Below, in pieces: positions 1-64,000 of a DNA stretch of 64,000 nucleotides. This DNA is from Octopus vulgaris (lineage: Eukaryota). The translations under genes were made by a program, and so were the position numbers. The notes beneath the pieces are model-generated. The model was not told the DNA's origin, ran no database searches, and saw only the letters and a program-made list of their open reading frames with translations. The first letter of the stretch is position 1. The number at the start of each line of letters is the position of its first letter. Where the stretch lies: contig OX597816.1 in NCBI GenBank assembly GCA_951406725.2, positions 2,666,001 through 2,730,000 of the forward strand, read 5' to 3'.

Positions 1-884
1 ACAGACCCCAGTAGAACCGTCCAACCCATGCTAGCATGGGAAACGGACGCTAAACGACGATGATGATGATGATTATGATGATGATGATACATGTTATATT
101 TTACATCTCATTTCAGATGTTTGTCTGTCTCTGTTTCGTTCATATTAGACATCAAAGCAACTTTAAATATACTTTAAAATACTACATTTAGACCACAGCA
201 ATCTCATGCCAATAAATTATCACTATTGTTACATAGAGCTTTTATTGGTAGCCATGTTTAGCTGTCCAATGCATGGATTGACCAAAACTGTAATGGAACA
301 TAAGTAATGGCACTTGTCTCTACTTGTGCCAGATGTCTCCTTAGCCATCATAGCTCAATGCTTTGCTTTACCATTTTTCGGTTGAAATCCTCTTCTTTTG
401 TTTCAGTTAATTCTGAAAATAATGAAGAATTTAGCGAAATAACTTTGTCGTTATGAAGCAGGTTTTTGGAACCTAAATTAATGTGAACTTTTGGTGGAAG
501 GTTTTACTTTGGAACACTTTAAAGGAAGACGTTTAAATCCACAGACGTAGGAGTGGTCTTATGTGGATTAGTATAAAAAGAATTAAATGGATTCGTATAT
601 GCTATACTGCTATGTTCACAGTGTCAGGGGATGAATTATTCAGTCAAAGGAAGCTCTATTATGTCCTTTGACAAGGTTTACCTTCAATGTTGGTGTAGAA
701 GATTGATGCTAAAATAGTCAAAAGAAAACCGTTTTTCTGTGAGTTCTTCGACACAGTCACCACTTTGACCGTTGTTATCTTCTATGGAATCTTTATCTAA
801 TTCTACCAACATTAGCGTTGCTCTTTATGCTTGTTTTTCTCCACGGGCATCGGTCAAATAATCATACACGTACACGATAATATC

Positions 885-1251
885 ATCATCATCATTTAGC
901 ATCCGTTGTCCATGGGTTGGACAGTTTGACCAGGGCTGGGAAGCTGGAAGGCTGCACCTGACTCCAGTCTGATTTGGCATGATTTTCTATGGCTGGATGC
1001 CCTTCCTAATGCCAACCACTCTGAGAGTGTAATGGGTGCTTTTATGTGCCACCAGCATAGGTGCCAATTGTGTGACAGCAATATCTGCCACATCTGTGAT
1101 TTTGCTTGGCTTCATGAGTCTTCTACTCAAGCATGACATAATGCCAGTGGTCTTGGTCATTGTCTCTTGTGAGGCTGGACACTCGAAAGCAGCTCAACCA
1201 CTTTGCCTCTGTGAAGCCCAATGCTTGCAAAGTGCTTTTTACGTGACAGTA

Positions 1252-1285
<34 letters not shown>

Positions 1286-1980
1286 AAATCGAAATCGAAT
1301 TGAACCAATCCTATGACTGGCACCCGGCAGATGCCAGGACCCCTGGACTGGTGGTACGTAAAAAGCACTATCCGACTCGTGGCCGATGCCAGCGCCACCT
1401 TGACTGGCTTCCATGCCGGTGGCACGTAAATTGCACCAATCCAACCGTGGCCGTTGCCAGCCTCGCCTGGCACCTGTGCGGGTGGCACGTAAAAAGCACC
1501 CACTACACTCACGGAGTGGTTGGCGTTAGGAAGGGCATCCAGCTGTAGAAACATTGCCAGATAAGACTGGAGCCTGGTGCAGCCTTCTGGCTTCCCAGAT
1601 CCCCGGTCGAACCGTCCAACCCATGCCAGCATGGAAAGCGGATGCTAAACGATGATGATGATGATGATGATATATATATCATCATCATCATCATCATTGT
1701 TTAATGTCTGCTTTCCATGCTGGCATGGGTTGGACGGTTTGACTGAGGCCTGGTGAGCCAGAAGGCTGCACCAGTCATATATATATATATATATCATCAT
1801 CATCATCATCATCGTTTAACGTCCATTCTCCATGCTAGCACAGGTTGGACGGTTCGACCGGGGTCTGGGAAGCCAGGAGGCTGCACCAGGCTCCAGTCTG
1901 ATCTGGCAGTGTTTCTACAGCTGGATGCCCTTCCTAACGCCAACCACTCCGTGAGTGTAGTGGGTGCTTTTTACGTGCCA
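885..1980. mobile_element. Cluster of (GAT)n-tailed SINE 3' fragments in both orientations
   Basis: motif GGAGTGGTTGGCGTTAGGAAGGGCATCCAGCTGTAGAAAC...GGACG(T/C)TAAACGATGATGAT or its reverse complement at ~885-1060, 1490-1668, 1680-1772 and 1795-1980; the same family recurs at ~1-85, 3928-4065, 9460-9635, 10603-10890, 11371-11523, 12213-12490, 13349-13540, 20463-20788, 25012-25170 and 27087-27650. Confidence 0.85.
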
Positions 1981-2035
1981 CATATATATATATTGCTACA
2001 GCTATCAATTCTACACTATGATATCACTATCACTA

Positions 2036-2895
2036 AAGGTGGCATCAAAAAGTTCCTAGACTAGTTCTGAAGCATGCCAACAGATGGCAGTATGGTTGCA
2101 TGCGCAGTGACCTTCATGAGGCAGTGTACTGAGTGACATTGCTGTGTTTACTTCACAAGTTGTGAAATTTGTGTTTTTGTGATCACTTGTATGCTGTAGT
2201 CTGTGATTTTTTGTGATGGACAGGAAGTTGGAACAAAGTGCCAATGTGAAATTTTGCATAAAACTTGAGAAGTCTGCTTCATAGACATTGAGCATGGTTT
2301 GGTCGTACACAATGTTTTGAGTGCCATGGGCACTTCAGAAGCAGAAGAAGGTCCTTGGAAGATGATGCTGTGACCTGCCATGAGTGTCCCCCCCCCCAGA
2401 AAATGTGGAGGAGATTGATCAGATTATGTATGAGGATTGTCGGAGGACAATCAATGATGTTTTGAAGCGTTTGAGGGGAGGACATTCGGTGAAAGGGACC
2501 AGATCTGTGGAGCGCAAAGAACTGGATTCTTCACAACAACAATGAACCCTGTTACTGACCTCTCCTCACTCGTGAGTTTCTCACCAAAACAACATGGTGT
2601 TACTTCTGCACCTGCCCTGTTTGCCATATTTCCATTTCTTCTCCACAATAAGAATGCAGCTCAATGGTTGCTGTTTTAACACTGTTGTTGAGATCCAGAG
2701 CGAATTGCAGAAGGTCTTTGACTCACTTATAGAAAACGACTTCCAGGCCGGATTCCAAAAGTGGCAGGAATGCTGGGACTGGTGTATTGCTGTGCAAGGT
2801 GATTATTTCGAAGGAGATGAGGTTAAAATTTAGGTAAATAAATTCTTTTTTTTTATTAAACATGAATCGTCCTGGAACTTTTTGATGCCACCTCA
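2036..2895 (+). mobile_element. Degenerate, internally deleted mariner/Tc1 DNA transposon
   Basis: TIRs AGGTGGCATCAAAAAGTTCC / GGAACTTTTTGATGCCACCT; transposase C-terminal remnant ...FQAGFQKWQECWDWCIAVQGDYFEGD. Confidence 0.85.
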
Positions 2896-3125
2896 TATAT
2901 TATTTTCTGTATCAAACAAACTGGGATCTGATTTCACAGTTTCACATGTCTTTTTTTGTATAGATCGATAGACTTAGATCGTTTCCTCTACAGAAATGTA
3001 TCCACGGATGCAGTGTGTACTGGATTTGAAGTAACGATTCACAATTTGTCTTTACTATAATTGTAATTACAAGAGGTAAATGTGTTGCTTTAAATCTCAT
3101 TATTATAATTCTATATTTTCCTTAG

Positions 3126-3268
3126 TTCTTTATCACCCTGGAAGAAAATCTGGATTACTTAGATGGCACTCACACAGTCTTTGGAGAAGTTGCCGAAGGT
3201 TTTGACATTGTTGACAAGATAAATGAAGCTTATTGTGATAAAGATCACCGACCTTTTCGCGATATCAG
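3126..3268 (+). CDS. PPIL4: PPIL4 exon A (cyclophilin domain, C-terminal part); gene is 5'-incomplete in this window
   Basis: ttag|TTC...ATCAG|gtgagg; translates [48 protein letters not shown], matching the PPIL4 LDxxHTVFGEV cyclophilin segment; 143 nt, phase 0 to 2. Confidence 0.95.
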
Positions 3269-3850
3269 GTGAGGCCAGTTTCCTATTTATTCCTCATGTT
3301 GTTATTCAGATGGCAGTGAAATAGTTTTCTTGGTACCAATAATCTCAATAAACTGATTATCTTTTCCAAAATTGACATAAAATATGGAAGCAGCTAATTG
3401 AAACCTCAGTCTATCTTTTAGCGTTTTTATAATTTATTCCCAATAAAATGAAGATCAATTTGATTTTGGAGTGATTTGAACTTAGGATGGATATTGCTTT
3501 GGTCTGTTCTTTTGTAATCTACATTGACACCTGGCTTCCAAATGCTTATAACAGTTTGAATTTACAGCCTCTGAGTCTCATTGCTAATTTCCAGAAATCT
3601 CTGCAGCTTTCCTTTTATTTTGATTAACATTAAAAAAAAGTGATGTTCCACCTCAGGTCATTTTTGTTTTTTAAAGAAGAGCAATGGTGGAGAGGCTTGT
3701 TGGCTGCAAACACTGGATTTGTTGTTAAGTATTCATTTTTGTATGAGCCACAGATCTCGTTTTGAGCTCAGATTGTACCTCGTCTTCAGACTAATTATAA
3801 CACATCAGTTGAATGCCAAATAAGTAATCATTATCAATCATTGTCTAAAC

Positions 3851-4155
3851 CAGTGGTTCCTAACCTGTGGTCCATAGACCCCTGGTGGTCTGCAAAAGTA
3901 GATTTGAGGATCTGTGAACTAAATTCGAAGGGCATCCAGCTGTAGAAACACTGCCAGATCAGACTGGGTCTGGTGCAGCCTTCTGGCTTCCCAGACCCCA
4001 GTTGCACCGTCCAACCCATGCCATCATGGAAAGCGGACGCTAAACGATGATGACGATGATGATGATATGAAATAGGATAAGCATATTAAAAGGGGTCCTT
4101 GGGAGAACTCATTTAAATAAAGGGTTCTTGGTAGTGAAAAAGTTGCGACCCACCA
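3851..4155. mobile_element. hAT-like MITE with a SINE fragment inserted
   Basis: ends CAGTGGTTCCTAACCT ... AGTTGCGACCCACCA; 8-bp flanking duplication GTCTAAAC/GTCCAAAC. Confidence 0.6.
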
Positions 4156-4425
4156 GTCCAAACGCTTTACTCCACAGTCCTTCACAAATGCAGATCTTAC
4201 TACAATTCAATTTTATCCCTGATCAAGTCACATGTCTCTGCTCCAATTTGTTTGACGGAACGAAAGCAAGTCTCATTTGTTCCATTGAGTTTGAGGACAG
4301 AAGCAAAGACTTCCAGCAATAAAAACTGTTTCTCTTACAAATAGCCCCACCCTCTTCCACACGTATGTAAATAGTAAAGGAAAATAAATCTCAATACGCC
4401 TCCCCCCACCAACTCACACGCTGCC

Positions 4426-4451
4426 TATCAATCTATCTATCTATCTATCTG

Positions 4452-4518
<67 letters not shown>

Positions 4519-4520
4519 GC

Positions 4521-4552
<32 letters not shown>

Positions 4553-4679
4553 TTGTCTATCTGTCTGTCTGTCTGTCTATCTATCTATTTGTCTATCTGT
4601 CTATCTGTCTATCTATCTATCTATCTGTCCGTCTATCTGTCTATCTGTCTATCTACCTATCTGTCTACCTATCTATCTG

Positions 4680-4738
<59 letters not shown>

Positions 4739-4739
4739 G

Positions 4740-4817
<78 letters not shown>

Positions 4818-4827
4818 CGTCTATCTG

Positions 4828-4893
<66 letters not shown>

Positions 4894-4919
4894 CGTCTAT
4901 CTGTCTATCTATCTATTTG

Positions 4920-4974
<55 letters not shown>

Positions 4975-5000
4975 GTCTATCTGTCTGTCTCTCTCTATAT
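4426..5000. repeat. (TCTA)n/(TCTG)n microsatellite ending ~30 nt before the exon B acceptor
   Basis: direct reading. Confidence 0.97.
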
Positions 5001-5028
5001 ATATCCCTATTTTTACTTCTTGAAACAG

Positions 5029-5125
5029 GATTTACCATACAGTTATTATATATGATCCCTATGATGACCCACCACACTTGGACATTCCTGCGATGTCACC
5101 TGTGCCTACAAAAGAGCAACTTGAA
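5029..5125 (+). CDS. PPIL4: PPIL4 exon B
   Basis: acag|G...GAA|gtaaaa; (R)[32 protein letters not shown], similar to PPIL4 INHTVILDDPFDDP; phase consistent with neighbouring exons. Confidence 0.93.
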
Positions 5126-6247
5126 GTAAAAGATAATTTTCTGATGTCTCTTCTTTTTTTTTCTGTTTTCTTTTGTTTTTTTTAAAATTGTTTTATAATA
5201 TCTTAACAATATTTGCAACGAGTGAGTCTTAATTAGTGGCAATTAGTGCTAAATCCTGCATAAAACCATTGTTTTGAGAAAATCTATCACCAAGTTGGTA
5301 CGGCACCAGATGACAGCCAAGAGGATAAAAATTTGTATCTTATCACTGACATTGCTTCGTATTTGAGGGGCCAAAACCTGTAATCTTCCACACCCCTGCC
5401 TATCTGGCTGCCTAAGCTGCATGGAAATATGGCAGAGCAGAGTGATATAACCTCAGCAGAAGCAATGGCCATACTTTGAAATTAAATGGTGAAGCATTGA
5501 CTTGAAGTGTCCAGTTCAGTTGTTGCCTAAGAAATATGTGTTTGTTAGGATGATACTTCAGACATCTGCCAATTTGTTTCTCAACTTTGTAATGCTGTAG
5601 AAAGCAGAAATAAATATTGGTCCAATGAAACTGGGATGCCTCTGGAGTTTGGAAAATCTCAGTAAAATGCCTCTCCATCTCTGCCAATCAACATGTGACA
5701 TTGTGCAACATTGGAGACCTCTAACCATAGCTGGATCCCTGAGTCTTGCCACTGTGAAGTAAAATTTGAACTCCAGGCAGAAACACACTTCAGGCATCCC
5801 ATCTTATGCCCCGACAATTTTGCAAATCACCGTATTAATCCCGAAAAGATGAAAGACGAAGGTGAACTTGGTGGTATTTGATCTCATGATGTAGAGAGCT
5901 GAAACAGGTACCACTGGGCATTCTGGCCTTGAATCAATATTTAGAACTTATAATTTAGAATTATGAGAGAGAGAGAGAGAGAGTCATGCTCAAACAAACC
6001 TTTTAATTATAAAAACATATCCATTTGTCATTTGGTTAAAAAAATATGTACGATATATAAATTGAGCATATTTAATTAAAAATAAAAGTACATTTTGTTG
6101 AGTAACAAATACAATTTTGTTTATTATATATTTGGTAAAATTAATTGTTATCTATAGTGATGTTTAATTAAGCCATGATAATATAAATTGCGAAAGTTAC
6201 ATTGTGTTTGGAAATAATTTTTAATGCCATAAAACTCAAATTTGTAG

Positions 6248-6364
6248 AGTGACCGTATTGGTGACACTGAAGAACTTGATGACACTAAAGGTATGACTGA
6301 AGAAGAAATGAGAGAGCTTATGGAACAAAAAGAAGCCAAATCCAATGCCCAGATTCTAGAAATG
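6248..6364 (+). CDS. PPIL4: PPIL4 exon C
   Basis: gtag|AGT...ATG|gtaagt; SDRIGDTEELDDTKGMTEEEMRELMEQKEAKSNAQILEM; 117 nt, phase 0. Confidence 0.94.
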
Positions 6365-6636
6365 GTAAGTTACCAACGCTTTTAGAATTTCTTTTCAGAA
6401 TTTTGTTTCAAGCGAAATATTGATATTATTTAGTTGCAATGATGTATTTTAAATAAGGAAGTCGTTAGTACTTTGGTTAAAGGTTAAAGGTTTCTTTTCT
6501 ATCCTAAATGGGTTCGATTGGTTTGTCTTGCTTGTTACGTTCACCTGTTTATTGCAACTGAAGACTCCCCACAAATCCGACCATCGTTATAACTTCTCAC
6601 CTCCATCACGAGTTATTTCCCCTGTCTCGTCCCTAG

Positions 6637-6761
6637 GTCGGAGATCTTCCCGACGTCGATGTTGCACCTCCAGAAAACGTTTTGTTTGTCTGCAAGTTGA
6701 ACCCAGTTACTACGGAGGAGGACCTGGAAATTATCTTCTCTCGCTTTGGTAATATTCGCAG
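6637..6761 (+). CDS. PPIL4: PPIL4 exon D (start of RRM)
   Basis: ctag|GTC...CGCAG|gtaagt; [41 protein letters not shown] with RNP2 LFVCKL. Confidence 0.97.
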
Positions 6762-7690
6762 GTAAGTCCTGACTTTCAAGTTCCCATTTTTATTCTTGTG
6801 TCACGAGACAGGCAAGGGTCATTTGTCTGAAGTAAGGCATGGCTGTGGGGTTAAATAAAGGATCTTTCTAGCTACACTAGTTTTGAGTTCAATTCTAGTG
6901 TGTGGCACCTTGGCCAAGACGTTTCTGCTACAGCCCCGACCATAACCTAATGAGTGGAACTGGTGGACAGAAACTGAAAGCAGTTTCTTCTACAGACGTC
7001 TTCATTATTAATTGTTCCCTTTTTCTATGCTTGCATAGATTAGGAGGAGTTTATTGAGAGAGGTTTTCTACAGCTGGATGCCCTTCCTGTTGCCAACCCT
7101 CACCTGTTTCCAAGTAAGGTCATGTTTCCCCTATGGCCAAACATTTTCTTGCAGTATATTGGAAATGAATGACACCGCTTGTATAACAGGGACACTCATT
7201 TACACACTTTCAGTTTCTGTCTATCAAATCCACTCACACGGCTTTCGTTGACATGGGGCAATTACAGAAGATACTTGCTCAAAATGTCACGCTGTGGGAC
7301 TGAACCCAGAGCCATGCTTGTAGGCACTAACACTTCTACTAATTCATTGCCCCAATAATGATAATAATATTGATAATAATAATGATGGGGTCTCCTGTTG
7401 AAGACGGTGTATGAGTTTTCAGCAAAAACTGAACGACCTGCACAAAGGATTAGTTTATAGGGATCAAGCGTACGTGTTGTACGTTAGCTCACTCCCTTCA
7501 TCAAATCGATGACGTTACCTGAACAGGTGCACGTTGTAACAGGTGTCGGGTGATTGCAGATCAATGCGAGATGAAGTGTTTTGCCCATAAACAAAACACA
7601 CCACCCAGTCTAGGAATTGAAACCACAATCTCATGATCATGACTGCAACACACTAACCACTTGGCCATGCGTCCTCACAACAACAACGAC

Positions 7691-7744
<54 letters not shown>

Positions 7745-7815
7745 AAAGGTATTGATGTGTAGGAATTGATTTAATCTGTTTGTCTATTCATATATTTATT
7801 TATATTTTTATTTAG

Positions 7816-7882
7816 CTGCGAAGTGATCAAAGACTCGAAAACTAAAGAATCCCTGCAGTATGCATTTATTGAATTTGAAAAG
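7816..7882 (+). CDS. PPIL4: PPIL4 exon E (RRM RNP1)
   Basis: ttag|C...AAG|gtgaat; (S)CEVIKDSKTKESLQYAFIEFEK. Confidence 0.96.
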
Positions 7883-8320
7883 GTGAATACCATTCTTTTG
7901 TTCTTTGATGAGTTCTTTTTTTTTCCCTTTTTTACCAATCCCATCATTACTAACATCAATTGTCAAACATTTACCATTTATTCATTTACAAACAAATTTT
8001 GTCCACTGTTAAACAATATTCTTTCTGTCTCCTGTTGATAGTCGAAAACATGAAATCAAAATTGACCTGTGATAAATAATAAACTTCACCCCCGTTTTCT
8101 GCATGTATTCTCTTCTGCTTTGACAGTTTGTCCATCTTTTTCTACTTTGACAGTTTGTCTTGACACCTTGTCTCTTTCATCCTTGTTTTCTTTTCTTACT
8201 GAGGTAGCCATGTATCTCCTCTACAATAAGAAACCCGTGCCTCTCTCGCCATCATACTTTACCTCTCAACACCTGGCACAAAGCCACTCCACTTAATACT
8301 ACTCTGTCCCTCTCACTTAA

Positions 8321-9400
8321 CCCTTTCGTTACCAAACCGCCCAAAGCCGCCCGAAAAAAATTTTAGTTAATGTGACCAAACCGCCCAAAGCCGCCCGAAT
8401 TTACCTATTCATATTTAAATGAGAATATCAGAGCAAATCTCTTTAGTACATTCGTGAAAACACGTATTATACTTCGTAAACAGTTCAACTACAGTTTTGT
8501 ACAATAATCGAAGTGTAATTTTAATTCCGTGAATTTTGAGAGATTTTTTTCCGAAATTTGTTCCTATTGTGTTTTCAAAATTTGTAATTCTGACAAAAAA
8601 TGGATACGAATTTCATTATATCAAGCAGCGAGTCAGAATTCGAAGGATTTTCTACTGAAGACCTTCATAAATCTAACTCTATGACTGAAAAAAAAAGCAC
8701 ATGGTATTTGATAACGAATCTGATGTTTCATTTTCCGAAAGTGAAAACAGTGAATTCGAGAGCTCCGACAGCGATAAAGAAAACGAATTGGCACCTGAAT
8801 GGAGTGAAAATTTAAAAACTGTTTCTTTCGGTGATTTTTCTGAAGAAACTGGACCAAGCCACAGACTTTCCCAGAGGAGTAAAGCCTTAGACTATTTCTT
8901 TTTACTTTTTCGAATGAGCCTATTTGAAATCATTACGGCGAAAACGAACAGTTACGCTAAACGTAAACAAAGCGAAAGAAAGGATAGTTTGTTATTTCCC
9001 ATAACCTTAAATGAAATTAAGACTATTTTGCCGTAAATATTATTATGGGTATCAGAAAGTTACCCAGAATAACAAATTCTATCGTAAAATTTTGTTGTAT
9101 ACCCAATTGAATATTAGCTAATAACCCATTTTCTATAGCGATGTTTGAACAAAATTTTAATTTTATATTTTGTTGAATTTACCTGTATCTACCTGCAATT
9201 AGAGTCACTTTGTGACAAAAATTATAGTATAGAATTAGTTGCGAATATTTCATTAAATTATCTTCCAAAAATCAGATTAATATATTGATAAATAAAAGTT
9301 ATAGTTGTTTAATGAAACCAGACTAAATTTATGATTATGTTAGAAATTAATTGAAACACATAAGGGGTGTATTTTGGTCAGAAATATAGTAACAAAAGGG
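8321..9400 (+). mobile_element. Non-autonomous piggyBac-family element in a PPIL4 intron
   Basis: TTAA|CCCTTTCGTTAC ... GTAACAAAAGGG|TTAA; subterminal direct repeat ACCAAACCGCCCAAAGCCGCCCGAA x2; frameshifted N-terminal transposase remnant (SSSESEFEGF..., LDYFFLLF..TNSYA..ITLNEIK). Confidence 0.85.
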
Positions 9401-9704
9401 TTAAGAGGTCTTTGAGGGGTCTTGAAGATAATTGGCAAGCTCACAAGAGCTGGCATCATGAAAATAGCACCCACTACTTTCTGTAAAGTAGTTGGTATTA
9501 GGAAAGACATCCGGCCATAGACACCTTGCCAAAGCAGATGCTGGAGGTGCAGTGCAGCCCTGTGGCACGTTGGCTCCTCTCAAACTCTCTGACTCATGCC
9601 AGCACGGAATATGCATGGTAAATAATGACGATGATGGTAAAATCATTATAGCCACTTACCCCCCCCACACACACACACTATTTGTAACTGTGTATGTATA
9701 ATCA

Positions 9705-9941
9705 TTATCTATTTCTTTACTACCCACAAGGGGCTAAACACAGAGGGGACAAGCAATGACAGATAAACGGATTAAGTCGATTATATCGACCCCAGTGCGT
9801 AACTGGTACTTATTTAATCGACCCCGCAAGGATGAAAGGCAAAGTCGACCTCGGCGGAATTTGAACTCACAACGTAACGGCAGACGAAATACCGCTAAGC
9901 ATTTCGCCTGGTGTGCTAACGTTTCTGCCAGCTCACCGCCT
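9705..9941 (-). mobile_element. SINE family (GGCGGTGAGCTGGCAGAAACGTTAGC...GAGGTCGACTTTGCCTTTCATCC)
   Basis: near-identical copies at ~24290-24685 (-), 31870-32080 (-), 33890-34290 (+), 62685-62850 (+); more degenerate copies at ~11030-11320 and 27670-28100. Confidence 0.8.
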
Positions 9942-10297
9942 TATATGTATAATCATTATCAACCTGTTTCCCAATGCTTGTTAGGGGCTGAAAGGGTCTT
10001 CTCTCATTTATGGCATTCTCTCATCTGTTGCAGACCCTTTTGTTTCCTTGATGGTGTCCAACAGCTTGGGATCAACCTTCACCACTTCCATGGGGCCTTT
10101 CCATTTAAATCCCTTGGCACATCTTTACCCATCTTTCATTTACACATCACGTACCTTCAGCAGCTCAGTTTCCCCTCTTGTACATTACAGCTGCTTCATC
10201 TCATGCCAAATTCTACTCTGAACTCATTTGGACATCTGTTTCATATAAGGCCCTTCTCTGCAAACCTGCCTCTGACCCCGTTGCCTCTCTTGTGCAC

Positions 10298-10590
10298 TCA
10301 TAGTTTACACTGAATGCTGTCTCCCTGTTTCTCAATTGAACATGTCCACTTTCCAGATGGCTGAAGTGTTTTGTCTTCTTTCCTGTTTACTAAAACTTGT
10401 GTCTTAATCGGGTTTAGTTTTACGGCTCCTTGGTTCTGGTTTGTGCTTCCAAGTTTGGAATTTTTCTCTAATTCTTCAACAAATTCAGCAATGAGAAGTA
10501 GTTCATTGGCAGTCACAAATTCCTACAAGCAGCTGGACTGTGTTAGGGTCTGGAGAGCTTTAATTAACAGAAGGGATGAGGGTTGATATG
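10298..10590 (-). mobile_element. LINE reverse-transcriptase fragment (degenerate)
   Basis: ...LLIAEFVEELEKN..GAVKLNPIKTQVLV resembles the RT region just after the YADD motif. Confidence 0.45.
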
Positions 10591-11319
10591 TGATGGACAT
10601 CTCATCATCATCATCATTTAACGTCCGTTTTCCATGCTAGCATGGGTTGGACGGTTTGACCAGGGTCAGGTAAGCCATGGATGCTGCACCAGGCTCCAGC
10701 CTGCTTTGGCAGAGTTTCTACAGCTGGATGCCCTTCCTAACGCCAACCACTCCGTGAGTGTAGTGGGTGTTTTTTACGTGCCACTGGCACAGGGGCCAGG
10801 TGAGGCTGGCAAATGGCCACACTCGGCTGGTGCTTTTACATGTCACTGACACAGGCGGCGCTGGCATCTGCCACGTTCGGACGGTGGATGCCAGCACCGC
10901 TTATTATAGTCTTTGCTGAATTTATTGTTACCCCTTGTCCTGTTGATGACATCTTTATATATGGGTTGTTCAACCCTCACAAGCTGTTCTACCCCAATCA
11001 GATCCTGGGGTCAATGTAATTAACTGCCCCCCCCCCCCCCATCTCCCTAAAACTGCTGGCTTTGTGCCAAAATTTGAAATCATTATTATTATTGTTATTA
11101 AGGCAGCAAACCGACTGAATTGTTAATGCATCAGACAAAACTGCTTAGCCGCATGTCCCCCACTTCTTTAGGTTCTCAGATCAAACCCTGCCATGGTCAG
11201 TTTTGCCTTTTATTCTTGTTAGAATCAATAAAATAAAGTCCCACTCAGGTAATAGAGTTCATATAATCAACTTATGCTTTCCCCCTGAATTTGCTGGCCT
11301 TGCGCCAACATTTGAGGCA

Positions 11320-11370
<51 letters not shown>

Positions 11371-11813
11371 TGGAGTGGTTGGCGTTAGGAAGGGCATCCA
11401 GCTGTAGAAACTCTGCCAGATCAACATTGGAGCCTGATACAGCCATCTGGTTCGCCAGCCCTCAGTCAAACTGCCCAACCCATGCTAGCATGGAAAGCGG
11501 ACGTTAAACGATGATGATGATGACTGCACTGGTGACAGCAGGATCTGAACCACTGATGCCTGAGTTGCTGCCTGGTATCCCTTTCACCACCATCTACATT
11601 CTCATAATTTACTAGACTCAGCTTAACCCTTCAGCACTCCAACTGGCCACTGCTGGCCCAAATAGTCTACCTGTTTTATGCTCAAAATGGCCATATTCAG
11701 TATTTATAGAATGACCTTGCAAGGTCATTCCAAAAATAAATAATCAGGTCAATGAAACCTCAAAGCTGGAAGATAATTCATGATTAATTCAAAGCAATGT
11801 GAATAAACTGGTG

Positions 11814-11980
11814 CAGGAGTGGCTGCGTGGTAAGAAGCTTGCTTCCCAAACTCATGGTTCTGGGTTCAGTCCCACTGCGTGCCACCTTGGGCAAGTGTCT
11901 TTTACTATAGCCTTGGGCTGACCAAAGCCTTGTGTGTGAATTTGGTAGACGGAAACTGAAAAACGCCTGTCATATATGTT

Positions 11981-12011
<31 letters not shown>

Positions 12012-12185
12012 ATTTGTGTGCCTGTGTTTGTTCCCCCAACATCGGTTGACAATGTGGTTCAGCAAAAGAGACCGATAGAACAAATACTAAGCTTACAAAG
12101 AATAAGTCCTGGGGTTGAATTGTTCAACTAAAAGGTGATGCTCCAGCATGGCTGCAGTCAAATGACTGAAACAAGTAAAAGGAAT
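11814..12185 (+). mobile_element. tRNA-related SINE family with internal microsatellite (GGAGTGGCTGTGTGGTAAG...CTTGGGCAAGTGTC...ATGACTGAAACAAGTAAAA)
   Basis: A/B-box-like head; copies at ~23150-23965 (-), 36020-36410 (-), 38560-38857 (-), 46610-47065 (-), 50150-50306 (-), 52582-53010 (+), 54040-54335 (-). Confidence 0.8.
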
Positions 12186-12714
12186 AAATAAGGATTACAT
12201 TTGACAGAATAATCATCATCATCATCGTTTAACGTCCGCTTTCCATGCTGGCATGGGTTGGACGATTTTGACTGAGGGTTGGGGAACCAGATGGCTGCAC
12301 CAGGCTCCAATCTGATCTGGCAGTGTTTCTACAGCTGGATGACCTTCCTAACGCCAACCACTTTGTGAGTGTAGTGGGTGCTTTTTATGTGCCACCGGCA
12401 CAGGTGCCAGGGGAGGTTGGCAAATGGCCACGATCGGTTGGTGCTTTTACGTATCACCAACACGGACGCTAGTCAGGCAGCGTTGGCATCACGGGCCAGG
12501 ATACCAAAAGGGTTGTTATGGCTGTATCCTTCTCCTGTTTAGGTTGGTTTGTCCCATCACACCTTTGTTCCAAGTTCTCTTCAGTTTTATTCCCAGCCTA
12601 GAAATGTATTTAGAATGTTTCTTCAAAAACTTTATATTCTTGCCTCTGACTAATGTGTCACGATAATAATTTTATTTATTTCTTGTATTTTTAAAAATTT
12701 TTCTGTTATGGCAG

Positions 12715-12826
12715 CCGGAGGAATGTGAAAATGCTTATTTCAAAATGGACAACGTCTTGATTGACGACCGTCGAATACATGTTGACTTCAGTCAGTCCGT
12801 TGCCAAACTCAAGTGGAAGGGCAAAG
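12715..12826 (+). CDS. PPIL4: PPIL4 exon F (end of RRM)
   Basis: gcag|CCG...AAAG|gtaatt; [37 protein letters not shown]. Confidence 0.97.
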
Positions 12827-12933
12827 GTAATTTAGCTTTGTTTAGGTTTAAATAACAAAAACAAATTGTAAAAATTCTGAAGAAAACATTTTTGGCTTGC
12901 TATCATTGTCATCATCACCACCACCACCATCAC

Positions 12934-12964
<31 letters not shown>

Positions 12965-13348
12965 TTAATCTCTAACTTTCAACACTTGTATGAGGCAGAT
13001 GACTGCGTGTTTGGGTGGAGTTTTTCTGTGGTTGGATGCCCTTCCTGTTGCCAACCTTTCTTTGTTTCCAAGTGAGGTAATAATCTCTCAGTCTCTCAAA
13101 CAACAAACAACTTGGACATATTTGTGTTGTGGAGAACTGGAAGCAAGCAATGTTGAAGTGAGTCTTTCGTTCTCAAAGATTGTCAAAAAGCCTAAAGATG
13201 CTTTTGTAGGTTGACTACAAGCAAATGACGGCATTAATGAAGCCGTCGTTTTGAAAACAGGCGAGCAGAGGGCATGTGCGGATAAGAGGGAAATACAGAA
13301 TTAGGGACAGAAACACATACTCACACCCAAACACACACATACACGTGT

Positions 13349-13381
<33 letters not shown>

Positions 13382-14398
13382 GTTTAATGTCCGTTGTCCA
13401 TGCTGGCATGGGTTGGACAATTTGACTGAGGTCAGGAAAGCCAGTGGCTGTACCGAGCCCCAATCTGATCTGGCAATGTTTCTACAGCTGGATGCCCTTC
13501 CTAACGCCAACCACTCTAAGAGTGTAGTGGGGGCTTTTCACATGCGTATGTGTGTGTGTGTGTATATGTATCTATACACACACACACACACACACATATA
13601 TACAAAACATATGATGGGTTGTGTTTTTGTTTCTGTCCATTAGATCAACTTATAAGGCTTTGGTAGGCCTAGGGCTACAGCAGAAGACACTTTCTCTGGG
13701 TGCCACACGGTGGGACTGAACCTGAAACCATGTGATTGGGACACCATGCCAAAGCAGAGGATTGGAACTGAACACAATCCTCTGCTTCATCAGATCCTGT
13801 TGGATTGTTCAGCTCATGCCAAAAAGGAAGACAAATGTTAAATGCTGCTGCTGCTGCTGCTGATGATGATGATTATTATTAAGTGAGAGAGCAGTGCATG
13901 CCATCAAAGTGACACTGGGGTAAAATATACGAAGCCCAATATACCCATCATGACTACCCGTCTGATAAGGGTACACCAGGCACATGCATCACAACCATAT
14001 GTGCGTGACATGGTGATCTCATATCAAGATAAACAGCACATGACCTTGCAGGTGGGGCCCAGTTAGAATTTTCTTCAGGTTGAGTAGCCCATCCCGCTCA
14101 AAAGGTCCCTGAATAAGGGTTGTTTAAGGATGTTGAAAGAACCACCCATGTTTCCAAAGGTGAATTATTCAAACCCCAAAGAATCCCTCTCAACACATGG
14201 CTATGATGCTCTCCCACTACTTCTGCTCGTGATCAGAGATGCACATATCGTCAACCACTAAAGGACATGCTCAACTGGTTAAGGTCAAACAACTGACAAG
14301 CAAATCTGTGGTATTGAGCAGAATATTTGCTGTAGCCCATCTTTTATACCAAAACAAGACAACGTACATGATAACACTTCCAATCAGTTAAGATCAGA

Positions 14399-14432
<34 letters not shown>

Positions 14433-14553
14433 GTGTGAGATGTATTCTTAATAAGATTACAATTTGTTGGATTATTAATTTTATCTTTGACTGTGAAAAC
14501 AGATTTTTGGTTTTTCCCTTTAAAATTTTCTTTTCCATTTTATTGCTTTCCAG

Positions 14554-14635
14554 GGAAAGGTGTGGAAATGTTGCCCAGCAAACCAGACCCACCACAACCC
14601 CAATATGTCTTGAAAAACAATTCCAGAAAAGAAGA
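14554..14635 (+). CDS. PPIL4: PPIL4 exon G
   Basis: long pyrimidine tract then ccag|GG; (G)KGVEMLPSKPDPPQPQYVLKNNSRKE(E); ends at GA|GTATCCTTT; phases fit exons F and H. Confidence 0.85.
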
Positions 14636-15703
14636 GTATCCTTTCAAAACAATTCTGACCCTAATCTTGACCATTAATTCTTTTTTTTAGTTTGCTTCTC
14701 AAACACTGCGTTTGATTTACTCTTTGTTCTTGTCTAAACCAGTAGCGTTTGGAAAGCCTTGGGGACAACTTTGGGTCCTCTTTCTGAAGTTTATGGCAGT
14801 TTGGTATTTGTGCCAAAGTGTCTTCAAGAACACACACACACACACACACTGCCCCCCTCTCTCTATTTTTCAGTTCCCAATCCACCTGCAAGGCTTTGCT
14901 TGGCCCGAGGCTATAGTAGAAGACACTTGCCCAAGGTTCCACGCAGTGGGACTGAACCTGGATCCCCATTGCTGGGAAGCAACTATACTTGCACCCAAGT
15001 GAATGGTATAATTGACCAAACCAGTTCCTCTCCCCTGGGCTCTTCCATTCATGGTTTTAGCTGCAATGCTGGCTTCATCATAATTTTGACCACTACACCA
15101 TGTTTGGCTGCTGGTCACTGCTTCTGCAGATTATAGTTAGCCCAAGGTCATTTCTCAATGAATAGAACTTATGATCAAAGATATTCCAACCATGACCATC
15201 CTGTCTTATTTCCAGATGTAAATCCAATGTACCTTCCCATTCTAAAGAAGGTAGAGTATAATCTGAGTGAGACTCAGCTGCTATTTCTTGCAATCTTGAA
15301 TGAATACATAGAACAGCAGTTCTCACCTGTGGATCCCAGGGCCTCATGTGGCCCATAAACATCTTTCCAGCGGCCCCTGATAGTTTTTCCTCTTGAAATA
15401 TAAGAAATTCTTCTTTAGTTGACTTGGGTTTTCCTGTTTTTGGTGTGTGTCCCCTAAAACAAAATCCAGGTTTTGGATCTGAATGGGGACGGCTGATGTA
15501 GAAGCTCAACCGTTGGCTTCTGCTCCATGTTACGTGAGAACATGGGTCACCAAAGACAAAGTAATACCATTCTGTTACCATTCTCTTCATGAATAACTCT
15601 ATTCCAAAGAAATCCTCATTCTCTCCTTACACAACTTGGTTCTTCACCCCAAGGGGTTGGGTCTTTGTCACTCGTTATCGTTTCTCTTTTTCCTTAATAT
15701 CAG
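14636..15703 (+). other. U12-type (minor spliceosome) GT-AG intron of PPIL4
   Basis: 5' end GTATCCTTT matches the U12 donor consensus RTATCCTTT; TTTTCCTTAAT branch-site consensus at ~15688-15698 just before CAG at 15701-15703; joining keeps the reading frame. Confidence 0.8.
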
Positions 15704-15887
15704 AAAAAAATATGAACTTGTCCTGGAGGATGATGACCTTGATGCGGAACTTGAAGCAGCTCAGGTGAAGAAGGACAAGAAGAAGAAGAAGAAGAAGAAG
15801 AAAAAGCACAAGAGGAAACACAAAAAACAGAAGAAGCAGGATGAGAGCGACAGCGATCAGTCGGCATCCAGTGAGAAAGCGTGGAAG
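15704..15887 (+). CDS. PPIL4: PPIL4 exon H (Lys-rich segment)
   Basis: KKYELVLEDDDLDAELEAAQVKKDKKKKKKKKKKHKRKHKKQKKQDESDSDQSASSEKAWK, ending AAG|gtaggg (phase 0); KYELVL resembles PPIL4 KYDLIL. Confidence 0.82.
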
Positions 15888-18800
15888 GTAGGGAAGGAAA
15901 TGACAAGGCTACTCTCTGACCCAGGGGAATTTGGGAGTGGGGGGTCAAACCTTGGCAGCCAGTGAGAAAGCGTGGAAGGTAGGGAAGGAAATGACAAGGC
16001 TACTCTCTGACCCAGGGGGATTTGGGAGTGGGGGGGGTCAAACCTTGGCAGCCAGTGAGAAAGCGTGGAAGGTAGGGAAGGAAATCACAAGGCTACTCTC
16101 TGACCCAGGGGGATTTGGGAGTGGGGGTCAAACCTTGGCAGCCAGTGAGAAAGCGTGGAAGGTAGGGAAGGAAATGACAAGGCTACTCTCTGACCCAGGG
16201 GGATTTGGGAGTGGGGGGTCAAACCTTGGCATCCAGTGAGAAAGCGTGGAAGGTAGGGAAGGAAATGACAAGGCTACTCTCTGACCCAGGGGGATTTGGG
16301 AGTGGGTGGGGGGTCAAACCTTGGCAGCCAGTGAGAAAGCGTGGAAGGTAGGGAAGGAAATGACAAGGCTACTCTCTGACCCAGGGGGATTTGGGAGTGG
16401 GGGGGGGGTCAAACCTTGGCAGCCAGTGAGAAAGCGTGGAAGGTAGGGAAGGAAATCACAAGGCTACTCTCTGACCCAGGGGGATTTGGGAGTGGGGGTC
16501 AAACCTTGGCAGCCAGTGAGAAAGCGTGGAAGGTAGGGAAGGAAATGACAAGGCTACTCTCTGACCCAGGGGGATTTGGGAGTGGGGGGGTCAAACCTTG
16601 GCATCCAGTGAGAAAGCGTGGAAGGTAGGGAAGGAAATGACAAGGCTACTCTCTGACCCAGGGGGATTTGGGAGTGGGGGGTCAAACCTTGGCATCCAGT
16701 GAGAAAGCGTGGAAGGTAGGGAAGGAAATGACAAGGCTACTCTCTGACCCAGGGGGATTTGGGAGTGGGGGGTCAAACCTTGGCATCCAGTGAGAAAGCG
16801 TGGAAGGTAGGGAAGGAAATGACAAGGCTACTCTCTGACCCAGGGGAATTTGGGAGTGGGGGGGTCAAACCTTGGCAGCCAGTGAGAAAGCGTGGAAGGT
16901 AGGGAAGGAAATGACAAGGCTACTCTCTGACCCAGGGGAATTTGGGAGTGGGGGGTCAAACCTTGGCAGCCAGTGAGAAAGCGTGGAAGGTAGGGAAGGA
17001 AATGACAAGGCTACTCTCTGACCCAGGGGAATTTGGGAGTGGGGGGTCAAACCTTGGCATCCAGTGAGAAAGCGTGGAAGGTAGGGAAGGAAATCACAAG
17101 GCTACTCTCTGACCCAGGGGAATTTGGGAGTGGGGGGTCAAACCTTGGCAGCCAGTGAGAAAGCGTGGAAGGTAGGGAAGGAAATGACAAGGCTACTCTC
17201 TGACCCAGGGGAATTTGGGAGTGGGGGTCAAACCTTGGCAGCCAGTGAGAAAGCGTGGAAGGTAGGGAAGGAAATGACAAGGCTACTCTCTGACCCAGGG
17301 GAATTTGGGAGTGGGGGTCAAACCTTGGCAGCCAGTGAGAAAGCGTGGAAGGTAGGGAAGGAAATCACAAGGCTACTCTCTGACCCAGGGGAATTTGGGA
17401 GTGGGGGGTCAAACCTTGGCAGCCAGTGAGAAAGCGTGGAAGGTAGGGAAGGAAATCACAAGGCTACTCTCTGACCCAGGGGAATTTGGGAGTGGGGGGT
17501 CAAACCTTGGCAGCCAGTGAGAAAGCGTGGAAGGTAGGGAAGGAAATGACAAGGCTACTCTCTGACCCAGGGGAATTTGGGAGTGGGGTGTCAAACCTTG
17601 GCATCCAGTGAGAAAGCGTGGAAGGTAGGGAAGGAAATCACAAGGCTACTCTCTGACCCAGGGGGATTTGGGAGTGGGGGGTCAAACCTTGGCAGCCAGT
17701 GAGAAAGCGTGGAAGGTAGTGAAGGAAATGACAAGGCTACTCTCTGACCCAGGGGAATTTGGGAGTGGGGGTCAAACCTTGGCAGCCAGTGAGAAAGCGT
17801 GGAAGGTAGGGAAGGAAATCACAAGGCTACTCTCTGACCCAGGGGGATTTGGGAGTGGGGGGTCAAACCTTGGCAGCCAGTGAGAAAGCGTGGAAGGTAG
17901 GGAAGGAAATGACAAGGCTACTCTCTGACCCCGGGGAATTTGGGAGTGGGGGGTCAAACCTTGGCAGCCAGTGAGAAAGCGTGGAAGGTAGGGAAGGAAA
18001 TCACAAGGCTACTCTCTGACCCAGGGGAATTTGGGAGTGGGGGGTCAAACCTTGGCATTCAGTGAGAAAGCGTGGAAGGTAGGGAAGGAAATGACAAGGC
18101 TACTCTCTGACCCAGGGGGATTTGGGAGTGGGGGTCAAACCTTGGCAGCCAGTGAGAAAGCGTGGAAGGTAGGGAAGGAAATGACAAGGCTACTCTCTGA
18201 CCCAGGGGAATTTGGGAGTGGGGGTCAAACCTTGGCAGCCAGTGAGAAAGCGTGGAAGGTAGGGAAGGAAATCACAAGGCTACTCTCTGACCCAGGGGGA
18301 TTTGGGAGTGGGGTGTCAAACCTTGGCAGCCAGTGAGAAAGCGTGGAAGGTAGGGAAGGAAATGACAAGGCTACTCTCTGACCCAGGGGAATTTGGGAGT
18401 GGGGGTCAAACCTTGGCAGCCAGTGAGAAAGCGTGGAAGGTAGGGAAGGAAATCACAAGGCTACTCTCTGACCCAGGGGGATTTGGGAGTGGGGGGTCAA
18501 ACCTTGGCAGCCAGTGAGAAAGCGTGGAAGGTAGGGAAGGAAATGACAAGGCTACTCTCTGACCCAGGGGGATTTGGGAGTGGGGGGTCAAACCTTGGCA
18601 TCCAGTGAGAAAGCGTGGAAGGTAGGGAAGGAAATGACAAGGCTACTCTCTGACCCAGGGGGATTTGGGAGTGGGGGGTCAAACCTCGGCATCCAGTGAG
18701 AAAGCGTGGAAGGTAGGGAAGGAAATCACAAGGCTACTCTCTGACCCAGGGGAATTTGGGAGTGGGGGTCAAACCTTGGCAGCCAGTGAGAAAGCGTGGA

Positions 18801-19596
18801 AGGTAGGGAAGGAAATGACAAGGCTACTCTCTGACCCAGGGGAATTTGGGAGTGGGGGTCAAACCTTGGCATCCAGTGAGAAAGCGTGGAAGGTAGGGAA
18901 GGAAATGACAAGGCTACTCTCTGACCCAGGGGGATTTGGGAGTGGGGGGTCAAACCTCGGCATCCAGTGAGAAAGCGTGGAAGGTAGGGAAGGAAATGAC
19001 AAGGCTACTCTCTGACCCAGGGGAATTTGGGAGTGGGGGTCAAACCTTGGCATCCAGTGAGAAAGCGTGGAAGGTAGGGAAGGAAATCACAAGGCTACTC
19101 TCTGACCCAGGGGGATTTGGGAGTGGGGGTCAAACCTTGGCAGCCAGTGAGAAAGCGTGGAAGGTAGGGAAGGAAATCACAAGGCTACTCTCTGACCCAG
19201 GGGGATTTGGGAGTGGGGGTCAAACCTTGGCAGCCAGTGAGAAAGCGTGGAAGGTAGGGATGGAAATCACAAGGCTACTCTCTGACCCAGGGGGATTTGG
19301 GAGTGGGGGGTCAAACCTTGGCAGCCAGTGAGAAAGCGTGGAAGGTAGGGAAGGAAATCACAAGGCTACTCTCTGACCCAGGGGGATTTGGGAGTGGGGG
19401 GTCAAACCTTGGCAGCCAGTGAGAAAGCGTGGAAGGTAGGGAAGGAAATCACAAGGCTACTCTCTGACCCAGGGGAATTTGGGAGTGGGGGGGTCAAACC
19501 TCGGCAGCCAGTGAGAAAGCGTGGAAGGTAGGGAAGGAAATCACAAGGCTACTCTCTGACCCAGGGGGATTTGGGAGTGGGGGGGGGTCAAACCTC
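15863..19596 (+). repeat. Minisatellite, ~41 copies of a 90-95 bp unit spanning the exon H 5' splice site
   Basis: unit GGCA(G/T)CCAGTGAGAAAGCGTGGAAG|GTAGGGAAGGAAAT(G/C)ACAAGGCTACTCTCTGACCCAGGGG(A/G)ATTTGGGAGT(G)nTCAAACCT(T/C); 41 copies counted by eye. Confidence 0.97.
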
Positions 19597-19834
19597 AGCC
19601 TCTCTGGCTTATTTAACCCTTCACCGAGGTTCCTGAGCAGAAAATATTAAATAGTTGCACACACAGCACAAGAATCACTAAAAAACTCAGGAGAATAACA
19701 ATAATAGGCCTTTCTCTCAACTACCATATTTTTTCACCCAAATCGCTACTTTTCTCATCATTTTCACCAGGTTGATTGTGTGAATCATTCTCATTGTCTG
19801 TGTAAGAGGGAAGTCTTTGTCAGAGGAATACATT

Positions 19835-19997
19835 TTTGCCAACATAACATGGCAGTCCTGGTTTAAGACGAATGTTGCTGTAATTTAGCCCCAGGAGACA
19901 CAGATTGTGTCGTATAGCCAGCTGGAGACGATTTCTCCTGGGGCTAAATTACAGCAACATTCGTCCTAAACCAGGACTGCTATGTTATGTTGGCAAA
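19835..19997. repeat. 64-bp inverted repeat with 35-nt spacer (MITE-like hairpin) in a PPIL4 intron
   Basis: arms 19835-19898 and 19934-19997, two mismatches. Confidence 0.9.
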
Positions 19998-21002
19998 TAA
20001 TCTTTGCTCCAAAGTACTGTTGCTGAATATCTCTTGTGAGATTTTTAAAAAATAGTAATTTTCTGAAGAATAAATGTCGTAACTATAAAAGAGTCTAAGC
20101 ATTGCTCTTTTATCAGACAAAATGCTGGGTTTGTTCCAGGCTTGTTTCATTCTGAAAATCCGTTTTTCTCAATTAAAAACAAAAGTCAATTATGGCTCGT
20201 GGGTGGGCACCATTAACAATGAGTCATATCCACACTTGTCTCCAAAGCTACAACGTGATTGGTTGTTTGGTTTGAGAATTTCATCTTCTTTTCCTACATG
20301 TGTGGTTCATTGCTTCTTAAACAGGAATCTGGCTGAGATTATGACGTTTAGTCTATTCTTGCTATGCTGAGAACTTGGAGCTACAGGGTTAAGATTTTAG
20401 TTATGTTACTTGTGTGTATGTGTGTGTGTGTGTGTGCGTGCGTGAGTGTATGTGTGTAGGTGTCATCATCTTCATCATTGTTTGACGTCCTCTTTCCATG
20501 CTGACATGGTTCAGACAGTTCGACTGAGGACTAGTGAGCCAGAAGGCTGCACCAGGCTCCAATCTGATCTGGCAAGGTTTCTACAGCTGGATGCCCTTCC
20601 TAATGCCAACCACTCCAATGACAGCACTCACTACACTCTCGGAGTGGTTGACGTTAGTAAGGGCATCCAGCTGTAGAAACCTTGCCAGATCAGATTGGAG
20701 CCTGGTGCAGCCTTCTGGCTCACCAGTCTTCAGTCAAACCGTCCAACTCATGCCAGCATGGAAAGTGGACGTTAAATGATGACGATGATTGGTTAAGGTC
20801 GTGGGGGTGTTTTATGTCTGTGTATGGTGTGTAATGTATGAAAATTTAAATTATATTCCAGCAGATCTGTCAAAGCACTGACTGCAGTTACAGGTAATCA
20901 CAGCAAACTAAAGGTGGAAAAAGATGGTAGTAGCTTCTCTGTTTTTTCTTTTTTTTTTAATTTTTGCTTATGTCATTTCAAACTTTTATTTATTCTTTAT
21001 AG

Positions 21003-21338
21003 AAAGCTTCCAAATCAAAACATGAAGATAAATCCAGCGCATCTGTTATCCATCTTGAGAAACGAAGGAAATTGTCATCAGCGTCTCCTGAACCCATCAA
21101 AGGAAAATCTCACGCCAGCAGTGAAGAAAATTCTAGAGAAATTAGTCGTAGCCGTTCTCCAATTTCTCGTTCACAGAATCGTGCCAATCGCAGTGATCGT
21201 AGAAGCTGTTCGCCTGATTCGAAGAGGCGCTCACCTGATCTGAAACGGGCCAGAGATTCTGACAGAGTTTCTAAAGACCGTTCTCGAGAAAAGGATCGCA
21301 AAAGTAGCAAATCTGATGTGAGACATTCAAAAAAATAA
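21003..21338 (+). CDS. PPIL4: PPIL4 terminal exon I (Arg/Ser-rich tail)
   Basis: strong T-rich tract then tatag|AAA; KASKSKHEDKSS...SRSRSPISRSQNRANRSDRRSCSPDSKRRSPDLKRARDSDR...KK-TAA; phase 0 matches the exon H donor. Confidence 0.85.
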   Translation, partial: KASKSKHEDKSSASVIHLEKRRKLSSASPEPIKGKSHASSEENSREISRSRSPISRSQNRANRSDRRSCSPDSKRRSPDLKRARDSDRVSKDRSREKDRKSSKSDVRHSKK

Positions 21339-21459
21339 TTCCACTTTCTAAAAAAATATTTTTTACATTAATTTTTAAAAATTCATTTCAAATGAAACAT
21401 CAAATCATGAAGTAAAAGTTACATCATTTTTCTTGTTTGTTTATTCTTTTATTATGTGT

Positions 21460-21849
21460 GTTGTTGTTGTTGTTGTTTGTTTGTTTGTTGAGTGAAGCGG
21501 TCTTCATCCTGTAGTGGGAGAAGTCCGAAACGTGGTCCTTTGCTATTCGTAAGACTCGCAGAAGAGAAAGCAGGTCAATCCCCGACACCGAGAGCATCGA
21601 CGGATGGATGAAAGCGCATCCAGGCTCAGCGGTTGCGTAGGAAGTCGGGGACAAGAAACAGGAAGAAAGAGTGAGAGAAAGTTGGAGCAAAAGAGTACAA
21701 CAGGGGTCGCCACCACCCTCTGCCGGAACCTTGTGGAGCTTTAGGTGTTTTCGGTCAATAAACACACACAACACCCGGTCTGGGAATCGAAACCGTGATC
21801 ATCCGACCGCGAGTCCGCTGCCCTAACCACTGGGCCATTGCGCCTCCAC
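21460..21849 (-). mobile_element. tRNA-derived SINE just 3' of the PPIL4 stop codon
   Basis: head is the reverse complement of GTGGAGGCGCAATGGCCCAGTGGTTAGGGCAGCGGACTCGCGGTCGG...GGTTTCGATTCCCAGACCGGG; (CAA)n tail. Confidence 0.8.
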
Positions 21850-22288
21850 TTGTTATTGCAATGGTTGCGTGAATGTCTTTGATTTCGTGTTTGTTTTGAA
21901 TTCATCTCCCTTCAGAATCAAGTTTACCTTTCATTCACCTGGCTTGAGAATGATGTGACAAACCTTCCTCAAGGAGATTCATCATCATTCATTATCCATC
22001 CACATCATTTAGTTTCCAGTTGGATGGTCAGAGAGGATCTGACCTGTCCAAGGACTGCACTGTGCTCCACCTGTCTACTTTGAAATGGTTTCTGCATCTG
22101 GAAACCCTTCCAATTCCAACCACTTTTCAACCTGCACTGGGTGCCCTTTTTTTGTGGTACCAAAAGTAATGAAATCACCAATTAACCTGCTTGACCAAGA
22201 ACCCCCTTGAGTGGGGTTGCATTAAAGGGAAGCAGCTTAATGTCAGGGTATGATGGGACATGTCTTTGTTTTCTTATTATATATATCA

Positions 22289-22618
22289 TCATTGTTCGAC
22301 TGTGGTTGAGACAATGGAATTTACCATGCTATGCCAGACCTCACGGTCCATCATGGCATTACGGAGGTCCTGTTGCTGGATGCCTGTATCCCTGGAGATT
22401 ACATCAGGGTAGGAGAATGTGCGCCCTCTGGTATCGCGAGCAGATGGCTTCCAGAGGAGAAGAGTAGAAATTACCTCGTTTTCAGCTCTACAACAATGTC
22501 CAACAAACTGGAATCTTCTACCTTTCACAAGAGATGATACAGGTGGTAATTTCCCATATATTTGTACTTTGGTTGGATGACGCTTCCACGAGAGATTTTG
22601 AGCTCTCATAAGGAGGCG
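22289..22618 (-). mobile_element. 3' end of a LINE (RTE-like), 5'-truncated
   Basis: ORF ...NLSWKRHPTKVQIYGKLPPVSSLVKGRRFQFVGHCCRAENEVISTLLLWKP..RGR..AMMDREVW; short (TGA)n tail. Confidence 0.7.
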
Positions 22619-23319
22619 AGTTTTCTATTCTGCCATGGGTTGTAGAGTTTGACAGGATCTGACATGTCCAGGAACTGCATTCTGCTCCACCTGTCTGTAT
22701 TGGTGGGGAATCTATGGCTGAAGGACAAATTTAAGGGAATTTATTTCAAAACCCACGATAATCCTCATACAAAGGGAGTTTCTATGATTATTGTTGCTGT
22801 TATTTGTCCAAGGTATACAGATTAGGTGGCCAATTGACAGAGTTGTTTGAGTGTCAGAGGAATTGTTTTGAATTTCTGCACTTTGAGTTCAAATCCTGTT
22901 GAGGTCAAACTTTATCTTTTATCCTTCCTGGGGTGATAGAGAATTAGTTTTTCACTGGAGTCAGTTCTTTGTCTCTGCATAAGAAATCAACTCTTGTCAA
23001 ACCTGCTGAGAGCAATGGACTCTGCCAGGCGTAAATCTACTCAACACACACGTCACGGGGCCACTGCTGCCCTTCAGCTCCATCAGATGCGGATGCGACT
23101 CTCTTCTATGTTCCAGCCCAAAGGCTGTGGCCATGCTGGGGTACCATCATTATTCTTTTATTCTTTTACTTGTTTCAGTCAATTGACTGTGGCCATGCTG
23201 GAGCACTGCCTTTTAGTTGAACAAATCGATCCCAGGACTTATTCTTTTGCCGAACCATTATAAATACACCAACATTGGTTGTCAAGCGATGGTAGGAGGA
23301 CAAATACAGACACCCAAAT

Positions 23320-23584
<265 letters not shown>

Positions 23585-23971
23585 CGGGAAGGTTTACGAA
23601 AATAAACAAAAGACGAAGGCATGTGGAGTACAAACAAACAAATGTATTAGTATGGCGCTCAGGAATATAAATAGAACAAGTCTTTTACGTTTCGAGCTTA
23701 CGCTCTTTGACAGAAAGATACACAGAAAAAAAAGGAGAGAAAAAATGCGCGTAGGAGCTAACGATCTATCATGGCGTTCATATATATATATATATATACA
23801 CACCACAGACTTCTTTCAATTTCTGTCTACCAAATCCACTTACAAGACTTTTGTTGGCCCGAGGCTATTGTAGAAGACACTTGTTCAAGGTGCCACAGAG
23901 TGGGACTGAACCCAGAACCATGTGATTATGAAGGAAGCTTCTTACCAGTTGCACACCACTCCTGTAGTTTA

Positions 23972-24053
23972 TCAATACAGATAAGCATTTAAATCGAATA
24001 CATTTTTCTTTTTAAAGAAAAATGTATTTGATTTAAATGCTTATCTGTATTGA
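23972..24053. repeat. Near-perfect 82-bp palindrome
   Basis: TCAATACAGATAAGCATTTAAATCGAATACATTTTTCTTT-TT-AAAGAAAAATGTATTTGATTTAAATGCTTATCTGTATTGA. Confidence 0.9.
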
Positions 24054-25559
24054 CAGAGTTGACAGCTTTGTTGACAGACAGAAAAGTGGATAAGATAAAT
24101 AGGCTGAGAGCTGGACGAGGTTGGTGGGTGTACACAAAGATAAGACTAGGTGGGCAGACAGGTAGATATATTAGTGGACATAGAGACAGTGGGGGTTCAA
24201 ACCTGTCAGCAGAGAGTTGAATTAGGTTTCAAACACCAGCTTAATAACCCTTTGTACTATAGGCAGAAGACCCGAAATCTGGTGGAGTGGGGAGGTCGGT
24301 TATGTCGACTCAAGCGATACTTATTTTATTGACCCCAAAATGATGGAAGGTAGAGGTGACCTTGGTAGAATTGGAACTCAGAACATAATGATGGACGAAA
24401 TACCGCTAATCATTTTGCTAACGATTCTGCCAGCTTGCTGCCTTAAATACCTATTTCTTTATTACCCACCAAGGGGCTAAACATAGAGGGGACAAACAAG
24501 GACAGACAAAGGGATTAAGTCGATTACATCGACCCCAGTGTGCAACTGGTACTTAATTTATCAACCCCGAAAGGATGAAAGGCAAAGTCGACCTCGGCGG
24601 AATTTGAACCCACAACATAACGACTGACGAAATACCACTAAGCATTTCACCTGGCGTGCTAACGGTTCTGCCAGCTCACTGCCTTGAATACCAGCTTAAT
24701 AATGACAAAGTTCTTTTACTATATTCTTCGTTCACACCAGCCTAGCTGTGTGGTGAAGAAACATGTTTTGTAACCATGTGGTTTTGGGTTCAGTCCCAGC
24801 ATACACTCACCTGCTATGGCCCTGGGATGAACTTATGTCCTGTGAGTGAATTTGATCGATGGAAACTGTTGGAAACCTGTCGTATGCATGCATATATATA
24901 TCTGCATGTCTTTATGTTTGTCTCCCACAACCACTGCTTGATAGCTGGTGTCGGTTTGTTTACATCCTCATAATGAAACAGTTTGGCAAAAGAGACCAGT
25001 AGAATAAGTGCATCATCATCATCATCACCAATTAATACCCATTTTCCATGTTGGTATGGGTTGGATGGTTTAGCAGGAGATGGCAAAGCTGGAGAGCTGC
25101 ACCAGGCTCCATTGTCTGTTTTGGCAGGGTTTCTACGGCTGGATGCCTTTCCTAACACCAACCACTTTACAGAGTGGCACGGTGGGGAGGCTTTTTATGT
25201 GGCAGGGTCGATTTGAAGACTAAACCCTTAAGGGCAGTGCCCTAGTATTGCCTTCAAGGGTTTAGTTTGAAACAAATAAAAGATAAAAGATTAGTTTCCA
25301 AATGAATTGGCAACAGAAAATTTGGTAACGAAGGGGTTTCAAGATATTCATGCTTTAACTCATGTGACGCCGCTAAGTTTTTTATAGTGGTGTTATATGA
25401 AATTGTCACCCATAATTATAACCCTAGTATCGATCTATTGTTATTTGTTACATTGGCTTCTTTCTTTGGTCTTAATTGATCAATAAAGAAGCTGCTCTCT
25501 TCATTGTTTTAAGCATCTTCAGAATAAAGATCAACAACAATAACAGAATCTCCAATCAA

Positions 25560-26000
25560 ATATTCTTCCTGCCTTTTTATCATCACTTCTCTCTTTTGTG
25601 TCAAGACATATTCTTGCCTTTCACGAATCCTGGCTTGTTCCTCCTCCATTTATTTCTCTCTCTCCTCACAACATCACCCAGGTGCCTTCCTCGCTCTGCA
25701 CATTCATTCTCTTCTTCCTCCACTCAAACATCTTCATTCTCTGCCTTCTCCTCGCTCTCCTTTCCCACCTGCTCAGTCTCCATTCCATCATCCTCTCAGA
25801 GAAATCTCCGCTGTCTCTCTCTCACACTATCCATCAACTCTCTCTTCACTTTCATCTTCTTCATCACTTTCACATTCCTCATCCTCTCTACCCAAGAGAT
25901 TCTAAGCATTTTTCTATAAAACCACATTCCTGCAGCTTTGAGTCTCTTCTCCATGACTTTGCTTATCGTCCAAGATTCACTCACATTAAATATTTTACTC
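25560..26000 (-). mobile_element. LINE 3' fragment (RTE-like)
   Basis: SESWTISKVMEKRLKAAGMWFYRKMLRISWVERMRNVKV...RERQRRFL. Confidence 0.7.
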
Positions 26001-26027
26001 AAAGGAGTATTTCTGGAGAGCCAAATT

Positions 26028-26682
26028 TAGTTAGTTAGTTAGTTAATTTTTTGGCTCAAAAAGCAAAAAGCAAGGCCATATAGGGGGACATGGAGTTATG
26101 TACAGGGTGGTGTTCATGTAAAGAGTTCAGGCCACTTGTGGTCAAGGGAGACTTTGAACTGAGTGGTCGTCGGCATCTTCACCATCTCGTCCGGCAGCTT
26201 ATTCTATGGATCCGCAACCCAGACAGAGAAAGCCCCTCTCCTTTGATTGAGATGAAATCGTCGCAGATAGAGCTTTTCGGAATGACCCCTGGAGCAGGAG
26301 TGAAGAACAGCTCTTTCGAGAGGTTACACTTTCCGCTTATGATGTTGTGAGCAAGAATGAGATCTCCACGGCATCGTCGTTTTTCTAGAGAATAAAGGTC
26401 GAGCGTCTTCAGCCTTTCTTCATAAGACAAATTCTTGAGACCAAGAACCATGCGGGTAGCCAGCTTCTGGACTCTTTCGAGATGCTGTATGTCTTTGAGG
26501 AGATAAGGAGAAGAGACTTGAATCCCGTACTCCAATATGGGTCTCGCCAGCGTGACATAGAGCAGTAGGAATATGGCTGCTGTGAGCATTCCGAATGACC
26601 GTCGAATCAAGAACAGAACTCCGCGTGCTTTGTTGGCAGCATGGACGCACTGGGCCGAAGGCGAAAAGGAGGAATCCACCAA
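26028..26682 (-). mobile_element. CR1-clade LINE 3' fragment with (AACT)n tail
   Basis: ARPILEYG..SPY..KDIQHLERVQKLATRMVLGLKNLSYEERLKTLDLYSLEKRRCRGDLI. Confidence 0.85.
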
Positions 26683-28390
26683 GATTGAACTACAAACTGA
26701 ACTTCCCCTCCCAACAACTGGTTTCTTTTTACAGTCAGATGGACTGAGGCATTTACAGTCTTTGCTAAAAACATACAACTGCTCTCCCCACTTTAAAAAA
26801 AAAAAGCAAGCATAGATTTGCTATATTTTGCAGCAGATACCAAATCAAGAGAATTGACTCTGTTTCCTGATTTTTTTGTTTTTTTTTGTAACTCCCCAAA
26901 TTCTTTTAAAGCATATTTTGTGGGAGGAGACCTAGATTGGCCCCAGTATTTAGCTGGTATCAGCCCTAAGAAAATTTGAAGTGAGAACGTCAAAGAGAAT
27001 AACCAAATTCCATAATGTTGCCATCACCTATGTCAGTGTTTAGAAATTAAGTGAAACTGGATCTGATGTTTCAAATTGAAGAGATCCATCATCATCACCA
27101 TCATTTAACATCCACTTTCCATGCGAGCATGGGTTGGATGGTGTAATGAGCTGGTAAAGCTGGGAACTGAACCCTTGTCTGCTTTGGCATGGTTTCTATA
27201 GCTGGATGTCCTTCTCCCTAACAACAGCCACTTTACAGAAATGGGGACTGAGTGCTTTCTCCATGACACCAGCACCAGTTCTCAACACTCATGCTTTTTA
27301 CGTAGTAATATCATCATCATCATCATCATCGTTTAATGTCCATTTTCCATGCTAGCATGGGTTGGACGGTTCAACTGGGGTCTGGGAAGTCAGGAGGTTG
27401 CGCCAGGCTCCAGTCTGATCTGGCAGTGTTTCTACAGCTGGATGCCCTTCCTAACGCCAACCACTCTGTGAGTGAAGTAGGTGCATTTTACATGCAGCCG
27501 GCACAAGTGCCAGGGGAGGCTGGCAGCAGCCACGATTGGTCGGTGCTTTTTACGTGCCACTGGCACAGAAGCCAGTCAAGGTGGTGCTGGCATCGGCCAC
27601 GTTCGGATGGTGCTTTTTACATGCCACTGGCACAGGTATCACAACTACAATTTCCATTCTCTAATAATTATTTCTACTACACACTACAAGGCCTGAAACT
27701 TTGAGGGAGGGGGCTGGTCTATTACATTGACTCTGGTATTTGACTGGTCCCTATTTTATTTTCCCCCAAGAGGATAAAAAGCTAAATTGATGTTGGCAAC
27801 ATTTGAACTCAAAGCATGCAAAGCAGTTTGTCTCGTCTGGTTAATGATTCTATGAGCTCAGCGCCTTCTTTGTCTCAAAGCAAACTGATGAGATGCCAGG
27901 CCAGCAGAGACGTTGGCACATCGGGAAAATGTTTTGTGCCATTCCGGTTGTTTTTAGGTTTTGAGTTCAAATTCTGTTGAGATTGACTTGGCCTTTCATC
28001 CTTTTAGGGTTGATGAAATTAAGTACCAGTTGCATACTGGGGTCGATGTAATCGACTTCCTCTCCCCAAAACTTGCTGGTCTTGCGTCAAAATTTGAAAC
28101 CAATATAATAATAACCGATACAAAGGTTGGTTGGTTGATTTCTCCATTCTTTACGGTGGAGAGAGGGAGAGTGACACAGAGAGAGCTAACATAAATGGTA
28201 CTGGACGAGTGCATATACTAGGCTTGGTGCTATGCAATGAGTAAAAGATCATTACACATATAATGAAAAAAAAAAAGACTCACAAACATAGATGAGGGGG
28301 AGTAAATGTCAGAGTAATGGAAGAAGTTTGAAGAACATCTTAAGAATGAATACATGTACATTGTGTTTTTCTTGTATTTGATTTTATTAA

Positions 28391-28828
28391 ACGGGATCTT
28401 TTCCTTTTGAACGCCAGTTTTTAACATAATTTCTAGGTAACTAAAAAATTTTAAACTTCGTATACTGGTAGAATGTGTTTATAAAACATCATTTTCTTTT
28501 GGCTTTATTGAGAAAATTCTATAGGTTGTAACATATTTCGTCTTTAATTTCGAGCATTTCGGCAATTTTAACCAATCACTGGCGTCCATTTAGGTAAATA
28601 ACATTCTGTGCATAATGAATATGTCCCTCCTTTAAGAAACTGATTGGGTTTATTTACATTTGTGAAGAAAAAAGATACCCTTCCCCCACCCCTAACCCTA
28701 ACCCTAACTAACCCTAACTCTAACCCTAAATCTAAAATAGATTGAAATGCAATAGATCGATACTAGGGTTATAATTATGGGTGACAATTTCATACGACAC
28801 CGCTATAAAAAACGTAGCGGTGTCATAT
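28391..28828 (+). mobile_element. Unclassified non-autonomous element with internal (CCCTAA)n and a terminal hairpin
   Basis: telomere-like repeats at ~28689-28729; terminal hairpin GACACCGCTA...TAGCGGTGTC; inverted partial copy at 25365-25440. Confidence 0.55.
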
Positions 28829-29548
28829 AGAATTTATTTCACATACATACATACATACATACATACACACACTTACATACATACATACACACACATACAA
28901 ACATACATACACACACACATACATACACACATACACACACACACTTACATACATACACACACACATACATATGTTTTTGTTTGTGTGTAAAGTTGTCCCC
29001 AATGATTGCATGTCTGCCATATTTCCTGATATATTATCCATCATGGCAAGAATATATTCTGCCGAAGTTCCCTCGTCACGGCGAGTTGCCTTCCAGTTTC
29101 TATAATAAATTCAGTATCAAAAGTCATTCGCCGGACTTCTCCGTCCTGGACACTGATCCGTTCTTTTGGTATTTCAAACTATAACAAAAATGAATATAAC
29201 AGTGTGTTTGTGCGTAATTAAAACAGCTTTCCTAGCTTTAACCTGATGTAATTATTTCAGATTCCACACACGATCTCCGATCAAATCCCTTGTCAATCAA
29301 ACACGATTTCGAAAATACAAGTTCAAAGTTATCAAATGATTTGCATCGTGGCCATCACTGCTGGTTTTTCAACTCGATTGTTTATTCAAGTGAATGCCTG
29401 GCTGTAATTCTCATTTAAACTGTTGCACATCAAATGAAAACAGTTTCAGATTTAAATCTGATCATATTTAAGTCGCCTCAAAAACTTTCGCCTTCGTCCT
29501 CCAAACTTATTACGTAAACCATTAACCCTAACACCGCATGGTTGATCT

Positions 29549-29933
29549 GTGGAGTCGCAATGGCCCAGTGGTTAAGGCAGCGGACTCGCGGTCGTAGGAT
29601 CGCGGTTTCGATTCCCATACCGGGCGTTGTGAGTGTTTATTGAGTGAAAACACCTAAAAGCTCCACGAGGCTCCGGCAGGGATGGTGGTGATCCCTGCTG
29701 TACTCTTTCACCACAACTTTCTCTCACTCTTACTCCTGTTTCTGTTGTACCTGTATTTCAAAGGGCCGGCCTTGTCACTCTCTGTGTCACGCTGAATATC
29801 CCCGAGAACTACGTTAAGGGTACACGTGTCTGTGGAGTGCTCAGCCACTTACACGTTAATTTCACGAGCAGGCTGTTCCGTTGATCGGATCAACCAGAGC
29901 CCTCGTCGTCGTAACCGACGGAGTGCTTCCAAC
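29549..29933 (+). mobile_element. Full-length tRNA-derived SINE with 12-bp TSD
   Basis: A box TGGCCCAGTGG, B box GTTTCGATTCC; TSD CATGGTTGATCT at 29537-29548 and 29934-29945; second copy at ~54352-54736. Confidence 0.9.
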
Positions 29934-30198
29934 CATGGTTGATCTAAGGCTGTGGTTCTCAACCATTTGTTTTGATTACTGCATCATTCTGGTGGACTCC
30001 CCCCCCCTCATAGCCATTCGATGCTTAAAAACTAGTTTTATTGATACTTATTTCAAAATTTCCTATTTTGGTTTTCGCTCATTCCCTTGTGTAGGTTTGC
30101 AGTAACACTCTCTGCGAGAACATGATTCAGTGGCCGCCGCAAACATGTCGAACTGCGTGAAATATTAGCGAAAGGAAGCGATTTCTTGTAAATATATT

Positions 30199-31361
30199 TA
30201 CAAGCTGTAGTCAAAAAGTATCCGACCTTTGCCCCCCCCCCCCCCATCTCTCTCTATATATAAAGCTGAAGTTGTCTGTGTATGGCAGGTTTGGTAGCCT
30301 TCAACTAACGCTATCTCCTCCGGGACCCTGCGGCACAAGTTGACCAAAATTGAGAGTATGATAGAAGAAGGCTTGCTCTTCCTTCCGTCGAAGAAAAAAT
30401 TCAAATCGGACCATGTTAACAACAAAAATTATTTACATCAAAAAGGTGCTTTTTTTCTATGGAAATCCCTATATTTTAACGATTTTTTGACTGCTGTGTC
30501 GCCATTTTTCGGTGTATTTCAACCAGAAAAATGTTCACTTAAAGAGAATAACAAGCTGCATAATGCAAAATTTTTACTTTTCAAAAATTCCAATTCTAAA
30601 GGGTCGAAACAAACCCGAGCAATGCTGGGCGATACTGCTGGTAATATTAAAAAAAATCACCATTTTGATTGAGCCTCCTTCTGTTGACTCAAATTTTCTC
30701 CCTTTGATTTTTTTTTTTTTTTGAGCTTTGGGAAAAGCCAAAAGTCACACAAAGCCGAGCCTGGGAAGTAGGGAACCTGACGAACAAGTGGTTTGTGGTT
30801 TGCTTGACGAAAAATGTTTGGACGACGTGGGCGGAACGAACTAACTGAACTGACTCATGGCTGATTCCAACTTCGGCAACGACGGTCATCATAGACTTAT
30901 TCCTCGAACTTTTGCAATCATTTCGTCCTTTCTGCTCGTCGAAGGTCTGCCACAACGTGGCTCGCTGTCCACTGAGGTGCAGCCATCATCGAACCGGTTG
31001 TACCGCCCCTTTATTTGTGTTTTTCCCAAAGCAGCATCCCCCAAAGGCCTTCTGAATCTTCTCGACAGCCTCGGCTCGCGTATCACCCAGTTCTTGGGCA
31101 GAATTTGATGCAGTGTCTCTGCTCAGTGCGCTCGATCATCTGGACTCAAAAAGAAGAGTTGCACAGCACACTCTTCATGTCTGTACTCAACGCGTCACTG
31201 CGGGCGAATGGGGCAACCTACAGACAAGACAATGTTTGCGCATGCTCAGGAAGAACGCGGCCACCCAATACCCACCCAATACCCACACGGATTTTACTCA
31301 CGCATTATTTTGTGCAAAAGAAAAAAAAATCAAGGTCGGATATTTTTGACCACACCTCGTC
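30199..31361 (-). mobile_element. Degenerate mariner transposon with a nested Helitron-like insert
   Basis: imperfect TIRs GTAGTCAAAAAGTATCCGACCTT / AAGGTCGGATATTTTTGACCACAC; N-terminal remnant ...GDAALGKTQIKGRYNRFDDGCTSVDSEPRCGRPSTS. Confidence 0.8.
30247..30641 (+). mobile_element. Non-autonomous Helitron
   Basis: 5' A|TCTCTCTCTATATATAAA; 3' CCCGAGCAATGCTGGGCGATACTGCTGG|T, a shared terminus with 49198, 51544 and 55776. Confidence 0.75.
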
Positions 31362-31429
31362 CATCTGAATAAATACATCTAAAGCGGAAATTTTTTCAGG
31401 GACCCTTAAAATACTACAGTGGATCCTCA

Positions 31430-31580
31430 ATTTGCTTTCTTGCTCGCGTGGACCCCCAAAACTCTTACATGGACTCCCAAAACTCGTTCAAGGACTCTAA
31501 AAAGTCTTTCACGGACCCCCAGATCTCTTTCATGGACCCCAAAACTCTTACATGGACTTCCAGGGTCCTTATGGACCTCG
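31430..31580. repeat. ~21-bp tandem repeat (TGGACCCCCAAAACTCTTACA-like), about 7 copies
   Basis: direct reading. Confidence 0.8.
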
Positions 31581-34500
31581 ATTGAGAAATAGTAGACTAG
31601 AGCATTAAATCTGTAAAGAATTTCGCCTTTAATCAAACAGACGCTGGTGGAGCGTGTTGAGATAATTGGTATGAACTGACGAAGTATGTAGAGCCGTGTT
31701 TCATCCCTCCACATCACTGAGTTTAATCCCTGTTGAGGATGAAGTTGACTTCACTTTTCAGCCAACCCTTTGTCGATGAAAATATGTGTTACAAGTACAA
31801 TGGAGTCCAAACCAGCCTATTATACGTTTATAAAAGCGGTTCATCTTAGACCAACGCTAAGTTTCTTGGTTTCAAATGTCGGCACAAGGCCAGCAATTTC
31901 GGAGGCAGGAGTAAGTTGATGCCATCGACCCCACTAATCAACTGGTACTTATTTTAGCAGTTCCGAAAGGAGGAAAGGCAAAGTCGACCTCGGCAGAATT
32001 TGAACACAGAATGTAAAGACGGATGAAATGCCGCTCAGCATTTTGTCCGGCGTGTTTATGATTCTGCCAGCTCACCGCCACACCAGCTCTGAAAATATTA
32101 TTAAAAGAGTTGAGCTGTCGTTTGAGCTCAGATCAATTCTGCCCCACTAAGGCTTATAATCAAAAACATCCCAGCCACGACCATCCCGTCGTTTCCATCG
32201 ATTGTGTAGAGGAAAGGTGGACAGAAACTGAAGAGCATAGGGCTAAATACATTACAATGTTGAGTGTTGCTCCTTTGTTATTTTGAGTTCAAATCTGAGA
32301 CGTGGTTCATCTCTCAATCCATTGTTTATGCCATACAAGAAACAAATATGTTTTTTTTCTCCTGGAGGTAGTTTAGCAATTGACTTTCGAAACACCAATG
32401 GTTACATAAATTGCTTTCAAATACCTGAGATTTTGTTTCATTTCATTTTTCGCTGGAATCGACACGATTATATTTAAAATATAGAAAAACCAAAGAAGAA
32501 TTTGTTAAGCTGAAGTAATCTTGGAAGAAGTATGAGGAATGGTTAAACTAATATGGCGTCAGATAACGATTTTTAATATTAGAATAAATTGATTAAAGCA
32601 GCCCGACTACTTTTTTTTTTAGCTGAAGCGTATTGCATATAAACTTTGACGGGATGAAAGGCAAAACTCGTTCCGGATCGCTTTTGAACTCAGAAAAAAA
32701 TAGATACAAGACAAAACTCTCCAAGGTATTTAACCCATCAGTCTATCGTTCATGATACCCGAGATACTCAGCCTGTTTAAAGAAAAAAAAACGAGGTTAA
32801 TGACTTGTTTCAAATGTAAACCAAATGTAAGTGAAACGGTGCAGGTATACTTATCACAGACCTTAACTCTCTACAGAAGTTCTCATGTGCTTATATTTAC
32901 GATAATCACACGCCTACAGAGGTTTAATCTGAGATAAAATAGGCAAAGCGCCAAGCCTGGAATGTGAACTTGTGCTGTTAAAAAGCCTACTGAAATCGAA
33001 AATAAAATGAATTCGTTAATGAAAGTAATTAAAGTTAATATAAAATTGTAATTTTTTTTTCAATTGGTATTATAATAAACCTATGAGGTTTATTGGAAAA
33101 CCTAATCAAAGATAAATTATTCAGATGTCTAAAGCATGTATTTCCTTTTCAGTCATACGTGAAATGTTCTATATTTATGGTTTGAGTAATTGCTTTCTAA
33201 TTCTTATGAGAAGACAAAATAATATCTGCATTGAATGGTGTGGTTGTCAGAAAAGAAACATTAATAAACGACAAGAAGAAGAAGAAGAAGAAGAAGAAGC
33301 GATTTAAGAGCTGAGAGTAAAGATATATGAAGGGAGAAGAGGAGAAGTAGGAGGAAGAGGAAGCGGAGGAGGAGGCGGAGGAAGTCTGGTATAATGACGT
33401 TAAGGAAACAGGCTGACTTTACAACGATCAATATACAATTTTGAAATAATCGCTCATTTAAACAGACATGGATGACAATTTCAAGCATTTGGTTTCAGCA
33501 ACAGACATTAAATTGGTAATATTTGGTCGGGAATCGATATGAGTGGAGAGAGATAAGGAAGACATTTTTATTGTACTTGTCCTCAATCAAAGTCAATATT
33601 TCATTGGGTAAAAATGGTGAACATTTGAAATCAATAGCGAAACACTCGGTGAGACGGTTTCGCAACAGGTTTTCGAATCTCAAAATTAATTCCCTACAAT
33701 TATCCTTCAAATGGATTCGAGAAACGCATGAATGTCTCTTAATCTTCTAATGTAGAGCCGTGCATCAAATGGGGGAAAATAACCCTGTTATATTTCTTAG
33801 AATTCGTTAGTAAGCATTCTTGAGCAATATCTAAGCTTTCTGCAACTCGAAGACACAATTGGAAGACTGCCTTCCCAATACTTTTCAGGAAGGTGGCGAG
33901 CTGGCAGAAACGTTAGCAGGCCGGGCGAAATGTGTAGCCGTATTTCGCCTGCCGTTACGTTCTGAGTTCAAATTCCGCCGAGGTCGACTTTGCCTTTCAT
34001 CCTTTAGGGGTCGATTAAATAAGTACCAGTTACGCACTGGGGTCGATATAATCGACTTAATCTGTTTGTCTGTCCTTGTTTATCCTCTCTGTGTTTAGTC
34101 CCTCGTGGCTAGTAAAGAAATAGGTATTTTGTCTGTCTTTACGTTGTGAGTTCAAATTCCGCCGAGGTCGACATTGCCTTTCATCCTTTCGGGATCGACA
34201 ATTTAAGTATCAGTTGCGTACTGGGGGGGGGGGGTCAATCTAATCGACTAGCTCCCTCCCCCAAAATTTCGGGCCTTGTGCCTAGAAAAGAAAAGAATAC
34301 TTTTCAGGTGATGGCTTAGAAAAAAAGGTAAAGTGGGTATTTAGTTACCTCCCTTTACGCTCTGAGTTCAAATCCTACCAAAGTCGAATTGCCTGTTTGT
34401 CCTTCCTTAGTCTATTAGATAAGTACATGAAATGAACTCCAGGAATCAATTTAATCGATTTCCCCGTTTCCTTAAAATTTAAAGCCTTGTACCAACTTTA

Positions 34501-34717
34501 GAAATCAATATTTTTCTTGTCTACTAAAGAACTCCAGGTATTTATTCGTCTCAACCAATGGACAATCCACCTTCTTCTAATTAACTGATGTCTTTGGATT
34601 CCACAGGATCCTTGCCAGTGGAATAAAACTAGAAGATCGCAATTTATCGAAAGAACTAATTCCGAATGTCATACATAGTAATGATCCATTATTTCTCACT
34701 CTCGTTCGCTATTTCCC

Positions 34718-34785
<68 letters not shown>

Positions 34786-35157
34786 ATTCTAAAGGCTTGG
34801 CTCATACAACAATCGTTTTTTTGTCTTCCGGATCACAACCTCGTTTAGGCTTAGCGGCCCTTCCTGTTTGTTTTCACTGCCCTGGTTGTGTTACCTATTT
34901 TGACCCTTCGCAAAATCCCAAATTTTATTTAATTTGCTTTGCGGGAGCAACTGTTTTATCGAAAGCGTATATTGTTGTTAAATGCTCGAAATACGAGACT
35001 AGAAAAACCACCAACAACTGATGAAGGGTCGTCTTTATGTTGTTTCTTTTGTTTTCTATTTGTGTCTTTTGTTGTTCGAAAAAATAGTTCATATTCCTTG
35101 TACTCGTACTTCGTACATTTTTGTTACACACGTTTCGTGACGTCCAATGCCTACATA

Positions 35158-35207
<50 letters not shown>

Positions 35208-35266
35208 CGTATATGTGTACGTATGTACATATACGTATGTATATATGCATATATATATATATGATT

Positions 35267-35307
<41 letters not shown>

Positions 35308-35430
35308 TACAAATACACACACGTGAAAGTCGGAGAGAATCTGGCCTCAAGCAAACAAAACGACTCGTACGAAAGTAAAAAATTGTAATTTAAGACGATA
35401 GACAAAGACGAAACGAGCAAAATACTGCTT

Positions 35431-35608
<178 letters not shown>

Positions 35609-35843
35609 TGTGAAGCATGACTGTCAACACTACTACATGAACCCGAAGATTGCAGAATTCAATGCATGAAAGTACTAGTTCAATCAGAATGAACATTTAA
35701 CATTCTACTATTTCATTTCATTTTATTTTATTCAATTATAATATATTATCTTATAATATATCATTATAAGATTGTAAATAAAACGTGAAAATCAGACAAG
35801 GTTGGAATTCTTTTTATTTATATATATATATATATATATACAT

Positions 35844-35888
<45 letters not shown>

Positions 35889-37835
35889 AGGAGAGTTTAC
35901 GAAAAAAACAAAAGACGAAGACAGGTGGTGTACAAAACAAACAGATGTATTAGTATAACGCTCAGGAATAGAAAAAGTCTTTTACGTTTCGAGCCTATAT
36001 ATCTTCTTTTATCTTTATCTTTTATCTTTTACTTGTTTCAGTCATTTGACTGCGGCCATGCTGGAGCACCGCCTTTAGTCGAGCAAATCGACCCCGGGAC
36101 TTATTCTTTGTAAGCCCAGTACTTATTCTATCGGTATCTTTTGCCGAACCGCTAAGTGACGGGGACGTAAACTCACCAGCATCGGTTGTCAAGCAATGCT
36201 AGGGGGACAAACACACAAACACACACACATACACACACACATATATATATATACATATATACGACAGGCTTCTTTCAGTTTCCGTCTACCAAATCCACTC
36301 ACAAGGCATTGGTCGACCCGGGGCTATAGCAGAAGACACTTGCCCAAGATGCCACGCAGTGGGACTGAACCCGGAGCCATGTGGTTGGTTAGCAAGCTAC
36401 TTACCACACAGCCAATATATATGTTTGTGTGTCTGTGTTTGCCTCCCCCACTCGACATCATCGTTTGACAACCGATGTTGGTGTGTTTACGTCCCCGTAA
36501 CTTAGCGATTCGGCAAAAGAGACCGATAGAATAAGTCCTGGGGTCGATTTGTGTGTCTAAAGGCGATGCTCCAGCATGGCCGCAGCCAAATGACTGAAAC
36601 AAGTAACAGAATAAAAGAACATATATGCATACATACATATATATTTATACATACACATATACATACATATATGTAAATACATACATACGTACGTAAGTAC
36701 GTAAGTATGTATGTATGTATGTATGTATGTATGTATGTGTGTATGTATGTATGTATGTATGTATGTATGTATGTGTGTATGTATGTATGTATGTATGTAT
36801 GTATGTATGTATGTATGTATGTATGTATGTATGTATGTATGTATGTATGTATGTATGTATGTATGTATGTATGTATGTATGTATGTATGTGTGTATGTAT
36901 GTATGTGTGTGTATGTATGTATGTATGTATGTTTGTATGTATGTATGTTTGTATGTATGTATGTATGTATGTATGTATGTATGTATGTATGTATGTATGC
37001 ATGCATGTATGTATGTGTGTATACATACACACACACACACAAACCGTGGTGCATTTATACGGCTCTGGGTCGTTAATATCAATTAGAAGGTTGATCCCTT
37101 TTTTTGACGTCTTCTAAACACAATATTCACTAAATCTCTCTAAAGCTCGTCTATTTATCTACAAAAATCCCGATATCTCGATTTATCAATATCTGCAGTT
37201 GTTTTCAACTTATTTTTCTTGCTATTGGCATCGGTATTTGGTTCAATGGATCTTGGATTTGCTTGGATTCTTTTTTTTTCTTTTATATTTTTAAAAAAGC
37301 TCTTTTGATTTTTCTTTTCCCAAATGTTTGGCCAAAATATCTCCAATCTCTTTATGTCGGTGGACCTGGGTTATTGATACGATTTTTGTACAAACTGTTA
37401 GAACGTAACGTATTTTCCTTCTTTACCAGAAATATCAAATGTTTATCGTGGTTTAGAGAACATTCGGCTATTTCTGGATCTCTGCCAATATAGGGTGATT
37501 TGAGACGTTTTTTCTAAAAATATTCTGTATATTTCTTATAGTTTTATAAATTAGGGATTGAAAACGAAAATGAAAGACAAAAAAAAAAAAACACAAAAAA
37601 ACACACACACACAATAAAAAAAGCGTTTTAAATTTTATTGACTTTCATGAGTTGGTTTGTTTTCGGCCATTTATGTTCTAATATTAACTGTTTTGTTCTT
37701 GTTAATTATGTTGGTTTACAAGTAATGCTGTTTGCAATTATATACACAATTGCAAAATTGCCAAACTGTGTGTGTGTGTGTGCATCTATCCATCTATCTA
37801 TCCATCTATCTATCTATCTATCTATCTATCTACCC

Positions 37836-37983
<148 letters not shown>

Positions 37984-38255
37984 TAAAGGAATGGTCTGTT
38001 CCATGCTGTTTTTACGTTTTCGTTTCTCGTTGAGTTCTACGTCTATTTGTGGTGTCCTGTACACACGTATATATATTTATATATGCATGTATATATACAT
38101 GTAGATGTAGGTACGTACATATATGTTTGTATGTATGCATATATTTTATTTATTGCACTATTGTATGACTGAGCGCCTTCGCGTCGATTCGATTCGATTC
38201 GTTTGGATATATATATATCTTTTTTCTGTTTTTTCTTTTTCTGCTTCTTTTTGGA

Positions 38256-38555
38256 GGCCTTCCGAGTGGTCGTTTCCGCTCGCGCGGGTACCACTCGACA
38301 AAAGTGCGGGTCCACCGATTATCGGTGAGCCGGGCGACGTGTCCAGCCCATCTAAACTTGCTGCGTAGTGGTACCCGCGCGGACGGAAACGACCACCCGG
38401 AAGGCCCCACGACGGTGGAGTTACGATTTCAGGAGGGCGATTGGGATCACGTGGATGAGAAAGGCGCGATCCAGAGAGGAGTGGACAGCGTGCTGTGACC
38501 AGCGGTGTCAAATGGACGCTCAACGGACTGGTCGGTCAAGGTGATCAAGGTGATA
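38256..38555. mobile_element. 5'-inverted LINE (RTE-like) 3' fragment
   Basis: minus strand KFRWAGHVARLTDNRWTRTFVEWYPRERKRPLGRP; plus strand from 38367 restarts at WYPRGRKRPPGRPPRRW and runs to a (CAAGGTGAT)2 tail. Confidence 0.75.
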
Positions 38556-38645
38556 CCTTGTCGAACCACTAAGTTACGGGGACGTAAACACACCAGCATC
38601 GGTTGTCAAGCGATGTTGGGGAGACAAACAGACACACAAACATGT

Positions 38646-38696
<51 letters not shown>

Positions 38697-39535
38697 TATA
38701 TACATATACGACGGGCTTCTTCGAGTTTCCGTATACCAAATCCACTCACAAGACTTTGGTCGGCCCGAAGCTATAATAGAAGACACTTGTCCAAGGTTCC
38801 ACGCAGTGGGACTGAACCCGGGAGCATGTCATTGGTAAGCAAGCTACTTACCACACAGATGTTTTATAAGTACTGACGCGCGAAACTCTCGACCCTAAAT
38901 ATTGATAAAAATATACCCATTATTTGAGTTCAGTTTTTCCTGTTTCCATCACATACATGCATATACAACACAATACACACACACACACATATGATGATAG
39001 CTATCCACTTGTGACCGACAAAGACCCTCACTGACCATTGTCCATGCAAGATGTCTGTGAAGCTCAAGAACGAGGTTATTGCACCAGCAGTCATCAGCTT
39101 CATTCGAGTTCGTGTTCGCTGATTCCATGCTGGCCGCGGTGCCCTTCTACTCGGACGGGCATTGTATAGTCATCTCCCTGGCAATGGCAAAACCTAAGTT
39201 TTAGGTCCAATAAAGCTAGGCTTTCACAGAACCCCATAAGCCCTCTCAACCCTACTGGAGGCAAGCCAAGGGAAGATATCTGGTGCCAATATGGGTCGTA
39301 GGCTCAGGAATGTGGGAGGTCTATAGCGCAAGCAAAAGATCCCCAAAATGTTCAATGCCATTTCTTGCATATCTGTTTTTAAACAATTTTTTAAATATCA
39401 GAGTGACCTTCTCCTAGAGACATGCTTTAACAAAAGTTAAGGGCTGCCTCGCTCCCGCTGGTCTTCCAGTACATCGGACACCAATTTCTGGAGGTCCGTG
39501 CTATTCCTAGATAATCGTTGAACTTACACTAGGTT

Positions 39536-39831
39536 ATACAGTTCTATATTTAAGAGATGGGTTCTCATTCCTAAGGGCATATGGCGTAGTGGTTAAGAGC
39601 GCGGGCTACTAACCCCAAGATTTCGAGTTCGATTCCAGGCCGTGACCTGAATAATAATTATAATAATAATAATAAATAATAATGATATCATCTAAAAATA
39701 CCTTAGGAATGAGAATTCAGGTTCGAAATTTCCCCAAGACACTTGATGAAGGCTGGAGGGTATATCAGCCGAAATGTTGTGTTAACAACAAATAAGATGA
39801 GGACAAATATCTGTCAAATGTAAATAATGTA
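39536..39831 (+). mobile_element. tRNA-headed element with hammerhead-like 3' region and 11-bp TSD
   Basis: TSD TACACTAGGTT at 39525-39535 and 39832-39842; A box TGGCGTAGTGG and B box AGTTCGATTCC; hammerhead-like motif at 39738-39783. Confidence 0.75.
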
Positions 39832-40475
39832 TACACTAGGTTCATCCGGGATTTTATCAGGTCTTTTTCTCAATCACCGACGACCCCGACCATACAACAG
39901 ATTGTCCTGGATTCCATGTTACTAGTAGCACTTCACAAGTGACTTGACAACCTGTTGCATGATTAAGTTGCCGGTGACTAAACTGGCACCTCCACCAGGC
40001 TAACTTGGCGAGGAGGGTTGCTAAAAAACCAGCAGGACTAAAAAACGATCACTCGAAAGGATGGATGAACCCAGTGTTGGTTCAACGACTACCAAGAAAT
40101 AACAAGGGGCCGTCAGACATTCTGGGTTGGTGTCCGGCGTGCTGCAAGACCACCGGGAGGCGCGAGCAACCCCTTGCTTTTGTTAAAGCATGTCTCTAGG
40201 AGAAAGTCACTCTGATATAAACCAGACAAGCAGGGAATAGCATTGGACATTTTAGGGATCTTTTACTTGCAATTGAGGTCATAGTGCTCCCAATTCCTGA
40301 GCTTGCGACTCATATTAGCTCCGGATATCTTGCGTCAGCTTGTCCATCGATTATGTCAATAGGACTGAGTGGGGGTGTTGTGCAAGCCTTATTCGACCCC
40401 AAATTTTGCAGAGACCAGGCATTGTGTTGTCAGTAAGAATCATACTCGTCTACGAGTTGACAGCTATCATATATA

Positions 40476-40516
<41 letters not shown>

Positions 40517-41723
40517 ATGTATGTATGTATGCATGCATGCAAACACACTCTTATGCACACAGACATCCTAACGTACAATGAACTCGCCTAACGATTGCGA
40601 TGGCATGAAACTCCAGTCACAAGAAGTAAATTCACTTTAAACAAACCCGTTACTCAATAATATGGACCAAGCTCTCTCTTCCTCACTCGTTCGCAGAAAA
40701 AGGTCAATGTTTGAATACACTGTCACTTATCTTTAAGCGTTGTACTTGTTGCATTATTGTATTGCTTAGTTTTATTCAGTTGCGAACAACTAATTTATCT
40801 CATTTTCTGTCCGGGTGTCTGAGTCTTTATGTCTTTCCCGTGTTCTTGTGTTCAACTAGTTGTCCAAGCTAGGCACCTTTTTGCTTTTTATGTCTCTTCA
40901 CGTTCTTATCATTTTCGTCTCTTATTGGCATCACTGAGGAAGGAATTGTGTCCAAGCTTTCGAAACGGCGACAATTCCTGAAGCGACAGCTGATGAGGGG
41001 TATATTTCATTTTTTGCTTGAATGCTCCGTGTTTACATCATTTGTGTTAAATTCCTTCAATCTTCTTTTGTTGATATAATGCTTTCATTGCTCCAACCAA
41101 TCCAAATCTATTTTTCTCCCTCTCCCTTCTTTATTCTCTCTTTACTCTCTTGTCTCTTCTCTTTCTGCTCTGTCCTATTCTCTTCCCAGCTTGCAACTGC
41201 TTCCTGTTTCTGTTCTGGTCTCTCTTAACTTTTTCATTTCAGTTCTCTAATGGAACACCAATTTTTCTTCTCTCCATCCTTTAACTTAATTATTTATTCA
41301 CTTTCTTTTTATCAGTGTTGTATTTGTTGAAATGATGTCGTGTGTTGTTTTGTTTTATTTTTATCGAAAAAGAATAATGACTTCCTTTTTTTTTCTGTAA
41401 TAACTGGGTTTGATCATAAATTTTTTGTATTCCTATCACTTGTTTGTCCCTGTAGCCGAGATTTATCCGTGCATTACTTTTTTGTGTCTCTCTTCACCAT
41501 TGTATCAATCCAAGAGCCGTATCTGATGCTTGTTGATGAAAGTTAATTTTTTTTGCCCATGACACTACATGGACCCTAAGTAAGGCATGTGTAAAATTTG
41601 AATGAAATTGGTTGTGTAGTTCTCAAGTTTTAGGGATTCACAGACAGACACACATTCTCAGTTTTATATATATATATATATATAGATAGATAAACGAGAA
41701 AGAAGCAACAAGAATGGATTAGT

Positions 41724-41814
41724 TTTTAGTACAATTGTTTCATACAAAGACAGGCTTTATTAAAAGTTGCAAATATTGCAGCAGATAAAAGTGTCCCGTA
41801 CTCATCAGCTAAAA
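41724..41814 (-). ncRNA. Minimal type I hammerhead ribozyme, intact core
   Basis: minus strand TTTTAG-CTGATGA-GTACGGGACA..(long stem II)..TGTCTTTGTAT-GAAA-CAATTG-TA-CTAAAA; stem I 6 bp, palindromic stem III, GUA triplet. Confidence 0.75.
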
Positions 41815-42336
41815 CACATATGAGTTCTCCAAACATCTTAGTGGGTGAGGCTACACTCATGAAGTATTGGAGATAATTTCATTAAAAGCAGATTCAGGTT
41901 GTAAACAGACTTCCGAAGTTCTTTAATGATGATGCACAGTCTTATCACAGGTTATATATATAGATATATATGTGTATATACAAATCATATATACATATTT
42001 ATGTATGTTTATATACAAATATTTGAACACATATATATATATTCACGTATGTATATATGTATTTGCATATATTATATAATATATGTGTGAGTGTGTGTAT
42101 GTGTGTCCAGATTATGGCTGGAGTTTGTAGCTGTCGATAGGTACCGGCTGCTGGTGATTGCTGAGTGCTATTGAATGGGATTGATGACAGCTAGTGGGAG
42201 ATCGATGGCTCAGTCACTTTAATGCGATTGAGCCAATCTATTGATAAAAATAAACTCAACGAAAAATGTTGAGTACTCATTTTTAAAAATCTATACCCCT
42301 ATGTATGCATTTTTGTATGTATGCCTCTTCTGTCTT

Positions 42337-42968
42337 TTAATTATCATAAATCATCCACCGAGGAGGGAGCCGGTTTCCAACAAAGCTACAAAGCTCCATC
42401 TTTGTGATGTAGTTAACACAGACTGATTCCATTTGGAACTTGAGAAAAGTTTTGCACATTTTTACTGTTCCACTCACAGATTGCACTTGTAATTTACGAA
42501 TTAACAGGTCGATTTCTCTTTCTGAAAATCCCAGTTCATCCAGATTCTCCTTTAAGCATTTACTAACAAAACCTAGTGCTCCAATTATTATTGGTATGAA
42601 TATGAATTCATAGTCTGGATATAGAAGCTGGAGGTTTCGAAGCAATTGTCCATAGACATCATCTTTTCCTTTGATTTTCAAAGAGATATTTATATCTGCA
42701 GGGCAGCTGACCTCTATGATGGTATATACCTCTTTCTCTCTGTCTCAAACAATAATATCTGGCCTGTTATGTTTATATTTGACAGAAGCTTTGATGGGAA
42801 TATTCCACCGGTATTCCTTCTTGAGTTGGTGTTTGTGAATGTATTCCATAACAGAGGGATTCTCTAAGTTTATTTCAGGACAGTCTTTTTTGCGAATAGC
42901 ATTGTAAATTGATTTAGCAACAACATCGTGCCACATGTGACGACGTTTTAGGACAGCTGCTAATCACG
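42337..42968 (-). mobile_element. 3' fragment of an RLE-type non-LTR retrotransposon (R4/Dong-like)
   Basis: HVISSCP..HDVVAK..HNRPDIIV (zinc-knuckle end plus PD motif), then ...YGQLLRNLQLLYPDYEFIFIPIIIGALG. Confidence 0.8.
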
Positions 42969-43062
42969 TGTATGTGCGTATGTATGCATGCATGCATGTA
43001 TGTATGTATGTATGTATGTATGTATGTATGTATGTATGTATGTATGTATGTATGTATGTATG

Positions 43063-43096
<34 letters not shown>

Positions 43097-43129
43097 TGTA
43101 TGTATGTATGTATGAATTTTCTCTTCTGT

Positions 43130-43995
43130 TTTCATTATTCAAATTCTTCCTCAGAAGAAGGAGCTGGTTTCTAGCAAAGATACAAATCTCCATCTTTGGA
43201 ATGTAGATAACGAAAACAATGTCATATTTTAAACTTGAGAAAAGTCTTGCATAACTTCACTGTGCCGCTTACAGATTGCATTTGTAATGTGCGAATCAGT
43301 TGGTTGATTTCTTTTTCTGAAAGCCCTAGCTTATCCCAAAGCCAAGGGCACCAAACATTATTGGTATAAATCTGGATATAGAAGCCGGAGGTTTCGAAAC
43401 AGTTGTCCGTAGTTATCTTGTTTCTCTTTGATGTTTAAAGAAATATTCACACCACCAGGACAACTGACCTCTATTGCAGTACATACATTTGCTTGTCTGT
43501 CCCAAACAACAATAACCGATTTGTTATGTTTACACTAGATAGAAGTTTTCATGGGGATGCTCTACTCATATTCCTTGTAGTGATGTTTCCGTCCGTATTC
43601 AAAAACCAGGGTATTTTCTGTATTTATTCCAGGACAGTTTTCTTCCCGAATGGCATTGTATATTGTTTCCGCGACAGCGTCGTCTTGCATAGGGGGGGGG
43701 GGGGTAGTACCTTGATGTCATTTCTGGGCAGCTGCTAATGACAAGCGTGATGTCTTACACAGAAATATGACATAATCTACATTTTCGGTTGCATCTTGGA
43801 ACTCCGATGGCTTCACTGCCTCTTTTGTTGATTGGGTGCCATGTAGCAATTCTTGGGTACCATGTAGCAATTCTTGGGTACCATGTAGCAATTCTTCTGT
43901 CCTTGGACTACAAATGCATCGCCTTCCAAGTATCATGTAGCGGCCACGAAGCCAAGAGACGCTTTGCTTCATGTCAATGTTACTGTCTTCTTCAA
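43130..43995 (-). mobile_element. Second, diverged RLE-type (R4/Dong-like) 3' fragment in tandem with the first
   Basis: CRLC...VISSCPEM..DAVA; homologous to 42337-42968; contains an in-frame 21-bp triplication (ELLHGTQ)x3 at ~43832-43895. Confidence 0.75.
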
Positions 43996-44568
43996 ACATG
44001 TGTCTGTGTGTGTGTGTGCGCGCGCGTGTGTGTGCGTGCGTGCGTGTGCATTGCCTTTGTTTTTTGAGGCTGCAAAAACTATTTCAAGACTTCAGTAGCA
44101 TTCAGACCGTAAATCCATTTCGTTCCACGTATTCTGGCCGGACCGCCATTAGCAGGAATAAACACTCTGCTAGGAATGTGAAGAGGCGAGAGCAAACAAT
44201 GTCCAAACCACGCGCCGCTCGGTAAACACTCTGAAACCAAACCGTTTTCATCAAGAGTTTCCTGAACAATATAAATCAATATTTCTCATATTCTTGAAAT
44301 ATAAGAGGAAAACAGAGTCAGCTTTTTTTAGTTTCATACCGAAAATATATATATTGAAGAAAATACATGGAAGTCTTTGAAAGAACACGTGTCATTCGTG
44401 GTGTTTTGAGAGAAGAATAAGTTGAGTGGATAAGACCAAATATTGGTTCCAGAGTATGTCATGTGGCAAAACAAGTGCTGTAAAATAATGTATTACAATT
44501 TAATAGATCTTATGATGGTGTATGATTTCAAAGTCAATCATATACACAGAAACTGTGTGTGTGTATAC

Positions 44569-44691
<123 letters not shown>

Positions 44692-44700
44692 CTGTGTGTA

Positions 44701-44900
44701 TACGAGAGTTTGATGAAAAGTTCCTGGCTTTGGGCGAAAGAAAATACAGGAGAATCAGTTGTGAATTATGATTTTATTCAACATATTTCAAATTCACACA
44801 CTTATAGCAGCAGTTCTTCAGTCTTTCTAAGCCCTGTAAAAGAACTCGGAAGGTTGGACTTCCAGCCATGCCTTACAGCCAGGAACTTTTTGCATCCCTC

Positions 44901-44903
<3 letters not shown>
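44701..44903. mobile_element. Mariner-derived MITE
   Basis: TACGAGAGTTTGATGAAAAGTTCCTGGC ... GCCAGGAACTTTTTGCATCCCTCGTG. Confidence 0.65.
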
Positions 44904-44986
<83 letters not shown>

Positions 44987-45699
44987 GAGGTGTGTTCTGT
45001 TAAGAACGTATTAGAGTACTAATAGAGCTCGTTCACCCTTATTGAACGAAATTCGTTGAATAAACGGTCAGGCCAAACTTAAAGTCCCAGTCAAAACGAA
45101 ATTTTATGCCATTCCCCTACCTTCACCACATAATATTGGTAAAGAATCGATCCTTGTTTACTTGCCATTTATTTCATCGATCCTGAAGAGATGAAAGACG
45201 AGGTCAATACCAACAGAATTTGGAATCAAAGCTAAACAGACAAGATGCCATTCCATGACCGGCGACATTCCCGACAGCTGGATTAACTGAAATACGACAG
45301 AATAAAATTTGATGTATTTTTTTTCTTTTGCCGTGGATTTGAACGCAAGATAACACTATAAGTAATCCACTCGACTTTTAAGACTCCACTCACGAACACA
45401 ATATACACACAAGCACAATATACTAATGTACTTATTAAAGTCCACAGCACTTACGATACCAGTTCCTTGTTATCGTTGTATAAGTAGAACCATCTGTTAC
45501 AATTGGAAATTAGCTACACATATTTTTCATCTGATAATAAACTTTTAAAAGCCTAGTTTTGATGAATGCTGAGGCAAAACATTAAGTGTTATCGTTACCT
45601 TATGTAGCTTTTATCTATTACTTGTTTCAGTTATTAGACTGCGACCCTTTTGAGCCACTGTCTGGAAATTCAATTAACCTTCGTATAAACTATCACAGC

Positions 45700-46200
45700 A
45701 CAGCTTGGTGAAAAAGCCAGACTCGTTATTTTCAATTTGGTTTTCGTACCTATCCTTACCTCTGGCCATGAATGTTGGATGGTGACGGAAAAGGTGCGAC
45801 TGCGAATACTAGTAGTCATATTGGTGTTTCTCAGAAGGATCTTCGGAGTAACGTTACTCGATATGGGGCGTAGCTCGGAGATCAGGGAGTCTCAATCCAG
45901 GTTGACATGTGACTTCTCTGTATTGAGAGGTCACAGCTTTGATATTCTGGTCATGTGATTAGAATGTCACAGGAAAGAATCACAAGACAGAATCTTCAAG
46001 CCGAGCCAACTGGCAGGAAACCTTGGAGTTTGACCAAGAACAGGACGGTCGGATAATATCCATAGTGTCAGGTGGTCACGTGTTTGGGAATCCATCCGGA
46101 AAATTTAATGACTGCTGCTTGTGATAGAACTTTGATGGACAAGATACCCGGGTTCTAATCCCACTGTCATCCCAGGCATATTGGGCAGAGGAGATGGATG
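45700..46200 (+). mobile_element. Degenerate LINE 3' fragment (RTE-like)
   Basis: FVPILTSGHECWMVTEKVRLRI...FLRRIFGVTLLD. Confidence 0.65.
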
Positions 46201-46372
46201 AGTTTTGTTGACAATTACATATCTTAACTCTGTAGAGTTACTAATTTAATCTCTTATAGAGATTTTTTATCTTGCTACTTTGCTTATTGCAAGATCAGTG
46301 ACTGATTGTTCCTTAATTTTCTATATATTGCGAACTGGAAAGAAACTACTGCTATCTCTAGCAGATAGGTAT

Positions 46373-46421
46373 CCACCACTGAGGATGGCAAAAAAAGGCC
46401 CGAAACCGGCTGCTCTGGTGG
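46373..46421 (+). ncRNA. Minimal type I hammerhead-like motif (near-canonical)
   Basis: CCACCA-CTGAGGA-TGGC AAAAAAAG GCCC-GAAA-CCGGCTGC-TC-TGGTGG; perfect 6-bp stem I; mismatches at the bases of stems II and III. Confidence 0.55.
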
Positions 46422-46831
46422 TTCTGTTAAATCGCTATGGGAATGTTGGGGTTTGCCCCCTACTTGCAATATATATTGGGTGCAGATTGCATCGATAATG
46501 AGCTACAGGAGGCATCGTGTTGGGGTTAAAAAATGGTAGCAACGTCGGTTCGTACGGGACAGCCATGCTACAATGGCGACAAACAATACCTCTCAGTAGA
46601 GTTTCTACTTTCATCTCTTTTACTTGTTTCAGTCATTTGACTGCGGCCATGCTGGAGTACCGCCTTTAGTCGAACAAATCGACCCCGGAACTTATTCTTT
46701 ATAAGCCCAGTACTTATTCTATCGGTCTCTTTTGCCGAGCTGCTAAGTGACGGGGACGTAAGCACACCAGCATCGGTTGTCAAGCAATGCTAGGGGGACA
46801 AACACAGACACACAAACACACACACACACAC

Positions 46832-46905
<74 letters not shown>

Positions 46906-47676
46906 CAGGCTTCTTTCAGTTTCCGTCTACCAAATCCACTCACAAGGCATTGGTCGGCCCGGGGCTATAGCAGAAGACACTTGTCCAAGATGCCACGCAG
47001 TGGGACTGAACCCGGAACCATGTGGTTGGTTAGCAAGCTACTTACCACACAGCCACTCCTGCGCCTATAGAGTTTATATATCTAAACTCTTATAGAGTTT
47101 ATATATATGTATATATATACATACATATATACATATGTGTGTGCGTGCATGTGTTGGTGTGTGCTTCTTGTAATCTTGTCAGACATATCAATGATTATAG
47201 TCTGATGTAAATTTATACAAACGCAAACCGACCGATAAATTACGTTCGCACATGGAATTCTAAAAAAGCTCTCTGTGGCAGCCATGTCACAGCAGAGATA
47301 GACTTGAAGAAAAAGAAAAAAAAAAGCAGTAATAAACCCAATCGATAATCCGACATGGCCTCTTCTGTTCATCGATCCATGTTTAAAGAGAAGTTGAAAT
47401 GTCAATCATTTGGTGCCGTCGCCATATTCTTCATAAGAAACAAACGCACCAAACATCCGGGTATTACTGGGGTTTTCTTGGATTACATCATTCTATCGAA
47501 CGGCCGACTTATTGGGATTATTGCATAAGACTTGCAACAACAACCCTCTCCGATTACCCAGCAATTCTATACTTCACCCTCTTCTCTTTCCACTCACAGA
47601 CATGCACACACACACACGTATACATACACGCAAGCAAAAATACATGCATACATACACACACACACACACTTATATA

Positions 47677-48118
47677 TCTCTTATTATAAAAGGCAGATTT
47701 TATCTGCTTCCCTTTGGGAGTTATACAAATCTACAATATAGGATTTCTTCAATTACAATTTACCTAGCAGTTTTAAGAGTACAATGCATCGCGTCATGCC
47801 AGGTCCAGTTTTTAAAATTTAAACTCCAATTAAGCAAAATTTAGAGAAAACTCACATTCTGGTGTGTGTGTCAAATGCTTTTCTTAGTCTGGTTTAACCA
47901 CACGCAAACGCACACACACAGTGGGCAAGGAATAAAATGAAAGTAATTCACTTACTGTAGTGAGTGATTCTTTCACTCTGCCTCCCACTTCCTCTTTACA
48001 CACATAGAAAAAACTTTTATTTTTTTACATAAGTAATGAGAGCGAATGAGACTAAGAGAAAGCGATTGTATGACGAGGGAAGTTCCTTTGAAGTTACCGT
48101 GCATGGGACTCATTGATG

Positions 48119-48164
<46 letters not shown>

Positions 48165-49197
48165 ATGGAGTGTGGGAGACAGACAGTATGTTGTGTAAGT
48201 GAAGTGCTTCTGTTAGTGTGTGTGAAGAGACAGAGAGAGTAATGTGTGAAAGAGAGAGATAACTGAAATTTTTTACTCGGTTTATGTGTATATGTATGTA
48301 TGCATGTATGTGTGTGTGTGTGTGTGTGTATGTATGTGTGTGTGTATGTATGTATTTATATATAAAAGAAAGGTTGTATGTCTGTCTACTCCGATTTAGA
48401 TTCCTAACTACTCCCACATTTTGCGATGCAGTTTAACCAAAACCGGGTATCTTATAGTCGTGATTCATATCGAGCCCTTCTGGGTATTAGCGCGCGTCTA
48501 CGATGAGTCTATGATTTTACAAATAATTTACCATCATTTTTTTCCATTTTAATGCATATTTTTTAAAATAAACGGAAGTAACTCTCAAACTTCACACCAA
48601 TATGCGTGCTCATATGCGACGTAATATCACATCACCAGCATTTCCTCACACCCTCCTTGCACTTGGCGAAGGCAAAATACCAGGGGATGAAAATGGTAAT
48701 ATTGCCATCGATTCCATTTGTACCATTGTTAAGACGCCTTCTGATCTCAGAGATGCAGTGTTCCCAGATTTACAAGCTAATTATCAGAATATGGATTGGA
48801 TTGGCAAAAAGGCTATACTGGCCCCGAGGAATAAAACTGTTCACCATATTAATGATGAAATGCTAAAACTCATTCCTGGGGAAGTCGATGTATATCAGTC
48901 TATCGATACAACTCCTGACCCAGAGGACGTCATCAACTATCCAATAGAGGTACTCAATTCCTTTGAGCACCCCGGACTACCACCACACTTTCTCAAACTT
49001 AAAGTTAGTGCCCCTATAATGCTCATCAGAAATTTGGTTCCCCCAAAACAATGCAATGGCACACGTTTGGCGTTAAGTCCTTATCTCCCACCGTAAGCTT
49101 ATTTCAATATTTGCCTGAATAATCATCATAATTCAGTGCAATCATTAACAGTACTTTCAAGCAATTCAGCCCCGAGCAACGCCGGGCAATTCTGCTA

Positions 49198-49198
<1 letters not shown>
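47677..49198 (+). mobile_element. Composite Helitron carrying a PIF1-like helicase fragment
   Basis: 5' TC; 3' hairpin CCCGAGCAACGCCGGG then CTAG|T; ORF 48602-49096 KAILAPRN..HHIN..YPIEVLNS..PGLPPHFLKLKV.APIMLIRNL..CNGTRL. Confidence 0.88.
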
Positions 49199-49291
<93 letters not shown>

Positions 49292-49499
49292 AAGGAAATA
49301 TATACATATATATATATATATATGTATATATTTCTTTTTACTTGTTTCACTCATTTGACTGCAGCCATGCTGGAGCACCACCTTTAGTCGAATAAATCGA
49401 CTGCAGGACTTATTCTTTGTAAGCCTAGTACTTATTCTATCGGACACTTTTTGCCGAACCACTGAGTGACGGGGACGTAAACACAGAATACATGTATAC

Positions 49500-49541
<42 letters not shown>

Positions 49542-49543
49542 AC

Positions 49544-49611
<68 letters not shown>

Positions 49612-49735
49612 AAAGAGTTATAGCTATTCTTTCTACTAAAAGGGAGATCTCAGTAAAACCACAGCACTTGAAAGGCAAACACAGACAGGCAAGAGAGGAA
49701 GAAATGACAGCAATCTATCATACAATTTTAAGTCA

Positions 49736-49826
49736 CCTACGGACGTATGTTTCGAAATTAAGTTTTAGGAAAGCATAAGAATTAGATAATTATGTCTTAC
49801 CCAACTTCTTTTCTCATCAGCGTAGG
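49736..49826 (-). ncRNA. Minimal type I hammerhead ribozyme, intact core
   Basis: minus strand CCTACG-CTGATGA-GAAA..(long stem II)..TTTC-GAAA-CATACG-TC-CGTAGG; perfect 6-bp stem I, GUC triplet. Confidence 0.75.
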
Positions 49827-50063
49827 ACACTACAATTATGTAAAAGCCTCATTCGAGGAAAGTTTAAGTAATACTAAGTAAGAATAGCTATAACTCTTTG
49901 ACTGCTATTTCTAAATTTCGGTGTGTGGTGAGGCAAATCGTTGCTAAACCCTTAATTACTTAGTATTACTTAAACTTTCCTCGAATAAGGCTTTTACATG
50001 CCGAAATCTACTTGGTGAAATTAATGATTATTCCAAATTAATTATTTTCACCCTATATTATTA

Positions 50064-50141
<78 letters not shown>

Positions 50142-50579
50142 CATACATATATATACGAGAGGCGTATTTCAGTTTCCGTCTACCAAATCCACTCACAAGG
50201 CCCGAGGCTATAGTAGAAGACACTTGACCAAGGTGCCATGCAGTGGGACTGAACCTGGAACCATGGTGGTTGGGAAGCAAGCTTCTTACCACACAGCCAC
50301 TCCTGCGTCTCTCTCTTGTTTTTCTATACATTCGTTGATTTTTTCCAAGGAATCTAATGCTCTTAGCTTAGTTTTTCCTTGGGGCTGGCCAGATTGGAGC
50401 ACTCTCAAGATTAATCAGCCGAAATTGCGAGGATAATCCGGTTCTTGACTGAAGAAAGAAAACTTCGAATGACCCCTCCTTGTTTTCTTGTATTATCTAT
50501 CTGGATGTTTTGTTGTCCTTTTTTTGTATCACCTAGTTGTCCGGATGTTTTCCGTTCTTGTCCCATTTTGTATTTCATA

Positions 50580-50712
<133 letters not shown>

Positions 50713-50717
50713 GTTCT

Positions 50718-51051
50718 GAAGGCGCATGGCTCAGTGGTTAGAGCGTCGAGCTTACGATCGTGAGGTTGTGAGCTCGAATCCCGGACCGGGCTGCGTGTTG
50801 TGTTCTTGAGCAAGGCACTTTATTTCACGTTGCTCCAGTTCACTCAGCTGTAGAAATGAGTTGCGACGTCACAGGTGCCAAGCTGTATCGACCTTTGTCT
50901 TTCCCTTGGATAACACTGGTGGCGTGGAGAGGGGAGGCTGGTATGCATGGGAGACTGCTGGTCTTCCATAAACAACCTTGCCCGGACTTGTGTCTAGGAG
51001 GGTAACTTTCTAGGTGCAATCCCATGGTCACTCATGACCGAAGGGGGTCTT
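50718..51051 (+). mobile_element. tRNA-derived SINE with 14-bp TSD
   Basis: A box TGGCTCAGTGG, B box-like GCTCGAATCC; TSD TATATAGTCGTTCT at 50704-50717 and 51052-51065. Confidence 0.85.
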
Positions 51052-51160
51052 TATATAGTCGTTCTTAACTATGCACAGAATTTGAGAAGAAACTATTTTA
51101 ATTTTTGTTTCCCGATTCTTTGAATACTTCATATCTGTTATAATGGACATACACCGGTAA

Positions 51161-51544
51161 TCTCTCTCTATATAAACGGCAGTTTGTCTGTGCGTGTTTC
51201 TGTGTGTCTGTTTGCTTGTACCCTCACTCTGACCACGGCTTTCAACCGATTCTGATGAAACTTGACACACACATAGCCCAATGTCATAATTCAAAACTAA
51301 CGCAGCGAAAATTTTGAAAAGTTCCCCTAGTTCAGAAAAAGATCGATAAATTCGACATGGGGTCGACAATCAGAAACACAAACCGCAGATGGTGTAGGGG
51401 ACGCAACTCGGCCTTTTTAACTATCAAAAAAAGATTACCATCATTTTTTTCCCTTTTTTTTGCTATTTTTTGGCTATAACTCTCTAAAAGTGCTTTATAG
51501 TTATTTCCCTTACAAACCCGAGCAACGCCGGGCGATACTGCTAG
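51161..51544 (+). mobile_element. Non-autonomous Helitron
   Basis: A|TCTCTCTCTATATAAACGG ... CCCGAGCAACGCCGGGCGATACTGCTAG|T; inverted near-identical copy at 55776-56145. Confidence 0.85.
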
Positions 51545-52744
51545 TATTTCATAAAAGTCACTGAATGTAACAAATATGAAAATGTATTTTCGAATCTTAG
51601 CTTAGGTATTCTGTAGCTGTTCATTACAACATTTTCCTTCCAGATAACTTGAAGACAAACGATCAAATTCTAGGAAAAAAAATACAGGGATGCGTTCGAT
51701 GAAAATTGAAGAACGTTCAAAGATATGATTGACAAGTGTGAAGTTACATGTGAATGCGATTTAGAAAGATCCTAAATATCAGGGAAGCGAATCAGAGATG
51801 GTGTATACAAGACAGGAATCAAGAGGGTCCGAATAGCTCGATGTCGTTTTGCGTGCATAATGAGCAGATTGGTTTTGGCTCCGGCGCAGCGTTTAGAGAG
51901 CGTTCGCGATTCAGTAATGAACTGAGAATGCATATGCAAGAGAATGGTGCAGCTGCGGACATTTCATTGAAAGGAGCCGAGGCGAGAGAGTGCATTCTCA
52001 ATCCATCATTAAACTGAAACAATTTCTGGCAGAAGTGTGCATTCGATGGTGTCTTTAAGGAAGTGAGGAAGCCAAGTAAGTTTGGCGTTGTATCGTGTGC
52101 AGTTAAAGTGGGTAATCAAGGACAACGAAGTGTGAGGGACGTGCTGGCACATTGAGACCGGAGAACTTTCTATGTATATGTGACCATCCTGGAGTCTTAT
52201 AGAGATAAGTTGCGTCTGATAGCAAAGGCGCAGAGAGCATGACGTTGGGTCGGGGAAAGACCTGAGTAAGCACAGACATGAGAATAAAGGCACACATATT
52301 GAGGTGTGTGTGTGTATAACTGGGTGTCTGCATGCATATATGTATAAACATTATAGTGCAATGCTGTTTCCTCCTTTGAGATCTCTCGTGGTGCCTCCCT
52401 TGAAGACAAATGCCAGAGACGAAAGAATAATGCAGCTTCATCATCAGACCCTGGACAATCATACGTCTGTCATCGTTGCAATCGGATATGTTGGTTCCAC
52501 ATCGGCCTTATCAGCCACGAACGAGCGTGCTGACGAAGTGGACAGCGAAAGATGTGCAAATATCTGAGAGGAAACATGTAGCGCAGGAATGGCTGTGTGG
52601 TAAGTAGCTTGCTAACCAACCACATGGTTCGGGGTTCAGTCCCACTGCGTGGCATCTTGGGCAAGTGTCTTCTACTATAGCCCCGGGCCGACCAATGCCT
52701 TGTGAGTGGATTTGGTAGACGGAAACTGAAAGAAGCCTGTCGTA

Positions 52745-52807
<63 letters not shown>

Positions 52808-53322
52808 TTGTGTGTCTGTGTTTGTCCCCCTAGCATTGCTTGAGAACCGATGCTGGTGTGTTTACGTCCCCGTTACTTAGCGGTTTGGCAAAAAGAGACC
52901 GATAGAATAAGTACTGGGCTTACAAAGAATAAGTCCCGGGGTCGATTTGCTCGACTAAAGGCAGTGCTCCAGCATGACCGCAGTCAAATGACTGAAACAA
53001 GTAAAAGAGAGTAAAGAGTATAAGCAATAAAGAAAGAAATATGGAATCACAAAGTTGGTGGGAGAAGTGTCCTGTGCAAGAAATCTAATAACGAAATGCA
53101 AGAAGAGAATAGATGTCTGTATGTACAATGTCTGTATGTAGAATGGTCCGTGTAGAATGCAGAATCTGTGCTTCGTTACGTGAGTCGAAAAGTGTGTGAC
53201 TGTCGAAAATGAAACGCTGGCTGGTTTCTATAGTTTCAATGAGTTCTGAATGGACAGCGATTAGTTCTGTATCTGGAGTTAATTCCCACGCATTTTGATC
53301 TGGACTGCGAGTTGCTTATCAT

Positions 53323-53464
53323 TCCACCCTGAAGATGGAGGCCGGATTTACAGGATTGTTTATATGCGTCCACTACTGGTTGCATAACCTTGACGTTTTG
53401 CACATCCCATCTGCCAGCATTATAACTATTACATAATTCCGAGCCTTCAGAAACAGCTGTCGGA
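53323..53464 (+). ncRNA. Hammerhead-like motif with very long stem II insertion and weak stem I
   Basis: CC-CTGAAGA-TGGAGGC CGGA..~90 nt..TCCGA GCCTTCA-GAAA-CAGCTG-TC-GG. Confidence 0.5.
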
Positions 53465-53606
53465 CCTGATATACCATATACTCTCCTCCTAGTTTTCTGT
53501 ATATTTGTACTCCATGCTCATTTTTCTCTGTATGTATATCAATATCCATGTGCTTATACACAAATGTTCATCTGAATATTTTCTCTACTTGTTTCTTTTT
53601 ATATCC

Positions 53607-53674
<68 letters not shown>

Positions 53675-53717
53675 TTGTTGTGCAAGATTTTTTATGTGAA
53701 GTCGTGTGTTGAAACAG

Positions 53718-53960
53718 ATATTGTTATATTTCGGAATGGTCATTTTGCCGGTTTAGCCAATAAAATCACACGCACTATGTATTTGGCGTTACTTTGCTTC
53801 AGTGTTATTTATGCGGTCACAGGAGTGTGACGAAAGAACTCTGGCCAAAATAAGATTAAGATTAATGTAAAAAATAAATAACACTGAAGCAAAGTAACAC
53901 CAAATATATAGTGCGTGTGTTTTTATTCGCTAAACTGGCAAAATGACCATTCCGAAATAT

Positions 53961-53968
<8 letters not shown>
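53718..53968. repeat. ~95-bp imperfect inverted repeat with ~60-nt spacer
   Basis: arms 53718-53812 and 53874-53968 with a few mismatches. Confidence 0.88.
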
Positions 53969-54016
<48 letters not shown>

Positions 54017-54256
54017 GTGTGTGTGTGTGTGTGTATTCTTTTATGCTTTTACTTATTTCAGTCATTTTATTGTGGCCATGCTGGAGCACCGCCTTTAGTC
54101 GAGCAAATCGACCTCAGGACTTATTCTTTGTAAGCCTAGTACTTATTCTATCAGTCTCTTTTGCCGAACCGCTAAGTTACGGGGACGCAAATGCACCAGC
54201 ATCGGTTGTCAAGCGATGCTGCAAGGGGTGTGTGTGACAAACACAGACACAAACAT

Positions 54257-54296
<40 letters not shown>

Positions 54297-55013
54297 ACAC
54301 ACACACACATATATGCGACGGGCTTCTTTCAGTTCTATGTATAAATATATAGTGGAGGCACAATGACCCAGTGGTTAGGGCAGCGGACTCGCAGTCGTAG
54401 GATCGCAGTTTCGATTCCCAGACCGGGCGTTGTGAGTGTTTATTGAGCGAAAACACCTAAAGCTCCACGAGGCTCCGGTAGGGGATGGTGGTGATCCCTG
54501 CTGTACTCTTTCACCACAACTTTCTCTCACTCTTACTTTCTGTTTCTGTTGTACCTGTATTTCAAAAGGGCCGGCCTTGTCACTCTCTGTGTCACGCTGA
54601 ATATCCCCGAGAACTACGTTAAGGGTACACGTGTCTGTGGAGTGCTCAGCCACTTACCCGTTAATTTCACGAGCAGGCTGTTCCGTTGGTCGGATCAACC
54701 GGAACCCTCATCGTCGTAACCGACAGAGTGCTTCCACTGCTGTGCCTGTATGTATATTTATGAGGCGGAGGAGTGTCTAACTGCACCACTGTCCCCATAC
54801 CAGCTTACCTGGATTCGTCCTATAAACCATTCTTTACCCTGCAGCCTTCGTCCTCCATAAACACTTCGGAGTTCAAATCATTTGAGCATTTCTACGCGTT
54901 TCCCGTCCTGACCGTCTCTGCATCTCACCTCTTCACTCTCTCTTTCTCTTTCTATATTTATGCCTCTGTCTGTCTGTCTCTGTCTCTCTCTCTTTATATA
55001 TATATATATATCT

Positions 55014-55229
<216 letters not shown>

Positions 55230-55775
55230 ATAGAATATATGTGTGTGTATGTGTGTGTGTGTGTGTGTGTGCTTGTCTGTGTGCAGAATATATGTATGTA
55301 TATCGTTTCAAGACCTTGTACAAGGCATCTAAAAGATTATATTTAAATATTTTGTGGTATAAAATTCGTGCTGAAACCTCCTCTAAATTTGTAATACAAT
55401 AAGTGCCATTTATTTATTTATTCCTTTATAATTCTATTCTCTGATTAAACGAGAGTTTGCTCGTCTCATTGAATGTGTTTGTGTTAAGAGGACGTAACGG
55501 AGGTTTTATCTACTTGTATACACACGAAATTGGATCGCCTTCCGGTACGAAATTTTTCGAATTTTACAAAACATAAAATAATCTCAAGTAATCTTTTGTA
55601 ATTTTGTCCTCTACACATGTTTAATAATTCGTTGCCAGTGATTCTTTATAAAGACGAAGCCAAACTACTCCAAGATATTTCAAAGAAGATTTTATCACTT
55701 TTGTCATTGACAAAATATCGAATCTCTACTAAATTATATTGAGATCTTTAACTTTGTAACATGATTTATATCATA

Positions 55776-56145
55776 CTAGCAGTATCGCCCGGCGTTGCTC
55801 GGGTTTGTAAGGGAAATAACTATAAAGCATTTTTAGAGAGTTATAGCCAAAAAATGGAAAAAAAATGATGGTAAATTTTTTTTAGTTAAAAAGGTCGAGT
55901 TGCGTCCCCTAGACAGTCTGTGGTTTGTGTTTCTGATTCTCGACCCCATGTCGAATTTATTGATTTTTTTCAGAACTGGGGGAACTTTTCAAAATTTTCG
56001 CTGCGTTAGTTTTGAATTATGACATTGGGCTATGTGTGTGTCAAGTTTCATCAGAATCGGTTGAAAGCCGTGGTCAGGGTGAGGGTACAACCTAACAGAC
56101 ACACAGAAACACACAGAGACAAACTGCCGTTTATATATAGAGAGA
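55776..56145 (-). mobile_element. Non-autonomous Helitron (same family as 51161-51544)
   Basis: reverse-complement termini CTAG...AGAGA. Confidence 0.85.
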
Positions 56146-57195
56146 CTAGCAGAGATACCCGGTGTTGCCCGGTTACATTCAATTGAAGAATTAGACTTTT
56201 CTGTTATATTTTCTGAATGAACTGGAATATCTATGTTTCGAATTTCATCAAAATTGCAGATAAGGGTTATTTCCCTTTTTACACACCCTAAAAAAATTGT
56301 AATCGTGCCACATGGAAACCAAAAGACGAATGGTCACAATAAGCAGTCAGTTACCCTACACTAGTCGTTACCACTCCCAATGTAGGATTACTCACCATCC
56401 AGGTGACAGGCACAGCCGTAAGATGCATTACGAATCTATAGCAATTGGAAGGGCGTGACCCAACTGAAATCAACATTAACAACTGTGTGATGTGAGGGCT
56501 AAGGAGAAATTAAAGTGTCACCTCTGGAGTTTGCAAATGACCACTATACTGATACGTAACTGGACAGAATGAATTTAAAATCTATAAATGCCTTTGAATA
56601 ACCAGTCACTAATCTGGGAAGGCCTTGTAATCAATGTTACCATCTGGGGACTATGTGTGACCGAGTGATAATAAAAAGACTGAAAGGAGGTCTGCAATCA
56701 AATAACTTAACTCAACACTTTGCAACTGAATCAGTGGAGACAAAGATGCCTCTCATTTACTTAACAATTTATGCACTACATTGCAGAAATCCCAATGTAA
56801 GTGTATGTCAAAGCAAACTGTTACACTGTTGTACAACTGAATTAGAAATAATGCCCAACTTTTATGCTCGGGTAACCCTACAGCTTCCAAGAGCACAACT
56901 GTATTCGTTTTTGCTTAGATAAAATGACAAAATTATGGGTGTTAAGTCCCCAATGAAGGGGTCTTTCTAACTTTGTAAGAAGATGAAATTTTATAAATAT
57001 TACTTCATTTGTGTCTAATATCTATGGTTAAAATTTCATCAACAGCAAAAATATATGAATTGTCATGGGGGTTATGGCCCTTATGCTTAGAATATAATTT
57101 CCAAATATCATAAAGATCCATTCAGTACTTTTGATCTAGTTTTGGATCATAAAAGAAATGACTAAAATTTTGGAGCTAAGGCTCCCATTAGGGTG

Positions 57196-57250
<55 letters not shown>

Positions 57251-57256
57251 ATAAGA
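56146..57256 (-). mobile_element. Second Helitron-like element directly abutting the previous one
   Basis: 3' end on the minus strand CCGGGCAACACCGGGTATCTCTGCTAG; putative 5' TCTTATTATAAATATA at ~57256. Confidence 0.6.
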
Positions 57257-57565
57257 TTAGCTCGTATACGAGTGGGTATATATTTGTAAAAAATGAAGTT
57301 TGAAAATGCTGTTATATTGGACAAATTTTAATTTTACATGTTTCGGTTCTTGAAATAACGAACCTTATCAAAAAATTTTTTTTATATAATAAAGAGAGAC
57401 CATGATATATGTTTAAAGAGTATGATGTAATAGTTCATAATTGTGACATACATTCAATAGAGTCAAATATTAAAAATTCATGTTCTTGAAAAGGCGAGGA
57501 GTTCATTATAGATTTTACCTTGTGTTCCAATGGGAGCAACAGTAATGATTTTTGGTCGGCGTCTG

Positions 57566-57620
<55 letters not shown>

Positions 57621-57912
57621 TAGATATAGATATATACACACACACAAAAGGACAAATTGATAGATACAACTGAGTGGGTAAACAAAAATATGAGACACAG
57701 CCTAATGCTTTTTATGTTGATAAGCCTAGTACTTATTCTTTCAGTTTGTTCTTGTGAAACCAGTAAGTTTTGTGGATGTAAATAAATGAAAAGCAGTTGT
57801 GAAGCAGTGATGAGGGCGAAACACAGACACAAAGACACACGCATACACTTACATATATACATATATATACGATTGATTTGTTTCAGTTCCTGTCTACGAA
57901 ATCCATATATAT

Positions 57913-60628
57913 TGTTGTTGGCATCCTTTTTGTCTCGGGAGACAATGGAGTTGCGCATAAAATAATCTAGTCCGGCTTTTACATTGCATGTCCTAATACA
58001 TCTCCTGCTGTGGCTGTGTAGTCCTATATGGACAAACACTCCCCCTGGCAGGTTCCACAAATGTAGCGAAGACTTTGCCTGGCTGGTTGTAATGTCATAC
58101 TTTCTTGTTGACGTCTTTTCTTGTCTTTCCATTTCTCCTTTCTCACTATGTCACTCCTTTGTGTTCCCTCTTTTACGGTACGTCGCCAATCTCCACGGTT
58201 GCTGGCAACTCCTTCCAAGTTGGCAATATTGATGTTGCAGGCATTCATGTCCCTTTTGCAAACATCCTTGTATCGTAAGAACGGTCTTCCCACAGACCTA
58301 GTGCCCCTAGCAAACTCTCTGTTAAGTATGTCCTTGGGGATTCTGCCATCTTCCATACGGCTAACATGTCGAAGCCATCTCATACGTCTTTGTGTGAGGA
58401 GTGTAAACATGCTTGGTATTCCTGCTTGCTTGAGGACATCTTTGTCGGGGACATGATTCTGCCATTTGATGCGAAGGATTTTCCGGAGGCAGCGCAGGTG
58501 AAAGATATTTAGGCGACGTATGGCGTCGTATGGCGTGTGTATGGCATCCAAGTCTCACTTCCATACAGTAGAGTGCTGAGTACACATGCCTGGTAAACCT
58601 TCATTTGTGTGGTTTTGGTCAGCTTATTGTTGTCCCATGCCCATTTGGAGAGTTGGGCCATCACAGCAGCTGCCTTGCCAATGCGTATATGTAGGTGACG
58701 GTAGAGCTAAGATAGGTAAAATTCTCCACCTCTTGTAGTCTGTGGTCTCCTATATGTATGTTTGGGATGTCCGATGTAGCCTGACCCATGATGTTGGTCT
58801 TCTTGAGGCTGATAACTAAGCCAAAGTCGCTACATGCTTGGTCAAAACAGTTGATGAGCCTTTGTAGGGCTTCTTCTGTGTGTGATACCAGAGCGGCATC
58901 ATCAGCAAATAGCATCTCCTTGATCAGGACGCTTCTGATTTTGGTCTTGGCACGCAGACGCGAGAGATTGAACAGTTCCCCATCACTTCTACTGTGCAGA
59001 AACACTCCATCATCTGATGTCACAAAGGCATGTGACAGCAGCAGCGAGAAGAAGATGCCAAATAATGTAGGAGCAGGGACACAACCTTGCTTTACCCCAT
59101 TTTTTATTTGGAAGGCGGCTGATGTTGAACCATTGTGCTGTATGGTGCCTTGCATATCATCATGGAAAGATGTGATGATCCTCAGCAGCTTTGGTGGACA
59201 TCCGATTTTTTAGAGCAGGATGAAGAGGCCTTTTCTACTTACCAAGTCAAAGGCCTTTGTCAGATCAATGAAGGCCATATATAATGGCATTTTCTGCTCT
59301 CTGGACTTCTCCGGAAGTTGGCGTATGGAGAATATAATGTCAATAGTTGATCTGCTTCTTCTAAAGCCACACTGCAATTCTGGATAAATTCGAGAAGCAA
59401 GCAGTTGCAGCCTGGACAGGATAATACGAGCAGAGGCCTTAGAAGAGATATTCCAGAGCTTAGAAGAGATATTCCACGGTAATTGTCACAATCACCACGG
59501 TCACCTTTGTTTTTGTAAAGCGTAATGATGTTAGCATCCCGCATATCCTGAGGGACTGTACCCTCTTCCCAGCACTGACACAGAAGCTCATGAATGTGCC
59601 GAAGCAGGATGGTGTTTTTGCCGGTTTTGATGATCTCTAAGGGGATGCCGTCTTTTCCCGGAGCCTTGTTACTTGCTAGGGAATCAATAGCCTTGGTGAG
59701 CTCTACTATAGATGGCAGACTGTGAAGTTCACACATGACTGGCAAGATCTTGACACCCTCGATTGCAGCCTCAGCTACCGTGGTCTCTCGTGAGTAGAGA
59801 TCATGGTAGTACTCCACCCATCTATCCATTTGCTTGCTTTGGTCCTTGATGAGATCCCCAGTAGTTGATTTCAGAGGGGCTGACTTGGTTGCGGATGGAC
59901 CGAGGGCCTTCTTCAAACCGGCATATATCCCACGGTTGTCGCCACTGTCAGCAGCTGACTGGATACTCTGACAGATTTCCTGCCAATACCTATTTGCACA
60001 GCGTCTGGCAGTCAGTTGGGTTTTATCTCTTGCCTTTCTGAGTTCTTCGAGTGACTTTATAGAAGAATCAATCTTGTATTACATCAGAGCTGCACGCTTT
60101 GTTTCGATAACTGTTTCCAGCTCTGAGAGCCCAGCACTGAACAAAATCTGGGTTTTGCCTTTCTCTCATGCCGAAAGTATCTATTGATGTGGTATACAAA
60201 GCTTCCCTGATATAATTCCACCTACTTTCAGCAGAGGTGGTTGGGCAGCTACTGAGGGCAACTTTGTTAGAAACAGCAAAACATTGTCGCAGTGTAGGGT
60301 CGGAGGTTCTGGCAGTGTTAATGCCTGGTCGGCCCATTTTCTTGAAGTGATGGACTTTCTTAGGCAGAATCCTCACCCTGCTTCTTATTAGTGAATGATC
60401 CGTGTCACAATCCGCGCTGTGGTAACTACGGGTCAGTCGAACATAATTCAGAAAGGGTCTTCGTGTAATGATGAGATCCAGCTGATGCCAGTGGTGAGAT
60501 CTTGGATGTCTCCAAGATGCCTTGTGGGATGTCTTGTTGGCAAAGAACTTGTTGGTGATGCACAGGTTATGGTATGTGCAAAATTCAAGCAGTCTCTGGT
60601 CGTTGTCATTCATGTTGCCAATACCAAA
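57913..60628 (-). mobile_element. RTE-clade LINE, 5'-truncated and frameshifted (APE end plus RT)
   Basis: [34 protein letters not shown]; KAPGKDGIP; NYRGISLLS; GVKQGCVPAPTLF; FADDAAL; RWLRHVSRMEDGRIPK; (CAA)n tail. Confidence 0.92.
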
Positions 60629-60696
60629 ACACATACACTTACATATATACATACATATATATACGATCGATTTGTTTCAGTTCCTGTCTACGAAAT

Positions 60697-60781
<85 letters not shown>

Positions 60782-61362
60782 TGCATACACACACATGCAT
60801 ACATATATATTTTGGAATTTACAAAACAAACGAACAAAAGACGAAGACGGGTGTGTAAACAGCAAACAGGTTTATTAGTTTAACGCTCCGGACTTAGGAA
60901 AATTTATCTAGGGAGTTCTACTAATTTTAAAATTAGATATAGGGGACACAAGAATTCATTTATTCACCCCTATATAAAAATATTACAGACATTTTAGTAT
61001 GTTGTAAGCATAAATATTTAGCGTCTTATAATTTTCTTAAACTTTAAAATATAATTTTTTAGAATATAAAAACGTTTTGAAAATACGGTCCAATTAGATC
61101 ATTAGATCCAATGAACACTTATGCACAAACCTGTAATCTTAAATTATTTTTTTATAGTAGAGAGTGGAATATTCCCATTGGATATTATTTGCATGATTAA
61201 CTAAAGTTAATCTTTCAATGAATTTCATTTCTTATTTAAACGTGGTAATCGTCTTGAAAATCTATCACTTATTCATCGATACTCAAAAACTGAACTTTCA
61301 CCAACTGAATACTCACCATGTAGTGCCTTAATGCTTTTTGCTGGATTTTCCCTCGAGAAAGG

Positions 61363-61430
61363 AACCCTGAGGAAGGAGGGCTGAATTTCGAATACTTCAT
61401 ACAACCACTTTTCTGAAACGGCTGCAGGTT
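61363..61430 (+). ncRNA. Degenerate hammerhead-like motif
   Basis: AACC-CTGAGGA-AGGAG..CTTTTCT-GAAA-CGGCTG-CA-GGTT; cleavage triplet GCA rather than GUA. Confidence 0.45.
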
Positions 61431-61510
61431 ATGAAAAAAATTTAATTGCCTCTTTCAATTTAGGTTTTTATTTTTCATGTTTATATTCATATTTCATTGT
61501 TATGTTTATA

Positions 61511-62076
61511 TTGGGTTGTCCGGAAAGTTCGTTCCGATTTTTAAAGGAAAGTAAAGGTCACTAAATACTTGCCATTACATTTTTAATCAACCAAGTCTGA
61601 ACCATTTCGTTGCACAATACGTCTCCATCTTTCCTTTACCTTGAAAATACCCTCTTCCCAGAATTGGGGTGGTTTCAAGGCAAAGAATTCGTCAAAGTAT
61701 CTTTTTACGTCATCCAAGGAATTGAAATTTTTACCATTAAGACTATTCTGCAGAGACCTGAATAAGTGGAAATCCGAAGGAGCAATATCTGCGAAATAGG
61801 GAGGGTGGGGGTAACACATCCCAACTGAGTTGCAGCAATTTTTGTCTGGTTCCCAAAGTATCAAGTGCCGAAAATGAACTTTCCCATCTTTTATTTTAAA
61901 GGGTTACAGAATTAACACAGATTATAGGAACATAAACCTTCTTCCACGAAAAGATAGCTTAAACTGTGCTCTAAATGGAGGTGTAGTCAAATCCTAGTTT
62001 ATGGACTGAAACATGTTCTAAAATAAGTCGAAAAATAAGCTACTATAAATCGGCACGAACTTTCCGGACAACCCAA
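61511..62076 (-). mobile_element. Internally deleted mariner element
   Basis: TA|TTGGGTTGTCCGGAAAGTTCG ... CGAACTTTCCGGACAACCCAA|TA; HPPYFADIAPSDFHLFRSLQNSL. Confidence 0.92.
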
Positions 62077-62304
62077 TATTTCTATATTTTTATCATGCAA
62101 CTCTTAACATAAATATGTGTATATTCGTATGGAATAATACCTCATGCGCTACATCTGAATTTTCTTGTCTGAATGTTTTAAGACAAATATCCGAAATTTT
62201 TATCGTATACCACATTTTATTAATACTTAGCTCATATACGGAGACAAAAATTTTGTACTATATACTGCAGGTTATCTCCATTAAAATTCTCGTATATATA
62301 TACA

Positions 62305-63030
62305 CACTGGCGAAAATAAATTTAAGACCGATGATAAAAGTTCTATTTCTTACAAAATATTCTGTTACTAGTCCTTTGCCGATTTTTATATTGATCGGTC
62401 TCCGAGTATAACTTCCACGCTTGCACGCAAGCCGGTTTACTGCACTTTAGTTGCTTGCTGATGTTCGAAAAGGAAACTTTTTGCTGTAATATACGATTTT
62501 TGCTCTCGAGACTGGACTAAGGCTACGTTGTTTCCCATTATTAATAAATTGTATAATAACATTAAATTATAACTATATATGGTGCATTTAGGCTCGTTGT
62601 GTGACCACCCATTTTGGTAAAAAAAATTGCATTCATATTACATGGTCTTAAACTAATTTTGTCGGTAAATTTGAAACGTTTATATTACGTTCTGAGTTAA
62701 AATTCCGTCGAGGTCGACTTTGCCTTTCATCCTTTCGGAGTCGATAAATAAAGTACCAGTTACGCTCTGGGGTCGATGTAATCGACTTAATCCATTTGTC
62801 TGTCCTTGTTTGTCCCCTCTATGTTTAGCCCCTTGTGGGCAGTAAAGAAATATATATTAATTTAGCATTAGAATTCTTCAAGTTGTATAAAAATTGTTTG
62901 TATCATTCGAAAGAGAAATAAATTTTGCATAAGGTGTAAAAGATATAAATAATTTGTATGGTGTTAGTAACAACATATTTTGTAAGAAATAGAACTTTTA
63001 TCGTCGGTCCTAAATATATTTTCGCCGGTG
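62305..63030. mobile_element. Tc1/mariner-type MITE with ~65-bp TIRs and a SINE insertion
   Basis: CACTGGCGAAAATAAATTTAAGACCGATGATAAAAGTTCTATTTC ... GAAATAGAACTTTTATCGTCGGTCCTAAATATATTTTCGCCGGTG|TA. Confidence 0.8.
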
Positions 63031-63038
63031 TATATATC

Positions 63039-64000
63039 TCAGGTCATCCCATAAGTTCTGTCCGAATTTTGGATAAAGAATCCAAGTGATCAAATGTTAT
63101 ATTTAATTGAAGGTTAATCATCAATGTACTTTCCCTGATTATCTATGACTTACTTCCATCTATTTACAAGCTTTTTAATTCCATCAATGTAAAACTCTTT
63201 TGGTTTCAAAGCGAAGAACTCTGAAATGTCAGGTTCGACCTCCTCCTGGCTTGCGAAAGTTGTGTCCCCCTAATAATTCTGTAAACTATGGAACAAATGG
63301 TATCCTGAAGGAGTAAGGTCGGGAGAGTAAGTTGGATGAAGAAATTTTTCCAAACCGACCTCTTCGATCTTCTGTGATGTGATCTTTGCAGTGTGGGGTT
63401 GCGCATTGTCCTGATGAAACATCACTCGTTTTCGACTCACTAAAGCGGCTCTTTTTCCCTTCAAAGCTTGGTTCAAACACTCTAATTGCTGACAGTAGAT
63501 TTGAGCATTGATTGTTGCATTAGGTGGTAACAATATAAAGTGAATTACGCCTTTGCAATCGCACCAGATAGAGTAGAACCTTTTTCCCATGAAGTTCCTT
63601 TTTCGGTTGTGGTTGAGCATTTTCCCTTTTACCAAGCCACTGTTTACGACGTTTAACATTTCGATAGAAAATCCATTTTTCGTCACAAGTCTATCGAAAA
63701 AGGGTGAAATGGGTTTGCGAGAATGGAGAGAAGAGGAGATGTCAACTCGGGATTTGCGGTTGCTTTCGGACAATACATGAGGCACCTATTTTCCAAGTTT
63801 AGGAATCTTTCCAAGTTGTTGAAGATGACGATGAACTGTTGTATGGTTTGAAGTAAGCTTTATTGCCAATTCTTCAACTGATAATGACGGATTTTCTTCA
63901 AGTAATGCCTCAAGGAGCTTATCATCAAACTCAACTGGACATCCTATTCGATCTTCATCTTCAATTTTGCAAACGATCTCCTGCAAGTTCTTTCATTCAA
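63039..64000 (-). mobile_element. Frameshifted mariner transposase, runs off the window end
   Basis: FHQDNAQPHTA...HPTYSPDLTPSGYHLFHSLQNY; HTH region LSVEELAIKLTSNHTTVHRHLQQLGK. Confidence 0.92.

Follow-up and report, generated by a model that had tools for sequence, protein, structure and literature searches.

PPIL4 and the array at its exon–intron boundary

The window, the whole 64-kb stretch of Octopus vulgaris DNA that was analysed, carries on its forward strand part of the gene PPIL4. This gene call, made in an earlier note on the same DNA, is borne out by tblastn, in which the exons in the window are 100% identical to O. vulgaris PPIL4 (CAI9718934.1), and by the domains of the PPIL4 protein (P0001). 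The protein has a cyclophilin domain (PF00160, E = 4.2e-31), an RRM (PF00076, E = 5.5e-17) and a basic, RS-rich tail; the cyclophilin domain begins upstream of the window. An upstream coding exon, exon G (14554–14635), was placed by tblastn with O. vulgaris PPIL4, by its acceptor and by its spliced joint to the next exon. That exon, the lysine-rich exon H (15704–15887, 184 nt), matches residues 345–405 of P0001 at 100% and terminates in the authentic donor, here called donor 1. The last coding exon (21003–21338) encodes the 111-aa Arg/Ser-rich tail and the stop and matches residues 406–516, also at 100%. Our literature search (supplements and most subscription papers were outside its reach) found no publication on octopus PPIL4. 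Among the best 20 of 91 papers on Octopus minisatellites and introns no title concerned the PPIL4 locus, and among the best 20 of 311 on PPIL4 and minor introns one mentions PPIL4, although tables in genome papers or minor-intron databases could list the array or its neighbouring intron.

Half or more of the sequence words occur in each of 15 sequencing runs from five studies. Four of these were compared, two DNA-type (X1 and X12) and two RNA-type (X2 and X3), and runs X16–X24 (share ≤0.05) were left out of the contig comparison. All four are represented by assembled contigs, in which rare variants are dropped and abundances are not quantified.

By consensus, minor (U12-type) introns carry RTATCCTT at the 5' site and, close to the 3' end, a branch site resembling TTCCTTAAC. 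In a motif scan, the 1068-nt GT-AG intron between exons G and H (14636–15703) begins with GTATCCTTT at 14636, one of two such motifs on the forward strand of the 64 kb. Its branch-like TTCCTTAAT (15690–15698) matches the consensus at eight of nine positions, with the adenosines at -8 and -7, which is short for the U12 class by the usual norm. The joint 14635->15704 is present in both RNA-type runs and in neither DNA-type run. These signals make the intron a candidate for splicing by the minor spliceosome. A dispersed repeat lies at about 14889–14962, upstream of the array described below.

The end of exon H is the start of a minisatellite (15863–19596) of 41 units of 90–95 bp, each composed of 25 nt of exon end, a donor and about 66 nt of G-rich intron. 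TRF delimits it at 15863–19584 with a period of 91, 40.9 copies, 96% matches and a score of 6830; the final unit ends at 19596. The layout is head-to-tail tandem and the unit length falls within the range of the class, from tens to about 160 bp. The array begins 25 nt inside exon H (15863–15887), and its terminal unit spans the real exon–intron boundary; the authentic donor proposed at 15887/15888 agrees with the exon match and with contigs that leave the window sequence at 15887. Only in unit 1 (15863–15953, 91 nt) do the first 25 nt encode protein. The 41 donor copies have their GT from 15888 to 19528, the 40 distal pseudo-donors occupying 15979 (donor 2) to 19528 (donor 41). Spacings between donors (n = 40) are 91 nt in 21 cases, 90 nt in 13, 92 nt in three, 95 nt in two and 93 nt in one, and the units comprise 23 distinct sequences. 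The motif AAG/GTAGGG, claimed for all 41 copies, is found in 40; unit 21 (17716) reads GTAGTG, a G>T change at donor +5. Beyond the array (19597–21002) the intron is unique and ends in a T-rich acceptor. It measures 5115 nt in total and would measure 1475 nt without the 40 extra units. Elsewhere in the 64-kb window there is no second full copy of the unit (best outside match 17 nt, E = 0.049), and the 25-nt unit pattern had no matches in metagenome_contigs, a result that is uninformative for octopus. G-run length varies from 5 to 10 across units, and G4Hunter scores reach 1.96 in unit 1 and exceed 1.5 in 9% of array windows, compared with 0.07% elsewhere.

The array could be suspected of being misassembled, or its copy number of being greatly exaggerated, given these G-run lengths, which resemble homopolymer errors, and the count of 41, which no listed contig piece can confirm. 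Such an artefact is, however, very unlikely. In DNA run X1 the summed contig depth of unit bins is 961–1489, compared with 15–26 on flank contigs, and in X12 it is 3468–6276; the two runs come from two studies, one of them possibly the assembly's own source. One X1 contig (contig 8) joins exon H to unit 1 and stops 30 nt beyond the unit start, as expected at the onset of a repeat, and four fixed sites carry recurrent substitutions, combined as a mosaic. The presence of half or more of the words in 15 runs of five studies also counts against an artefact. Thus, the minisatellite proposed in the earlier note is genuinely present. X1 differs from the window at six flank sites. The ratio of X12 to X1 depth is 3.6–4.2 over the unit and 1.6–2.5 at bins of the dispersed repeat, although summed contig depth is not a copy number and X12, with gaps over the unique flanks, therefore provides no copy-number baseline.

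The units point to turnover within the array, as all six pairs of the four recurring variant sites show all four combinations. Higher-order structure was considered and rejected: neighbouring units are only weakly more alike than when their order is shuffled, with p = 0.028 at lag 2 and p ≥ 0.10 at the other six of seven lags, uncorrected. Within unit positions 1–69 only four singleton changes occur, and two of these strike donor positions +5 and +8, so that the distal donors show no sign of preservation by singleton positions, small as the numbers are. The codon at Ser399 is TCC in unit 1, and hence in exon H, compared with GCC (Ala) in 28 of the 41 units, which is the state of O. bimaculoides. 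This mosaic suggests exchange between intronic copies and the end of the coding exon, and provides a modest example, open to testing, of sequence sharing between the intronic repeats and a coding exon end.

The first proposal, that the array arose when the exon H boundary was duplicated in tandem, was judged right. A 91-bp boundary-spanning segment would have been duplicated first, and later expansion and shuffling may have proceeded via unequal exchange or conversion between units. The TC microhomology reported at the array edges does exist, but it is 2 nt long, a weak trace of the event, and it recurs in three of 40 internal junctions, the other 37 reading TT.

Donor choice in RNA

Two contigs, the main exon H contig of each RNA-type run, record how the array is spliced. 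Contig 24 of X2 (487 nt, depth 417.5) follows the window over 15704–15887 and continues with 306 letters off the stretch; contig 31 of X3 (427 nt, depth 68.2) follows 15818–15887 and continues with 312 such letters. Both diverge at 15887 although 15888–15978 is present in the reference, and because both carry sequence found only in exon H the donor used is donor 1. Their depths are near those of the contigs over the upstream junction (367.3 and 67.4). The letters after 15887 would correspond to the exon at 21003, judging from annotated proteins: all five annotated Octopus PPIL4 proteins (three species; automatic gene models) are joined at donor 1 and read SEKAWK-KASKSK. No use of a distal donor is seen in the contigs of X2 and X3, and no joint falls inside a unit among the eight joints listed. 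Since contigs lose rare variants and do not quantify, distal use of a few percent stays compatible with these data. Thus, we conclude that the most upstream donor is dominant in mature RNA (two of two RNA-type runs and five of five annotated proteins), exclusivity being unmeasurable from contigs.

Donor 1 is an ordinary donor, with a U1 duplex of -9.7 kcal/mol that ranks third among the gene's seven major-type donors in the window. The predicted accessibility of 37 of the 40 distal donors is below that of donor 1 in two folding settings and that of 20 of 40 in a third, and depends on the window folded. An alternative donor at 15871 (CCA/GTGAGA), which would keep the frame if paired with a second acceptor at 21007, was rejected as the main site, as its U1 duplex is -4.6 compared with -9.7 and the contigs continue to 15887.

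Read-through, or use of any distal donor, meets a TGA at 15963–15965 in the exon-H frame, as the earlier note had claimed. This stop lies 13 nt before donor 2 and 106 nt before donor 3. Junction-dependent NMD follows a 50–55-nt rule. The claim that such products are NMD targets stands as a prediction for donors 3–41, where the stop is at least 106 nt before the junction, and fails for donor 2, whose product is predicted to escape because the stop lies 13 nt before the last junction.

The earlier note was right that, with 41 near-identical donors on offer, the spliceosome has to select the first. We consider it probable that the array consists of 41 boundary copies from which RNA exits at donor 1, that the 40 extra donors are silent and that the array is neutral and removed with the intron. 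Oriented scanning together with exon definition, as demonstrated in human F7, would lead to the upstream-most site being taken first; in F7 just the most upstream of 5–9 identical donors is used in the cases described (PMC1557585). G-runs between donors would further disfavour the distal sites; silencers between competing sites are described as inhibiting the intron-proximal one (PMC2095810, reporting its ref. 32). Predicted pairing of the unit tail with the next donor, which depends on the folding window, may be a further contributor. The scanning and G-run evidence behind this model is mammalian. Rare slips to donor 2 would yield a shortened protein that lacks the RS tail, predicted to escape NMD, and rare slips to donors 3–41 would yield NMD substrates.

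Alternative readings of the array

Several functional readings were weighed against this neutral one. In the earlier note, the balance between productive and NMD-targeted or truncated PPIL4 was suggested to depend on copy number or G-run length. In such a regulated leak, array or G-run length would set the frequency of distal donor use and thereby the dose of a factor coupling Pol II elongation with splicing; donor 2 would yield PPIL4 lacking its tail, and donors 3–41 would lead to NMD. The distal donors are intact (GTAGGG in 39 of 40), and in human CBS and 6-16 the next two pseudo-sites are described as also used (PMC1557585). Longer ABCA7 VNTRs are associated with lower expression and next-exon skipping (PMC5954066), the worm nuclear cyclophilin SIG-7 is reported to be required for elongation and co-transcriptional splicing (PMC4991786), and the excess of unit depth in X12 over X1 is a weak hint of length variation, though it gives no copy number. 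However, the contigs of both RNA-type runs contain no distal-donor product, the five proteins agree on donor 1, and the distal donors have no special conservation. Moreover, use of the second ABCA7 donor is given as about 2%, independent of VNTR size (PMC5954066), and since the octopus array is followed by the last coding exon, skipping of the ABCA7 type has no obvious counterpart. We regard a regulated leak as unlikely; if length-dependent leakage were shown, PPIL4 would become a cephalopod example of a splicing-factor gene tuned by a repeat, and of real interest. A more elaborate version supposes that exon H is defined between a minor-type acceptor and 41 major donors, in a gene whose product links Pol II elongation to splicing. 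Slow minor splicing or fast elongation might shift the choice distally, so that array length would form a heritable rheostat within an autoregulatory loop, with donor 2 giving NMD-escaping PPIL4 without the RS tail and donors 3–41 feeding NMD, and intronic copies, exchanging sequence with the end of the coding exon, might also switch residue 399 from Ala to Ser or back. We hold this combination to be distinctly improbable.

Units could also enter the message as exons or as coding repeats. A weak acceptor, CCCAG, at intron +37 and the next donor would define pseudo-exons of 53–58 nt, which in 91-nt units form a stop-free, in-frame cassette of 18 codons; alternatively, each AAG/GT could be a ratchet point for recursive splicing. 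The 54-nt in-frame, stop-free piece is present in 21 of the 40 units, of which 20 retain the AG, and the model of intron gain from mirage repeats proposes recruitment of this kind (PMC3087553). Against this, the eight joints listed include no joint 15887->15925, annotated proteins lack the insert and the AG is missing from one unit. At -20 to -4 the pseudo-acceptor contains little T (T 0.24, pyrimidine 0.59), compared with T of 0.29–0.76 in nine true acceptors. A ratchet point requires a pyrimidine tract and YAG immediately before GT; the unit has AAG there, with a pyrimidine fraction of 0.29 and T of 0.12, and no functional 3' splice site. Cassette or recursive use is thus highly unlikely. 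The other proposal, a coding VNTR, holds that alleles with a first unit of 90 or 93 nt add repeats of 30–31 aa via distal donors. All 13 of the 90-nt units are indeed stop-free in the exon-H frame, as claimed, as is the single 93-nt unit, making 14 of 40 donor-to-donor units open and in frame, units 2 and 3 included. However, this is unsurprising, as 27% of shuffles of the 65 intronic bases of a 90-nt unit are stop-free too. A coding VNTR requires distal donor use, of which none was seen, and unbroken in-frame units, of which the longest run is three (units 35–37); unit 1 is 91 nt, and X3 has an exact match of the 91-nt type over 15872–15978. It is extremely unlikely.

Comparison with known boundary-spanning repeats

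The earlier note had treated the arrangement as unusual. The octopus PPIL4 array belongs to an already described class, the boundary-spanning minisatellites of F7 IVS7, CBS, ABCA7 and the amphioxus mirages. As a large mollusc example it changes little in what is known, and the locus could serve as a natural reporter of donor choice beside a minor-type intron.

The human F7 IVS7 37-bp VNTR (Borensztajn et al. 2006, PMC1557585) resembles it in the boundary-spanning first monomer, the intronic donor copies and the use of the upstream-most donor. F7 contains 5–9 copies, each of 37 bp and including 4 exonic nt, compared with 41 copies of about 91 bp and 25 exonic nt in the mollusc, where the mechanism is drawn by analogy. 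The same source describes several further human cases. CBS IVS13 (31 bp, 15–20 copies) is alike in layout, with 24 exonic nt compared with 25 in PPIL4, and its nomenclature is c.1444_1467+7(16_21) (PMC2630376). Intron 2 of interferon-inducible 6-16 (25 pseudo-sites) also shares the layout; the use of two further pseudo-sites described for CBS and 6-16 has no equivalent in the PPIL4 contigs. LMNB2 (100 bp, 10–15 copies) and PDGF intron 4 (81 bp, 16–18 copies) have units similar in length to that of PPIL4 and are described as using the authentic donor alone. The PPIL4 copy number is about twice that of the CBS, 6-16, LMNB2 and PDGF group (PMC1557585).

In the human ABCA7 intron 18 VNTR (De Roeck et al. 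2018, PMC5954066) the unit starts at the donor, and donor 2 leads to a frameshift and premature stop, as predicted for PPIL4. It differs from PPIL4 in its 25-bp unit without an exonic part and its 12–427 copies, and effects of its length on expression and next-exon skipping are shown. Among invertebrates, the amphioxus mirages (Adh3 and the globins BflGb6 and BflGb9; Ebner et al. 2010, PMC3087553) are tandem boundary duplications with concerted evolution that are reported to leave regular splicing undisturbed, like PPIL4. The globin mirages have fewer copies (2–6) and their length instability was shown, whereas in PPIL4 instability is just hinted at (PMC3087553). Set beside these systems, PPIL4 suggests that the rule 'first donor wins' extends outside vertebrates, here with 40 competitors.

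Structure and reality of the PPIL4 array

The end of PPIL4 exon H (15704-15887) and the start of the following intron are repeated as a minisatellite, as the earlier note had proposed. Each unit of about 91 nt holds the last 25 nt of the exon, the donor and about 66 nt of intron. Tandem Repeats Finder places the array at 15863-19584 (period 91, 40.9 copies, 96% matches), with the final unit ending at 19596. Anchoring on the exon-end motif, we counted 41 donors, from the GT at 15888 to that at 19528; the 40 distances between neighbours range from 90 to 95 nt. The statement that AAG|GTAGGG occurs 41 times was right about the number of donors, but the motif itself is present in 40 of 41 units, the donor at 17716 being GTAGTG. 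A single G-run accounts for the unit length differences, and 23 of the 41 units are distinct. The array occupies 3640 of the 5115 nt between exon H and the last coding exon (21003-21338), and no further full copy of the unit was found elsewhere within the 64-kb window. Substitutions recur at four sites, with four combinations in all six site pairs; exchange between units would be expected to leave such a mosaic, unlike random read error.

Over their exonic parts, the nine exons in the window are 100% identical to the O. vulgaris PPIL4 protein, in which cyclophilin and RRM domains are present. Of 210 candidates, a query with the last exon retrieved two protein clusters; both are Octopus PPIL4, and together they contain five annotated proteins (O. 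vulgaris, O. sinensis and O. bimaculoides). The donor GAA|GTAAAA at 5126 is weak (U1 duplex -3.3 kcal/mol), yet it is used in all annotated Octopus models.

At least half of 38 sampled words of 15600-16100 are present in fifteen runs of five studies. Four of these runs, from four studies, were compared with the reference 14480-15978 (exon G, exon H, unit 1 and donor 2). Summed depth in DNA run X1 is 961-1489 on unit bins versus 15-26 on unique flank contigs, and in DNA run X12 3468-6276 on unit bins, with holes in the flanks; these sums are inflated by contig overlaps and indicate a multi-copy unit, not a copy number of 41. At six flank sites the X1 sequence departs from that of the window; the assembly may derive from one of the DNA runs. 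One X1 contig extends from exon H to 30 nt beyond the start of unit 1 and ends there, the break expected at the edge of a repeat. In RNA run X3, a contig of 121 nt (91 plus 30; depth 12.6) matches 15872-15978 exactly and, given words of 31 letters, is probably a single unit closed on itself, as intronic head-to-tail copies would give. We conclude that the array is real and was correctly described.

Candidate mobile elements and simple repeats lie elsewhere in the window. An acidic 115-aa reading frame within a PPIL4 intron (8689-9036) and the sequence following it (region 8600-9100) resemble a piggyBac-type transposon remnant, and we take the minus-strand frames at 22289-22624, 25796-26026 and 26179-26820 to resemble C-terminal parts of LINE reverse-transcriptase ORFs. 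SINE-like dispersed repeats, often ending in (CAT)n, lie at 14889-14962, 15130-15229 and many other places, with a summed depth of millions in DNA runs. Long microsatellites are abundant, e.g. (CTAT)145 at 4425-5005. Within the non-repetitive remainder of the intron after exon H, a stretch of about 115 nt that looks by eye like an inverted repeat (19865-19980) is possibly a small MITE.

Splicing of exon H

The labelling of X2 and X3 as RNA was only a guess; both hold spliced RNA, since the joint 14635->15704 (1068 nt, GT..AG) is present in them (depth 367.3 and 67.4) and absent from the DNA runs. The intron it removes (14636-15703) is thus spliced as predicted. It has GT-AG ends, starts GTATCCTTT and carries TTCCTTAAT just upstream of its AG, which by the consensus are of minor (U12-type) character, the first as a 5' site and the second as a branch-like site. 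At -8/-7, however, the branch adenosines lie rather near the 3' end for this class. On these motifs it is a candidate minor-type intron. Two O. bimaculoides models that lack exon G (14554-14635 here) and extend exon H into this intron are likely mis-annotations. Exon definition beside minor introns is described as requiring bridging between both spliceosomes (PMC8034651).

As to which donor transcripts use, the check proposed in the earlier note, it is donor 1 (15887|15888) in the main exon H contigs of both RNA runs. The X2 contig (depth 417.5) covers 15704-15887 and continues with 306 letters off the reference stretch; the X3 contig (depth 68.2) covers 15818-15887 and continues with 312. Because the reference included 15888-15978, both depart exactly at donor 1. 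Judging from the annotated proteins, the letters that follow are probably the last exon: the SEKAWK-KASKSK junction (15887 to acceptor 21003) occurs in all five, which as automatic models are supporting, not decisive. None of the eight joints listed lies inside a unit, and none among them links exon H to the pseudo-acceptor at intron position +37. Low-level use of distal donors may occur, since assembled contigs drop rare forms. Two AG acceptors lie 4 nt apart (21003, 21007); a weak donor within exon H, at 15871, would keep the frame if joined to the second, and there was no evidence that this pair is used.

The AAG repeat at 15767-15817 encodes a lysine run that is one lysine shorter in O. 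sinensis and O. bimaculoides, and the X2 contig has three gaps over exon H; the run is likely a coding length polymorphism.

Read-through past donor 1 would add 25 new residues before the TGA at 15963-15965, with loss of the 111-aa Arg/Ser-rich tail. This stop precedes donor 2 by 13 nt and donors 3-41 by at least 106 nt. Junction-dependent NMD follows a 50-55-nt rule, so the donor 2 product would escape it and those of donors 3-41 would not, if the last coding exon has no downstream intron. In 14 of 40 units the frame is kept and no stop occurs, and at most three such units are consecutive; 27% of shuffled units are also stop-free. Each unit has a weak acceptor at +37, T-poor relative to the nine true PPIL4 acceptors; in 21 of 40 units the segment between it and the next donor measures 54 nt, keeps the frame and has no stop.

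Donor choice and possible exchange between units

Most likely, the upstream-most donor would be taken first. Exon H would measure 184 nt by donor 1, 275 nt by donor 2 and 3824 nt by donor 41, and exon definition likewise points to the upstream-most site. The first five units contain four or five G-runs each; mammalian data describe silencers between competing sites, many GGG-rich, that inhibit the intron-proximal site (PMC2095810). In predicted folds each distal donor pairs with the tail of the preceding unit; donor 1 has no such partner. Two folding settings make 37 of the 40 distal donors less accessible than donor 1, but a third does so for only 20, and masking by folding is therefore a possible contributor only. 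Of four singleton changes within the first 69 nt of the unit, two fall on donor +5 and +8; no special conservation of the distal donors is evident.

The proposal that the array tunes PPIL4 splicing did not find support, as the main exon H contigs leave at donor 1 and none of the eight joints listed falls in a unit. We take the worm nuclear cyclophilin SIG-7 to be the PPIL4 ortholog. Regulation via the array is possible because SIG-7 is reported to link elongation and splicing (PMC4991786), but nothing in the present data supports it.

At unit position 5 (15867 in unit 1), 28 units carry G and the other 13, unit 1 among them, carry T. Read in the exon frame, T encodes Ser399, the residue of the O. 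vulgaris and O. sinensis proteins, and G encodes Ala, found in O. bimaculoides; a cuttlefish cluster has Val there, whose codons likewise begin with G. On the simplest reading of these states, the array would have begun while the exon read Ala, and T would then have spread between the exon end and the intronic copies. Exchange between those copies and the coding exon end is possible; the T/G split may instead reflect parallel change inside the array. That array length acts as a rheostat through slips to distal donors, together with Ala/Ser exchange with the exon end, we regard as very improbable.

Relation to known boundary repeats

Our literature search, with most subscription journals outside its coverage, found no paper on Octopus PPIL4. 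Gene structure can be remodelled by repeats at exon-intron boundaries, as described for human paralogs (PMC2812944). In ABCA7, second-donor use is given as about 2%, independent of VNTR size, while VNTR length is reported to correlate with expression and with skipping of the next exon (PMC5954066). Amphioxus mirages, in which splicing is described as undisturbed (PMC3087553), are an invertebrate precedent. As in PPIL4, tandem repeats in the CBS, 6-16, LMNB2 and PDGF genes reiterate the donor of an authentic exon-intron boundary, in the same layout; two extra sites are reported as used in CBS and 6-16, and the authentic donor only in LMNB2 and PDGF (PMC1557585, a paper on the F7 repeat). The PPIL4 array is a new example of this already described class of repeat.

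Follow-up and report, generated by a model that had tools for sequence, protein, structure and literature searches.

The tRNA-headed, hammerhead-bearing repeat at 39525-39842 of the octopus window (the whole 64,000-nucleotide stretch of DNA analysed here) is a copy of the pseudo-LTR (pLTR) of a 2.6-kb Penelope-like element (PLE), a pLTR that includes the head. The short repeats are not a SINE moved by a partner LINE; their partner is a PLE that itself holds the whole unit. The original prediction, of a SINE whose 3' part derives from a PLE, is right about the 3' part, which is PLE sequence, but not about the composite origin that it implied, as no tail has been borrowed and the head belongs to the PLE's own pLTR. 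We consider the window copy to be a stand-alone copy of this autonomous element's tRNA-headed pLTR, probably derived from a short RNA polymerase III (Pol III) transcript that was copied by the reverse transcriptase (RT)-endonuclease of the PLE. The features of the window copy are as follows.

39525-39535, plus strand: left target-site duplication (TSD), 11 bp, exact direct repeat TACACTAGGTT
39536-39559, minus strand: inverted 3' terminal 'tail' of the family (the PLE tail, and also early codons of the PLE ORF), its 24 nt matching the tail in copy L018 at 100%
39558-39576, minus strand: inverted internal piece, 19 nt, reverse complement of about 39701-39719
39575-39649, plus strand: tRNA-like head, with an A box at 39582-39592 and a B box at 39625-39636; likely Pol III promoter
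39650-39684, plus strand: (AAT)n tract, differing in length among copies
39709-39831, plus strand: opening 41 codons of the PLE polyprotein, with one premature stop in this copy
39738-39783, plus strand: minimal type I hammerhead motif, comprising stem I (GACAC/GTGTT), core, stem II (GGCTG/CAGCC) and a palindromic stem III
39832-39842, plus strand: right TSD, 11 bp, exact repeat of TACACTAGGTT, abutting the tail-less 3' end
40063-40100 (within 40040-40130), minus strand: paralogous arm of the inverted repeat in the host sequence, where the target site is empty

The predicted 11-bp TSD is exact at both ends, and we regard it as a true duplication because the other arm of the host repeat has a single copy of the target site, leading straight into the right flank. 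The host sequence round the insertion is a 72%-identical inverted repeat (arms 39302-39535 and 40068-40302) of more GC-rich sequence. The 15-nt inverted pair reported in the leader (39562-39576 and 39701-39715) is also exact, at 100% identity, but the description of the leader was too narrow: not just its last 15 nt but all 39 nt are element-derived, being inverted tail followed by inverted internal piece. The copy's own 3' end is tail-less, and the tail sits on the inverted leader instead. Head, (AAT)n tract and hammerhead-like motif were each located where predicted, and the A box (TGGCGTAGTGG) and B box (GAGTTCGATTCC) are spaced as in tRNA.

Among ten host tRNAs, an incomplete comparison set, the head is nearest to tRNA-Arg(TCG), with 38 of 53 positions identical and a score of 46, where none of 300 shuffles exceeded 28. 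It is not a full tRNA; ARAGORN detected none at 13 head loci, and ARAGORN and Rfam returned neither a tRNA nor a hammerhead in the window copy or L002. We think the head likely to be a Pol III promoter that gives rise to the many short, SINE-like copies. The octopus SINEs OR1, OR2 and OK (1994) are reportedly of tRNA-Arg origin, and the short form may be listed as a SINE in Repbase, Dfam or SINEBase or among these 1994 elements. Locus L212 (138-2854) has a run of seven tRNA genes in 3 kb, mostly tRNA-Cys.

The hammerhead was predicted to lie two core changes from the consensus, and this is borne out by the family: at both positions where the window copy departs from the core, C is the commonest letter (92% and 73%), so that the family core reads CTGA(T/A)GA...GAAACGTT (column counts, 212-234 aligned copies), the N of CUGANGA being T in 76% and A in 22%. 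The commonest letters supply the CUGANGA, GAAA and NUH core elements with stems I and II, which fold (z -2.1), while stem III is a short palindrome, as in minimal PLE hammerheads; the whole core survives in 64 of the 207 copies that span it. By the established consensus for hammerheads, cleavage is predicted between 39778 and 39779, where RNA-seq read ends show no pile-up. In the window copy the hammerhead is likely to be dead, and elsewhere in the family it would need to dimerise, or have the aid of a protein, in order to cut; minimal PLE hammerheads are described, in the accessible part of one report, as functioning as dimers with low activity (PMC4209133). Two loci, L067 and L073, carry short head-less tandems of hammerhead and tail, the latter with an ORF start as well, that resemble incipient retrozymes. 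A hammerhead-like motif of another kind, whose stem II is longer, lies beside another PLE family on the reverse strand of L099, near 6467.

The segment 39575-39831 belongs to a high-copy family. Searching the 2.8-Gb genome yielded 3953 first-look candidates, a figure that is not a copy number, and 40 of them were scored; every locus set used here consists of best-scoring matches and not of random draws. Head, AAT tract and hammerhead form one unit at all 30 retrieved loci, with 88-93% identity to the window copy. The link between head and tail, on which the original prediction depended, holds widely: the hammerhead body lies within 250 nt of the head in 79 of 88 stand-alone copies and 41 of 47 PLE-linked ones. 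Across 110 pieces in 58 loci the 5' ends gather at the head, and the 3' ends form two groups separated by about 30 nt. The repeat has the traits of a SINE in being short and non-coding and in having a tRNA-derived head with A and B boxes. Related sequence was found in public sequencing runs of six organisms (A to F), and none of the runs listed as carrying the stretch is recorded as RNA. In or beside the (AAT)n of two copies (L079, 1875-2413; L082, 903-1441) there is a 540-bp repeat, 92% identical between them, which is perhaps another element that targets AAT repeats.

The coding partner was recognised through the flanks of tail-selected copies, in which the tail ran into shared coding sequence at two loci. 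Its order is ORF stop, about 30 nt, head, (AAT)n, hammerhead and a 32-nt tail. In the near-complete copy L141 a partial pLTR precedes an RT ORF (Pfam RVT_1, E 5.8e-8) whose C-terminal part is endonuclease-like, and the head-to-tail unit follows some 30 nt after the stop codon. Among 29 RT-selected loci the end of the ORF is reached in 17, every one of which runs on into the head, and the other 12 break off earlier; neither another 3' end nor a PLE without the head was encountered among the 29. Because the ORF runs into the head in L141 and in all 17 of these loci, the 'SINE' must be the pLTR of the coding element. The ORF-head junction is spanned by contigs of organisms A, D and E, and by none among the matches listed for F. 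A search for an autonomous PLE sharing the tail had been suggested with the original prediction; the 2.6-kb element has not only the tail but the whole head-to-tail unit. The repeat and the ORF also overlap at the other end, as the ORF starts at the ATG at 39709, inside the repeat, and its frame passes through hammerhead and tail. The tail leads in frame into the ORF in L023 and L073, and the frame extends in L143, where from the hammerhead-encoded PKRCVNN on it matches an 847-aa relative, P0019 (40% over 211 aa, E 7e-47). Partial tandems, made up of pLTR and ORF start, turned up on searching with the coding sequence next to the tail.

All 72 protein homologues bear PF26215 or PF28514, domains that we take to mark PLEs, and three of the 72 have the GIY-YIG domain PF01541. 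The nearest relatives (P0001-P0022) show 54-69% identity. The decayed C-terminal fragment of L141 has no Pfam score, and it contains a Y-x-G-E-T motif together with two Cys and two His residues. Domain order, a short linker lacking a zinc-finger motif and the overlap of ORF and hammerhead all point to a PLE of Penelope/Poseidon type. A pLTR, partial tandems, inverted 5'-truncated arms and a pLTR hammerhead overlapping the ORF start are traits of PLEs, and each is present here. The family looks inactive now because no intact ORF was found among the copies examined, which are 80-93% identical and have a longest open frame of 569 aa (L277). Other PLE families, drawn from a GIY-YIG search of the genome, were rejected as partners, the tail being common to none of 20 extended loci. 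The same search brought out a young PLE family (16 of the 150 matches listed) with intact 781-aa ORFs (L091, 1245-3587; L092, 1164-3506) and a long tandem-repeat 3' UTR, in which no canonical CTGANGA...GAAAC motif lies within 9 kb.

The insertion marks of the short copies are those of PLEs. Inverted partial ends, a check suggested with the original prediction, occur in 53 of 87 insertion units, in which both orientations are present; TSD scores of at least 10 were obtained for 29 of the 87, compared with 5 of 150 swapped-flank controls, and TSD lengths are mostly 11-15 bp. Of 50 head-to-head pairs, 37 carry the tail on one arm and not the other, two have it on both arms and one lacks it altogether; ten are unclassed. 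This distribution, like the 3' clusters about 30 nt apart, corresponds to the one-sided 30-40 nt tail that is described for PLEs along with inverted 5'-truncated arms, in the part of the source available (PMC8557442). The window copy, its sense end tail-less and its inverted leader bearing the tail, conforms to this pattern. Inverted arms, one-arm tails and TSDs of this length thus match the PLE pattern, in agreement with the proposal that the repeat is mobilised by a PLE.

What RNA is copied can be addressed from the 5' ends. Among 29 head-selected copies, 25 start within about 20 nt upstream of the head, most commonly at -7 (nine copies), and four run on into the ORF. Truncation at the rate seen further upstream (mean extension 269 nt, 29 loci) would put 9% of ends there, and the pile-up has a probability of about 1e-8 even at five times that rate (computed with 26 of 29). 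The stand-alone 5' ends retain bases upstream of tRNA position 1. Cleavage by RNase P would have removed these bases and so is not the origin of the ends, whereas initiation by Pol III would include them. Pol III terminates at TTTT, and along 2634 nt of PLE sense strand (162 pieces) no TTTT site is common to 20% or more of copies. L141 has none, against 3.6-5.7 in shuffles, and nine other long copies have 0, 0, 0, 0, 1, 1, 1, 1 and 4 (the last being L245). Synonymous shuffling of two copies gave P values of 0.016 and 0.064 for the deficit, and six control ORF sets have 3-9 runs, matching expectation. None of 13 conserved T3 sites in the family reaches T4, compared with 40 of 145 in controls taken from five stretches of other PLEs and a single LINE-like one (P 0.015; Fisher 0.04), and the pooled rate is 0.5 TTTT per kb against 1.5-6.2 in controls. 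The deficit is modest and suggestive, not decisive. No second Poseidon-like or head-less family of the same clade was found to serve as control, all 30 matches to a distant relative being the same family. Nine distant relatives in metagenome contigs, two with a hammerhead and none with the A/B-box pattern, have high T-run counts; they were not used because their regions are approximate and AT-richer. From organism B, three RNA-seq runs that appear to be unstranded contained 6273-8546 reads apiece, of which 73-74% continue into other sequence; no free transcript, pile-up of starts or ends, or circular joint was seen among them. On the sequence evidence we judge a Pol III origin of the short copies likely.

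We propose a mechanism in which the A and B boxes would recruit Pol III, the RNA would start a few bases upstream of the head, and transcription of each copy would continue until the first TTTT of the flanking sequence. The short RNA would then, in all likelihood, be copied into a new site by the PLE's own RT-endonuclease, which would start cDNA synthesis inside the RNA, at one or other edge of the tail; two such internal starts are shown for the Poseidon element of the anole, PAc of Anolis, in the accessible text (PMC11167929). No defined RNA 3' end would be needed because synthesis would begin internally. A second priming event or fold-back would make the inverted arm, which in the window copy would have entailed the tail and then a jump to the internal piece, and staggered cuts would yield the TSD of 11-15 bp. 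With a pLTR placed upstream of an ORF, this promoter would also produce full-length RNA, which Pol III could do because the unit is without TTTT.

The principal rival is an ordinary PLE transcribed by Pol II, in which the tRNA piece is a passenger in the 3' UTR and the short copies are 5'-truncated, their ends set by fold-back at a small five-pair hairpin at the 5' boundary (TGCCC-AC-GGGCA) and a CATATG palindrome at the head's edge. The hairpin alone could cause such truncation, and it is the main competing cause of the pile-up; many junctions can be read as fold-back at it, short and long copies show no subfamily differences, 5'-truncated copies with inverted arms are common among PLEs (PMC8557442), and Penelope of D. 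virilis has a TATA-less, LINE-like internal promoter (PMC2377424), as far as the available parts of these sources go. However, copies lacking any inversion end at the same place (for example L181, L186, L187 and L203), and fold-back priming itself requires a free cDNA 3' end there, which the 5' end of an RNA would supply. The improbability of the pile-up under a raised truncation rate also weighs against it, and the intact A and B boxes and the TTTT deficit are left unaccounted for. We therefore think it unlikely that Pol II transcription and truncation explain the short copies.

Our preferred reading, of short Pol III transcripts from the PLE's own pLTRs, has also to be set against a true SINE lineage with its own masters, a tRNA head joined to a 5'-truncated PLE end and amplified in trans, which was later taken back as a pLTR by template switching. 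The excess of short over long copies among the heads would suit this, template jumps between pLTR pieces are common in the family, and the SINE definition of a head plus partner-derived body fits, at least as worded in the accessible portion of PMC3531059. Nevertheless, the 88 stand-alone and 47 PLE-linked copies differ at only two columns (p<=0.002), neither of them fixed, and no fixed diagnostic position divides them, so the stand-alone copies seem to form no lineage apart from the autonomous partner; their 5' ends, moreover, retain bases of the PLE's UTR, and none of the 29 RT-selected loci shows a head-less PLE. We regard such a lineage as improbable. Least credible, and in our estimate very improbable indeed, is a non-LTR retrozyme spreading through hammerhead-cut circular RNA from tandem arrays: the type I hammerhead is derived from a PLE pLTR and a few short tandem units exist (L067 and L073), but copies are mostly dispersed monomers or inverted pairs with head-to-tail and not cut-site boundaries, and the RNA reads list neither an end pile-up nor an end-to-start, circular joint.

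A more far-reaching proposal, which is possible although the balance of our judgement is tipped slightly against it, is that the PLE captured a tRNA-Arg-like promoter, purged TTTT from its 2.6-kb sense strand, is transcribed from end to end by Pol III and makes its own SINE from every downstream pLTR. The need to translate an uncapped Pol III RNA counts against the Pol III reading. If Pol III does make the full-length RNA, coding retrotransposons could no longer be assumed to depend on Pol II (or Pol I co-transcription), and the translation of uncapped RNA would become a concrete question. SINE partners are normally LINEs; here a PLE is named as the mobiliser of a tRNA-headed, SINE-like family, and a route to SINE birth is indicated in which promoter and tail both come from one coding element. 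From this follows a testable hypothesis on how repeats that combine tRNA and hammerhead, Sm-alpha among them, arose, and repeat libraries probably divide the present family between 'SINE' and 'Penelope'. Elsewhere in the window are open frames that we take to belong to an RTE-type LINE (58024-60676, minus strand), a mariner transposase (63270-63785, minus), a Helitron helicase (48572-49096, plus) and a CR1-type RT (26179-26820, minus).

The literature searched, which excluded most subscription papers, contained no tRNA-headed or Pol III-driven autonomous PLE and no SINE with a PLE partner, and two papers on cephalopod repeats, in their accessible parts, do not mention a tRNA-headed PLE family. 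The octopus element otherwise closely resembles Penelope/Poseidon PLEs as portrayed in the available sections of two papers (PAc of Anolis, PMC11167929; PMC8557442), having a single ORF with RT and a C-terminal endonuclease-like region, an ORF start that overlaps the pLTR hammerhead, a one-sided tail of 30-40 nt, and both partial tandems and arms that are inverted and 5'-truncated. It differs in the A/B-box head of its pLTR, the pile-up of 5' ends and a sense strand with no conserved TTTT; the PLE promoter described for D. virilis Penelope is internal, TATA-less and LINE-like in the accessible account (PMC2377424). TRIMp3 elements (Cassandra, Helenus and Ajax) similarly place a small-RNA-derived Pol III promoter within a terminal repeat, but according to the part available they are non-autonomous LTR elements whose autonomous partners are expected to use Pol II (PMC10886601), whereas the octopus head is in a coding element. 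Animal non-LTR retrozymes, too, are non-coding, derive from PLE pLTRs and contain a type I hammerhead, yet they are defined by tandem arrays and circular RNA, and a tRNA head is not described in the accessible parts of the reports (bioRxiv 10.64898/2026.07.22.740005; PMC7761336).

Two kinds of short repeat also bear comparison. Under the SINEBase definition, as given in the available text (PMC3531059), tRNA SINEs with partner-derived tails are, like the octopus copies, shorter than 700 bp, with a tRNA head and a body identical to the partner's 3' end; the octopus partner, however, is a PLE and not a LINE and has the head too, and the short copies lack a simple-repeat 3' tail. The combination of tRNA head and hammerhead had already been reported for Sm-alpha and Sj-alpha of Schistosoma, which in the accessible parts of the papers are tRNA-derived, apparently transcribed by Pol III, equipped with a type I hammerhead and present in very high copy number (PMC6765202, PMC2770079). 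There the repeats are in tandem and released by self-cleavage, and the partner is unnamed in those parts; the octopus copies, by contrast, are dispersed, with TSDs and inverted arms, they have the minimal kind of hammerhead found in PLEs, and the unit also forms the pLTR of a coding element identified here.
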